From the NCBI GenBank assembly GCA_002633005.1, contig NMRA01000032.1, positions 228,911 through 292,910 of the forward strand: DNA of 64,000 nucleotides, given 5' to 3'. Position numbers and translations under genes: made by a program. This document shows positions 1 to 64,000 of this stretch, piece by piece. The notes beneath the pieces were generated by a model that saw only the letters and a list, made by a program, of their open reading frames with translations, was not told the DNA's origin and searched no databases. Position 1 is the stretch's first letter, and each line of letters starts with the position of its first letter. The DNA is from Phoronis australis (lineage: Eukaryota; Animalia; Phoronida).

Positions 1-278
1 TTCATGAGGTGGAGGAGCTTGAGAAAGAGTGTCTAGCTTGTAGGAAATCGGAAGTGATTCGTTCATTGCCTGATTTATTGTTGAGTGGATACAATACTAG
101 CATTGACGTAAACGTGCCTACTAACACATGTGCTTTAGATGTTCCTTGGTCTAGAACTTCTGAGAATTGGATAAATTTGCGTGCAATGTGCTTTTATACT
201 TTACAAAATTTTGAAGGAATCCTGAAATGGCTCCAATCAAGCAGAAATTGGCTTACTCAAGCGGCAAAGCCGCTTTGA

Positions 279-711
279 TTAAAGAGTTGAATGGAGTTCA
301 GAAAGAGATGCAAGCGTGTGACGAAGACGAATTGACGGAAGGATGTATTCTTGAGAAATGTATGGAACAAATGTCAGCCAGTCAATGAACTTTTTCGTTG
401 TTAGTTCCAGTTTACTTCCGTTTTTGTAATAATACCATAAATTGCTGTCAACTTTTTGATCTGGTGATCGGAAACGAATTTTCGATGAATTATTGAGTTC
501 TAAGATCTGCTTGAATAGAGTGATGTCATGGTTTTGAAGTTGCTGTTTTTGTTTGTTGACCACGAAGTTCAAGATTTGTGTGGGGATGGAACTGGGGATG
601 ATTTCCATTTATTTTGTGTGCCTTGACACAATCGTTTAAAAGCATGAATTGACCTATCGCAAGCTCCGCCTTCTTGCGAAAAGTCGACAAACAATAAGTT
701 TTACCCGACAA
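279..711 (-). other. Possible decayed coding fragment (overlapping ORFs in different frames); origin unknown, perhaps transposon-derived
   Basis: ORFs 526-711 and 279-608 overlap; no recognisable motif. Confidence 0.2.
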
Positions 712-2608
712 CGTGTTGTTTGTCGGGTAAATGGCGGCTTAGAAACGAAGGTGTGTCAAGAATGCTGCAGTCTGATATGTCAATTAATTCGTCACACAAA
801 ATCCTGGCGTTAGGTATATTGCAATCCATTTTATCTGATCACGCCACAGGTAGAATTTAACGTGTAATAGCGCCATAAAAATGATTTGGAGAGGTTTACC
901 TCAAATATTAATTTCTTAGGGCGTAGCACCGGCAATAATCCTAGCTACGTCGTTGACACTGGTATGATCTGTTATTGCTGCAGTCGCATGTTTTCAAGAC
1001 ATATATCAACTTCTAATTAATCGGAATGTCGAGTGTTACTTCACAATGAACGAGAAGCCAGGTTAATCATCCTTTGACACTGCTACTTTTCGCAGTACTG
1101 GGGATGAATGGGTTTCTTCAACTTACCCAATTTCAGTGGTTCATAAAACGATCTCTGTGTGCAGATTAAAGAAATGTACTGTAGGAACTGTGTAAACTTT
1201 GTTCAGTTGTTCAGATTTTGATAAACGGAGAACATCATATTACAATATTGAACATTTGTTTGTCAAATGGCAACAGTTGTTCATACCCTAGATCTTATCT
1301 TTCAGCTACACACGTGCGTAAAGCAAAATTCACGAAACACATACTTTAGCAACACGTGTATTTTACTACTGAAAATGGTCTCTTAGCGTAATTCCACTCC
1401 CACTGATCTCAGAAATTTCTGCGTTTTGGTCGACAATATATATAACACGAGCTTTGTCGTTTTCCTATTTCACGCGCTGTGCAGATCCAAAATGTTAACG
1501 ACTGCATAGTGACGGTTTGGAGGGAACGTTTTTGCGGATCCAAGTTGTCGAAATTTGCTCATCCAACACAGCTTCTGCGTGTGGCAATTTAGGTTTGCAC
1601 GGAGCCCATTTCGCGATGAAACGCCGCTAGTCGTAGCCCGGTTTAGCAAACACCACCAAACGTATGTTTGCAGCAACACCAAACCACACTATTCGTGCGC
1701 TAACTTTGGTCATACAGAAATCGCAATCTTCAAACTGGCAGTCGAAGCAATCAACGAATTATATTCGGTCTATTCTTTTATCATATAGTTCGGAATGCCA
1801 ACTCGACCCATAATGTGAACTAAAACAATTATGGTTTCTAAGATAGTTCTGAATGAGGCTTTAGGCCGCGGACAAATGAAAATACAGAAAATTCAAGTTT
1901 CCTGATTAAAATGCTCAATCGGTGCCGTTTGACAGGAATTTTAATTTAAAAATGTGCGAAGTTGACACACGAAATTTAGCCTAGGCAACACTTCAACAAC
2001 GCTCTATTCTTTTCTATTGAAATCGATTTTAGTACACTGCCCTTGCTTCTATTTTCGCAAAAATCAGCGGAGCCTGTGAACGAGGCCTCTATAGGGCCAC
2101 ATTAACGGGTGCTGATGGAATCACGAGGGGAATTCCGTCTTCTACTTTTTAAAACCTAAAAGTCCATCGTACACGAGATGAACCTCCACAATGCGTGTGA
2201 ATACCTAAAACCCGATTGCGTTCCTATAAGTCATTGACTTTTTGTAATACGGTTTATTTGTCATGCTTCTGATTATGGTAGTGGTCGATAATTTCGATTT
2301 TGTCGACACCTTTTGACCGTGTCGGTCTTTACGTCTCGTCAGCACCGACATTCTCGGTTTTACACGGAAAACATCTAATGTGAAACCTGTTTCGAAACTG
2401 TAGCTTATGCGGGAACGGTATGCAAAACGATTGTTTTATCGATCAATGCGGTATACACCGTGAACACCGAAGCGACTTTTCAAAGGAAATTATGCCTAAA
2501 GGAGTGGAAACGTGTCTCATTTGTGCTAGTCAGAACGCGCACAACCGTTCATTGGAAGGGAACAGAAATTGCACCTAAGACTTAAATTAATTTTGCGCAC
2601 TAGTAAGA

Positions 2609-2951
2609 ATGAAATCTACGGGTGTGTCTGGTGCAGACTTTCTTATAACTTTGTGCTTTTTCTTGAGACTTGTAGCGGCTATGAAATTCACGGGTGAACC
2701 TTTTTCGTTTGGAATTTTTTGCAAGTTGGAAAACACGCGTTTGGTTAAACGGCGCATTGAAACACTCCGCACGCCGTCAGTTAGTGACTGCGCCTTTGCT
2801 TGCATTGATACTGTCAATTGCTTGTCTTACAATTTCGCGTATCCTGGTGATATTTGCGAGTTGAATAATGGCACAGGCGACCCGTTGGTGACACAAGTTG
2901 GTTTCAGTTACTTTGCTGTGTGTTCCAGAGCATCTGCGGATTCGACGAGAG
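2609..2951 (+). CDS. PAN-CTLD gene exon 1 (signal peptide + PAN/apple domain)
   Basis: ATG at 2609, donor G|gtaggt after 2951. Confidence 0.8.
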
Positions 2952-4970
2952 GTAGGTGAAGCTTCCATGTATTTAGTGGGATGTCTTACAACTATGATCG
3001 AAGAGTTATGCCTACATGTCTTTCGAGCGATCAATTGTTTGCTTGCGGCGACATTGTGTAAGCCTATACCGACCGTTGCTAAAGTAAACTCTGTGAGTTA
3101 CATTAGAAATTGGCGCTCTCATTCATTGGCGCCAATCTTCCAAGTTAAAAGCAGGAATCGACTAAAAAATTCCCCATGTCACAGATTGGAGATTGAAGGC
3201 CTTGTTGGGTGTTTTTTCCCAACGTTCCCTTGTAATTCCCTACAAGCGTTGGTCCAGCTTGCTTGCCAAAGTTCAGCAGACTTTGAAGAGAGTTTTCGAA
3301 ATTTCCTCCAAACCTTTGACATGGGCGGCGCACCATAGGGGGCTGTTGGGGGGGGGGGGGGTTGGGCTATAGCCCCCAACTTTTTTCAGTGCTACGCCGC
3401 ACATGGTCTATAGGCGGTGCACCACAGGGGGGCTAAAAGGGCTTTAGCCCCCCAACTTTTTTCAGTGCTGCGCCGCCCATGTAATTGAGGGTTGTCGAGC
3501 GTTGCACAACATTATATTGATTCAGAGAACTGGATAGGAAAGTCGTTTTTAGTATATGTAAATAGGTCAAAACGGGTTTGATGCCCTTTTAAGTATAGAG
3601 ATCACAGGCCAAAAATTCCCAGACGCGTTCATGTAAACTGGCAAAAAATGCTTCCTAATATATGATTACGATTCATTTTCTTTGGTTGGAAATTATAGGA
3701 GCAAGAACACAGGTGGTGCGCTGTGAGTAGTTCAGGAACAAACTTCTGGTGGATGAGGTGAACCTGAACTGCAAGTGGGTGGATTCCTTGAGCGAACCTC
3801 AATGGGGGAGGGGGGGGGGTGCGTTCGTCTCATCCCTGGTTGGCTATACGACCATGAATACTGATATCAAAGTTAACTATACGAACAATAATAACAAATA
3901 CATAAATAACTAAAATTAAAACACTCTAACGAACAAGCACTTGGCGAAATGAACAAAATGAAAAAGATATCAGCCACAAAAGTAATTGTTTCAGGGTCAA
4001 CAAGACATTTGTTTTCAAATTGAATGTCGCTTCCAGAGTCACCAATTACGAATCGCCGTTTACTTATTGATTCTTAATGATAAGCCGTGTGGTTATTTCA
4101 GCGTTTAAATGCCCTGTCGATGATTGGGACAACGATTCAAACAATTGGTGCCTTCGCTTATACGTCGACCCGAATGCCCAGAATATGTCTGAATGGAGCG
4201 AGGCACAGATGCTGTGCCTCCGCGATGCCCAACCGGGCCTGGCGTGTCCCAGTACAAAGGAACGATACGACATTCTTACGGAGTTCTTGACAATCCAAGG
4301 TAAGAGCCGGATTGTTAAATATGTATCCAATGCCATCCACTTCATGTTTGAAAGTAATATGTATGTTTTGTAGGCCCTATTTCTTTAAGAATGATGGTAT
4401 CACACAAAAAATAAGTTGGCACATGCCACGTCCGAAATTCCGATTACCGTAACCATTCGGGTGTAAGCCCACCCGCTGCCAGCGGACAAATCTCCACACA
4501 TTAGCATTTTACATAAGTTATGTCCCAGTATTTCCCCACAACGACGAGGCTTCAGGGCCGCCACAATTAAAAATTTTCCACTGAATCTCCAAAACAGTTC
4601 TAAATATGTCTTCGCGAACCAATTTTAATCAATTACGCTACATGTCGAATTAGCCAAAATTGATGGATGCTGGAGTTCTTTAACTCCATCCTCATATACC
4701 AATGAACAATTTACCTGGAACACTGGCTCTGGTTTAACAACGCTTCTTTTGTTTATAGGCGTAAAAACCACGCCATGGATAGGACTGTTTTACAACAGTT
4801 CGAGTTCTTCATGGGAATGGACAAACGGCGATCCCTATACGTTCAGTCTCTGGGAGAACACAACGTCAGGAGATCCAAGACATGGCACGTGCGCTACCAT
4901 AGAGGTGAACAAAGGTTTTCGGGTAGTGGATTGCCAGAGTTTGCAGTACAGAATATGTAGTGTAGAATAG
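2609..4970 (+). CDS. Secreted PAN/apple-domain + C-type lectin-like domain protein, 3 exons (2609-2951, 4102-4299, 4759-4970), 250 aa
   Basis: Hydrophobic N-terminus; CAFAC..CLSYNF..CELN PAN motif; CP..W..WC, WSEAQMLC, WIGL, WEWTNG, CATI, C..C lectin-fold pattern. Two phase-1 GT-AG introns join into a 753-nt open frame. Confidence 0.85.
3320..3481. mobile_element. Tandem pair of short G/C-run MITE-like elements in intron 1 of the lectin gene
   Basis: Outer inverted repeat catgggcggcgca / tgcgccgcccatg; the internal unit ggcggcgcacca..ggg..agcccccaactttttt cagtgct occurs twice. Confidence 0.65.
4102..4299 (+). CDS. PAN-CTLD gene exon 2 (N-half of C-type lectin domain)
   Basis: tttcag acceptor, G|gtaaga donor; FKCPVDDW..WSEAQMLC. 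Confidence 0.85.
4759..4970 (+). CDS. PAN-CTLD gene exon 3 (C-half of C-type lectin domain, stop)
   Basis: Pyrimidine-rich ..ttatag acceptor; PWIGL..WEWTNG..CATI..DC..IC, TAG. Confidence 0.87.
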
Positions 4971-6213
4971 AAAAATATCATGGGCCTATTCAAAATTCTG
5001 TGATGGAGGATCAGATTCGTGTTCTATGTGCGACCTGACTATGGTACACTAGAGTAGATTTCTTGGCTTTTGAGTGACTGTTGTAGATATTCTTCTGAAT
5101 TATCATAAGTGTTTATTTCTGTCATAATTAGTTCTTACAGTACTGCTGTAATTCATTCGTGACTTCTAATTGGCTGGTTTATTACTGTCGACCTTAATTT
5201 CATCACACTGGTACCCTTTTTGACTATACCCCGCACCACCACGTGGTTTTAGTTTTACATATATCATAACCAAAAATGCCTGTCCATGTCCAAGAAGGAG
5301 AATGGAAACTACTTGGCTTAAATTGATGCACTTATTTATTTTCATTCTGTATAAAACATTCCAAACAATTAATATCACAATCGGGAAGACAAGCAATCCA
5401 AGGGAACACCTAAACAATGGAAAACCATTTTGTTACTATGTAGGCCAAATCTACGCCATTTATCCCCTTAATGTCGTTAAGGTTGCACACAAACACACAA
5501 ACAATTTGTAAACACAAAGGTAGAATTTGTGGTAACGTTCATTTTAATGAACTTACTGCAAAAACTTGACCGTGAAAATCTTGTAGCACCATTATCCTAA
5601 ATCCTCATCTTTTTTACATGTATATTAGTTCAAAACTCTTAGTTGTAAAGTGACCTAAGAATTGTTGAAAAAGGAACAAAGTGTACAATTGAGCACTAGA
5701 GATGTAACGTTCAGAATTTCCGTCACCATGTGACGTTTGTTAAATAATATCTCACTGAACAGTTTGAACATAATCACTAGTATCAATAAAAATAGATTCA
5801 ACCTGAACACGTGTTTTCACACCGAGATTCTAACAAGTTGCATAGTTAATCCACTAACACACAAACCGTGCAGGTGAATGCCAACTAACTTAACACGGAT
5901 TCTGCTCCTCTTCACTATGCACTCACTCAATAGAGTCTTGCAGCTACATTAAAATTCGCACAAGTCGGATAAAAAGCAGACAGAGATTTTGTGCAAGGAA
6001 GACAAAATCTGACTTTCATCTGCAGAGCCGAGTGCATGACGTTGGAGAACCATATCGCATGCCTCGGCTCGAATTAAACGAAATCCAAGTTAAGTGCGTC
6101 TGGCTAGTGCATTCGCTGGCCAGTTTCAGAAAACTGCTAATTTAAAAATCTATTATATAACTAACTCTCCACCATATGAGTATTTAGTCTGCATTGTACA
6201 AGTTGTTTCTCAA

Positions 6214-6315
6214 TTATTCAGAGACTCCAGCGTCTTCGTTTTGTTTACGGAAACAGTCTCCAACAGGGAAGAAGTTCCAACAGCGTTTCTGATACAGCTC
6301 CCATACATAAGTTTC
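6214..6315 (-). CDS. RyR: RyR terminal coding exon
   Basis: [36 protein letters not shown]. Confidence 0.95.
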
Positions 6316-9300
6316 CTGTAAAGTGAGGCAGTAAACAACATTAGTATAATGTTTAAATACACACATACACGCATAAATGTATAATCACACACATGTGGGT
6401 GATTTTGTAGGTAAACAAATGATAAAATGTCATTGCCAACAAAAACAATTGGCAAACATATCGCTACGAACCTTGGTGAATGAAAACCTAATAGCATAGC
6501 AGTGACTAGTCATTTAACTTCAGAAAACAAATTGGCAGTTTACTGCAGATGTAACATTTTCACCAAAAAAAAAACACAAAAATGGTTGCAAAAGAACTTG
6601 TCCTTACCTGCCCAGTGTATTCCGTGTCTGGTTTATTGATCAAGTGCATTAAAAAGAACATGTAGTTAGCAAAGTTGTGTTCATTCATCACATGTTTCTC
6701 AAACCCATGCGGCACTGCATCAAAGTACTCCTTGCCAATACCACAGATGAAACACTTGGACTGCAAGAAAACACAATCATCTATAATACATGATTTTGAG
6801 TAGCAAGCTCCACGTAGGCGAGGCTGGGCAGTTATTGGTGTAGTTTTAAACCACCCCGAGTATCCAAACAGTTACCATGTATCACTGTAGACAGACATGT
6901 CCCTCTTCTAAAAAATGACCATTAGGCAGTACATCTCATTTTCCAATTTGCAACAGTATGAATGCTTCTTACTGGTTAGGATTACAATAGGCACTTAACC
7001 ACAGTGACTGGAATTTTAAAAGCGATTTCTTTTGTTTGGAGATTCGGGAACAGAACTGAGTGTCAGCAGTCATGGCAACCCATTTTAAGAAGTGCAAACT
7101 ATTGAAACTAAACCATACTTGAAAATTGAACTTTTTCACTCTTTCAAAAGCAATTAATTGAAAATCGATTAACTACAACAGAAGAGAAAATGTACATTGC
7201 AATTCTAGCTGTCCCTTTGTTGATATGTTCCAAGTTATATTGTGTAACCTTCTTGAGCAACACAGTGGGGCGATTTTTCTTGAGTACACGCCATCTCCAC
7301 AAATATGGCACTTATCGGAATGATCTTGACACCCCCAAAAATGTACCAAATATTGAGCGTGAGAGCACGTCATGACATTTTTGGGCCAAATTGTCGAAGC
7401 TACGATTTGTCCGTCATGCGTTGTGTGATGCAATAGGCAGTCATCCTTTAGTAAATGATTATTTCCTGGTTAATTTAGGTATTTCATAAGTTCAAACATA
7501 TGATTTTCTACGTTTAACAGAGTAAGCAAACAGCAACAATAGAATGTCAAAGGGGAGAACGCTCATTCATTACTACGGTAGCCACATCTTGAAGTACTAC
7601 AGCGACTCTGATTCTGAGGTATTTATCCACAATGCCGTCTGTCAGTAAGGCACCTACATACAGCATACAGCTGCTGTAATTATCAGTATTTGTCAAGGAC
7701 ATTTATTTTGAATTCGTCATTCTAATACCGAGTGATTTTCACTACTGACAACAAAAATGCAATGCGGGCTGCAGTGTACTGCACTTTTATTATTTATCTT
7801 TGCTCAGAAACATTTAGCGGCCTAATAACCTTTCGAAAACTAGGTCAATGAAGCAATGTGTTGCCATACCCCTGCGTAACAGGAGAGTTGAATTTGGGAA
7901 GTACATGTTAGATTGAGTATATCAGAATCCATGAAAAACTACAAGGTTAATGTCTTATGACAATTTTGGCTATCGCTTTAAATGAAATCGGAAAAGAATT
8001 ACAGTGTGTTACCATATAAACATTACCCACATATTCAACGTCTAATATATCATTTATAAGCAAACTGCTATGACCAGTATGTACTGTTATAATATAAACA
8101 TTACCTCCATATCTTCAACTACTTGTTGTAACTGATCTCTCAATTCACCAAATGCATCGATGATCAGACCTGAAAGTTGGACAAATAGGTTAACAATTCA
8201 AGTTTGTTCGAAATTTCAATGCCTACACAAATTGACGTAAAGTTATACTGATTAGTCTACACAAACACAGATCCAGGGCCCAATGTCTAATCCCCAAGCT
8301 TGAACCTGAAGAACTTAAATATTAGTCTTGACATTTTTTCTGCTCCACTTTAAGCTTAGTAATACATAGAAAAATTTTTACACTTAATGACCCCACAATC
8401 GTCCTCGCCTAGTGAACATTCCCTTTCGTTGTTTTCTTTAACCTTCTTACCTTGAATAATGGCGAGAAGAATGACAATGACGAAGAAGAAGAAAGTGATG
8501 TCAAACAGAATACGGACGAACTCTGTTGGGTCGCCGTCTGGAGCTTCAATGGCATCACCAATACCACCGCCTTGTCTGACGCCAATATACAGATGGAACA
8601 CAAAACACTGCAATAAACAAATACATTCTGGATCACGCATAACCTTGTAAACAAGGTTCTGATTGGTTGAGCAAAACCAAAGTTTCGTAGTTGTGCTAAT
8701 ACCAAAAGAATTATTAACATTTTTCAACCTGCTTACGTGGCAACATGTATTTTATTGTTTGCATTAGTAAGTTTTTAATTAGTGATATTGAATAACACGT
8801 AGCACCTAATTTTGAATTTTTCTGACATCGTACAATTGTCCATGTTACGTTTAGGCACTTTAAATGGAAAGCCGTAGAATTGATTCCTGTCAATGTAACT
8901 GTGATCTCCACTACAAATTTCTTTCAGTGGTATTATGGTCAATATGTTACAAAATATCAACTGGTCACAAGGGCAATGTCGGATTATACGAAGTGCGGGA
9001 GAGCAATGTTGCCCTTTTCTGATAGGACTGGTCTGTTTTATCATACAATCACTGATATTTATTTCCTCAGATTTCCAAGTCCGTTTAATTGACACATATT
9101 TTTACTTCCTCAATGTAATACCATAACGTTCTCACAGTCAGGAGCCGATACTTTTAGCATTATGTAATTGGTCACATCACACATAGCAACAGATGTGACC
9201 CCACACATAGCAACAGATGTGACCCCACACATAGCAACAGATGTGACCCCACATCTAGCAATAGATGTGACCCCACACATAGCAACAGATGTGACCCCAC

Positions 9301-12300
9301 ACATAGCAACAGATGTGACCCCACACATAGCAACAGATGTGACCCCACACATAGCAACAGATGTGACCCTGCACATAGCAACAGATGTGACCCTGCTCAG
9401 GTGTGAATTTAACGTGTTTCAGCCAATCTGAGGGCAGAAATAGCAGTAGTTGATAATATATAATTCACTCGTGCATGTTAACCACCTGAATACAAAATGT
9501 ACTGATTTTGCATTCAATTCATGTTTTATATTCAATTTTAAAGAGTTAAGACACTTAAAGATGCAGTAAGCCCACCTCCATCAAAAATGATATTTGATTC
9601 TGATTACTTACAAACAGCCAGTTATTACAACTCAAGACCACACTCAATAGACTTGTGACAGCTGGTCACTTTATGACCCAATCATGTACTGGACCAATAC
9701 AAACTTGCCGGAATTCTTTCCAAGCACACAGATCACTTCCCATCTGAGTAGCAAACACATTGAGGTCAGACATGCATTCTGCAGATCACGTGCATCGCTT
9801 GTAATACATGGCGATCCCTCGTGAAATCTTGCATGATCTTGAGTTTGTGCTAAGTTTTCATGTCAGCGAACGCACGCTATCTTTATAGCAAATGGTCTAA
9901 ATCAAAAGTTTGTCTTTATTCTACACAAGACAAGTATACATTAGCTTCATTTTCATCTCCACCTACATCTAAACCAATACGAACTCGGTTCACCCACCGT
10001 TAACATGTCATTGCACTTATAGACTTGCTCCTCTTCACCACCCTCTTGCACGTAGAACTTCCTGAAGAAGTTGAACGCGATCACCGTGTAGATGTAGACG
10101 ACGATACTGGTCAACATGAAGGTCAGTATCAGCTGCTTGCCGTTGTGAGTGACAGACTGGAGGATGGTGCCAAGTGACTTGATGCAGAAGGCCACGTCCA
10201 TGAGATGGGCGGCGAAGAAGAAATAGTTGTAGTTACCCAGGCAGGAGAAGACGAAGTACCAGGCGATGTAGAGGAAGGACTGGAATGGGAAAATACCTAG
10301 TTATGTACCAAACAAGGTAACAGTCAATTGAGAACCAGTTATCTCTACTAAATAAAAAGCATCAAACTGGTTCTCAAAATCCGGTACCCCTGTAAGTGAC
10401 TACAGCCCCAAACAGGACTCTATTCTACACTAGCTGCATAGCAAAGAATTGCTGAAAGATGAGTATATTAACGCATTCAATACCTGTTCCACTCATGTAA
10501 AAAATTTTCATATAAAATGGACAATTTGGACAGATAAGAGTATCACTGCTCATTGTAAGACAACTCAGCCCACCAAAGTGGGGACAGTCAACCAAATTCC
10601 TATTGTTCCCAATTGCTAAAGAATAATTTGATGAGACAACAGGATTTTGGATGCTCATCAGAGGCCAACTGGCATGATACCTAGTTACAGTAGATAGGTG
10701 ACTACCATGGCACTGCCACACAACAGACGCCCTTCCTTCTAATGAACAACAATATTCATGAAGATGGTAAATGCCAACCCCAAGAACAGTTGAGAGTAAT
10801 CAAGATAAAAGATTGACATTCAGAGGCTGAAAACAATCTCTTCAGAAGAACATAATTATGGAAATATGGCAGTATAGAATTTTCACCAGACTTATCATTA
10901 CAGATGGATAGAAATAATATGCCTGTTGAAAGAATAAGCATGAAAGTTTAATGACAAAGACAGTTAATTCACTAAATTTGCCAATAGGCTTTCTATGTCC
11001 TTGATAATTGAGCAACTTTTCGAAGAGCTTCCTTGAAAATTACCAGCTTTCAAAATCTTTATCAACCAATAACATTCCTTCATTATGTGAGTGAAAAGGA
11101 ATCAATTGATACATGTACTTGTATTTCCATATTCATGTAATTCACCCTGTGTTAACAAACTCTTTAAAACCACCGGTAATTGAAAGCTCCCTCATTACAG
11201 AACAAAAAATAAAACTTACATTGTCTGTAAAAATAACACCCCACTTCCAAACTTCATATTGCCAGTCAATATTCTCTAAGCTGTAAAATGAAAAATCTAT
11301 AGTTCGCTAACCCAATGCAAACCTGAAAAAAACCTGCAAAATGCTACAACTCGAGCTTTATTACATTACAATAACTACCACAATTTTTCCATTATTTCAC
11401 AGAAAAATAACAGCCAAAATTGTCACTTTCAGTATTTTCAAAACCTGATTAGATTTAAACAGGAAAGAACTTAGGTCAACTTGACAAAATGTTGTTTCGT
11501 GACATTTCCATCGCATAAACAAAGCTGATAACAGGTTAAAATATCTTAATTTCCATTTTTCTTTGAGAAATTTCACAAAATAAAATTTCACATGTCAGCC
11601 AAAGTACGCGCTAAATGCTGTCAGATGCAAACTAGAAAAATTTTAAAAACTGTAACTCTGCGATTAAAATTTGATGTGAGAGCAAAAAAATGAAATAAGC
11701 TAACTCGTGCAATGGTGTTTATTACTCTTGAAGATCTTTAGGTCCCTGTGAATCTAATATCGTAAACTGTTCAGCCAATGTGGGAGAGCATGACTAACGC
11801 TGACAAAGATTTTTTGTGCGATTATAAACAAGATAGCAAAGATACAGACAGCATGAAATCACTTGACAACACTTACAATTCAGGGAGCAGTCCCGATGAC
11901 TTCTTTTTCACTTCAGGCTCAAACTTGAGGCTGTTAGTTTTGTCCATGCCCAGAAGGTTACTTATTTCATCATATTCAAACTGCTCTGAGAACTTGTTCC
12001 GCACCTATCAGATAGGAAAGTTAGTGTTATGTGTAGCTGGTGATGATAAGGCGGAAAGTCGTTAAAAGAATGCTGTTCAGACCTTCGGGTTAAGTACTTA
12101 AGTGATCGTTTTTGTCATTCTCCCACGACATCTAAATTTGATTCTCTCATGAGAACTCCGGATAGCCTACTTATCAAATTCGTCCATCAAGCTCTCAAGC
12201 GTCACAATTTATTATCCAGTTTGTAATGCACATGACAATGTTCTGTCTTGTACATGTTATACCTTGGGCCTATTACCATATGTGTATATTTCAATAAATC

Positions 12301-15300
12301 ACAAGTATGCTATTCATTGCACAGATTTAGTTCACAAGCCCGTCATAGCATGGATAGATCTAGAGCCCAAGCCCAGGGGGCGCTCTAGTACACTACAGTT
12401 GGCAAATAGTAAAAAAAGAGTTCTACAAAATCGGTGATCAATATGAAACTGATGAGCATGAGGTCAGCTGATACAGGAAGTGGTGTCATATTAAAACTAA
12501 GCTAATAAGATGTGCACCTATATTCATATGGTGATTCTTAACTCAAATTAAAATGACTACCGGTAAAATCTCTCCAAATTCAACAGTAGATGGACCCGTA
12601 TTGCTCTGTTATTTACTTAAAAATTGTAATATTGCCCCTGGAGTGAATGTGTGCATGCGTGTGAGAATGTCCGGTTAAAAGATTTCTACATTTTCTTGAA
12701 AAGTACTTTGGAATACCAGTATCTTAAAACATTTAAAAATCTCTCCAACACAATATGGCCCAATAGTAAAATTTATTTCATCATTTTCTCCAGGCTACAC
12801 TGTACATCACCAAATTAAATGCAACTCCACGATCTGGTTTTGTACCACAGCTACAACCAAAAATTGTGGCCATTCACAACGATGTTAGAAGCCTTTGTAA
12901 AATCAAAAAAAATGCATTTTTGGTAATCATTTTTGTCCAAAATTGGTGAGATTTTACAGTAAGTAAAACTATTTCTCACCAAAATTGTTAGTGAAAGTTT
13001 TTATTTTCTCTATTCTTCAAATGAAGTTGATTACCTCGTAACAAGAAATGGAAACTTTCAAACACCAAATGTTGCTTCATGACACATTCAAAGCATGAAC
13101 CAAGTTAATAATAGTTAATAGGTCTTCTTCTTATGAGAAATTTGACAAAATAAAACCTCATTTGTCTGCCATATTGGTATACAAAACAACAAAACCACAT
13201 ATCTCTAACAACAAAACTGGCAAGTCATCAATCTTACTCGTATGTATCCCATTATGATCATCGTACTGGTGGCGATTACACAAAAACAAGTTGAACGTAA
13301 ATTACATAATGAACCATCACAGTCTACTCAATTGCAAGCAGCAAAGCTGGCAAGTCAATAATTCCTTCCCTGATTTCTGCAATCATGACCACACTCACCT
13401 TTTTCTTGACAAACTTGTCCCAGTAACTCTGTGGAAAGGACCTGGTACTCAGCACTATTTTGTCCCAGTGTAGGGCCAGTTCATCTTCCGCTGGCTGTTC
13501 CGCTATCCACATGCCCTCAAACTCCAACTTCCTGGATATGTCCTGGATAGTCAACAACAACGCTTTTGCCTTTAATTTATGATCTAAACTGTTTGCACTT
13601 ACAACACCACCAAAATGTTTGCCACTAATGCCAATGGTGGTAATTTTGGATTACGGGACACCCCCTAAAATTTTTCATAACTTTCCAGAAAGTTGAATTC
13701 AAGGAATTTCAAATTGGCTAAGAAACAAGTCTCTGCCTGAAGAACCACAAGAAGATATTTAAATGAAAGTTGCAAAATACACAAAATTACCATGGAAACT
13801 GGACATGAATTTATGAATGATTGTATATTTTATTTGTTTAAAATATGATTAAATTGTACTTATTGTTCAACATTTTAATATATTTACAGCCAGGAAGTAA
13901 TATTTTCAAACTACAGCAATAGTAACATGCTATTCTCTTAAGCTGCTGACGAGTCTCTTGTTACGCACAAATTTCGTGTCCAACACAAAACGGGGCCTGT
14001 ACCCAGCAAAGAAAGCAAGCAAAAAAATTCCCATGAGGTTAGGTGAACAGTCTCTACTTGATTTACAAGTCGTGATTAACCTTAGGTTTTTGTCCTCCAT
14101 CTGAATACATTTCAAGTGCCACTTACCTTTTCTCTCTTGAAGATGACTAATGGCACCTTAAGGTAATAATAAGCAACCAGCATTGAGAAGGCAGTGATGG
14201 AGTGCAGGATGGCCAGCATACGGAGGAGATAACTCATCATCAACAGAGACTGGGGCATGGAGATAATCTCTATGGCATCGGCTACTTCACCCGCCACTTC
14301 TGTTCCATTAGCGTCAGTACCATTGGCATCGGTTCCATTGGCATCGGTTCCATTGACGTCGACTGCGGCTGAAGTGTCGACACTGCTTCCGCTGCCGCTA
14401 GGATCCGTAGACATGACCTGTTAAGTACGCATCACGATGAGCATCAATACAGCAACAGTGTGCACAGAAATATCAAGACTAACACTGCACTCGGACGCAC
14501 AATTTTTACGAGGAGGATGATCAATCAATTAAAACGAACGTTCATAACAGCATCCTATCGTGAGAAATAAGCACACCATAAAATCTCAAAAATTTAGGAC
14601 ACACTATGGCGGACAGGTGGAATTTTATTTTCTCGTCGTTTCATAAATGACTTACAGTACCAGAATAATGCTTTGACATAACTAATTTCTGTACCATATA
14701 GTTACCAGCGCAAAATACTTTGAAAAATTGTGGCCATTCACAACAATGTTAGAAACCCTTAAAAATGAAAAGTATAATTTCGGCAGCCAATTACTTTTGT
14801 CCAAACTTGATGAGCGTTTACCAAAAAGCTTATATTAAGTCAAATCTCGCGCAATGATCAAGGACAAACAGGACCTAACCACAAATGTAAATAGAATGTT
14901 GGCTTCTAATGGAGGCAAATCTGTCGCCTAATTCGGGGTTGGACAATAGTGTTTGATGAAGTTTTTTCAGATGGCCAATCATATGTCCCATTTGACTTCT
15001 GATAAGGCGATGTGTGAATACTGTATTAAATGGAATCAAAGTTATAAACTTCTGTTAAATTTTGTGGCTAAACACTCCACTGACATTTCCATACCAATTT
15101 ATTTAATAAGAACACTTACTACTTCTTAATCATATTTTAATTTTCAAATGTGACACATCATCTTTCTTCACAACTACCAATATCTCTTGGGCACAGCAAT
15201 GCTTGCTGGTTGAGCAAACTTCCTTACTTAAAGAGTTTTCTTCTAAAGGGTGAAGAGGACGATAATCATTTTGCCCTGTTTAGCTGGCTAAAAACGAAAA

Positions 15301-18300
15301 CTAAACTAGACCTTAATTTACTCTCATAAAATCAGTCTCATAATATTTTTTACTGACAGGATTCCATTTCTGTTACCAACGAGAACATCGAAACTATCAA
15401 CGCGTCTGAGTTTATTGAGATTGGCCCAATCTTAAAATGGCAAATTCGAAAAAAGCACATGTAAGCAGTGATTGTGACTTGAGTTCTTTTTTTCTGATGT
15501 CATTTACTTTGGACTCCTTGTGCACAACTTAATTTTTGGAACACGTCCATTGTTTCTCAGGTGATCACCCAGCTCCAAAATTTCCAAATTTTCACTTTTA
15601 ATCGACGATACTCGGTTTACCACCCACACTAAATTATACCATCGAGACATCCTTAAAAGGGCACGTGCCTTTATGAACACCAGTTTCCTCAGAGAACGGG
15701 TAGCTCCCAAAATGGATGCAACATGCTTAACTAGGAGTAACAATAAATCAGTTTCAGTGAGAAATTTGCCTCACCTGGGTTCTCATATTGTGATAATGTA
15801 TCTTTCTGGGAATGAATCCATTGAACCCATTGAGTACAACATGCCCACATCCTGACCTCCCAAAATTTTGTTTTTAAGCACTCGTGCTCGGCTTAATGCC
15901 TCCCAATTATTGTATTCCCAAATTTAAGTACCCTGGGTGGTGACACAAACGAGTATGGTAATTACCTCCACTCAAAAGAAAAGATCTTATATTGAAAAAA
16001 ACTGCATATCGTATTACCTGATTACCAACAACTACTTACTTGGAAGAAAAGAAGGAAGAAGTTGATCAGGAAGGCAAGTGCCAAGGCGGTCAGTTTGAAG
16101 TTGTAAAAGTTGCGGGCAAACATACTGAGGATGTACTTGCTGTAGTCGAAGTTGGACTCCTTTGTCTCATACGGCACCTCTTCACCGCCCTCACTTGGCT
16201 CCTCCTGTTGGCCAACGCTGCTGTTCAGAGCAGCTTTACCTGCAGGTTCTCTGTGAAAACATCATGAGTCAATTCATTTTCATCTCATTTGTATGTTAAG
16301 GCTTTGTCATTACTCAATGGTGTGAACCTCATAAGTGAGCTGTTGTATTCAGTGAGAGGCATGCATCTGACTTTGTATAAGCTGTTGCTGAAGCCAAATT
16401 GTCTAAGAAAATGTCCTGTGGTAGACAAGAGGAGGGCAAGTTTAAGGGAAATTTGAATACGACAGCTTGTACACAGCAAAGCAGGATGAATGACTGGAAA
16501 TTCAAGATGCACAAAAGACGACAATGGGATGCTCCAACTGAATGTCTACGAATACATCGGGTCACATTTCTACACCACTTGCAGCCACAGGGGACTGAAT
16601 TTGAGCTTCCACCTCTTGGATTGATTGGTTAAGTTGTTATGTAAGATGTCGTGACCAGAACAACTACTTACGGCTTAGACTCCTTCTTGACTGGTTTTGC
16701 AGGCACGTCGCCAGCCGCTTCACTTCTTACTTCCTCTTCAGATGGCGCTGGCCTTTCTCCGAGGGAATACCTATAGGACAGAGATGCAATGAAGTTTTAA
16801 ACAAACACCAATATGTGAGAAAAAAAATCAATCGCTACCCGTTCATGTGTATCGTAGTATTACTAGGTCACAAGTCAGACACGTTTTCTTGAAAACAGTG
16901 CGGCAATGTTCCTTTACTTAATTCATGGCCTTCGTCAATGTTTCTCCATTTCGCAAAATGCTGTTTGCCAGATTTGGTCAAGCTGCGTAGTATCTGCAGC
17001 AGGACACAATAAAAAACCTTACTGTATTGCTATTGTGGCATGTTGTAGTTCCCAAAGGACATGACTCGGACTCCAACTGCGCTATATTGCTCATCATGTA
17101 TTCTGGAGCATTAACAGTATACCCCCTCCAATGAACTGGAGAAAACATCATGCAAAAGGATAAAGATTTTTGCAAAACATATTAAGTTAATGTTTAACAA
17201 TGAAGCAAGTTTCCTTAAATCAACAACAGTAAGTAAAAACTGAGCAAATGGATATTTTCATGTCACATGCGACAGTAGCGTGGTTGAACAACAGGAAAGA
17301 CTTGAAAATATCTCATGAAATATCTCCCAGCTGCAACATTCACGGCGCAGCTACACTGAAAATGACATACTCGGTCCCACGATCTGTCTCCGTCTTGCTG
17401 ATCTTGACGCCAAACGCCATCAAGTTCTCGTTAGCAGGCTCCTCAGTGACAATGTCAGCAGGACTATGCAGCACTGGTATGGCATCTACTGGCATGAGTG
17501 CCTTAGGCAGGTCTGGGGGAGGTTCTTGCAGGCTCTTGTCACCAATCATCATGGCGACGATCCAGCGGACAAATGTCCTGCAAGTAGATGGAGTATGAAA
17601 AATCAGTTGGTAGTGGTAGTGATAGTGGTGGCGTGATTTTGATGAAGGGCTATTGGAGTCGTTGGTGGTTGTGTAGGAATGATATTGATGGTGTTAAAGG
17701 GGTTATTGGTGTTGATGGTGGTGGAATGATATTGTTGGTGTTAAAGGGGTTGTCGGTGTTGATAATGGTTGTCATGGAATGATATTGATAATGTTGAAGG
17801 AGCTATTGGTGTTGATGATGGTGGTGATGGAATGATATTGATGGTGTTGAAGGAGCTATTGGCGTTGATGATGGGGGTGGTAGCAATGCATAAATTAAAT
17901 TAAGAATGAATACTGCATATAAAGGAACCTACCAAACAATGTGGAAGATGACTGAGATTATTGTAAAGACGATCTTGAAGTTGAGTTTGAAGAACGCCCA
18001 GATAAGCTCCAGGAACGTCATACTTCTTAGCGTTCTGTAGCTTCCCTTTAAGTTCGTCCACGTAAAGAAGGACAGAAACATGGCTATGCTGTCATATATA
18101 AAGTTGTAGCCCAGCTTAGCAGCACCGAGAAGGCCTCTGTAATGAATAGTCATTGGAGATCTACTCAAATCAACTCAAAGTATTCCAATACGTTACAATC
18201 ATGTAAACAAAGTAACACACAATCATCCACACACCTCTCTGATGAATTCACTATAATTTGGCAGTAATCTTTCTCGTATAAATATTTCATTAAAGACACA

Positions 18301-21300
18301 ACTTCAGTTTTAACAATTATAATTTCAGTTCTTTTGAACTCATTAAAATCTCACCAATTTTAAACAAAAATAATTGCTAAAGACGGCTTTTTTTCATTAT
18401 TAAATATAGATTATTACATGGCGAAATCGTTATCTCCCGCAATCTAAAGCCAGAGTGGATTTTGGATTATTTTCCAAAATCCACGTAGGCTCTAGATAAG
18501 GGGGATAACGACTGAAAACGTGTAATAAATAATCTATTTATACCACATACTGAACGAGAAACATAGCAATGAATCAATCTATCTTTCTCGACTCGCCTCG
18601 ACTTTGTAACTACTTTCTATGTCAGAGGCCCGGGGTTGAAGGTCATGACCTTTTAAGAAAAGCCGAGCTATTTTTGTCAAAATGTTTTTACTCAACAACG
18701 ATTGAGAATTTAAACAAAAATAGAAATAAAGTGAATCTATAAATTAAGTTTTAGCAATAGGTCTAGCTTACTACACATTTTATCATGCTAAGCTTTGACC
18801 GTGAAAATATCGTCTGCTAAAGTTGGTTACCGTTGGTTAGTGAGTATAATGCCCAAGTCAAAGGATCCTGACAACACAATGCCTGCATTCAAATTAGAGA
18901 TCGATGATTTACAAATGAGAGAAAATGAGAGATAAATTTCACTGAATTAAACTATCATTTTTATCAAAATTATGCTTCTTATTTTTCATAGCGTATAAAC
19001 ATCGGTACAATGCCGTTTGTTGAACATGCAATTATTGCACGTGCTCATTTAAGTATTCAATTATCACATTCGATGACGTCAGCCGCTGAGTGGTGCAGTG
19101 GTAATTAAAAAGTTGACGACTCGAAACTCTTGCGGAGTGAGTTCGAAACTGGCCTCAGTTCACGCCAAAATGTTATTCAACACTGTTGAATAACTAAAAG
19201 GGTTATTTAACGGCTGTATTGGTAATTCTAGACTGATATTGTGGTATAAATGCTTCTAATGTTGTAAATACCCATTATATCCTAGCTAACTTCAGTCCGA
19301 CAAGAACTTTGGTATATAATATAAAATTTATAACATTTTAACTTGGTGCTACTCATCTTTCTTGGAAAAAAATGAAAAAATTCACTTATTCGCCATCTTA
19401 TGTCCTGAATTACTGAGACTTTACTGTTCATTTACTTTGCAAAAAACAATGTTGCGTCACTTCAAGAGGTGGGCAGTGCGCTCTTTTCACATCTGAGTCA
19501 GCTAAGCTTGTTTTGCCTTCTTGGTACACATAAATCGAGTAATCGTGCAACACTCACCCTTGTTCTGATGGCGCAGCTCCACCTGTCAGCTGCATCATCC
19601 TCATGGCTTGTTCTTCAGCACTGATGTCATTGGCATGCTGCATCTGAACAGGAAGTGTGATAACATGCATAATGGACTGGTCCATGATTTTATGAGGGGT
19701 GTGCAATATAAATTTATTATGTTAATAGATATTTACATCCAACATGTTTGCAGGCTTGAAATACTTAATAATATGAAATATTATTTAAATCAGTTACAGT
19801 GTTGCTTTAACAGATGAAAAATAATTATGCCTTCTTGGAAACTGTTAACAACACAGCTGCTCAATTTGCATGTTGCTTTGTGTGAGGGACATGATGTCCT
19901 ACCACGTACTGCACATTGTACATGGCAGCTCTATCATCGGTGCTAACATCCAATTAAGTCAGTTCTGTGCTCCCAATTGAAAGTTTCAGTTAACCCTAAC
20001 CAACAGCATGCTGCACCTATAAAAGGGGTCCTAAAACTCATGAGGTCATGATTTTTACAGTCAACAGGCACAAAGTTCATTGGTATAACAGGGGCATCAT
20101 TTGGGAGTATAGACAAGACCAGGCAGCTCAAGGAGGTCATTGAATTCAATGGACCACTGTGTTTGCATTAGGAACATTCACTTATGTTTCATGATCGAAA
20201 GACGGTACTTTTCCATCTGGCCCAGGTCCGTCATTAAGAAATCCAAATTACTAAAAGGGAGTTACTGTCACAGTCACCATACTTATTGTCCTCGTATCTT
20301 TGTGTCCCTTAGTTTTAGCACATTGGGATAAGTTTTCCTCATAAAAAGCAAATGGATTATTATGAAATATGGTACAAACCTCAAATATCGTGTCTTCACA
20401 AAAGTTAACAAACAACTCCAGTTTTTCCTTATCGCCACCTTCGTTGACACAATTGTGCAAGAACGATCTCTTCGAGTCCTGCAAATACACCACATAGTCA
20501 TTTTAACTCCTCTTCCTAAAGAATCAGTGCTTTTCAATACAAGTAATATTAGCCTGTAAGAATTTAGAATGTAAAAGCTCTACCTTAAAGCCAATAAAAA
20601 CCACATTCTTTTTTTTTAAAACATCAACTTTCTTCCTCCAGAGGGACATACTGCCTTGCCAATTTAAACTAAACCAAAGTGACGGTCCCAGACTGAAGCA
20701 ATAACAACTTCTTCTCAAGCTTAAAGCTCATTTCTAAATCTGAATATGCAAGGTAAGCGGCCAAAACCAAATGTTGGTCTTTGATAAAAGGCACAAATTC
20801 ATTATTTCCTCTTTAAATGGAAAATCTGACTTCACAATGACATCTATGGCTGAAAACTCGGTTTCACCTTAATTTGTGGTTTCTCCCACTGGTCGATATG
20901 TTGCTGCTTGATTTCAAAGTAGACTCGCTCTATGCGGTTGGCACTGCCCATGATTTCTATACGACCTAGANCTAACTGGTATTATAGCATGCCAGGCATA
21001 CAACACTTATAACCTCCCTGTGGCCGGTTCGCCCCCACGCTTGCCGACGTACTTGTTTACCGGTTTAACCACAATGCAACATTCTGACCCATTTCCAATA
21101 TGGCGGCGTTGCAACTCCGCTATTAAGTCAGTTCTGGGCTCCCAATTGAAAGTTTCAGTTAACCCTAACCAACAGCATGCTGCACCAATAAAAGGGGTCC
21201 TAAAACTCATGAGGTCATGATTTTTACAGTCAACAGGCACAAAGTTCATTGGTATAACAGGGGCATCATTTGGGAGTATAGACAAGACCAGGCAGCTCAA

Positions 21301-24300
21301 GGTCATTGAATTCAATGGACCACTGTGTTTGCATTAGGAACATTCACTTATGTTTCATGATCGAAAGACGGTACTTTTCCATCTGGCCCAGGTCCGTCAT
21401 AAAGAAATCCAAATTACTAAAAGGGAGTTACTGTCACAGTCACCATACTTATTGTTCTCGTATCTTTGTGACCCTTAGTTTTAGCACATTGGGATAAGTT
21501 TTCCTCACAAAAAGCAAATGGAATATTATGAAATATGGTACAAACCTCAAATATCGTGTCTTCACAAAAGTTAACAAACAACTCCAGTTTTTCCTTATCG
21601 CCACCTTCGTTGACACAATTGTGCAAGAACGATCTCTTCGAGTCCTGCAAACACACCACATAGTCATTTTAACTCCTCTTCCTAAAGAATCAGTGCTTTT
21701 CAATACAAGTAATATTAGCCTGTAAGAATTTAGAATGTAAAAGCTCTACCTTAAAGCCAATAAAAACCACATTCTTTTCTTTTTTAAAACATCAACTTTC
21801 TTCCTCCAGAGGGACATACTGCCTTGCCAATTTAAACTAAACCAATGTGACATGCGGTCCCAGACTTAAGCAATAACAACTTCTTCTCAAGCTTAAAGCT
21901 CATTTCTAAATCTGAATATGCAAGGTAAGCGGCCAAAACCAAATGTTGGTCTTTGATAAAAGGCACAAATTCATTATTTCCTCTTTAAATGGAAAATCTG
22001 ACTTCACAATGACATCTATGGCTGAAAACTCGGTTTCACCTTAATTTGTGGTTTCTCCCACTGGTCGATATGTTGCTGCTTGATTTCAAAGTAGACTCGC
22101 TCTATGCGGTTGGCACTGCCCATGATTTCTATACGACCTAGATATGGTTCAAAGTAGTCCAGCACAGAGCGGGCCCTCTCCAGGAACCTCTCGAGCCTGA
22201 GCGACAGAAAAATATATTTAAAGTAAAGATTTATTTAAAAACAAGTCAATACATGTGAAACAGATAATACAGAATTTCATGAACCACAAGAGCACAACTA
22301 ACATACAGTAGAAGATATAGGTTAAAAATACATCTCTCCATCTCTAAAACAAAGGAATACTTTTGCCTGTCATCAAAAATATTGTAACACAGAGCTGCAT
22401 AATTCACACAATAGTTTACTCTGCTAAAATAATATCAGTAATAGCTATCAGTATCTTATCACAGTGAAGAGGCATCAATGTACAACTAAAAAATTCAAAG
22501 GAAACTACACTATGCTTTGCCCACAGTTTAAATACACAACATTACATGCCATTTTCCCTGCTGCATAAAACATGCAATTGTCACCATAGCCAAAATAACT
22601 AATCTTGTCTGAGCCAGCATCAGAAACACACAACACATAGACCAGGTAATTCCTAAAATAACAAATCAAACTGGTGACAGTCATCTAAGGAAGAAGTACA
22701 GTGTATCAAGTGTGCATAACTCACCTGGGGTCACTAGTGTGTTCCGAGAGGTTGGTGAATAGGAGGGCTACGTTGAAGCCAATGTCTTTGGCTGGATTGT
22801 GGAACCTTTCAGTGAACTCATTGAAGTCCACCTTGCCATCTTGGTTGGCATCCACACACATCATAATGTAATCAATCTCTTCACTATAAATGGACAGTTA
22901 AAATCTTTAAGTATTGATTAATATTGTTTGCTTAGTCTTTAAGCCCACTTTATGTCAAAAAATTAATTAGATACTTACAGTTATAAGGTGGATCACAAAG
23001 TGTTCTTCAACCAGATTCAAAGTGATTTTTGGGTCCGGGGTATAACCCCTGTACTGGAAACTCAACTCGAAAATTGTGTCCAATAGCACGTATGCCATGC
23101 TTTGAGTACACTAATTACAAATTTACAATTGAATCATCCAATGTGTTTAGTTAAGTTTTGAGTCTCGGTCTGTGTCCTAGTCAAGTCTGTGTTCGGAGAT
23201 TAGATCTAGGGCCAATTTGGAAGAACTGGAGCCTACTTAGTGCTCAAGACTCAGTTAAAGAAGCATGGCTTGACCCGGATGGTCACTTTATGTGCAATAC
23301 CCGGCCTCAAGCACTGACAAACTTTCAAGTTTCCACTAAGCCCTAAGTTGCTCCTAATCTGAATAAGAAACAAGTTGAGACCTGCAGTTTTTTATCGTTC
23401 ATAAATAAAAAGAAACAGCTGATGAAAAAGTAGTAAAAGGACAATTCTGTAATAAAATTGTTGTCATTAAAATTTCAACTTCTTATCACAAAGATAAGAC
23501 TCTTTAATTTGTTAATAACTGAAACTTTTCAGCAGTTTCCAATGAAACAAACAATTTTAATATTTACATCATAAAACTTTTCTTACCAGCAAGACATTAC
23601 ATACTCCAAACTCATTTGTTACACTGCTATTACAACATTTTAGAATTAAAATTAAAACTTTATTGAAAATTTCTGAAAATATAAAAGTCTTACTCGTGAA
23701 TGCAACAAATCCGTTAGTAAAATCAGAACTCAACATAAAATGGAATATCCAAGACATGCATAAAATAAACAATGTCAACAGGACATCTTGAGAGACGGTT
23801 TCCATTCAACATGTGATTATGGCACGCAGAGAAAGGAACAGTGAGAGATCAATAGTCAAGGCAAAGAAGTCACAAAACTCAGAGGTATGAAATGTGATAA
23901 TAGTATATAAAATAATATAAAAATCATCAGTATCAATATCAGTATCTATATCAATATCAGTATCAATACAGTTGTGTCTTCTGAAGAGAATGCAGTCAGT
24001 ATGATAGATTCTGAGATTGCATGTCATTTGTCAGATCAAACTACTGAAGATTATCATGCCAGCAGAATTTTCTTTCGACATTCTTCGTTTTTGCAGTTAT
24101 ACCAAAATGCAGACATACGCAGCATCATTAAAGTTAGTGCGGCCCGAATGTATGTCTTTTGTGAGATCATTAAAATGTTGACCACATCATCACTAATCAA
24201 CAAGCGTACATTTTAGCCAAGGTCTTTAAGCAAATTGCAACATAAATGACAGTTTATGTGGATAATCTTTAACAAAGTATCCCCAAATGTGGTTAGTATT

Positions 24301-27300
24301 ACCAATTGTACATTCATTAAAATGCCATTCTGAATATCAATCTGACCACAAGAAACAAATTTGTAAAATGTTTAGGTCAACCATATTACGAAAACTGACT
24401 AAATTAAACTGCGAAGTAAATTTTTGAGCCAGTCAAATTTACAGACTGATCACGATTCACTTGAAAGGTCAATAAGTTTACTTACTAAATATCAAGAGTA
24501 CATAGTTATCCTGAGAATGCTACAGTCACTTCAAATTCCATAAAACAAATGGGAATAAAACTCGGGTTTGGGACTCCGCATGCCAACAGTCTTACTCTGA
24601 ATACAATTTTTGCTCTCGGAGAGCCACCCGGAGTTCTTTGGGTGACACAAAACCATCCTGATTCTGGTCGATCGCCTGATGAAGAAAGAAACACTTGAGA
24701 AAGGCATGAATAAGACTGGTAAGCTAAACACAAAAAGCACTCGAGAATACTTGATGGAGAATACAAACCGTGTGTACAGTTTTTGACCTTGCATAGCAGT
24801 TCGGAATTCCCGGGCAGAAATGTAGCCATCTTTATTTGTGTCGAACTCCTAGGAGAGGAAACAACAGTGTTGAGAGGCAGGGGAAGACAGACAGACAGAC
24901 AGGCAAGGATACTGGCAAGGGATGCAGCCGATGACAGTCGTAGCAATTAATCCATGCTGAACTGTTTCATGCATAGCCAGCTTTTCACAGGCAGTGTAGG
25001 GGTTAACAACACCATTGTTTGCATGGTAGCTTATAGTCAACGACCAGCACAAAACCTTCCCAAACGTCCACTGTTCTGCAGGACAGTGGTATAAATGGCA
25101 ACACATATTCTGCCACAGTTTGTGAAATTAGTATTGTTCATGAAAATGATCTTCAGGCTAACAGCTTGTCCATCAAAGAGGAGATAAGAATTTTCAACTG
25201 CCATGTAGTGGAAATGACTTCACACTTTTCCAGTCATCTCCATGTTTCCATCCTTTTTCAAGCCTTTTTCTTCTGGATTACATAGAATGCAGATTTGTAT
25301 ATCTCAGGTGGTCTTAAAATCAAACTACCCACTGCATGCAGAATGGTTTGCTTTGGTCTGACAATCATAGAGTTAGGGCCAACACTACAAGCACTAGATT
25401 GTTTCAGAGGCATCCTTGCAGGCATTACTACATTCTGCCTCCAGGTGTCACCCCCGATGCATAGCTGGCTTGGCATACTGGTCAGACAACATGCCCGCAC
25501 TTACTATCTGTACATTTTCTGCGCTTCCATGGCCTTTCGAAACTCTTTGGGAGACAGAAAGCCATCGCAATTCAAGTCGAAAGCCTACATATAATTAAGT
25601 CAAAAAACAAAACATCACGTTAACTCCATTCCAAAATCAAACGCACAAAGGTGTGGGATCTCACAAACCAAACACGCTCTCAAAACTATCGTCAAAAATA
25701 AACCACAGTGCTGATCAACTCAGGAATATTAATCAATGCAAACTGGAGTAAATGTAAATGTTTGCATACATGCACGGTGCATTTTTTAGAAAAGAAAACG
25801 CAGATGCAAAACAATGCATTTAACGTAGGGACTCAAGAGGAAGCAATTTTTGGGGCTATTTTAACAATAGTCAGAACAACACACCCAAACAAGGCAAACG
25901 TTATGCAAGAAGGTGCATTGGCTTGTGTTTAGGGAATGTCTAAGAGATAGTTACGCATGGGGGACAAATTAGGTTCAAAAAAGATGTCATCTGGATTAAC
26001 GTTTTGGGTATGTCGGAAAGGTTTACTAGTTCTGGACACTGCAATAGTTGCAGAGAGCAGCTGGAAGTCTGAGCATGCACTGAAAGTAAACACCTGTACA
26101 CAAATATCGATGGCTGTATATTCATTATCAAAATTTGCCAATCCTGAACAATGCTGAATTGAATTAAGGGTCATATGGAAATTATTTTGTAATTTTACAC
26201 AAATTATTAACATTACTATTTCCTAATTGTCAACGACTGACGGTCTTACCACAAATAATCATTATTGCACACAATGTTCCAAAACAGTTCCAAGATGGTA
26301 AATGAAGTAAAAATCTCTTACTGCTAATTTTGATAAGAAATTTGACAAATTAAATCGCAAATTGTCTGTCATATTGTGTGCTCAGCAGGTGAAAACTTAT
26401 ACAAATTCCTAAAAAAATATGGTAAAAAATTCAATTTTGGACAAAATAATCCAAAAAATAGCCATTTTTGCTATTTTTCAGAGGCTTAGTACACCACTAC
26501 CTGACCAGCGCAAATTTTTATCAAAATGCTGTTTTGTGACAGCTATACCACACAAAACTTGCAAACTTTTGTTTCACTTGTCTGTCATATCGACTGTCCT
26601 AAGCAGAAGAACTTTTACTTTAACCAACTGAAATGAATGCTAATCTTAATTGGGTGACGGTGTCTTACTCAGTACGCTTTTAGCCTTGTCAAGACTTGAA
26701 AGAAGGGACGGTTTTGTTGACTGCAGCTTGCTATTCTAATATAAAACACTGCAGTCCCAGTTCACAACACAAAATGTTTCACTCAATCAGACATGAAATA
26801 TCATGAAAACTGATTATTTAATGATTTACCAAGAAAGCCTCCGAAGTAGTAAGACCCTTCATCTTCAGGAAGATGTCAAAAAATTTCAGGATCATCTGAA
26901 ACAGAAAATCACAACAACAGATCTAGAGGTGTCAATTTCATTTTCTCATCCCGAAGCTTTGCCTGATGAAGTTTTGAGAACTGTTAACTGTCCACGCAAT
27001 AAACTTGCGCTGCAGGCATTTAGACGTTAATTCACAGCTTAATTTACATACTCACCATTCTGATGAATCTATTGCCAGAACTGATCTAAATGACATAGCC
27101 AAGATATGCATCCAGAGAAAAGTGTCATTGACAGATAAATGCAAAAACCGGTTACATTGAACAGATAGTGAACTCCGAGAAGACATCTACTGTAAGACGA
27201 TACAATGATAGATATCAGGCTACTATAACCAAATATACGTAAGTCAAAATGACTTTCAGTGAGAACTAGGTCCATTTATTCCATCACACTGCCCATTGAA

Positions 27301-30300
27301 TGGGAAAAATATGGACTTAGAGGTCTGTCTCCAAAATATGTGCTAAGCTTATCACCATAGCTGGACACTGGTCATGTGCAGTGACTTATCTCTGGACAAC
27401 TCTTAGGTATATCAACGAACACATCTCCCTTTAGTATTGAAGTCCTGCTTTAGAAACAGAATGCCTTTGGAATAACTGACAACATGATGCTAAAATACAC
27501 TCAAGGAAACATTACTATTTACAAAACTTCACTACTAAGACGTGTGTCACAAATATCACACTAGACAACTTCTAGAAAGCCAAAAACTGGTCATACGAAT
27601 CATTTCCTTGTGGAATACTTTACGAAATTTATGAGCAGGGTAAATTTTGTCTGGGAATACAATTCCGCACTGCTATGTACAAACCTCGACATTGGAAGCA
27701 GACTCCACCAACGTGTCTACCATCTGTTTACCAATGGGCCCATTCATTACATTACCTAGAAAATATCATGAAATTCTGATAACAAAAAATCAGCAAAAAA
27801 GTTGGTGAAACACACAACCAACGTAAGGCGTAAATACCCATCCACTAAATAGAAATGCTCATTACTTTCCAGTTACAGAATAACTAAGTTTAAGACCTAC
27901 AATTACAAGGGGAGTTATCAGAGAATTAGGTTTTACAGTTTATCGATACCAGAAAGAGAAATATTCATGCCCAATTTGGTTTCCAATGCCATGTTTTTAT
28001 AAAACAACTTCTCTCCACCATTATTTGTGAAAGGGAATCATTTCAAGTTGGGACATAAGTAATTACTCTACTTGACGTGTTCTTCCATTTTTCAAAAGTT
28101 TGCCACAATGCTGCACTGAATACCCAAAATTATACCATGAAAATGTTGTTTAATGACAGCTCTTAATTGCATACCACATTAACAACGAAGCAATTTTTTA
28201 CACCCCAAAAGTAATTGGAAAAAATATTGTTTCCCATTCATAACTACTGATGGCCAGTCATGACCCCCGTGGGGGAATTCTGCTGTCATGAAGGAGAACT
28301 TCACTTGAGTTCAGCCATAATGACAGGGAATTCTGGGTCATTTTATCTGATTATTTTTGTTGTGTATTGTAAAATTAACAAAATAATTCTTTTAAGTCCT
28401 ATTACATTGTAACATGTAGCGCTTACCTTCCAACATGGACAGTAACATAATCATCATTTCCTTCATCAACTTCATAAACTCTCTCAGTAACTCCAACTGT
28501 TCAGGGTCCTATGCAAATAAATAGTTTGTCACCGTTACGATGTTTGATTAAAACAAGACCTGGAGTTTTATTTTTTAGTCAAAAGGAATGGGGACTTGGA
28601 GATTTAAATTAGTAATCTACTTTTGTGCCACCTTTTCTTCAATAATTTTTCAATATCGACCTATAAAAGTATTATACTCCATAAAATAATACTGAATCCT
28701 TATATCGAAATATCAAGTAACCGTTCAAAGTTGTTCAGTTATTCTATCGGATTTTAACTTGTTACCAGCAAAATCTGTGTCAAATTCTTTATTCAACAAG
28801 AACTTTGTTTTGGCAAGCATGTTGATGGAGCAGTGCTGCACTTAGTGATCTCAACATCTGTTTCTGAAATTTCAGGGATATGTAGTTGTTGACCTTAACT
28901 TCACATGACATTCAAAACTGAGAATGCATATACCTCATAAATGCTGAAAACGTAGTCACATACCTTCGAAAGCTTGTCTTGCATGTGAGCGAAAATGAAT
29001 AGGAATCCCCCCACGGCATCCCATAGCCTACTGTGGGCGAGGGCAAGTTGGTTTAAAGAACATGGACCCTGAAACACAACAATAGTACAAGCTGTAATAT
29101 ATAGACGGAACCACATCATTTTGTGAAATAATGTTAAATACTCAAGAAATACATCATATAACTTGTTCTAGACATTCACGTTTACTTACAAGAGGACTCA
29201 GCTACTCAACTCTCCATAGGGGATAATAAAACAATTATATTCTCAGCCAGAATCATAAGCTTTTGATAAGCTAACTGGGACAGCAAAAGTAATAAGTGTG
29301 TGGGATAAAAACTACCCTACCATTGACACAAAGTTATAATGGGATTTGGTGGTAAGGTGTTAATCACAGATATTCCCAGCTCTGTATACTTACTTGAATG
29401 TACTCAGTGAGTGTCCTGAACACCTGTTTGGAGACATTAATGGCACGACAGAAGTTCTCTTTGCCAGCTGCATCGATGGTGGTCTTGTTGGAGTAGTGCC
29501 AGTAGAAATCCATGATGGATTCTTGGATACGCAGCAGGTAATCCACAGTGCAGATGACTATGTTGATGGTGGTGTTGTTACCAGCTTGTGTCCGCAGGTA
29601 GTTCTGGAAGTCTGGTAAAATATACAAAGGATTTCATGCCAACTGTGACCATGAGAGAACAGAAAGTTGACTGGACACTTAAACTACTACTTGTACACTT
29701 ATGGTGATTTAATGAGAAAAAATGTAATGAATTTCAGATGACGATTGTCATTTTAGTCACAAATAAGCTCAAATTAACATTGCACAAGAAATTTGTCATG
29801 AGATCACACAATTGTCCAAGAAAACCATCGCACATTCAAAAGTTACACCTGACCTAATATCAGAAAAGGCATTTTGAAAACTGATATAATACCGGACTAG
29901 AAACTTTGAACACCTGATATAGTGTCAATGTTGGCATATTTTGAACGCCTGTTGCAATGTTTAAGCGTGGATATTTGACCACCTGACATCATACCAGATT
30001 CAAAACAATTTGAAATTTGATACAATACCAGAGTGGGAATATTTTGAAAACCTGACAATATCAACTTGGGAATATAATAAACACATGATATAATTTTATC
30101 TCACCTAAGTTGTGGCCCTCACACAGCAGCTGAAGGAACCTGAACAGTTTACATGTAAACTCTGCATCATGTAGATTCTTAACACCTGCTGAGCCTTCTC
30201 CAGTCATTCCTAGATCTTCTGCTTTATTGCACCGTTCAAATGCATCAAGGTCCAATACACTGGAGAGACAAACGTCCAGGTCATCAAATCATCTTGCCTG

Positions 30301-33300
30301 TATGAATGCTTAGTACAAGCCAATAGTATTCAGACAAAATGACCTAGAATTCTACGGCAAACAATTTATTTGGTGCTATTTATTTTAAGACAAAAAAAAA
30401 TCACTTGTTATGTCCACCATACTGCATCCTAAACTCGTGATTTCACACGACTGACAGAATATTTCTTCAAATATTCGTTTAAGAAAATTTTTACACAGCA
30501 TGAACAAAACTGTTTGAGAGAATTTTCGCTTCCACGTGACATAAATCCCATTTCCTGAAGATTCTCCCGTTATTCAATTCATTGTCAATTACCTGCACTG
30601 TTGCATGAACCCAGCCACAGATGTGAACACACCGACATCTTTTTTGTCCATCATGTGTTGCAGCATTTTCTGAAAAGGAAGGAAACGCTGAATTTTCACA
30701 AAGTACACTGTAATCTAAGAGGAACAATGAAAAATAATAAGACCTTGTTGTTTATTCTCTAAAATTATCTTAAAACTACAAGAAGCGCGATCTCAGAAAA
30801 ACAATGCCAGTAGTTTTGGGGTGGAACCTTTTGTTTTTATTAGTTCTTTACATTTTGGGTTTGAAGCGGATAACTAGTTCACAAAGTGGCTTAGAATTTT
30901 GAGGAGGTTGTGAATTGTCACTGTCGTTCACACTCAACAGGCCTCCTGAAATTGACATGCAAGGTCCGTGAAAGGGGTTTCTTTGTGACCCCTGCTTTTA
31001 GTCATACAACTGTCCCAGTTGGACTGTGCAACTATACACAGCTTAACGAAGGGCTTATGGTCTTGGGTTAGAAGCTAATTGTTTTATTACCCTCTACGAG
31101 CTTTGAATAGCCCAGCATGTAATAATACACTGAGAAAGCATTCCTAATTGTGCTATCTAAAACGAAGAACCGGACAGACTTCATCGATTGCTCCAGAGGG
31201 AAGATTCACTGAAGCTAACTTAATTTATTCTAATTGAAATTTGTGATTTTGATTTGACCTAATTAGCGCTGAGTGGGTCTTTAACAGTACAACACACTTA
31301 CAGCCTGTACATCCGTGTTGCCTCCTTTCAGCAATGAGATACCCAGCTCAATAGTATTAGTCACCATTTCACCAGGAACACCTGGAATAAAGTATTCAAC
31401 AAACTCAGTATCATAGACTTCATATATGAAAACTTTAGATTACAGTACACTATAGTATACACAATTATTGAGCAACATATTAACACATATAAAACCGTGA
31501 TGCAATCTGGCTTATGTACTAGAAAAGTTATTATAATGGTAAAGTTATTATAATGGTAAAGTTATTATAATGGTAAAATTTCTTCAAATTAGAACACAAT
31601 ATGGCAGAACAATAAAATTCTACATTACCAAAATTTTCAGCAAAAGTAAACAAGATAATTTTGATTCATTATTTGAAAACATTACTAAGCACGACTGTTG
31701 GCAACAAACACACAATGCCATAGCGATGGGAGCATAATCTCGATATCCATTCATTAGAAGTTTGTTAGAATTACAATTTATCAAACTTCAACATACATGC
31801 AAGTCTTGTTTGCACATGAAATCTCGAAAATAAGAACTTAGCAATGAGCGAGAACCTTCCATTAACAGGCAGGCGTCATAAAATAAAATTACCCTTCTTC
31901 CCAACAGCAAAAATTACACTACTCTGACATTTCGGCTTCCGCCCAGCCATCATGACCGAGAATTGCGAGTCATTTTGACAGACACTTTTGTCTCGTACTG
32001 TATGTGCGCTCCACTTACCTCGACTTGCACTTATATAAAGCAGCACTAACTCTGCACAACTGCGATCAGCCAGACGACCTTGCTCATACAACAACTTCTG
32101 CTTAGCCATCTCTTGTTCCTGAATAAAAGGGTCACAACATTGACAGCACCATACGAGGTGAAATAACTGTCAGCACTATACAAGGTGAAATAACCGCCCA
32201 ATCACGAGCCACCAGAGCGTAAGGAAACCAAGAACTTCGGATTAAGGCCCAAAACATTCAAAATGAAAGACTAAAAATCTGGGTGAAAATCTAGTAGGCG
32301 AGCATCTTAACCTATAAAACAGATATCGCCGTTCAAGCTAAATGCTTCCGAGAAATCAGATATATTAATTTAATAAATGAGCAAAATTACCACCGCATGT
32401 TCAATGAAATAATCAATTGACTCTTTTAAGAATTTAAAATTGCCCTGAAAAGGATTTAACCAATCAAATCATTCCATAATAAGTCACTGTAATAAAAAAG
32501 TAAATAGTGGTTACCATAGTTATGTAATGCCATCACAACACTGCCTGTTAGTAATATCAAGATGTATTTTAGGATGACAAAACCTTTAACTACACAATAC
32601 AACAAGTGGTTCAATGCTAATATTAGAATCAGGGAAACATCTAAAGAGCTGGGGTTCTTGAATCTAGTGTTCATTAGCAGGACAGGTAGACAGCACACTT
32701 ATAAACACAATACACTGCTCCGTGAATGTTCTATTGGCTCACAGGCATGGAACTAAGAATCTCGCAGGGGCACTAAATTTTGATAAGGGAGTCTAAAACA
32801 CTGAGACGTACACTGCAATATCGGCCATTTTACTTTAAATGCTACTGATGCTTGCTTAGTAAGCCAAAAAAGGACATGAGACTTTTTTTTTAAAATTGGA
32901 GTGGTTTCAAGTTACTTTTTTGAAAAAATCATCAGAAACGACTAAAATCGAAGCTGGGGCACTTGTCTGAGTGAGGAAATACATACTTTACGATACAGTA
33001 CAAGCCAAAAGTAGTCAGACAAATGACCCAGATTTCCCGCCATGACGGTAAGGCAGAAGTTGAATTCATCATGAAAGCAGACTTCCCTTATGACAGTTAA
33101 TGAAGAGGAATGAACAGGAGAGTTAGTAAGGTGGCTAATTCATTTCGTAATTTGAATCTTGTCCCCTTAATTTATTATCAATCATTTCCCTTAAGTAGTG
33201 AGCAAAGATTACAAAACGAGTCCAGGTACTGACAAGAACCAATTATGCTCTTTAGCCTTACGCCGGGAGCCGTTCCAAGAAACAGAGTTGAGGTCATCTT

Positions 33301-36300
33301 TAGTCTAAAGTCTAAGATTTTTCAATGTAAGATGAAAAGATTCTCTTGGAACGGGTCACTGGTTGTGAGATAATAATGACGGTTATCCAGAGTAGCCACA
33401 ATACAGCTAATAAGTCAAAGGAAACGTCATCCTCAACGCAATCTTTGTAACAAATAAAACATACAATATCAAGCAGGTGAGCGTTGACTTGCCAGTCTAT
33501 GAACACTATTATTATTGTTGACAGGTTAATATGAAACTCATCACTGAATACACCACTTGAATATTGTTATAATCTCGCAGTGAAGCATGTAACATGCAAA
33601 AAAAAGATTATGTGGCTTAAATAAGCTTGTCTTAAAATCAAAACAACATATCATTAAAAACAGAACTTGCCGTAAGATCCTGTAAATAAGACCGTGTTCA
33701 TGTTTTTAAGTTTCACAACACACGCTGTTTTGTAGTATCATTTATTCAATACTGTCATGAAATGGTGGTAAGGTTATGTAGAACCCAAGAAAAATTCCAA
33801 TTTTGGTCTAATTCGAAACATCCTATCTCAGAAACAGGAGACTGGATTCACATGAAATTTTAAAACACAATGCCTTATATACTGCTCTCCAAAACGCTGT
33901 TAGGAATTGCTTTTAAAATATTACACTTTTGCATGAAGGGCTTACCACAAAAATTGCATAAAAGGAAAACGAAACAATAATTTAGAAAACTGTAACAGCG
34001 TTTTTGAGATTTTATCTCGATCATGTTTTTGATCTTGTTGTTCAGCAATGAACGCACCTTTCGGTTTCGCTAAATTTTCCTAAAAATCCAAGGCAGATAG
34101 GTATAAAACCAAACATCAAATTCTACTGAATTTCTATTGTCTAAAAATATGTAATTTTGCTGAATAAATTTCTATAGTTTTGTCGTATTTGGCTGAATAT
34201 TCAGACTTGTCAATAAGGTCTTGCATAACCATAAACAGTAAATTTTTTACTGATTTTGACAGTAAATACATGTGATCATGAATGCTTGTGTCAAGAGACA
34301 AAAATAACAATCCCTTGATCACCTAATATACTATGTATTATTAATATTAAAATTGATTTTTTTCATGAAATTTGTTATTAGTACATAAGGCAGTGCTTAC
34401 ATGCGGGATCTTACAGCACAGTTAGATTTGCTAAATGTTAATCAAGCACTTCAACAGAGACACTTAACATTAAAGCTAAATTATGTCAGACACTGTGAAA
34501 CAAATCTGAGCACAACAGACAGTTTTTCGGAATAACTCTCCATAAGACGTGAAAAAACAGACAGTATGACTGGTGATTACATTGTGAAACCTGTTACAGT
34601 AAATATTCTCCAGTTTGGAACAGTCTCTAAAATTTGGGACACCAAAACTCAAGCGCAAATTTAAGTTTCTTGATTCTGAAGATTGAGACACTGGCGACTT
34701 TAGCATTCATCATGTTTCCCAAATATCAGACACTGTAATTTGCATCACAAGAGTATTACAATAAACTTGTCAGTTCATAAAATTGTCTGAAATAGACAGT
34801 GATGCAGCATTTTCACGTGTCTCCTTAGTAACACTGGTTTGAATGAATGTTTGTCATTGATTCTAATTCTTAAATTTGGGACAGAGCAAATATTCTCTTT
34901 TTTTCTGAAATTTAGTGCAAGCCCCAGTCAAGATCAAAATTATCAATTTTTCAGGGTTTGAATCTGGAGAATTTTTTACTGTAGTATGTTTTGAACGATC
35001 AAAGCCATTAAGCCATGTAGCTTTAAAATGGCTGGTACAGAAATCTGCGTTCATACTGCTGTGAAGTGAAACACCTCGCACTGCACAAATCAACAAAACA
35101 CAACAGCTCGGCTAATTTTTTTGACAATTTCCCTTTTTCTTTTATTTCATTTTATAATAAGTATTTTTAAAATATTACCATAATTTGAATAATTTAACAA
35201 TTTAAAATGTCTATTTTTGACTACTTCCGCCAAAAACCCACAACAGTTGACATTTAAACTACAACGATTTATCACAGGGAGCACACGGTTATTAACAGAA
35301 AAACAATATTGATATCTAATCCTACGGGGTGGTTGTGTCAGCGACGGTGTTTCTATGTGTCCGTGTGGTCCACCACAACATAGTCACTATCTACTGTATT
35401 TACATGGTGCAGTGAACTAGTACTGCAAGGTAACACCATACACCATATACCTGTATAGCACTGTCCATTGTACTCTACAGAGGTAAGACAATTATGTAGC
35501 ACAGGGGAATGTTTGTTAGCAATACCGTTAAACGTTACCGAAACTCTTCAATTTATAAAAAATTAAACACGGTTGTTTCTGTAAAAATGCACTATTTTGG
35601 AGTAACTGTTAGAATTCCAATCAAGGTGCTTAGATTATTAGAGAAGACATGGACACAGGTTAAACATAGGAAAAAATTAATAAAACAGATTGCATAAATT
35701 AATTGAGAAATTAATAAATTTTATACACATGTCTAAACATTTCTCACCACAAGATCATAATTATATTAGAGATGAGAAGTCTTTGAGCCACAGTGTCATT
35801 CTTTGGATCTCATCTCTATTCTTTTGTGAGCATTAGACATAGGGGAAAGTGGGGAAATACACATTCCACAAATCACGCACAAATTTGAAAAATGTAAACA
35901 AGGAGTTTGATAGTATTAAACAATTCGCCCTTAATGCAGATCATAATTTTTGTTAGATTTCAAATCCCTAGATCCAAATGTCTAAAAAAGAGACCCATGA
36001 GCCTGTCTTGAAGCCCAACTTCCCTTAGACGTGATAATACAGTTTTGCTGTCACAAATTGTGTTGTCATGAGAACTCACTTGGAAAGATGCTCCTGCATC
36101 TTCTTCTTCCTCATCATCATCCTCATCTTCACCAGTGCAGCTCTGAAATAGTCAACATCATTCGGGACTTACATAAAAGTTATTAAGGCAATCAGCCAAT
36201 CAAACAAACAAGTTAACAAAAGTCACTTATTGTCAGCTTCCCTACCTACAAGTGGAAAACTATTCCCAGTACATAGATGTGTTGTGTCCAAACTACAATG

Positions 36301-39300
36301 GTTCTGCATGTTTGGGACACACGCGCTTTCACGTTTGCGTTCACTGTTAAAATTGATGCGAAAATGTGGCATTGTGTCCTAAACAACAATACACAATAAT
36401 CATTTTTGCAGCACCACAAATGTGTGCAAGTAGTGAATACAGGACTGGAGACAGTTCACTGTTGGTATTGGTCTCCTTTAAAGCACTGAAATGCTCTCTG
36501 GACTGATACCTGTAACTACTGTAGCCTAATAGTCACTATTGAAGCGCATAATTTATGTTTATTAAGAGTTAAACAACACAGATTCAACTAAGGAATTGTG
36601 TCATATGGAAAAAAGACTCCCAAAAGATTAATCTGAGCCCTAATTAGAACCACTACCACACCGAGAGTCACTGACATTATTATCTAATTAAGGCATCAGT
36701 ATGAAACATTGAATGATCTGCTAGCCCATGACTGCCCTCTGGTGGCGACCAAAAGCTAAAGGAAATGACCTTCTTTACTTAAATGTTTGCTTTAGAACAT
36801 ATAAACTTAGAGGATCCTCTGCTATGACACACGACTGCTCTACATTTGCTAATCTGATGAGCAACAACCAACCAAAATGACCATTTAAATGACATACTTT
36901 ACTCAGGATGTCTGCATAAGACATGTAAAGAGGATCCTCAGGTATGGCACATGACTGCTCCGTGGTGGCTGCTCTACTCAGAGCCACAATTAACTGAGAC
37001 AGGGAGTCTGGAGTCTCCTGTTCCTCTTCCTTCTTCTCTTCACCGCCATCTTCTTCTTCTTGTTGCTATATAGACAAAGGAGACATCATTGTTTATGTTT
37101 AGCATATGTCCCGAGAGGAACTAAAAGGCGTTGAATTTACCGTTTTATATGAATTTACCAGCACTGAAATACACCAAAATGTCACTGCGTGTTTAGTAGC
37201 TATCTCCTGAAATACATTGGTGCTCTTTATAAACTGTGGAATTTACCCACAATGCTTCACATTTGGGGAGCATTTTTTCAGCGTTGTTATTGTGCCATTG
37301 CGTTTTGTGTACAGCTGCATAGTACGCATCTGTTTTTAAATTACTTCTGGTCTTCCAAAGCTGACAGAACTGCTATAGGTTGCAGTGCAAGAAGTTGAAA
37401 AAGTTAGAAAAGTACCCATGGATGAGTAAAAACAACATACAGTGAGATTTTCTATCAGCTGCCCCACAGTTGATTCTTCACTTGACAGCCAGATGTCTCT
37501 GTAAGCTTTGAGGAACATATTTATTGCACGGTGCCTATAAACATAAAAACACAAAATTTGACACAAGTCGCTGCACACAGGAACACGTTTGTTTAAAGCG
37601 TTTACTTGTTACCCTAAATGTGACAGTTAGGTATAAACCCTTTAACTTAACATTTCTGAGAGCCATGTTTCAACAAAAATTTTATTATTGAAGAAACAGT
37701 ATAATGCCTTAAGTTTGTGCCTTTGAATACAGTAGTGTCATAAAATTTATAACTGACACACCGTACGTTTGAGCATTAAAGTTGGCTAAAAGCAACATTT
37801 TGCATTAATATCATATTACCTCCATTTTCTGGATTTGAGGGTAAACTGACCACTAACCAAAAAGTTTTTACGATAAATAACCAGGGAAAAGATTTTTTTC
37901 GCGCAACAAGCTAAAATGACTTAGAATATAGTTTGTACACGCAAGAGTAAAGGTCAATTATCAAAAGTGAGCCTAGAAGTCATTAAGCTACATTTCGTAT
38001 GACAAACAGAATGTGAAATTCTTTAGTTTAGGATGCATTTGGCAGAAATGAGGAATTTAATCTTCTCAACGAACATAACGAACTAACAAATTTTCTTAAA
38101 TGGTTTGTACGTTACAGCTGTCACCAAACAAATTTTGAGCAATTCCAACTATATTTTGCCCAAATTGAATAAATTTAAATACTCATACAGCTCTAAATAA
38201 GTCAGGCAGAAATTGCAAACTTTAAACTGAAAAAAATCAAATTAATGGTTTTGAAACTTCCCTTGAACCAATCTGTAACTCCACTTGATCCATGTTTTTA
38301 TCAGGTGCAAAAACTAACGATAAGTCGCTGTATTAAAAAAACAAAACAAAGGCTTCCACCCCAAAGCATGAACCAAACCTTAGTTCCTAAAGATGGCGTT
38401 GAACAAGACTTAAACCGTAATTGTTACTCAGTTGAAATTTGGTTAACATAATACCTGGGCATGTTGTGAAGAGGTATCATTCTAAAACAGGCCATGACAG
38501 CTCGCTTTCTCTGTGATGACACGACCTTTCTCCACTGACCTCGCAGGGATGGGGGAGGGTGCTCCACCTGAAGAAGAGCCATCTCGGCCATTAGAACACA
38601 TGGAAAATAAAAGGTATGGCTCTAGAATGGCCGACTTGATATTCACTAGTGGTGCTTAAGTATTAAGGTACCTCTCTTAAACATCTGAATAGAATGATAG
38701 CAGAAAGCACTTCATCACCATGGGGTCGTAAAATGTCACCAACATGTCAAAATTGCACTTTTTTTCAACGACTTCTAACATTGTTGAGAATACCCATAAT
38801 TTTTAAAAGTATTTTCTGTTGGTAGCTATAGTGCAGAACTTGAATATGACTAAGCATTATTTTGGTACAATACACATATTTGTGAAAAAATGATGAAATA
38901 AAATTTCACATGTCTGACATATTGTGTTCGAAGTTGGTGAGACCTTGCAGCAAGACCATTAGCAAGAAGATTACATAAATGTTGGTATTTCTACTAGGAG
39001 GCTTGCTGTGCAGCCTCACACAGTGAATTTGAAGGTCCTCATAACTCACACAAAAATAATAACAGTTAACTGGACAGAGTGAAATTAAGACAAAACGAAC
39101 ATTAAAAAAACGATGATCAAATTAAAAAGACATTAACATGTAGTAGCAACTACCCCACTTGGATAGATTTAATTTACTACAAAATGGAAGCTACTTTAAA
39201 GCCACCCCACAAGTTACTTTGGAGATGCTTTGAAATTAGGTAACTTCAGAAAAGTCAAGACTTATTTTTATGCTAAGTAGCATATCAACCAGAAATAAGC

Positions 39301-42300
39301 CAACAAATGACAGAAAAGAGTTCTTCACAAGTGAAACTTCCAAAAACATTTGTTACAGCATTCTAATGGCATCCCAAAGTGTAAGCGCAAAATTTAAAAT
39401 TTTGAATCGTGTTCTTAAAAAATGCAATTCTGAAAATAGAAAAAATACGTATTACACAGAAGGCAATAATTCGTTTTAGTCTAAAAAGTTCTAATGCACA
39501 AATAGGTGAAATACCATTCTATGAATGAGTGACTTTCTGGGTGTGTTCATGTGAGAGTTTTTTCTTAAAATGTTATACCATGATTGTAAACATAGTGGAC
39601 AAATTAGCCGTGTTCACTCAAGTAAAAACTTCACAGAAAAGTCCTCAAAAAGATTTGCATGAACAGGCCTTTAGAGTGAGGCAAAATGCAATGTTATCAA
39701 CTTTGCCACAAGTTTTTGTTGATTATGCACAGTAAGATGGCTTCGACTGCATGTCATCATGACGCTGTTTGAGACATCGAAACATCCTGAAGTTGAAAAA
39801 GACTTGTTGTACAGTACAACACAAAGTAATCAGACAAAATACCATTTGCCAGTCACGTTGGTTACTTCTATTAACTGTAAAAATAAATGGTAATAACTAA
39901 GACGGCAGCAAAATTTGAATTGCTTTCCTATTTACTCCCCCAGGGGCAGATCCAGGATTTTGAGTTGGGGGAGGCAAGACATAGTATTAGCCAGGATTTT
40001 GCCCATCCGACTAAACTGCCACATGGAATCAGGGAAAATTTTAGGGGGGCCATGGCTGCCTTGGCCCCCCTCTTATTCCACCACTGCCCCTCATTCTCTG
40101 TTATGAGGGAAGACTACTATGACCATGAATTTGGCTTCAGCCCACCTGCTATGCCAGGGAATTCCAAGTCCTTTTGTCTGAATACTTTTGGCTTGTGCTG
40201 TATGCTAGTTTGCCATTCTCCAATACGGAGGTTTTATAGCGCGTAACCAAGCAAAACAGTTGCCTAGCAACTGCTTTATAATCATGGCATTTAATGTGAA
40301 GGACAGTGGAAGAAGAGTAAAGTGAAAATCCAGAAAGATAGAGCATCTCAGACCTAGCAGTTATACCAAAAGACAGCGTCTTCCTCAAGGTGAAAGGGCA
40401 ATAAAATCACAGAAAAAATGTCCAGTGCGTCATCCATAGCTGTTAATTAGTCACAGAATAAATGCTATTTTATTGAAACAGTTGGAAGAACGTTCAAAGT
40501 ACTTTCAGCAGATTCATAGTTCAAGGAATGAATTTGTAAGAACTTTATGAAAGAATTTGGTTAAATGAGTAGTAAACGTGGCATCAAAAACAGACCTGTT
40601 GCAAATGTACTTGCTAAACTTTGTGATAACTTAATACCAAGAGACTCCGGCTAAAAAACTGGTCTCACAATGGTATGGAACAATTTCAGTATACTGATTT
40701 TAGAAATAAAATAAAGAAGAAAAACTTTACAAACAAGTGAACACTAAAAATCTAAAAATGATAAAAAGTGTCGAAAATGTTCATCAGCCTGCTACATACC
40801 CAATACGAAAAGGATTATCTGAACACAAGCAGGTATATTTGCTCAACATTGAGAATTTCGCCTAGCTTGGACGACTGGCTTCACCAGAATGACCTAATTA
40901 TGCAGACTGTCGTTAGGGGGCACCTTGCATCTACAACCAGGTTCTTGTCGCATACGTACCCTGTAGGAGCAATCTGCATAACTAGGTCATTCTGATTAAG
41001 CCAGTAGACCCTGACAGGTAAAAGTCTCAATGTTGATCAAATATACCTGCTTGTGTTCAGATAACCCTTTTCATAATGGGTAATAATATGATACCATGCT
41101 GGAAGCACAACAGTCACTAAAACAATTCTGTTTTGAGAAAAGAGCAGTAGAAGAAAGATCACGCTGACTACAAAAAGAACAATAGTGATGTGCACAGAAA
41201 CCTGAGTGGAGAGAGAGAGAGAGCTACCTTGTAATGCTTATGGGTACCGAGTAGGTTGAGCTAAGGAACAACATGAACACAGATTAACACTTATTGGTGG
41301 AACATTGTCAGAATAAACATAGTTATGATATATAAAGTGTTCATTCACAGAGAACAGTTAACCTGAAATTGGCCACATTACGCGTAATTTTGCTACACGA
41401 GGAATGTGACCTTACTAGTTTTGAGGTTTTAGTATCATAAAAAGCTTGGCTGACAAAAACTCTGTCCGTGAAAATGAATTATTTATTTTAACACCATAAT
41501 ATTCTATGAGTATGGAAGGAAGTTGATGTTATTTACGAACACCTGAAAAGCTGAGACCTAAACTGCATGACTGAATTAATTTTACTAAAAAGTTTGCCTA
41601 CTACATTTCAAACCTAATATCACATCGGTCTCTCTTCAACAACCACAATTTGCTGTTAACTTAGATTTAACACACAAATTAGATTTTTTTCAACAATTTT
41701 GCTTCTACATTGACATCAACATGACTGTAATGATTACTTTAAAAAAATTGTTTTGGTAAACATTTTACATGATAGCAGTAAATCATCCAGATCATTCGAA
41801 CAACATTCCACCATCTAGATTACAAAGCATATGGGAAACAGTCTGGATTTAACAACACACAAAAATTAACATTCAGATCTTTGCTATACATTCAAAAAGA
41901 TTAGTGCAACTGAAATTAACTTGACAAATCTACAAAAACAGAAGAAACTTAATCAAAGGTAAAGCAATTAAAAAAACAGAAATTCAATGTATCTCCGGGA
42001 GTTACATTTGGCAAATTGAAAAATTACAAAATATTAGACGCTACACACACTTGAAAAATTAAAAATATGCATATTAAAAGTTACTTCAGAATATATTACA
42101 CAAATACAAACACAGTAAATAGTTACAGAACAAAGTAGCAGACATGTAATCTACAGCATTCCCCATCTTCTCAAATGGTGTTGAGTAACGCAAGTTGATT
42201 TGTTAATTCAAAATGTGTCAGAGAGCAGATTTAAGTAGAGTCAGAACAACCAAAGAGAAAGTATTCACAATCCCCTGCATTTAGAAAACTGATGTCTCAC

Positions 42301-45300
42301 TTTTAAGTTACAAACAATCATAAACTTTAACTGATGAGAATTTCACGTAGACTGAGTTGTGGAAAGGTGACCAATGCATCATTCGTATTTCGTAAAAAAG
42401 TAACACATAAAATCTTAGTGCCACAGTATTATGAGTCTTTGACTTGTGTTGAAATCCTAAATTTGTCATTTGTAATGATGTGGCTGAACCTTGAAAACAT
42501 TACTCTGCAATCAATGATACGGAAATTATTTACCTTTATTAAAATGGTAAACTACCAAGTATTTTACCTCCCACAGTTCCTAAGCATTTCTTATGAGAAT
42601 CAATCTTCAACGGACACCCTCAACAACCAAAAAATGTGTCAAACCCGGCATAAGACAGTTCAGTTGACCACCACACTGACCCACGCACGCATGCAGAGAC
42701 ACACTTACCAGATGCAGTCCATACAACACGCTGGCCATTCCAATTACACGCTCCACGATCTTTTCTTGCGCCATGGCGACCACCCCCTGCAGTTTGGTGG
42801 AACCAATCTTCTTGTAGAGCAGCTTCTGCCATTCATTCTTCTGATTGGCTGTCACTACATCGTTCTGAATAATAACCAGAGAATAATCAAGGACCCAGAT
42901 CTTATCTTTCTACTCAAAATCAAAATTATTTTTCGAATTTTCAAGCCCTCTTTTCACAAGATCTCTATTAGCCAATGCGTAAAGTAGAAAGATGTGCTTA
43001 GTTTCTGGAACATTCAACTTCCAAATGAACTGTTACATAAAGCCTGTCTTGTTTTTGATATTTTCTGTTACGGTAAAAGTTCACCAATGTAGGACACAAT
43101 ATGGCCGACATGCGGGATTTTATTTTCTTCACAAAATCAAGGCTTTATAGGCCTTAAGTTGTACACCATAGCTATCATCATCCAGTGTTTTGAGAAAATG
43201 TGAGCATTCCTAACAGTGTTAGAAGAACAACCAATTTTGGCAATAATTATTTTTCCCCGAAATTGGTGAGATTTTAGTGGACACTTATATGAACGCAAGA
43301 TAAATGATTTTACTGTTGTAATGCACACAGATTAAGACAATTCAAGTTTAACCCCAACAAATATATCTAATTAATGCAAAATATTTTTTAATTCAAACCC
43401 AAATTTATAGGCAACTTAGCTGTTGAAGTCCGCAGTATGAGCTTGAATTTTGTTCTTATCTATCTAAATCGCAACATACTCGAGCAAACACTTTGAGTTT
43501 GAACAGAAAACATAAAAACTAAGACCACTGCCATTGAGGTTCAAATTCAGAAAAAGTATTTCAGGTCAAAGATATCCTTAGACCCAACACTTACCTTCTC
43601 TTCAATATGCAGGCTCGCCCTCAAGAACTCCTCTATTTCTAATTCAGGCTCCTTCTACAAAAAAGGACAGACTTCTATGAGTGACATTATAAAGCGAACC
43701 CCAAGCAAAACACACCAGCTTGTTCACCATAATACATCATTACTGTCAATGCATAAATAACAATTTTGCTGTTTTGAAAGGGCACAGAGCCAATCTGAAT
43801 TAATTTCACCGAGAAGAAAAACAAAAAATGTAAATTATGGTTAATTGCAGCAATAACATCCCGTCACAAAAAAAAATTTACTCGCAATTTTGACAAAAAA
43901 TTTCCCTTGCAAGACCTAATAATTTGATAAACCTTACGAAACATAATTTTTGGAGTTGATTCCTCATAACTATCAAATGCATGCAGAACTTAAAAGGAAT
44001 TGACAGTGTTTTATCACAAACTTTTCATCTCATAATTGTGAAACAAAAAAGTAACATCAAATCCAGCATTAGACATGCACTTTCGTAAGCAACATATTAC
44101 AGTACTGCAGGCACTTGAGGAGTGCTATAGCAACAAGCATTACAAACATTACAGGGGAATGTCACCTATTTGAATAATTTTTGGTCAATTTGGGATATTT
44201 TACTTACTTGGCATTTCAATTCCTTTCAGTTGATTTCAACAAAATGAAATCAATGAAAATAGCTTTTTATTGCCCGTCTTACCAGAGATTATAACTTCTT
44301 ACATAATGTATTCTATTTTCATTTCTATTCTTTGTATTTCTTTTTTGTCATAATAAATGACCTTATTTCACCCATCTCGGTCTCCTTTTCATTCCAGGTA
44401 ATGAGCTTGTGGTGCACACGTAGTTTACACGGGACATATCTCGAACATAAATACCCTTCCTCAAAGTGGTAATGCAGTGAACAAGTTGCGAAATCGTCAA
44501 CTTGTCCCAGTAAGCTGCCAGTTGTCATTTCTGATAACTCTGCTTAATGGCCGAGACATGCCGCTAATTTTCAAATCTGAGCCTTAACAAGATGTCAACG
44601 TTTCTAAGCAATGATGCTGGAAAAAGGTAAAAAAAATCAACAATGGCAATTATGTCAATCAAACAAAAAGTGTTTGCACAGTACCACTTACTCACAGAGC
44701 AACACTTCCGGTTTGAAAAATAGTAAACACCGTTTTATAAAAATCTACTGAAAAGAAACAAAATACATTCCGATTAAGTAAAATATGCCAAATTGACCAA
44801 AAATTCATTCAAAATGGTGACAACCTCCTTTAACTGTGTTATGATTCAACTCAAGACACTGCATGGTCGTTGTTACATTCATGCAACAAGACTTCCAAAA
44901 AGGGAACACGGTACATATTCATTATTGTGGGACACTTTTACCAGCCAGTTTTACGAAAGTGTCACTCAGCCACTGAAGTTATGGCTTACTGTAACATTCC
45001 CTTAGTAACATTTAATGTAATCACATCTTTATCTAGAATACATCACTCAATGCAATAACTACTTCAAGTTTTACACAACCACAGAATGCAATTAAGAATT
45101 CAATGTATTTTTAATGAAATTACTTTTTTTAAAAATCAATTACTGCACATGAATCACTGTACATCCAATGAAGCAGCATGGAAACAGGGACTTTATTGAT
45201 TCCCAGCAACATTCCATAAATATCATGGAAAGGATTCAGCCATTTAGGTAAATGTCAACCTTCATGAAGACCCTTCAATTTTATCAAATAATTTTGTAAC

Positions 45301-48300
45301 AATAGACCTTATTCCCATAAAATGGCCTCTACATTCAAATTTGTCAAAGGATAACAGTGACTGTTGTTTTGTTCCTCAAGAGGAAAACCGATGTTAGTTT
45401 TTCTCACAGGTGAAGACCTAGTATTGGCTACTGACACTACCCAACAGTAAAACACTATGAAGAGTGATTATTAATAAGTACAGTCAGTTAAACAGAACAC
45501 TCATGAGTTCTTAGCATGCCAGTTGTTAAAAGTTATGACATCGATTCAATCAGTCTATTAAAAGAGGAAACAGTCCAAAGTGTTGACGAGTTATTATTTT
45601 AGAAAATATAATTTAGATTTTTTAACCAAGGCTAGGTGTGTACTAAGGACATCAGGTAAACTGATGGCACAACCAACATTATACCCCAAGGGAGCAGCGA
45701 GCCGTGACTACGCCTAGTGATTAAGCAGAGCACCAGTCAGCCAACCATTTGTCACAAGTGGCAGTGTCTACAGGGCTGTAGTGTCATTGCACGCATCAAA
45801 TCTGCATTTAGCCTAGTTTAGCTGGCTAAAAATGAAAATCAAAATAGGCCTACTACGTTCATAAAATTAGCCTCACAATACTCCTTATTGTGAAACGTTT
45901 TTGTTTTCACCATCAACAGGATCATCGAAACCAACAGCGACTGAATAAAAATGTTTCATAATTTATTAGGGTTGGTCAACCCTAAGATAGCAAAATTCAA
46001 AATTGGTGCATGTACCCATTTTCTATAACTTGAACTGGTAATGGAGATGGAACCCTGTCTTCATAATAGAGCATGATGAGTCCAATCAAAGTAAATTAGA
46101 CCTAATTCCATTTTTGTTTTTAGCCAGTTTAGCACCTCATAACTGATGATTTCAGAACTTACTAGCGCTTACTTACTACTACTATCCAAATAGTTAGTAA
46201 AGAAGAATTGAAATATTTCATGGAGACAGAATAACACACCATGAGGTTTTATAAACCCAACTCTACCCATGTCTTGATACTGCAACATGATCAACAGAGG
46301 CTCATGGGAGAGAATTTTTGAATGTGGGGTCTTGCAGCTATCTCTCGCCAGTAATGCTTGAGCTCAAATTCTACAGGTTACCCGCTCTTAATATTCCAGT
46401 TAACGAAAATTATAGATGATTAAGACTGTAACATGACCTCCAAGATACCTAGTACGTAACTTTTCTTAAATACACTATTTTCATTGGACTTTCACCTTTC
46501 CAACGGTGGCCATTTTTGATTCTCCAGAATTTCCTCAACATTTTGTACATTGGGTCACGGAGGTTTGCTTCGTTAAAAATCTCCCAATAAAATCAGTTCC
46601 ACTGAAGGCAAAACGGGTTCAATTCCAAAAGACGTGTACATTAAAAACACTTCCGCCATTACTTGAAAGGAGAGTTTAATTATGCTGAAATACAGAACAA
46701 GCACTTTCTAAAATTTAAGATGTTCACCACACGCTCAAGCCGTCTAAAAGCCTTTTCTGAAATTGCATTCAACTGAACTGTTCTACAAAGCCACGCAGCG
46801 CTCATTTATAGTACATTCCAATTGATATTCTACACATAGCGTGACCTAATACAAAAATTTCATGCACTGTGCAACCTGAGGACAACTGTACGTGAAAGAT
46901 GACTTGGCGTAAGTGCTTGCAGAGGACTCGTCTGAATATCGATGACCCTGGTGGAAGGAACGAAACTGCACATGGAAGGTAATAGGCCATGCTGGGGTAC
47001 ACCACGGGCACACTTACTGAGCACAGTCACTCGTGAGATAGTGGCGCCCACTCATATGTGCTGACTTAGGCAATGGAAGAAGTGGGATGATATGATATAC
47101 CATTAATTTTTTTCTCCCATAATTCATTGTGGCATATCATTTTACCCATAGTTCAATGCTCGGTGTAGCTGACCATTTTGCTAGTACTAGGCTTACATAA
47201 TTTTTCTTCTAATCCCCAAACACTAGCAAGCTGATCTGCGTTACAGTGTAGAGGGATCGCGCGTGATCTCACAGTGACTAGTCACAGTAAATGCATCCCT
47301 GGTTGACTGCAGGGTAGCATGAACAAAGACCTTGTTCAACAATAGATCAACTGGGTTTAACACAAAACAAAAAAAACTCGGATTTATAAGCCAGATGTTA
47401 CTCTACAAACAGAACAACCTTGGACTGTGGCTATTTTAAGGACAGCACTGCTAAATACATCTATTTCCAAAGATACACCCAATTACATGATGTGGTAAAC
47501 TTAGGACACAACATGGGTAAATTTTCAAGATCTGTACTACAGTAGCCATAAAGCAATGTTTCGAAAAATGTAGGCAGTCACAACAACCTTTGACACCTTT
47601 GAGAAATTATCAAGAGCAATTCCAGCGATTGTTTTAGTCCGAAATTGGAGGGGTTTTACTAGTTAGTACAAGTTATCTGTCACATGGAATTGGGAGCAAA
47701 CATTTGGTACTATAAATGCCCTTAAAGTGAGACTTGATCAATTAGGAAAATCTTGCTGTTCCTTTATCTTGTCATATTCAAATTGACCTTCCTCGAAAAC
47801 TGGCTAAAATTCACTGTATTTTACCACACAATAAGCGGACAAACAAACAAACCACTGACAGGACTGCCACAAACAATGAAACTGAAGATGTCTTGACCAG
47901 CAAACGTTCACAAGTCGCATGTCAAACAGTTCACAACTTATATAGGTGATTATGACAATTACAGTTCATCACTGTTAATTAAACTTGCCGCCAGTGACGA
48001 TAGTTGAACACCACATAAACGTAATGAGTAAGTTCACTCTGGAAATTTGTAATAGGGAATCATCTCCCATGGCAGAAGTCGGTGAATTCACACTGTTACG
48101 TGAAGAGGGTTATGTGAAAGTGTAAAATACTTGGTGCTTACGGGAAAACTATATTAATACAAGATTATAATAAAACCAAAGATGAAATCAGTCTTGGGGA
48201 GGAGTCTGAACTACTGATTGATGGCTGTCAAACACACTCTCTAACCTGACCATCCACGTTGTCCTCTAAGCATGTCTATGCAAGTGTAAAAAAAGAAAAT

Positions 48301-51300
48301 GGCTTACTACCACAGCAGCACATCCACTGTAACTGTACATAAGTAAAATTATGTAACAGCTACACAACTACTGATGTTGTCATTAAATTGTGGGAAGCAT
48401 CTACTTAGCAGTGCAATAATCAAAGTTGAACTGTGAAAACTATAGGGATGAACACTGCAGTGCCTGTTACTACTGAGGGGAGCTTGCAAAATACTTGACT
48501 TCAGGTTTTGCTGGTGATTCATTATTTAAACAAGAAATGTCCCGTATGGCTCAAGTCATGTGCATAGGACATACGTGAAAAGAGCAATTATACTTATAAT
48601 CATTTGAGATCTTAATTTACGGTGTCAGGTCAGTGAATATTCAGAACAAGGAATTCAAACACAAGATTGGTAAAAAGTAACAGTTAAATGAGTCGATTAC
48701 CATGACTGACTGGAGTTCAAGGAGCCATTATTAGTTTATAAACAAGACTGAGGTTAGGGCTTCACAAATTTTGTCAGTTGTTCAACAAAAACAAAATGTA
48801 AATGGGGGTCACATTGTTTAGTGTAGCCCACAGTTTCACAATCCTACTTGAAACTGAGTTTCAATCCAATTTCATTCTCCAAGATATCATTGGATTGCCT
48901 AATACAAACAGAAAGAGACTTTGCCCGAATATGAAGGTACAACTATCTCGCAAGACTTTTAAGTCCAGTAATAAATTCAATCAACACAATAATTTTTCAT
49001 CTTGTTTGAATATTCACTTAATCAACACAACACCGTAGGCTACCTCCAAACATAACTGGAATATGTTTCACATATCTCTACCGAAGCCAATGCAACACCC
49101 AATCACAATACCTGGATGAACTTTTGCTTAGCGACCTGCACCAATTCCTGTTCTCGACCACCAAACAAACTGAGGCCAATGGGTAGGAGGCGCTTCAGAC
49201 AAGCCACATTCAGACTGCTGTAGGTGTCACGTGAGCCTCGCTTCCGCTCACGTTTTCTGCCTTTCTCCGGCTGGTGCACCTTATCTTGTTTGTTCTGGCT
49301 ACTCTGTCCAGGCATGATCAGCGCCATGTTATCGATTTCATTCTGGGCGCAGAAGTTGTGTTCCTCTCGCTTGAACAGCTGAAAGTGACGCAAGGAACAC
49401 ATTTCAACTGAAGTGGAGTTAAAATAAACTAAGTAAACATTACAAACAAGTGCAAAATCCATTAGGCGATGACTATGCCACCCAGTGAGTGATGAAGGAG
49501 GGGTGTTGCCAGTCGAAATATCTCACATATGACTTTCACTTTAGTCTTAACTATTTTACCACTTAACCTACAGTTTCCTTAAGACTTCTCGCTGGTGCAA
49601 TACTGAATGAGCACTGAAAAGGAATTCCACACGAGTGTTTGGTTTACAAAATTTAAAAAAATGGGTCCAACATATAGCAATTTTTCAAATACTTTTACAT
49701 ATGCCTTTTTGTTTTCTCAGAAAAAGAAATACACAAGATCGTTTACTTAGTGAACTATGCTCAAAGGCCAAACAAAAAGCAGACAATAAAATCGCAATAA
49801 CACTCAAACATAACTGGTGGTACTACTGCTCACCTGCGACTTCGACCAGAACTTAAAGATGTCTGCCACACAGGAATAGAGTTGATCTGCCTCCAGGCAC
49901 GGGTGCTTCAACCAATGGGAGCGATGGAGGTCAACGTACTTGATGAGCAATGGGTAGAAGGCGTAGATGTCGCGGATCATGATGTGGAAGTGCTGTTTAC
50001 AAAGATCACAGACTTACTACAAAAATATTTGCCAAACATGCATATTTTCCAAAGGGTTTTAACGTTGTTGCGAATGCCTACAATTTTTCAAAACTTTGTT
50101 TGATGCTAGCTCTAGTAGAAAATTTGATCGTGAAAAAAAAACATTTTACTTGGTGGTCTATTTCATTAGAAAAATGATAAAATTTCACTTTTCAGCCATA
50201 CATGACCCATTGACGAAAACACTTAATTGTCGAGTTTCCTCAACTGAAATATGTGATTCCAACTCACTTTGTATTTTCACTTTTCTAAGACATAATTTTC
50301 CATGAACTATTTTTACAAAAAAAGTACAGGAAAGGTATTTTTCACCAATCATTAAATGATTGTTACTCGCTGTATGACTTGCAAATTTGACTGTTACACG
50401 CCATACAAAGTAAGGGTTTTAATACCTCTTTATTTTTTAAAATTTTCATGAATTTACTCCTTTTTGAATTCTATGATTTTCCATGCATAGAAACTCTTGA
50501 TTGTTTTTCTAATTTTCATGATTGAATGGCAGTCACAAAATCACAATTCAGCTGGCTTGCATAACATTGAAAATTGTTGGAGGGCACAATCACATTCAAC
50601 TTTATAAACTTCTGTCTTCCATCCCTTTCACATCTCTGTTATCACAAAGTTCACTATTACCCCAGATGTCTTAAGTAGTTTGTTCTCCCAGGTCACTGCC
50701 AATTTCATCCCCAATACACGACCTCTAGGTGACTTATTACAAGAATTGTTCTCCTCATCTCCTCAAAAATCTTCTACTTCTACTGGTCCTCACACATCAC
50801 AAGAACCATACATGACCTTCATGTGACCTCTACACGACCTTGAATGACCCTAAACTACTCACCTCCTGGAGCTGCTCCTCAGGTTCATGAGACATCTCCA
50901 GACCGTTACGCTTGTTGTACAAGAACTGTTCTTCTTCCTTCTCCAGGGCACGTGCATTCTCGCAAATCTTTTGCGCAACAGGCAGGAAGTGGTCCTGCAT
51001 CATGTCCGGTGTGGCATTAGCAATGATAGGCTGAGTGCGTGCTGGTAAGAAATTTCAAAGTATTCAGTTCCTTAGCCCTCCACAGAACTAGTCAAAAATA
51101 AACCTTACTGTCTCAACAGTGGTAATGCACCCCTTACCAAGGGCTGCAGAACACTCACCATAGAGCCGCTACCACTCTCCACAAAACAGCACGCACAAGA
51201 ACTTTCTTTTAAAATCCACAACAATCCTGGTGCATGACATGGCTACCTGTGTGTGGCTGTAGTTCAGTTTCCATTGCTAGAGTTCTTTGGGCGTGGTAAA

Positions 51301-54300
51301 AGCTTCTTCCTTCGTTGGTAAATGTTCTGCGCCCATGTCTAATGCAGGTCGAAATTTGTTTTTAATCATTTTTAAATTCAACTTCCTAGTAATTTTACAA
51401 AATTATTCATACATGTACGCCAGGAAATAACACGCATTATCAATAGTAATCATGCAAACTTATCTAAGGCTTAAATTTAAACATGTCTCCATACTACCAA
51501 ACATTATGAAAAATTCCCCTTGAAAACTAACAACGGTCTCTCCAATGCAAACTAGTGCTCTCACAAAACCATGTACAAGATTTCTCTTCGTTAGCGCCAC
51601 CTAGTGAATGTTTCGTCTCCTAGCTCTTACAGTAAATGCCAAAAGTAAATGCACAAATTTCCACTTTCCATCACATGAATTCTGCTAGCCTTCAGCCATA
51701 ATTACAATCATCATGACGGGGGTATTCCGGATAATTTTGTCCCATTATTATTGGCCTACCCTGTACACCATTCCCTTGCTCCCAACTTACTTGCGATCCT
51801 GTTCATCCATGGTGCAGACTGTGTACCCACATTGTTCTTAATCAACAACAGAACATTACCCAAGACCTTGTTCATCAGTTCAGCTGTGACACTGGTCACA
51901 TGATTACTGAAACAGACCAATAGATTACGTCAATGGTAATATGCAGATTAAGATAACTAGATAGTGGTTATAAGAGACAGCAACAGTTTCTTCTTGACAT
52001 ATTAATGCTGAGAAGGTAGCTCACTTTTAACAGCGATGGAACAGAGTTGTACATCAGCAGCATTGGTTGAAATGACATTGCATGTACTCTACTAAGATCA
52101 CAGGTCATTAAGTGTAAACCAGCGATTATTAATTAAATCCTCTCATTGGCAAAACTTGTTCTTGATCTTCGAGCAAACTTCATCAACGCACCGACAATCT
52201 TTGAACAGATGACTTGAGTCGAGAAATGAATCAACTGGATGTCCTCTAAGAACAGGGCAGATAATTTCGTGTTAAAAGCAGGTTTTTATGTGAGCTTATA
52301 CAGGTTTGCATAGTAAATGAATCAGTGCCCAAATGCTCACAACAGTTTTGTACAGGCCAAAACTTTTTAGACAAAATGACTCAAAATTCCCCGTCAGATT
52401 TCAAAGGAAACAACAATGGCCGTTCAGGGGTATTACCATAGCCAGAATGGGCAGAAAATTGAAAGAAGCTGTCCCTTATAGGTCAATAAATTGCCAACGA
52501 TATTTAACTTAACTGTTAGCATACACTAACTCCGAGGATGTACTTAGCAAGTCTCATATAAATCGAACACTAACCATAACGCACTGACTACTCACAATAG
52601 TAAAGCTGTGTTTCATGCTCTTTAAACTCTGTGCAGAAGGCCTTACTAAAACATAACCACAGTTGGTCATACAGTACCCTGCACTCACCCCTGCTCGTCG
52701 TGCACGTTATCAGGTCCCTGCGACCACCAGTACAGCAAGTAGCTACACAACATGGGTAGGCTGATCTCTATAGCATGTGGTGCCTCACTATAATGACCAC
52801 CAGAGGACGCTATCTCCTCCATGTTAGACACAAGCTTCTCTAGATTGGGTACATTCTCGGCCAGCGCATTCATCACATCTGAAAAGAAGAATGTAAAAAT
52901 GCTTGATCATATAAAGTTCAAAGTGACACTACTTTATATTACCCAATTATTCTGGGCTCAACAATTCGTAATCAAATAATTAACCCTCTGTTAAGCTGTG
53001 TTAGTTACCGTACACAGTGCAACTGGAACTTTGTATGAGGTTCACAAGAACTACTTTCACTGACCTTACATGTCAATTTCAAATATTACATGGTTTCAAC
53101 AGCTGATATTACCGTAAAGAATATGAATTCCATGCCACACAAACCATTACAGAAGCACGTTTTCATGCAAATAAGAGTAACCCCAATCCTGGTGCCACAC
53201 CTGCACTTACCCTGGGCTTCCAGTGAGTACTCAGCAATCTTATCATCAGACACTCCGTACAGTACAGAATGGATATTGTACTTATTTAGTCCACACTCCA
53301 GGAAAGCCACAGGAAAACAGCACGCAAATGAGGCAATGCACTCTCCTAGGGTTGGACGGTGCCTGTAAAATTGGACAGACAAGAAACTTAATATAGACGG
53401 CTAAGTGACGGATGCAAACTCTTAGCACTAAGTTAAATATTCACAGTTCTCCTTTATGACATCTGAATTGACAGGAAGAAGTTATGGAGACAACTACTAC
53501 GTCTGCCACTAAAGCCAATTTCGATAACTAACTATACTTCATGAAACAAAAACACATAAAAAGTTTGGTAAACATACAAGTTCCTAGTTAGATAGACATC
53601 TTGCATAAATTATGGCAACTGATATAACCAGATGTTAAAATGAACAGTTCTGATTGACACTACCATGTACACTGAGAAAAATATACAGAAACATTCTAAG
53701 GAAAGAGTAGTTGCAAATGGTTGATTCAATATTTCTGGGTATTCAAGGTCTAAATGCAAGTTTAACTCAACCGAATAGTGTCTACCTGAACCGACTACAC
53801 AAACTGAAGTTAAAAACTAATGTAACACTGAATTCATCAAATACTGTGAAGATTTTTCATTTTCGCCATAAATTAATGGGACAAAAAAATTTGTTAAATT
53901 TCTCAACAAAAGTAACTGCAAGGAAAGGTTCAATTTTATTGTTAGCATTTGTTAGTATAGTACATATCCCACCAAACAACATTAAATATTGGGTATTTGC
54001 AGCAATATAGCAAGTGTGGAAATGGGGAAATGGCAGTTACTGCAATACTATTCTTGATTGAACTTGAAAAATCTCCAATTGAAACGTCTACCTGGTGAGC
54101 CAGCACACATCCCATGCTAATCAATAGCAGCTATTTGCAGTCATGCAATGGTCAACTTTTAATTTGTTCCCTCAGATTTAGTGAAAGCCGTTATTAGTAT
54201 AATTGCAATAACGTAAATAATAATGCATGGTTGTGTTATATTTGCCAAAAGGATAACGATCAGTCTAACTTGGACATCAGTTCGCAGGGCTCGGTAAGTA

Positions 54301-57300
54301 TACATTGACTGTGACCGTGGAAAACAAAGATTCAAAACAATAACAGAATTTCGGAAAGTGAGCTAAAGTAATATGAAAAAGTAAGACAAATGCAAGCAAC
54401 TAAATGGGAACAGCCTCAACGAAACCATGGTAACAAAACAACAACCTGTGCATAGTCCATATAAAGAATACTGACTTTATGTGTAATCAAACCAAACAGC
54501 CATTTTTGGATATAGAGACAAGAGTGAAATATGCCTCATTGCTAGTTGACGATTGTACAGCATTCAACATTCTTGAATGAGGATTTTACACACTCAGTGA
54601 GATTACCAAGGATTTTTATGAATTCTTGGCAAGTAACATGCTGTCAAATTACCATTGTTGTGCTGTGGGGTATTGAAATAATTCACACAGAAATGTCCAA
54701 CATAACAACTCCACAAAGGAAAGAAATTGTGTTTCGTCCCTCTCAACTCGTCCTTGTATCTTACACACCAGACATTGAAATTGGGCGCCGCTACAGCCAC
54801 TTTCATGCTCTCCCAACACCAAAGAGTTGCTTATCAAAAGCTTGGAGTTAAGGTCATGTAGAACACTAAAACCTATCTAAATTTGACGACGAACTTGGGA
54901 ATGTGACATCTCACAAAAGGCGATCGGATTCCTGCAAGACTTTTATATATAATGCTTTGTGCACTGTTCACCAAAATGCTGTTAGGAATTGTCAATAAGA
55001 TTATTCACTTTTGCGTGAGGAGGTATCAAAACTAACACTTTTATTGTATGTGTATACCAGGATGTGTCGCAAAATAAAACCACTTTGTCGTTGTCCACTT
55101 GACGGGTACATTTTCACAGAAAACCTTACAGTGAGTTTAAATTGTCAAACAAAAAGTTAACATACAAAGCTAAAAATTATCTGTCATGTGACAAAATTTT
55201 CCAGGGAACCTCAAGATGCATCAATACTTTAGATGTGAAATTTCTACAATTGGCTACTGTTCAAAAACTTTAATCTACAGCTGTCCAGCCCAAAAATCCG
55301 CAAAAAATGCAGTGAGTACTCTTCGAGAAAAACTAAAGAAATAGCAGGTGGTGAAAACGCATGATTAAACATTCATTCACAGTTTTGTGCTGTCTGGGAA
55401 TATATTTCAAGCAAACGTATAAATTCCTTAGACAGAGCACAGGTTGTATTTAGCCAGAGGCACCAAACCGTATCACTCAGTAAACGTATACCTGCGCAGT
55501 TCAGATGATATTGACTCTCTGCAAGTGACAAACATTGATACTGACAACACTTGAGGTACAATCATAGAGGGCCCTATACATGCACTGTACAAGTAGCAGC
55601 AGACTTCTAGTCCTGATTATTGAAAATGCAGTCTTTTTTTCCAACAAGGTGGTATAGAGATTGCCATCGTCAACGTTTAAAGACAAAAAAGCAAATAGCA
55701 CAAGACTAAGACAAATATTTAATATTGATGATAATTCTGCAACATAATTATTGGCACAAAGTAACTTTTACACAATTATAACAGATTACAATACTGTCTT
55801 CAAATATAGTACTGCCACTGTCAAAAGCCAAAACTTGACAGCAATATTAAGACCTGACTAATAACTCTTTGGATTTAACTATAAAAGAATTTAGATTTAT
55901 CGACCAAGGTGGTCTCACCTTTGAACAAACTCTGCACCTTGTGTCCCAAGAGTGTACAAGGCATTGATGATTCGGTAACATGCCAGCTGAAGGTCTTCAA
56001 CTGAAAAAGGTGGCAGACATAAATCCTACAAAATTTATTTCAATAGCACAAAGGCCACCAGCCCACATACAAATACAATGACAACAAGGCACTGTACATG
56101 TAAGTCACAAGAATCACGTCTTATCTAAGCATAGAACAGAAATCTACAGATAATTCTAAGACTATTCACATCACTTGTAGTCATGGGCCTAATGAACATA
56201 GCATAGCAAGGTGAACATTGTTAGGCGATAGACAAATTAGATTTCGGCAAACTCTTTCCTTTAATACCGTTCCTCGTACATATCAAACTGCCAACTGCAG
56301 TCTGCAAATTACGAAGATGAGCTTTTATTATTTAACATCACATATTGGCTTCACTGTCTATTTCTCAAGTTCCATGCTGGCTTTTCATAGGTTGAGGAGT
56401 TTGCTGAGTAGCAGCATACCAAAGCTTATAAGCACAACAGCAGAATTATTCATTGCACATAAAGAGTGATTTGAAGCACTACATTCACTTGTTGATGGGG
56501 AACTGGGGTTTATTACTGTACTCCTCAACCAGCCAAAATCATTCCATCAATATGTAAAACAAAACGTGCTGCCTAGTAAATAAATTCCTCTGAAATGTTG
56601 ATCCAGAAACAGCTCAGATGAGACACTACACCATTAAGAACATTTCAAGCAGCAGTCATGGCAACAGAGCAAGTGGAATCAAAAACTTGTGACATATAGA
56701 AGACCGACAGTTTCATCTTTGTTTAAAACACCCAATGAAATTAAACATGTTTCCCTAAGTCACCCACTGTGATGAAAAATTACTAGGAGGTGATATGAGT
56801 CTGTCCCACGTGATCAGCTTCACCTTTGGTTCCTGAAAGTTTCCCTTTGGGAAAAGTGAGTCACTTACTAAGCAAGTCCGGTCCGTAACCATAGTGACCA
56901 AGATGTCCGAACAGCGTGGACAGTACAGGAAGCAGTGCCATGTGAATATAGTTGAGGCTGGTCGCACCGCGTGATATCGTACCCTTCACGTGACTGAATC
57001 GTTCAATCTTCAAGTTGTACACCGTTTGTGAGAGGTCGTCTGCCGCATTGTTGAAGAAAGGCAGAAATGCAGCACGCATGATCTCTGGACTACTTTTCAC
57101 AATGGTGCTGAAAAAAAGACAGTGATGTTTAGAAATTACATCTTTTACTCCAGTCATCAGTTTAAACTAGTGAAAGTTTAAAGTAAGTTTTGATTACATC
57201 CTTTCATGGTCGTTTTGAGCTTTTCTAACAACAATGTATCTTTCTGCTGCTTTGAGAAGTTTCATACAAAATTATTCCAAAACTAAGATGCGTTTTACAG

Positions 57301-60300
57301 CATAATCTGCTTTCTTGAACTATTTCTACAAAAAGTAGCCACATGAAGAGGGTGCTACAGCGGGAAAGTCGCTTTCTACACATTTAACCGATCAAAACAG
57401 GTACTACTTGAGGAATATCTGCAAGTGCTTAATAATAGGCACTCAATGTTTGTAAGCATTTGAAAAAATGCATTTTATCTCGATCCCAATCTATGCTAAG
57501 AGCTTGGTTCTACATCCCATACTATTGAGCCCCTCCACCTCCACAGCCGTCTTCTCTGTGTGTATTCACCTTTCACTTGGTTTCCAGCATAGGCTCTGAC
57601 TGGTTCCCACCTTTGCTTTGAGCCTGGGTCCATCCGATACTATTAATAAAACTCTACCACCACCCCAACTGATTTCTCTCTTACACCAATATGAGCAAAA
57701 TCTTGAAAGAATAACTTCTAACAAATTTCTAATACTACCGTGTACGTTAACTTTTAATTTTAACTTTTTCCAACGAATGATCTGAATCAACTGAATGCAG
57801 CAGTGCAGCACTGAAATTCCCTAGGTGGTGTTGGAGAACCAATGGCTCACCCAAAATGAATGCATGCAGTCATGTTCCTGTGAGACCTTGTATCTTATAA
57901 ATATGAACATTTTCTCCTTACCCGGCATCAATGGCCTGTACAAGAACTTGAAGACATCTAACAGAAATCTCCACGTCAGGACCGAAGGCTGTGATCTTCT
58001 GTCGCAGCAGTGCTGCCAGTTTGCAAAACAATCTGCATCAAGATGAAAAATGTATTTAACTAAAGCAAAAGTCTGAACATGAAAGTTCACAACACAGTGG
58101 ATACAATGTGAGAATGTACCAATAACATTATGAGTCCCTGTTTTCACATTAGGTTTTTTGACACAAATGCTTATATGGAAATACAAACTTCAAAAGGGGT
58201 TTACAAGACGTATGAAGAGGAGACACAGCAGACAATCCAATGCCACGTTGTAAAGTAATAGGATGTTTTTTATACTGGACTGATAGCAGGTCGTGTACTC
58301 TAACTAAGACATGTTGGCCTCAATTTCATGAAAGATATCAGAAACATACCAAAGATCACAACTTCCAGGTGACTTTCATATATAAATAGATAACCAGGTG
58401 TCATCCAAATAAGTATGGATCATGAACAACACCACCCTGAGCATGTTAGGTTCTTTTATAAAGGGGTGCAAACAACGTTGCTGTTGCACTCATGACCTTA
58501 TAGTTCAGTCTGCACTTATAAACAAGGTTCATCGTACTAACTCAGTTCCTTGACTTAAAAACACATGACTGCACATCGACCTCCCAGACTAACACAACAC
58601 CTCATAAACACNATTTTAACTTTTTCTAACGATTGATCTGAATCAAAATGCAGCGGTGCAGCACTGAAATTCTCTAAGTGGTGTTGGAGAACCAATGGCT
58701 TAACCAAAATGAATGCATGCAGTCATGTTCCTGTGAGACCTTGTATCTTATAAATATTAACATTTTCTCCTTACCCGGCATCAATGGCCTGTACAAGAAC
58801 TTGAAGACATCTGACAGAAATCTCCACGTCAGGACCGAAGGCTGTGATCTTCTGCCGCAGCAGTGCTGCCAGTTTGCAAAACAATCTGCATCAAGATGAA
58901 AAATGTATTTAACTACGGCAAAAGTCTGAACAGGATAGTTCACAACACAATGGATACAGTGTGAGCATGTTCCAATAACATTACAAGTCCCTGTTTTCAC
59001 TTAGGTTTTTTGACACAAATGCTTATATGGAAATACAAACTTCAAAAGGGGTTTACGTATGAAGAGGAGACACATACTATTAGCAGGCAATCCAAAGCCA
59101 CGTTGTAAAGTAATAGAATGTTTTTCATATTTGACTGATAGCAGGTCGTGTACTCTAACTAAGACATGTTGGTCTCAATTTCATGAAAGATATCAAAAAC
59201 ATACCAAAGATCACAACTTCCAGGTGACTTTCATAATAACCAGGTGTCATCCACATAAGTATGGATCATGAACAATGCCACCCAGAGCATTATGTTAGGT
59301 CCTTTTATAAAGGGGTGAAAACAACGTTGCTGTCGCACTCATGACCATATAGTTCAGTATGCACTGATAAACAAGGTTCATCGTACTAACTCAGTTCCTT
59401 GACTTAAAAACACATGACTGCACATCGACCTCCCACACTAACACAACACCTCATAAACACCCCAAAAACATACTTCACTGACTCATAAAATTCTCTGATC
59501 ACAAAATTGGCCATATTTTAAATATTCAGTGACTAGTGTGAATCATGTTTATAAAAGAGTAACTATGTCCATAAGTGTGGCCATCCGCGAGGACCTCCAC
59601 CAATTTTAAATGGACTGAACCTGCTCCAGTAGTCACTGTTCACTGCCTCCCTACAGAGGTACTTCCTTATACCAACAGGTGCCACTAGGAATTATTAATC
59701 TCAAGTGACATGGCTTTGCAAGAGACATTTCAGTCAAATACTTACACTGCTGTCATTTCTTTCTCCTTCACAGAAGCCATACCTCCACCAGGGTTGGGGT
59801 AGGCAGGTGTGGCTATGAAGTACATCTGGTGAGCCTCAAAGTATCTCTCCACCAACGGCAGCACCACCTAGGGACAGACAAACGCTGCATGATAGATAGG
59901 TCTCTGCATTATACAAAATTTTGCCTTCGGGTAATTTGCAAGGTGGTATCTTAAAGTGGTGAGGAATTGCATTCATGATGTTGCTTCATGAGTCGTACAT
60001 AGCACTATGTGGCGGACAAATATAACTTAACATTCTGTCCAAATTCTCAACAAAACCAACAAAAATGAAATCTACTATTTACTTGGTTTGCATTGGGTAG
60101 AAGAAAACAACATTTAGTTAAAGTTTTTATTATTTGCAGAACATCAGCCACATTTGAAAAATAGAGGAAGACAATTTTGGCGATTATTTTTGGGCAAAGT
60201 AAGTGAAGAACAGTCAACACAGAAACATCCCACGTACTTTGTTCGCAATTTCCTAAACACACCTAACATTTGTCCAGAAGACCATCACACCCCTCATACC

Positions 60301-63257
60301 TTCCCAAACAACTTGACGTCTTCAGTGGGTGTACTGAAACTGTCTCTCCTACTGTACTTCGAGCTGGGCTGAACCACAGCCATCGTGTGTCCTGCCTTAT
60401 CCACATATTCCAGCAGTTTTACCAGCAGGCTGTAAGCAAACCGTTTCTCCATTGCCGAGCCACCAACATTGATCTCGACCTCGGACTCACGTGACTGTCG
60501 AGAGGTTGCGTAGGCCGCCTGGTGGGATCTTGCATCACCGCGTTCAAAACTGAGTGGGAGAACAAACCAATAAGGGAAGGAAATGCGAAGAGTGTAATAA
60601 TCTATGTCAATCATACTAGCAAGGACTCATAGAACAGCACAGTAGATACAGTACAATACAAAAGCAATCTGACAAAATACCATTTCCCCTTAATGACGAC
60701 TAATTCTGTGAACACCAAAAATTAATAGTAATAACAATTAAGGCCATAAAGTCTCATTACGGAATTTATTAGCCATGTTACTAACTTTCTTGTTATTCAT
60801 CCTTGATTCTCTGTCATGAGTGAAGACTGCTCTGACAAAGAAATTGGCTTCTTATTAGATGTCATGACGGGAGTTCTATGTCATTTTGTCTCAATACTGC
60901 TGGCTTTATAGTAAAAGTATTGAAAAATAAGCCTAGACTAGCACAATAGATGTCACTAAAGTGCGAGCTCAGCAAAACTGGAATGTTGAACAACGGGAGA
61001 AATGTCATTGCTTTTCCAAACCAAGATTTTTAGACGGAAATGTTTTGTGTCTTGCATTCCGAAAAGTGGCCAATTGCTTGTTAAGATCAGACTTGACAAG
61101 GTTTATTTGTATGTTTTCTCCTTGGTTCTCATCTCCTGGGCATTATTCAAATACAGGGTGACCCAAAAACCTAACCACAAAATTTTGTTCAAAGTTCAAA
61201 ATTATAATTTTTTTGGAAAGAACGAAAATCCAATGCAAACTGATTAGAACTATGTGAAAAGGTCATCCAAGGACAGGAAGTTAAGTCTACCAAGTTTGAA
61301 AAAAACCACGAATTTGCGTAGAACAAAATTTTGTATGTGTTTGGATTGTTACAGGTCACCTTGTAATTACACCTTTCTCTGTCTACATTTAATATTTATG
61401 ACCTACTTGGACAGCCTAAATCCCTGCATCTGGACAAACTTCAACAGCTCCTGAGCCAGTTCTCGTCCCTTCTGCTTCTCTTTGTCCGTCAGGATATCAA
61501 ATGGTACGAGCTGTGGGTGAAGGCCGCCACCTGTGGGGTAAATGTAAAACAAAGGTAAGAAAAGAGCAATCCTGAGGTAAGAAAATATAAATTTACAGTC
61601 AGTACCAGTTGAATGAAATTTTTAATGCTCTTTGCAATCGAAGAAAATCACAAACCGCATACAGATTCTTGTCTCCCATACATACAGTTCTGTAGCACCT
61701 ATTAATGAACAGTTATCAACTACATAAATGAACTACTTTGAATCAAGATAAGTATGCATTTAATAAAAGAATCTGACTAAAAAACTGCATCGTTGATTCA
61801 CAATTACTTTTCCACCTTCAGTGGTCAAGTTTCCAGTAACTGCTGATGCTCCTATCCAAGGCATTTCAACTCACTTGAATATATGATACTATTTTTAATT
61901 ATCTATCTTCATTCCCTTTCAGTTCATTCTGTGTGTGATTCTCTCATTGAGGAATTTTACAATCAATGTAAAAATCGAGTCACGTCTATTAAAGTTGTAC
62001 TAGATAATTGGTCTTTTTAGAGTAGAGATTTTGGAAAAATTTGGAATCTAGTTTAGTTTTCCACCATGGCACTGATCATACCTAAAGACTCCAATTCCTT
62101 CTTCTTTTTGAGAGCCCACAAATCGTGTGCATTCTCTGCCAGTGTCTCAGCCAAGGAAAACATATCCCTGGTCAAGGTCAAACTCTTCAGGTCAGCTGGG
62201 CGTGGGTTGAAGCCGCGGTTCACATCCTAAAATAAATTGAGACGAAGCACATCAAGAATTGAACAAATAATGAACAAATAATGAACAGAAGATAAACTCT
62301 GCAATGTGACCTGTAACTGCAAAATTAAGTAGGATATAATTTGATTTTACTTTTTGGATAGGTAAGAACTTAAAAAAAATTTGAAACAACCATGTTCTTA
62401 ACATTAAATGTGCAGCCAAACTCGAGTCAGAACTTTGGTGCCAAAACTGTTACCAGGGCTTGGAATGACCAATGACAAAAAACGCGGAAACGTATACGGC
62501 CCAAATCATGCGCGCTACCCAGCCTTGAAATGGTCGATGTGAACCTTTCCCAGACAAAAATTGGGAGGACTGAAAAAAAAACCCTTACCACCATCAGTAG
62601 CATGCGTCTGCGCCCTTTTAGCTCGTCCGTCCACTCCCAGCCCACGCATTTTTGGCTGCAGAGCTGCAGTATTTGTCGCCGCGGTTTACAACAACACGAG
62701 ACACCATTGAAAATCCCACCACGCTATCCCAGATGCCCCGGCAATGTTGACAATTTACATTCCTCCGAAACATAAAGAGCAACTTCCGCTTTTCGAGGTG
62801 AACGACGTCTGCAACGCCGCGGTAAGAAAGGAATTTGCCGCGGAACTTTTATATCAAATACGATTTTTTTTACGCGGAAATATAATAAAATGCGCGGACA
62901 GAACATTTCAAAAAAGCGGAAATCCGCGTTTCCGCGGAAAATTCCAAGCTCTGTGTTACTCCAAAATTTTGGCAGCCTTAAAAAAAGAATTTTTGAGTTT
63001 TATGACGATTGCGGTGTCAATGTTCTGGATTAGATGAACAAAACACAGAATGTAACCTTACTGTATCTTGTAAGAGTAAATCAACAAATTTTCAACTCAA
63101 TTAAATATTCCTAAAGAGATCTAACCCCTATCCTTACCTGTTTCCTTCTAATACTGCCGGTGTGGTTTGCACGTGATCGGTCCTGGTCAAACTGCCAGCC
63201 TAGTGCAAGAATGGCTTTCAATGTCTCCTTGGCCGGTTCAATATATAAAAACTTCTC
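6214..63257 (-). CDS. RyR: Ryanodine receptor, 3' half of a multi-exon gene (5' part outside the window); 47 exon positions traced
   Basis: Spliced translation gives RyR hallmarks in order: repeat 3/4 ([25 protein letters not shown]), CaM-binding segment, [22 protein letters not shown]-hand pair, S1-S6, GGGIGD filter, SKCFICG zinc finger, [12 protein letters not shown]-terminus. All introns GT-AG with compatible phases. Confidence 0.98.
6608..6760 (-). CDS. RyR: RyR exon, C-terminal zinc-finger domain
   Basis: [25 protein letters not shown]. Confidence 0.96.
8105..8169 (-). CDS. RyR: RyR exon, S6 cytoplasmic extension
   Basis: [22 protein letters not shown]. Confidence 0.96.
8451..8607 (-). 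CDS. RyR: RyR exon, pore helix, selectivity filter and S6
   Basis: [36 protein letters not shown]. Confidence 0.97.
9178..9394. repeat. 24-bp minisatellite, about 9 copies
   Basis: Unit cacacatagcaacagatgtgaccc, nearly invariant. Confidence 0.95.
9998..10279 (-). CDS. RyR: RyR exon, S3-S5
   Basis: [43 protein letters not shown]. Confidence 0.96.
11220..11280 (-). CDS. RyR: RyR exon
   Basis: [20 protein letters not shown]. Confidence 0.94.
11877..12004 (-). CDS. RyR: RyR exon, S2-S3 loop
   Basis: [22 protein letters not shown].. Confidence 0.93.
13399..13542 (-). CDS. RyR: RyR exon, S2-S3 loop
   Basis: [24 protein letters not shown]. Confidence 0.95.
14127..14417 (-). CDS. RyR: RyR exon, S1-S2 luminal loop and S2
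   Basis: ..[21 protein letters not shown]. Confidence 0.94.
15273..15485. repeat. Dispersed repeat, second copy at ~45812-46035
   Basis: Shared gtttagctggctaaaaa.gaaaa..cataaaat.ag.ctca.aata..acatcgaaac.. Confidence 0.7.
16040..16250 (-). CDS. RyR: RyR exon, S1
   Basis: ..[28 protein letters not shown]. Confidence 0.93.
16672..16770 (-). CDS. RyR: RyR exon, divergent region 1
   Basis: 99 bp, phase 2-2, good splice sites; [32 protein letters not shown]. Confidence 0.8.
17371..17577 (-). CDS. RyR: RyR exon, divergent region 1
   Basis: [24 protein letters not shown]; phase 2-2. Confidence 0.85.
17620..17882. repeat. Degenerate ~45-50 bp tandem repeat filling a RyR intron
   Basis: Recurring ggaatgatattgatggtgtt(a/g)aagg..tattggtgttgat, about 5 copies. 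Confidence 0.85.
17933..18136 (-). CDS. RyR: RyR exon, hydrophobic/amphipathic segments preceding S1
   Basis: [24 protein letters not shown]..; phase 2-2. Confidence 0.87.
18402..19320. mobile_element. Probable non-autonomous element with a terminal palindrome
   Basis: Imperfect palindrome 18402-18540 (atagattatt/aataatctat, cgttatctccc/ggggataacg, tggattttgga/tccaaaatcca); tttataccaca pairs with tgtggtataaa near 19240. Confidence 0.45.
19558..19643 (-). CDS. RyR: RyR exon
   Basis: [12 protein letters not shown].. continues CEDTIFE|MQ. Confidence 0.92.
20380..20478 (-). CDS. RyR: RyR exon, second copy inside probable assembly duplication
   Basis: [33 protein letters not shown], same peptide as 21546-21644. 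Confidence 0.7.
21546..21644 (-). CDS. RyR: RyR exon, thumb-and-forefinger (U-motif) region
   Basis: [33 protein letters not shown]. Confidence 0.9.
22040..22196 (-). CDS. RyR: RyR exon
   Basis: [46 protein letters not shown]. Confidence 0.96.
22725..22883 (-). CDS. RyR: RyR exon, EF-hand 2
   Basis: [39 protein letters not shown].. Confidence 0.96.
23920..23970. repeat. Short hexamer-type microsatellite
   Basis: atcagtatcaatatcagtatctatatcaatatcagtatcaat. Confidence 0.7.
24596..24675 (-). CDS. RyR: RyR EF-hand 1 exon, alternative C
   Basis: 80 bp, catcag|..|gtaaga; [26 protein letters not shown]. Confidence 0.88.
24769..24848 (-). CDS. RyR: RyR EF-hand 1 exon, alternative B
   Basis: 80 bp, ctcctag|..|gtttgt; [26 protein letters not shown]. 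Confidence 0.9.
25505..25584 (-). CDS. RyR: RyR EF-hand 1 exon, alternative A
   Basis: 80 bp, atgtag|..|gtaagt; [26 protein letters not shown]. Confidence 0.92.
26830..26895 (-). CDS. RyR: RyR exon
   Basis: [22 protein letters not shown]. Confidence 0.95.
27685..27755 (-). CDS. RyR: RyR exon
   Basis: [23 protein letters not shown]. Confidence 0.95.
28427..28508 (-). CDS. RyR: RyR exon
   Basis: [27 protein letters not shown]. Confidence 0.95.
28964..29068 (-). CDS. RyR: RyR exon, central domain
   Basis: [35 protein letters not shown]. Confidence 0.96.
29394..29611 (-). CDS. RyR: RyR exon, RIH-associated/central domain
   Basis: [39 protein letters not shown]. Confidence 0.97.
30105..30259 (-). 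CDS. RyR: RyR exon, central domain
   Basis: [28 protein letters not shown]. Confidence 0.97.
30593..30669 (-). CDS. RyR: RyR exon
   Basis: [25 protein letters not shown]. Confidence 0.94.
31302..31381 (-). CDS. RyR: RyR exon
   Basis: [26 protein letters not shown]. Confidence 0.94.
31524..31577. repeat. 17-bp tandem repeat x3
   Basis: aaagttattataatggt repeated three times. Confidence 0.9.
32019..32118 (-). CDS. RyR: RyR exon
   Basis: [33 protein letters not shown]. Confidence 0.95.
34590..34920. repeat. Dispersed repeat, second copy at ~63365-63700
   Basis: Shared ttggacag..taaa..ggacaccaaaa..ttgattc.gaagattgagaca.tggc. Confidence 0.7.
36080..36142 (-). CDS. RyR: RyR exon, acidic linker
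   Basis: [21 protein letters not shown]. Confidence 0.92.
36898..37065 (-). CDS. RyR: RyR exon
   Basis: ..[38 protein letters not shown]. Confidence 0.94.
37441..37534 (-). CDS. RyR: RyR exon
   Basis: [31 protein letters not shown]. Confidence 0.94.
38455..38567 (-). CDS. RyR: RyR exon, calmodulin-binding segment
   Basis: [37 protein letters not shown]. Confidence 0.96.
39941..40092. mobile_element. Short MITE-like element
   Basis: Termini aggggcag / ctgcccct; internal ggggggc..gcccccc hairpin. Confidence 0.5.
40797..41082. mobile_element. Palindromic (foldback) MITE, ~286 bp
   Basis: ~60-bp terminal inverted repeats (ttatctgaacacaagcaggtatatttg / caaatatacctgcttgtgttcagataa), inner arms cagaatgaccta / taggtcattctg, TA at both ends. 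Confidence 0.85.
41228..41260 (-). CDS. RyR: Candidate 33-nt alternative RyR microexon
   Basis: Acceptor tgttcatgttgttccttag, donor AAG|gtagct, phase 0-0, open frame [11 protein letters not shown]. Confidence 0.5.
42709..42864 (-). CDS. RyR: RyR exon
   Basis: ..[30 protein letters not shown]. Confidence 0.94.
43595..43654 (-). CDS. RyR: RyR exon
   Basis: [20 protein letters not shown]. Confidence 0.9.
49112..49378 (-). CDS. RyR: RyR exon
   Basis: [35 protein letters not shown].. Confidence 0.96.
49834..49992 (-). CDS. RyR: RyR exon
   Basis: ..[28 protein letters not shown]. Confidence 0.96.
50863..51041 (-). CDS. RyR: RyR exon
   Basis: [30 protein letters not shown]. Confidence 0.93.
51791..51906 (-). 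CDS. RyR: RyR exon
   Basis: [35 protein letters not shown]. Confidence 0.94.
52689..52878 (-). CDS. RyR: RyR exon
   Basis: ..[25 protein letters not shown]. Confidence 0.95.
53211..53362 (-). CDS. RyR: RyR exon
   Basis: [22 protein letters not shown].. Confidence 0.95.
55919..56000 (-). CDS. RyR: RyR exon
   Basis: [26 protein letters not shown]. Confidence 0.94.
56869..57107 (-). CDS. RyR: RyR exon
   Basis: [35 protein letters not shown]. Confidence 0.95.
57922..58032 (-). CDS. RyR: RyR exon, copy inside probable assembly duplication
   Basis: [36 protein letters not shown]. Confidence 0.8.
58775..58885 (-). CDS. RyR: RyR exon, other copy inside probable assembly duplication
   Basis: Same peptide as 57922-58032; two synonymous differences seen. 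Confidence 0.8.
59746..59867 (-). CDS. RyR: RyR exon
   Basis: [29 protein letters not shown]. Confidence 0.95.
60300..60549 (-). CDS. RyR: RyR exon
   Basis: ..[27 protein letters not shown]. Confidence 0.94.
61407..61530 (-). CDS. RyR: RyR exon, repeat 4
   Basis: [37 protein letters not shown]. Confidence 0.96.
62082..62226 (-). CDS. RyR: RyR exon, repeat 4
   Basis: [48 protein letters not shown]. Confidence 0.96.
62454..62953. mobile_element. 500-bp MITE with 13-bp TIRs and 6-bp target-site duplication
   Basis: tgttac|cagggcttggaat ... attccaagctctg|tgttac; repeated cgcgga motifs; CpG-rich. Confidence 0.85.
63138..63257 (-). CDS. RyR: RyR exon, repeat 3
   Basis: [30 protein letters not shown]. 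Confidence 0.93.
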
Positions 63258-64000
63258 CTAGAAGATAAGCAGGTTGCAAGTACATAACCGAGCTAAGATA
63301 GTTAACAGTCAAGTGTATTGGACAATTCACATTCACCCTAGACATGCTTGAAACACCAACCAAATTGTACAGTAAAAATTCTCCAATTTGGACAGTTCTA
63401 AAATTTTGGACACCAAAATTCGGACTGAAGTTGAATTTTTTGATTCAGAAGATTGAGACATTGGCAATTATGACGTGCTGTATATTTCTCAAATATAAGA
63501 CACTACATTTTGTATCAACAAAGTCTGAAAATAAACTTTGCAATTGATATATTGTAGAACATAGTCACCGATGTAACATTTTCACATGTCTCCAGAGTGT
63601 GTAACATTGCCATGAATGATCCCTAAATTTTGTAATTGACTGTAATTCTTGAATTTGGCCCATTTCTAAACTTTTGTACAAGTTCTAAACTGAAAAAAAA
63701 TAATAATAGTTTATCATTGACTCAAACTCTGTACACAGCTTAACTCAAATAAAAAATGTGAGGAATAGGGTGTCTTCAGCCATCCTTATCTAGTTTTCTC
63801 AACAGTACTCTCCTTGTAAAAACTCATAATAACCTATAGGTATAAATATTAGGAATAATACGTATGTTCCACTTGAAAAAAAAATTACTATTTCTAATTT
63901 TTTTCTTGTGCAATAAAAACATTTTAACATTTTTGAGAGCCGAGTCCCGTTAACCCTGTCTCAGTGATGATGATATTAACCCTGCCTACATAACCCACAT

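Follow-up and report, generated by a model that had tools for sequence, protein, structure and literature searches.

The window, a stretch of 64,000 nucleotides from Phoronis australis, encodes about 2,250 C-terminal residues of a ryanodine receptor (RyR) down its minus strand, and the exons described here belong to this gene. The exons matched the RyR C-terminal domains in order, including the EF-hand pair (EF1-EF2), the S2-S3 loop and the pore. When EF1 was excluded, the identity to RyR proteins was 63-76% over about 1,387 shared columns, the best value (76%) being that of the Lingula RyR. In a quick tree, mollusc RyRs formed a clade that excluded the window RyR (SH-aLRT 100), and a shorter tree joined the latter with Lingula (support 88/85). 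The gene thus belongs to a non-mollusc lophotrochozoan, perhaps, on weaker grounds, to a lophophorate. Solved structures, when searched directly with the S2-S3 exon, returned a chance match only.

Tandem EF1 exons in the ryanodine receptor gene

EF1 is encoded by three exons (A, B and C) placed between two constitutive exons (Table 1), with intron lengths of 1245, 656, 93 and 1712 nt across the cluster. According to the alignment and the numbering in section 6 of PMC12119028 (this and the other PMC sources are cited for the parts available), the EF1 exon corresponds to rabbit RyR1 residues 4079 to about 4105. All three exons have AG/GT borders, enter in phase 0 and leave in phase 2, and their split codon is finished by the single base at 22883, producing Y, R or D. 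Pairwise, they share 12-15 of 26 amino acids and 48-52 of 80 nucleotides. They are thus homologous exons in tandem, located in one intron space, with equal length and phase and canonical splice sites. A previous sequence-only reading had proposed this arrangement, and its coordinates, lengths, peptides and borders were all reproduced, together with the loop pattern D-x-N-x-D-G-x-hydrophobic-S-x-x-E in each exon and the divergence at about half of the peptide positions.

Table 1. Window coordinates of the EF1 exon cluster and associated features of the RyR gene
Feature	Position	Strand	Description
EF1 exon A	25505..25584	-	80 nt; borders tatgtag / gtaagt; profile scan and Pfam match
EF1 exon B	24769..24848	-	80 nt; borders tcctag / gtttgt; weak donor GTTTGT; both joints in reads
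EF1 exon C	24596..24675	-	80 nt; borders catcag / gtaaga; downstream joint in reads
Upstream constitutive exon	26830..26895	-	66 nt; helix entering EF1; phase 0 end; joints 26895-27685 and 24847-26829
Downstream constitutive exon	22725..22883	-	Split codon, EF-hand 2 and start of next motif; matches RyR2 4063-4111 and RyR1 4107-4159
AG-free pyrimidine-rich stretch before exon B	24849..24913	-	Nearest upstream AG 65 nt off; putative role in splicing of B
B-C intron	24676..24768	-	93 nt; branch-point candidates at distances of 48, 57 and 61 nt to the B donor
Exon with acidic S2-S3 loop	11876..12004	-	Predicted EF-hand contact partner on the neighbouring subunit; contact known for RyR1 (PMC10832476)

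When the eight possible inclusion patterns were joined in silico, the transcript stayed open and in frame only with A, B or C singly, as had been claimed, while skipping all of them or joining any pair or all three to the flanks led to stop codons. A six-frame profile scan of the whole window scored the three exons, themselves the training set, at 92-98, and no other site exceeded 17 (background -29.5 ± 9.7), indicating that the window holds no fourth EF1 copy. Pfam EF-hand_1 matched A, B and C with E-values of 1.6e-5, 2.5e-7 and 1.1e-4, respectively, with only B passing the curated cut-off. Besides the EF1 cluster, no other clearly divergent tandem exons were found in the RyR gene of the window. 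Two near-identical duplications, each at a single N, repeat RyR exons: 19953-20970 / 21122-22142 (N at 20971) is 98% identical and 57757-58611 / 58613-59460 (N at 58612) is 92% identical. Both are likely to represent the two haplotypes assembled in tandem and not alternative exons.

Exon use and splicing choice

Four runs were aligned at 88% likeness, comprising contigs whose RNA status was guessed (X1) and raw RNA (X2-X4), of which about one fifth of each run was read. The joint between the upstream exon and B (26830 to 24848) appeared in three of the four runs (an X1 contig and 3, 7 and 0 reads in X2-X4), that between B and the downstream exon (24769 to 22883) in all four (an X1 contig and 4, 4 and 1 reads), and that between C and the downstream exon (24596 to 22883) in three (an X1 contig and 0, 2 and 4 reads, the last four sharing one start). 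Among the 15 of 22 joints listed for these runs, no joint reached exon A or led from the upstream exon to C (26830 to 24675), and neither A-B, B-C nor full-skip joints occurred at these single-digit read counts. The proposed one-at-a-time use, with three possible EF1 variants from one gene, was supported by both joints of B, the downstream joint of C and the isoforms of relatives (see below), while the joints to A and the upstream joint of C were missing from the listed set. The X1 contigs did not cover exon A; the one on exon C spans about 67-71 of its 80 nt and lacks the upstream part.

Read depth was also compared between the cluster and its flanks. The reference-allele depth of B in X2, X3 and X4 was 5, 9 and 0, with flanking exons at 7-10, 17 and 13-15, respectively. 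Only reference letters were counted for B at variant sites; the extra letters found at 24834/24837 in X2 and X3 had depths of 36 and 28, far above the flanking exons, and likely come from reads of another EF-hand gene. The share of B varied by run, from 9/17 in X3 to 0/~14 in X4 (Fisher p 0.0013, on depths that are non-independent). When all depth in the bin of A was treated as exonic, which makes it an upper bound, the sum of A, B and C reached 8.4, 16.7 and 14.7, and in X4 B and C explained about 5 of the flanking depth of 13-15. This accounting fits well with the use of exon A but is suggestive only, since the intron bins on either side of A showed depths similar to that of the A bin (0.95-2.27 and 0.09-3.57), so that the latter may come from unspliced RNA. 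The sense-strand RNA depth in the introns flanking A (25015-26217) exceeded that of several other introns, possibly reflecting slow splicing or retention around this exon. Short repeats in the window, at ~28320-28360, 30312-30352 and 19000-19100, drew on both strands many reads that come from other parts of the genome.

Evidence of constraint came from the pattern of substitutions. The differences in A, B and C avoided 13 conserved sites of a panel of 44 related variants (P = 0.015, 0.015 and 0.0006, respectively), and simulated neutral decay preserved the borders, the frame and seven key residues in 899 of 100,000 cases at 18% change and in 4 of 100,000 at 36%. All three exons are under constraint, and A looks selected.

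Regarding how a single exon would be chosen, the 3n+2 length was kept in every genomic EF1 copy seen, so that frameshift and decay would remove the wrong combinations. Exclusivity could therefore depend mainly on frameshift and nonsense-mediated decay of transcripts carrying zero or two of the exons. A weak donor combined with a long AG-free pyrimidine tract is frequent in regulated exons; B has both, as well as a candidate branch point ~99 nt upstream, and the choice may be regulated by tissue or stage. The B-C intron measured 93 nt vs 325-789 nt for the eight other read-defined introns measured. Steric exclusion operates when the branch point lies under about 50 nt from the donor (PMC7969005), and one of the candidate branch points of the B-C intron, at 48 nt, lies close to this threshold, the others lying at 57 and 61 nt. 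The former might help B and C to exclude each other, although the A/B intron (656 nt) and the corresponding introns (279-291 nt) of the annelid-like loci L004 and L009 described below are beyond the reach of steric exclusion.

RNA structure and motif tests on the EF1 cluster gave no support for either type of element. In a check for competing RNA pairings to a shared site, as in a Dscam-type docking/selector cluster, the best exon-intron duplex was matched in 19 (A), 11 (B) and 2 (C) out of 25 shuffles. A site at 26083-26115, complementary to B, was rejected as an RNA docking site because its duplex (-23.0) fell short of the strongest ones obtained by shuffling (mean -30.1). GCATG (10 vs 4.1 expected) and TGCATG (5 vs 1.6), which we take to be RBFOX-type motifs, were likewise discarded as evidence, since the antisense strand held 8 and 3, the L004 cluster had no TGCATG and six motifs had been tried.

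EF1 versions in relatives and their age

In 13 out of 19 named lophotrochozoan species, considering the matches listed, the database isoforms exchanged precisely the EF1 segment, which occurred in two or three versions with the same flanks on either side. These 19 are the named molluscs, nemertean, annelid and brachiopod with at least two EF-covering records each, and their RefSeq isoforms are automatic gene models. The species with multiple versions were Lineus, Ostrea edulis, Magallana gigas, Mercenaria, Ruditapes (three versions), Mytilus galloprovincialis, Pomacea, Biomphalaria glabrata, two Haliotis, Octopus bimaculoides, Gigantopelta and Bradybaena. M. angulata, Littorina, Elysia crispata, Mya, Capitella and Lingula showed one version among the matches listed, which does not amount to absence of others because it covers those matches only. 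A single EF1 was found in 169 of 170 records of relatives (near-duplicates included, among the matches listed). The sole exception was a Plakobranchus gene model that joins both versions, and a 50% representative search revealed no second double-EF1 RyR model beyond it.

At the DNA level, 72 loci were fetched and 65 scanned. Locus L004, nearest to annelid proteins, contained four 80-nt EF1 copies with AG/GT borders and the annelid-like L009 at least two, while clitellate-like contigs spanning both flanks (10/10) and rotifer-like loci contained one. A single form was also found, among the matches listed, in lamprey (15/15 records) and Haemonchus (10/10 records). Several crustacean-like loci doubled the preceding 66-nt exon instead, and alternate versions of this pre-EF1 exon appeared in 1 of 8 Penaeus isoforms and 4 of 11 from Tachypleus; this arthropod duplication concerned L053, L055, L060, L061, L062 and L064 and the proteins P0200 and P0211. 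The EF1 cluster is widespread in Lophotrochozoa and already stands, without comment, in automatic annotations, something which the sequence-only reading had missed.

These loci presented additional features. The counterpart of the exon at window 21546-21644 was doubled, as divergent copies in tandem, in L004 (11122-11390), L007 (4288-4921) and L009 (2031-2300), making these annelid-like copies a candidate second exclusive pair. In L004 (~5690-5933), the initial part of the exon corresponding to window 29394-29611 also occurred twice in tandem. A near-invariant 38-nt intron element followed the R-type exon (see next paragraph) in L004 (~9150-9200) and L009 (~150-200), with the same predicted hairpin, a prediction made with no shuffle control. 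In a divergent RyR (P0039, P0228, P0022 and P0030), the only EF1 form resembled exon C (16/26 amino acids); both grouped in the tree with support 94/91, both being long branches.

The mollusc EF1 versions were labelled R and E (E/D) after their usual last residue, and a profile classifier of these types was correct in 26 of 28 cases with the genus left out. B scored +9.4 bits (R), C -14.4 (E) and A +7.2. B was identical to a Mytilus R form at 23 of 27 amino acids (tree 99/98) vs 12-14 of 26 with its own neighbours. The R-type copy preceded the E/D-type copy in the window, L004, L009 and Plakobranchus. Moreover, the donor CG|GTnTGTAT was common to B, L004 e3 and L009 e1, and the donor GA|GTAAG to C, L004 e4 and L009 e2; the type of L004 e3 is ambiguous when its last residue is disregarded (-2.1 bits). 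Exon A had an R-leaning peptide, but its donor and first residue were C-like, and its best counterpart among 44 other rows compared shared 19 of 27 amino acids. Trees of the 26-27 amino acid segment gave little resolution, and in a 27-column tree neither R nor E emerged as a clade, each being present in 16% of the bootstrap trees. The correspondence of B and C with the two types of molluscs makes it likely that this pair is older than the mollusc split. On these sequence comparisons, B and C quite probably represent an ancestral pair, followed by later additions and losses, and A is likely a lineage-specific third copy that was added later.

Altogether, these results favour a reading in which A, B and C are tandem EF1 duplicates, A is likely spliced as well and the choice of one for each transcript likely gives channels predicted to differ in shut-off coupling; we assign this reading a probability of roughly 0.6. 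An assembly artefact, whether from collapsed haplotypes or from paralogues, deserves hardly any credence: the window does have two artefact-like duplications at single Ns, but the EF1 copies are only 60-65% identical, their introns are unrelated, no N lies inside the cluster and, for B and C, reads joining both to the same downstream exon refute it. The old duplication claimed previously was upheld. It is unlikely that only the ancient B/C pair is functional, with A an additional copy that is silent or in decay. Such a view would explain why neither the 15 of 22 joints listed nor the X1 contigs reached A and why A has no close counterpart among the 44 rows. However, at ~36% nucleotide divergence from its neighbours, A still has strong borders, its frame is open and none of its ligand residues is lost; B and C leave room for it in the depth of X4, and there are three annotated forms in Ruditapes and four copies in L004.

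A true affinity switch, in which the variants would differ mainly in how tightly EF1 binds Ca2+/Mg2+, as in alpha-actinin, seems similarly improbable. The affinity of an EF-hand can be shifted by residues of the loop and helices other than the ligands. Moreover, an in-frame AG at nt 3 of B would drop Glu1, and the in-frame AGs inside C, at nt 12 and 18, would remove the first ligand Asp. Nevertheless, no use of internal acceptors was seen and the ligand positions are the same in A, B and C, whereas only one version of ACTN1/ACTN4 keeps calcium binding (PMC9741552). Even less credible is that clusters arose independently, at a convenient exon, in several lineages and that their versions are functionally near-equivalent. 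The variable copy number (one in clitellate-like contigs, two to three in molluscs, four in L004), the poorly resolved short-exon tree and the convergent tandem-exon events on record for RyR genes (PMC9741552) would agree with it; but B is far nearer to bivalve R-type copies than to its own neighbours, order and donor sequences are common across phyla and the distinct types persist through bivalves, gastropods and cephalopods. Extending our preferred reading, the cluster may be at least as old as the split of molluscs, annelids and lophophorates, may have grown to three or four copies in some lineages and may be the main route to functionally distinct RyRs from one gene, with arthropods taking a parallel route via the pre-EF1 exon. 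We advance this wider proposal tentatively, at somewhat below even odds.

Putative function and comparison with known systems

Loop positions 1, 3, 5, 6, 9 and 12 (D, N, D, G, S and E) are identical in A, B and C, and so is the Gln-Lys at the RyR1 Q4100/K4101 positions. The variants differ in the first residue, at the RyR1 D4079 position (Ala, Glu and Ala, respectively), in the last residue, beside the K4101 equivalent (Tyr, Arg and Asp), in net charge (+1, +1 and -1), at loop positions 2, 4, 7, 10 and 11 and in the exit helix. The identity of the ligand residues and of the K4101-equivalent Lys weakens the idea of a Ca2+-sensor switch put forward by the sequence-only reading. Nor are the three copies counterparts of vertebrate RyR1/2/3, the parallel it suggested, considering that vertebrate EF1 loops are non-canonical (PMC12119028, section 6) and that the lamprey records listed hold one EF1 form.

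The role of the RyR EF-hands is unsettled, with cytosolic Ca2+/Mg2+ inactivation, luminal sensing and calmodulin coupling all proposed (PMC5715910, PMC8301844). Rabbit and lobster EF pairs bound two Ca2+ with millimolar affinity, RyR2 EF-hand deletion left cytosolic activation intact, pointing to luminal regulation, and EF mutants in myotubes caused no major change (PMC5715910). In RyR1/RyR2 chimeras, EF1 outweighed EF2 in the control of isoform-specific Ca2+ inactivation (PMC5715910), an effect argued not to be due to EF1 affinity (PMC12119028, sections 6-7), and K4101 mutants showed weakened Ca2+/Mg2+ inhibition (PMC10832476). Mammalian EF1 apparently acts by coupling to the S2-S3 loop of the neighbouring subunit (PMC12119028, PMC10832476), a contact which the previous reading had cited. 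The S2-S3 loop of the window is acidic and the lineage lacks the Arg that serves as partner in RyR1 (R4736), so the mammalian contact cannot be transferred as such. As mammalian EF1 apparently works via this coupling and not via affinity, we predict graded differences in EF1 coupling among A, B and C. EF1 would bind Ca2+/Mg2+ in all variants, but the strength with which the shut-off signal reaches the gate would differ, the variable residues altering EF1 packing and its contact with the acidic loop and thus shifting the inactivating Ca2+/Mg2+ level. By analogy, the cluster would likely tune inactivation coupling and not act as an on/off sensor switch of the alpha-actinin style.

These exons bear on a long-held idea, namely that splicing stands in for RyR paralogues in invertebrates (PMC7644089). 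The exchange of precisely EF1, with its ligands kept, by a cluster present across several phyla offers ready-made natural variants. If the proposed reading is true, such single-element swaps would settle what RyR EF1 does, and one gene could provide, for example, muscle-type and neuron-type inactivation. The full-text literature searched, mostly that outside subscription journals, yielded no account of alternative exons for EF1 in a RyR. RyR is named among genes with tandem-exon events in three phyla in PMC9741552, whose available part does not give the region and which may bear on EF1.

The EF1 cluster is real, selected and partly confirmed by RNA, and it is apparently undescribed, but it does not constitute a new kind of mechanism. 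Exclusive EF-hand exons are on record for alpha-actinin and CaV2, as the previous reading stated. A close parallel is provided by exons 37a/37b of CaV2.1/2.2/2.3, where tandem exclusive exons of a calcium channel, with a length (97 nt) that is not a multiple of three, swap an EF-hand loop and exit helix, and where the element is thought to act in transduction and not on/off (PMC7235277). However, that pair consists of two copies in vertebrate voltage-gated channels with an EF-hand-like motif said not to bind Ca2+ directly, whereas the window has three copies with canonical loops in an intracellular release channel. Alpha-actinin (ACTN1/ACTN4) shares the tandem duplicated exon substitution within an EF-hand, but one of its versions loses calcium binding (PMC9741552), while A, B and C keep every ligand residue. 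Among RyR genes, insects use exclusive duplicated exons a/b in SPRY2, according to tissue and stage and from a single gene, although these lie at about residues 1135-1165, ~3000 residues upstream of the EF-hands (PMC3989282, PMC8301844). Human RYR3 undergoes a tandem duplicated exon substitution too, affecting a 33-residue exon near residue 3500, ~400 residues ahead of the EF region (as placed by motif; PMC8373072 supplement). The single RyR gene of C. elegans, unc-68, shows tissue-specific splicing, though by way of alternative promoters and cassette exons in DR2 (PMC7644089).
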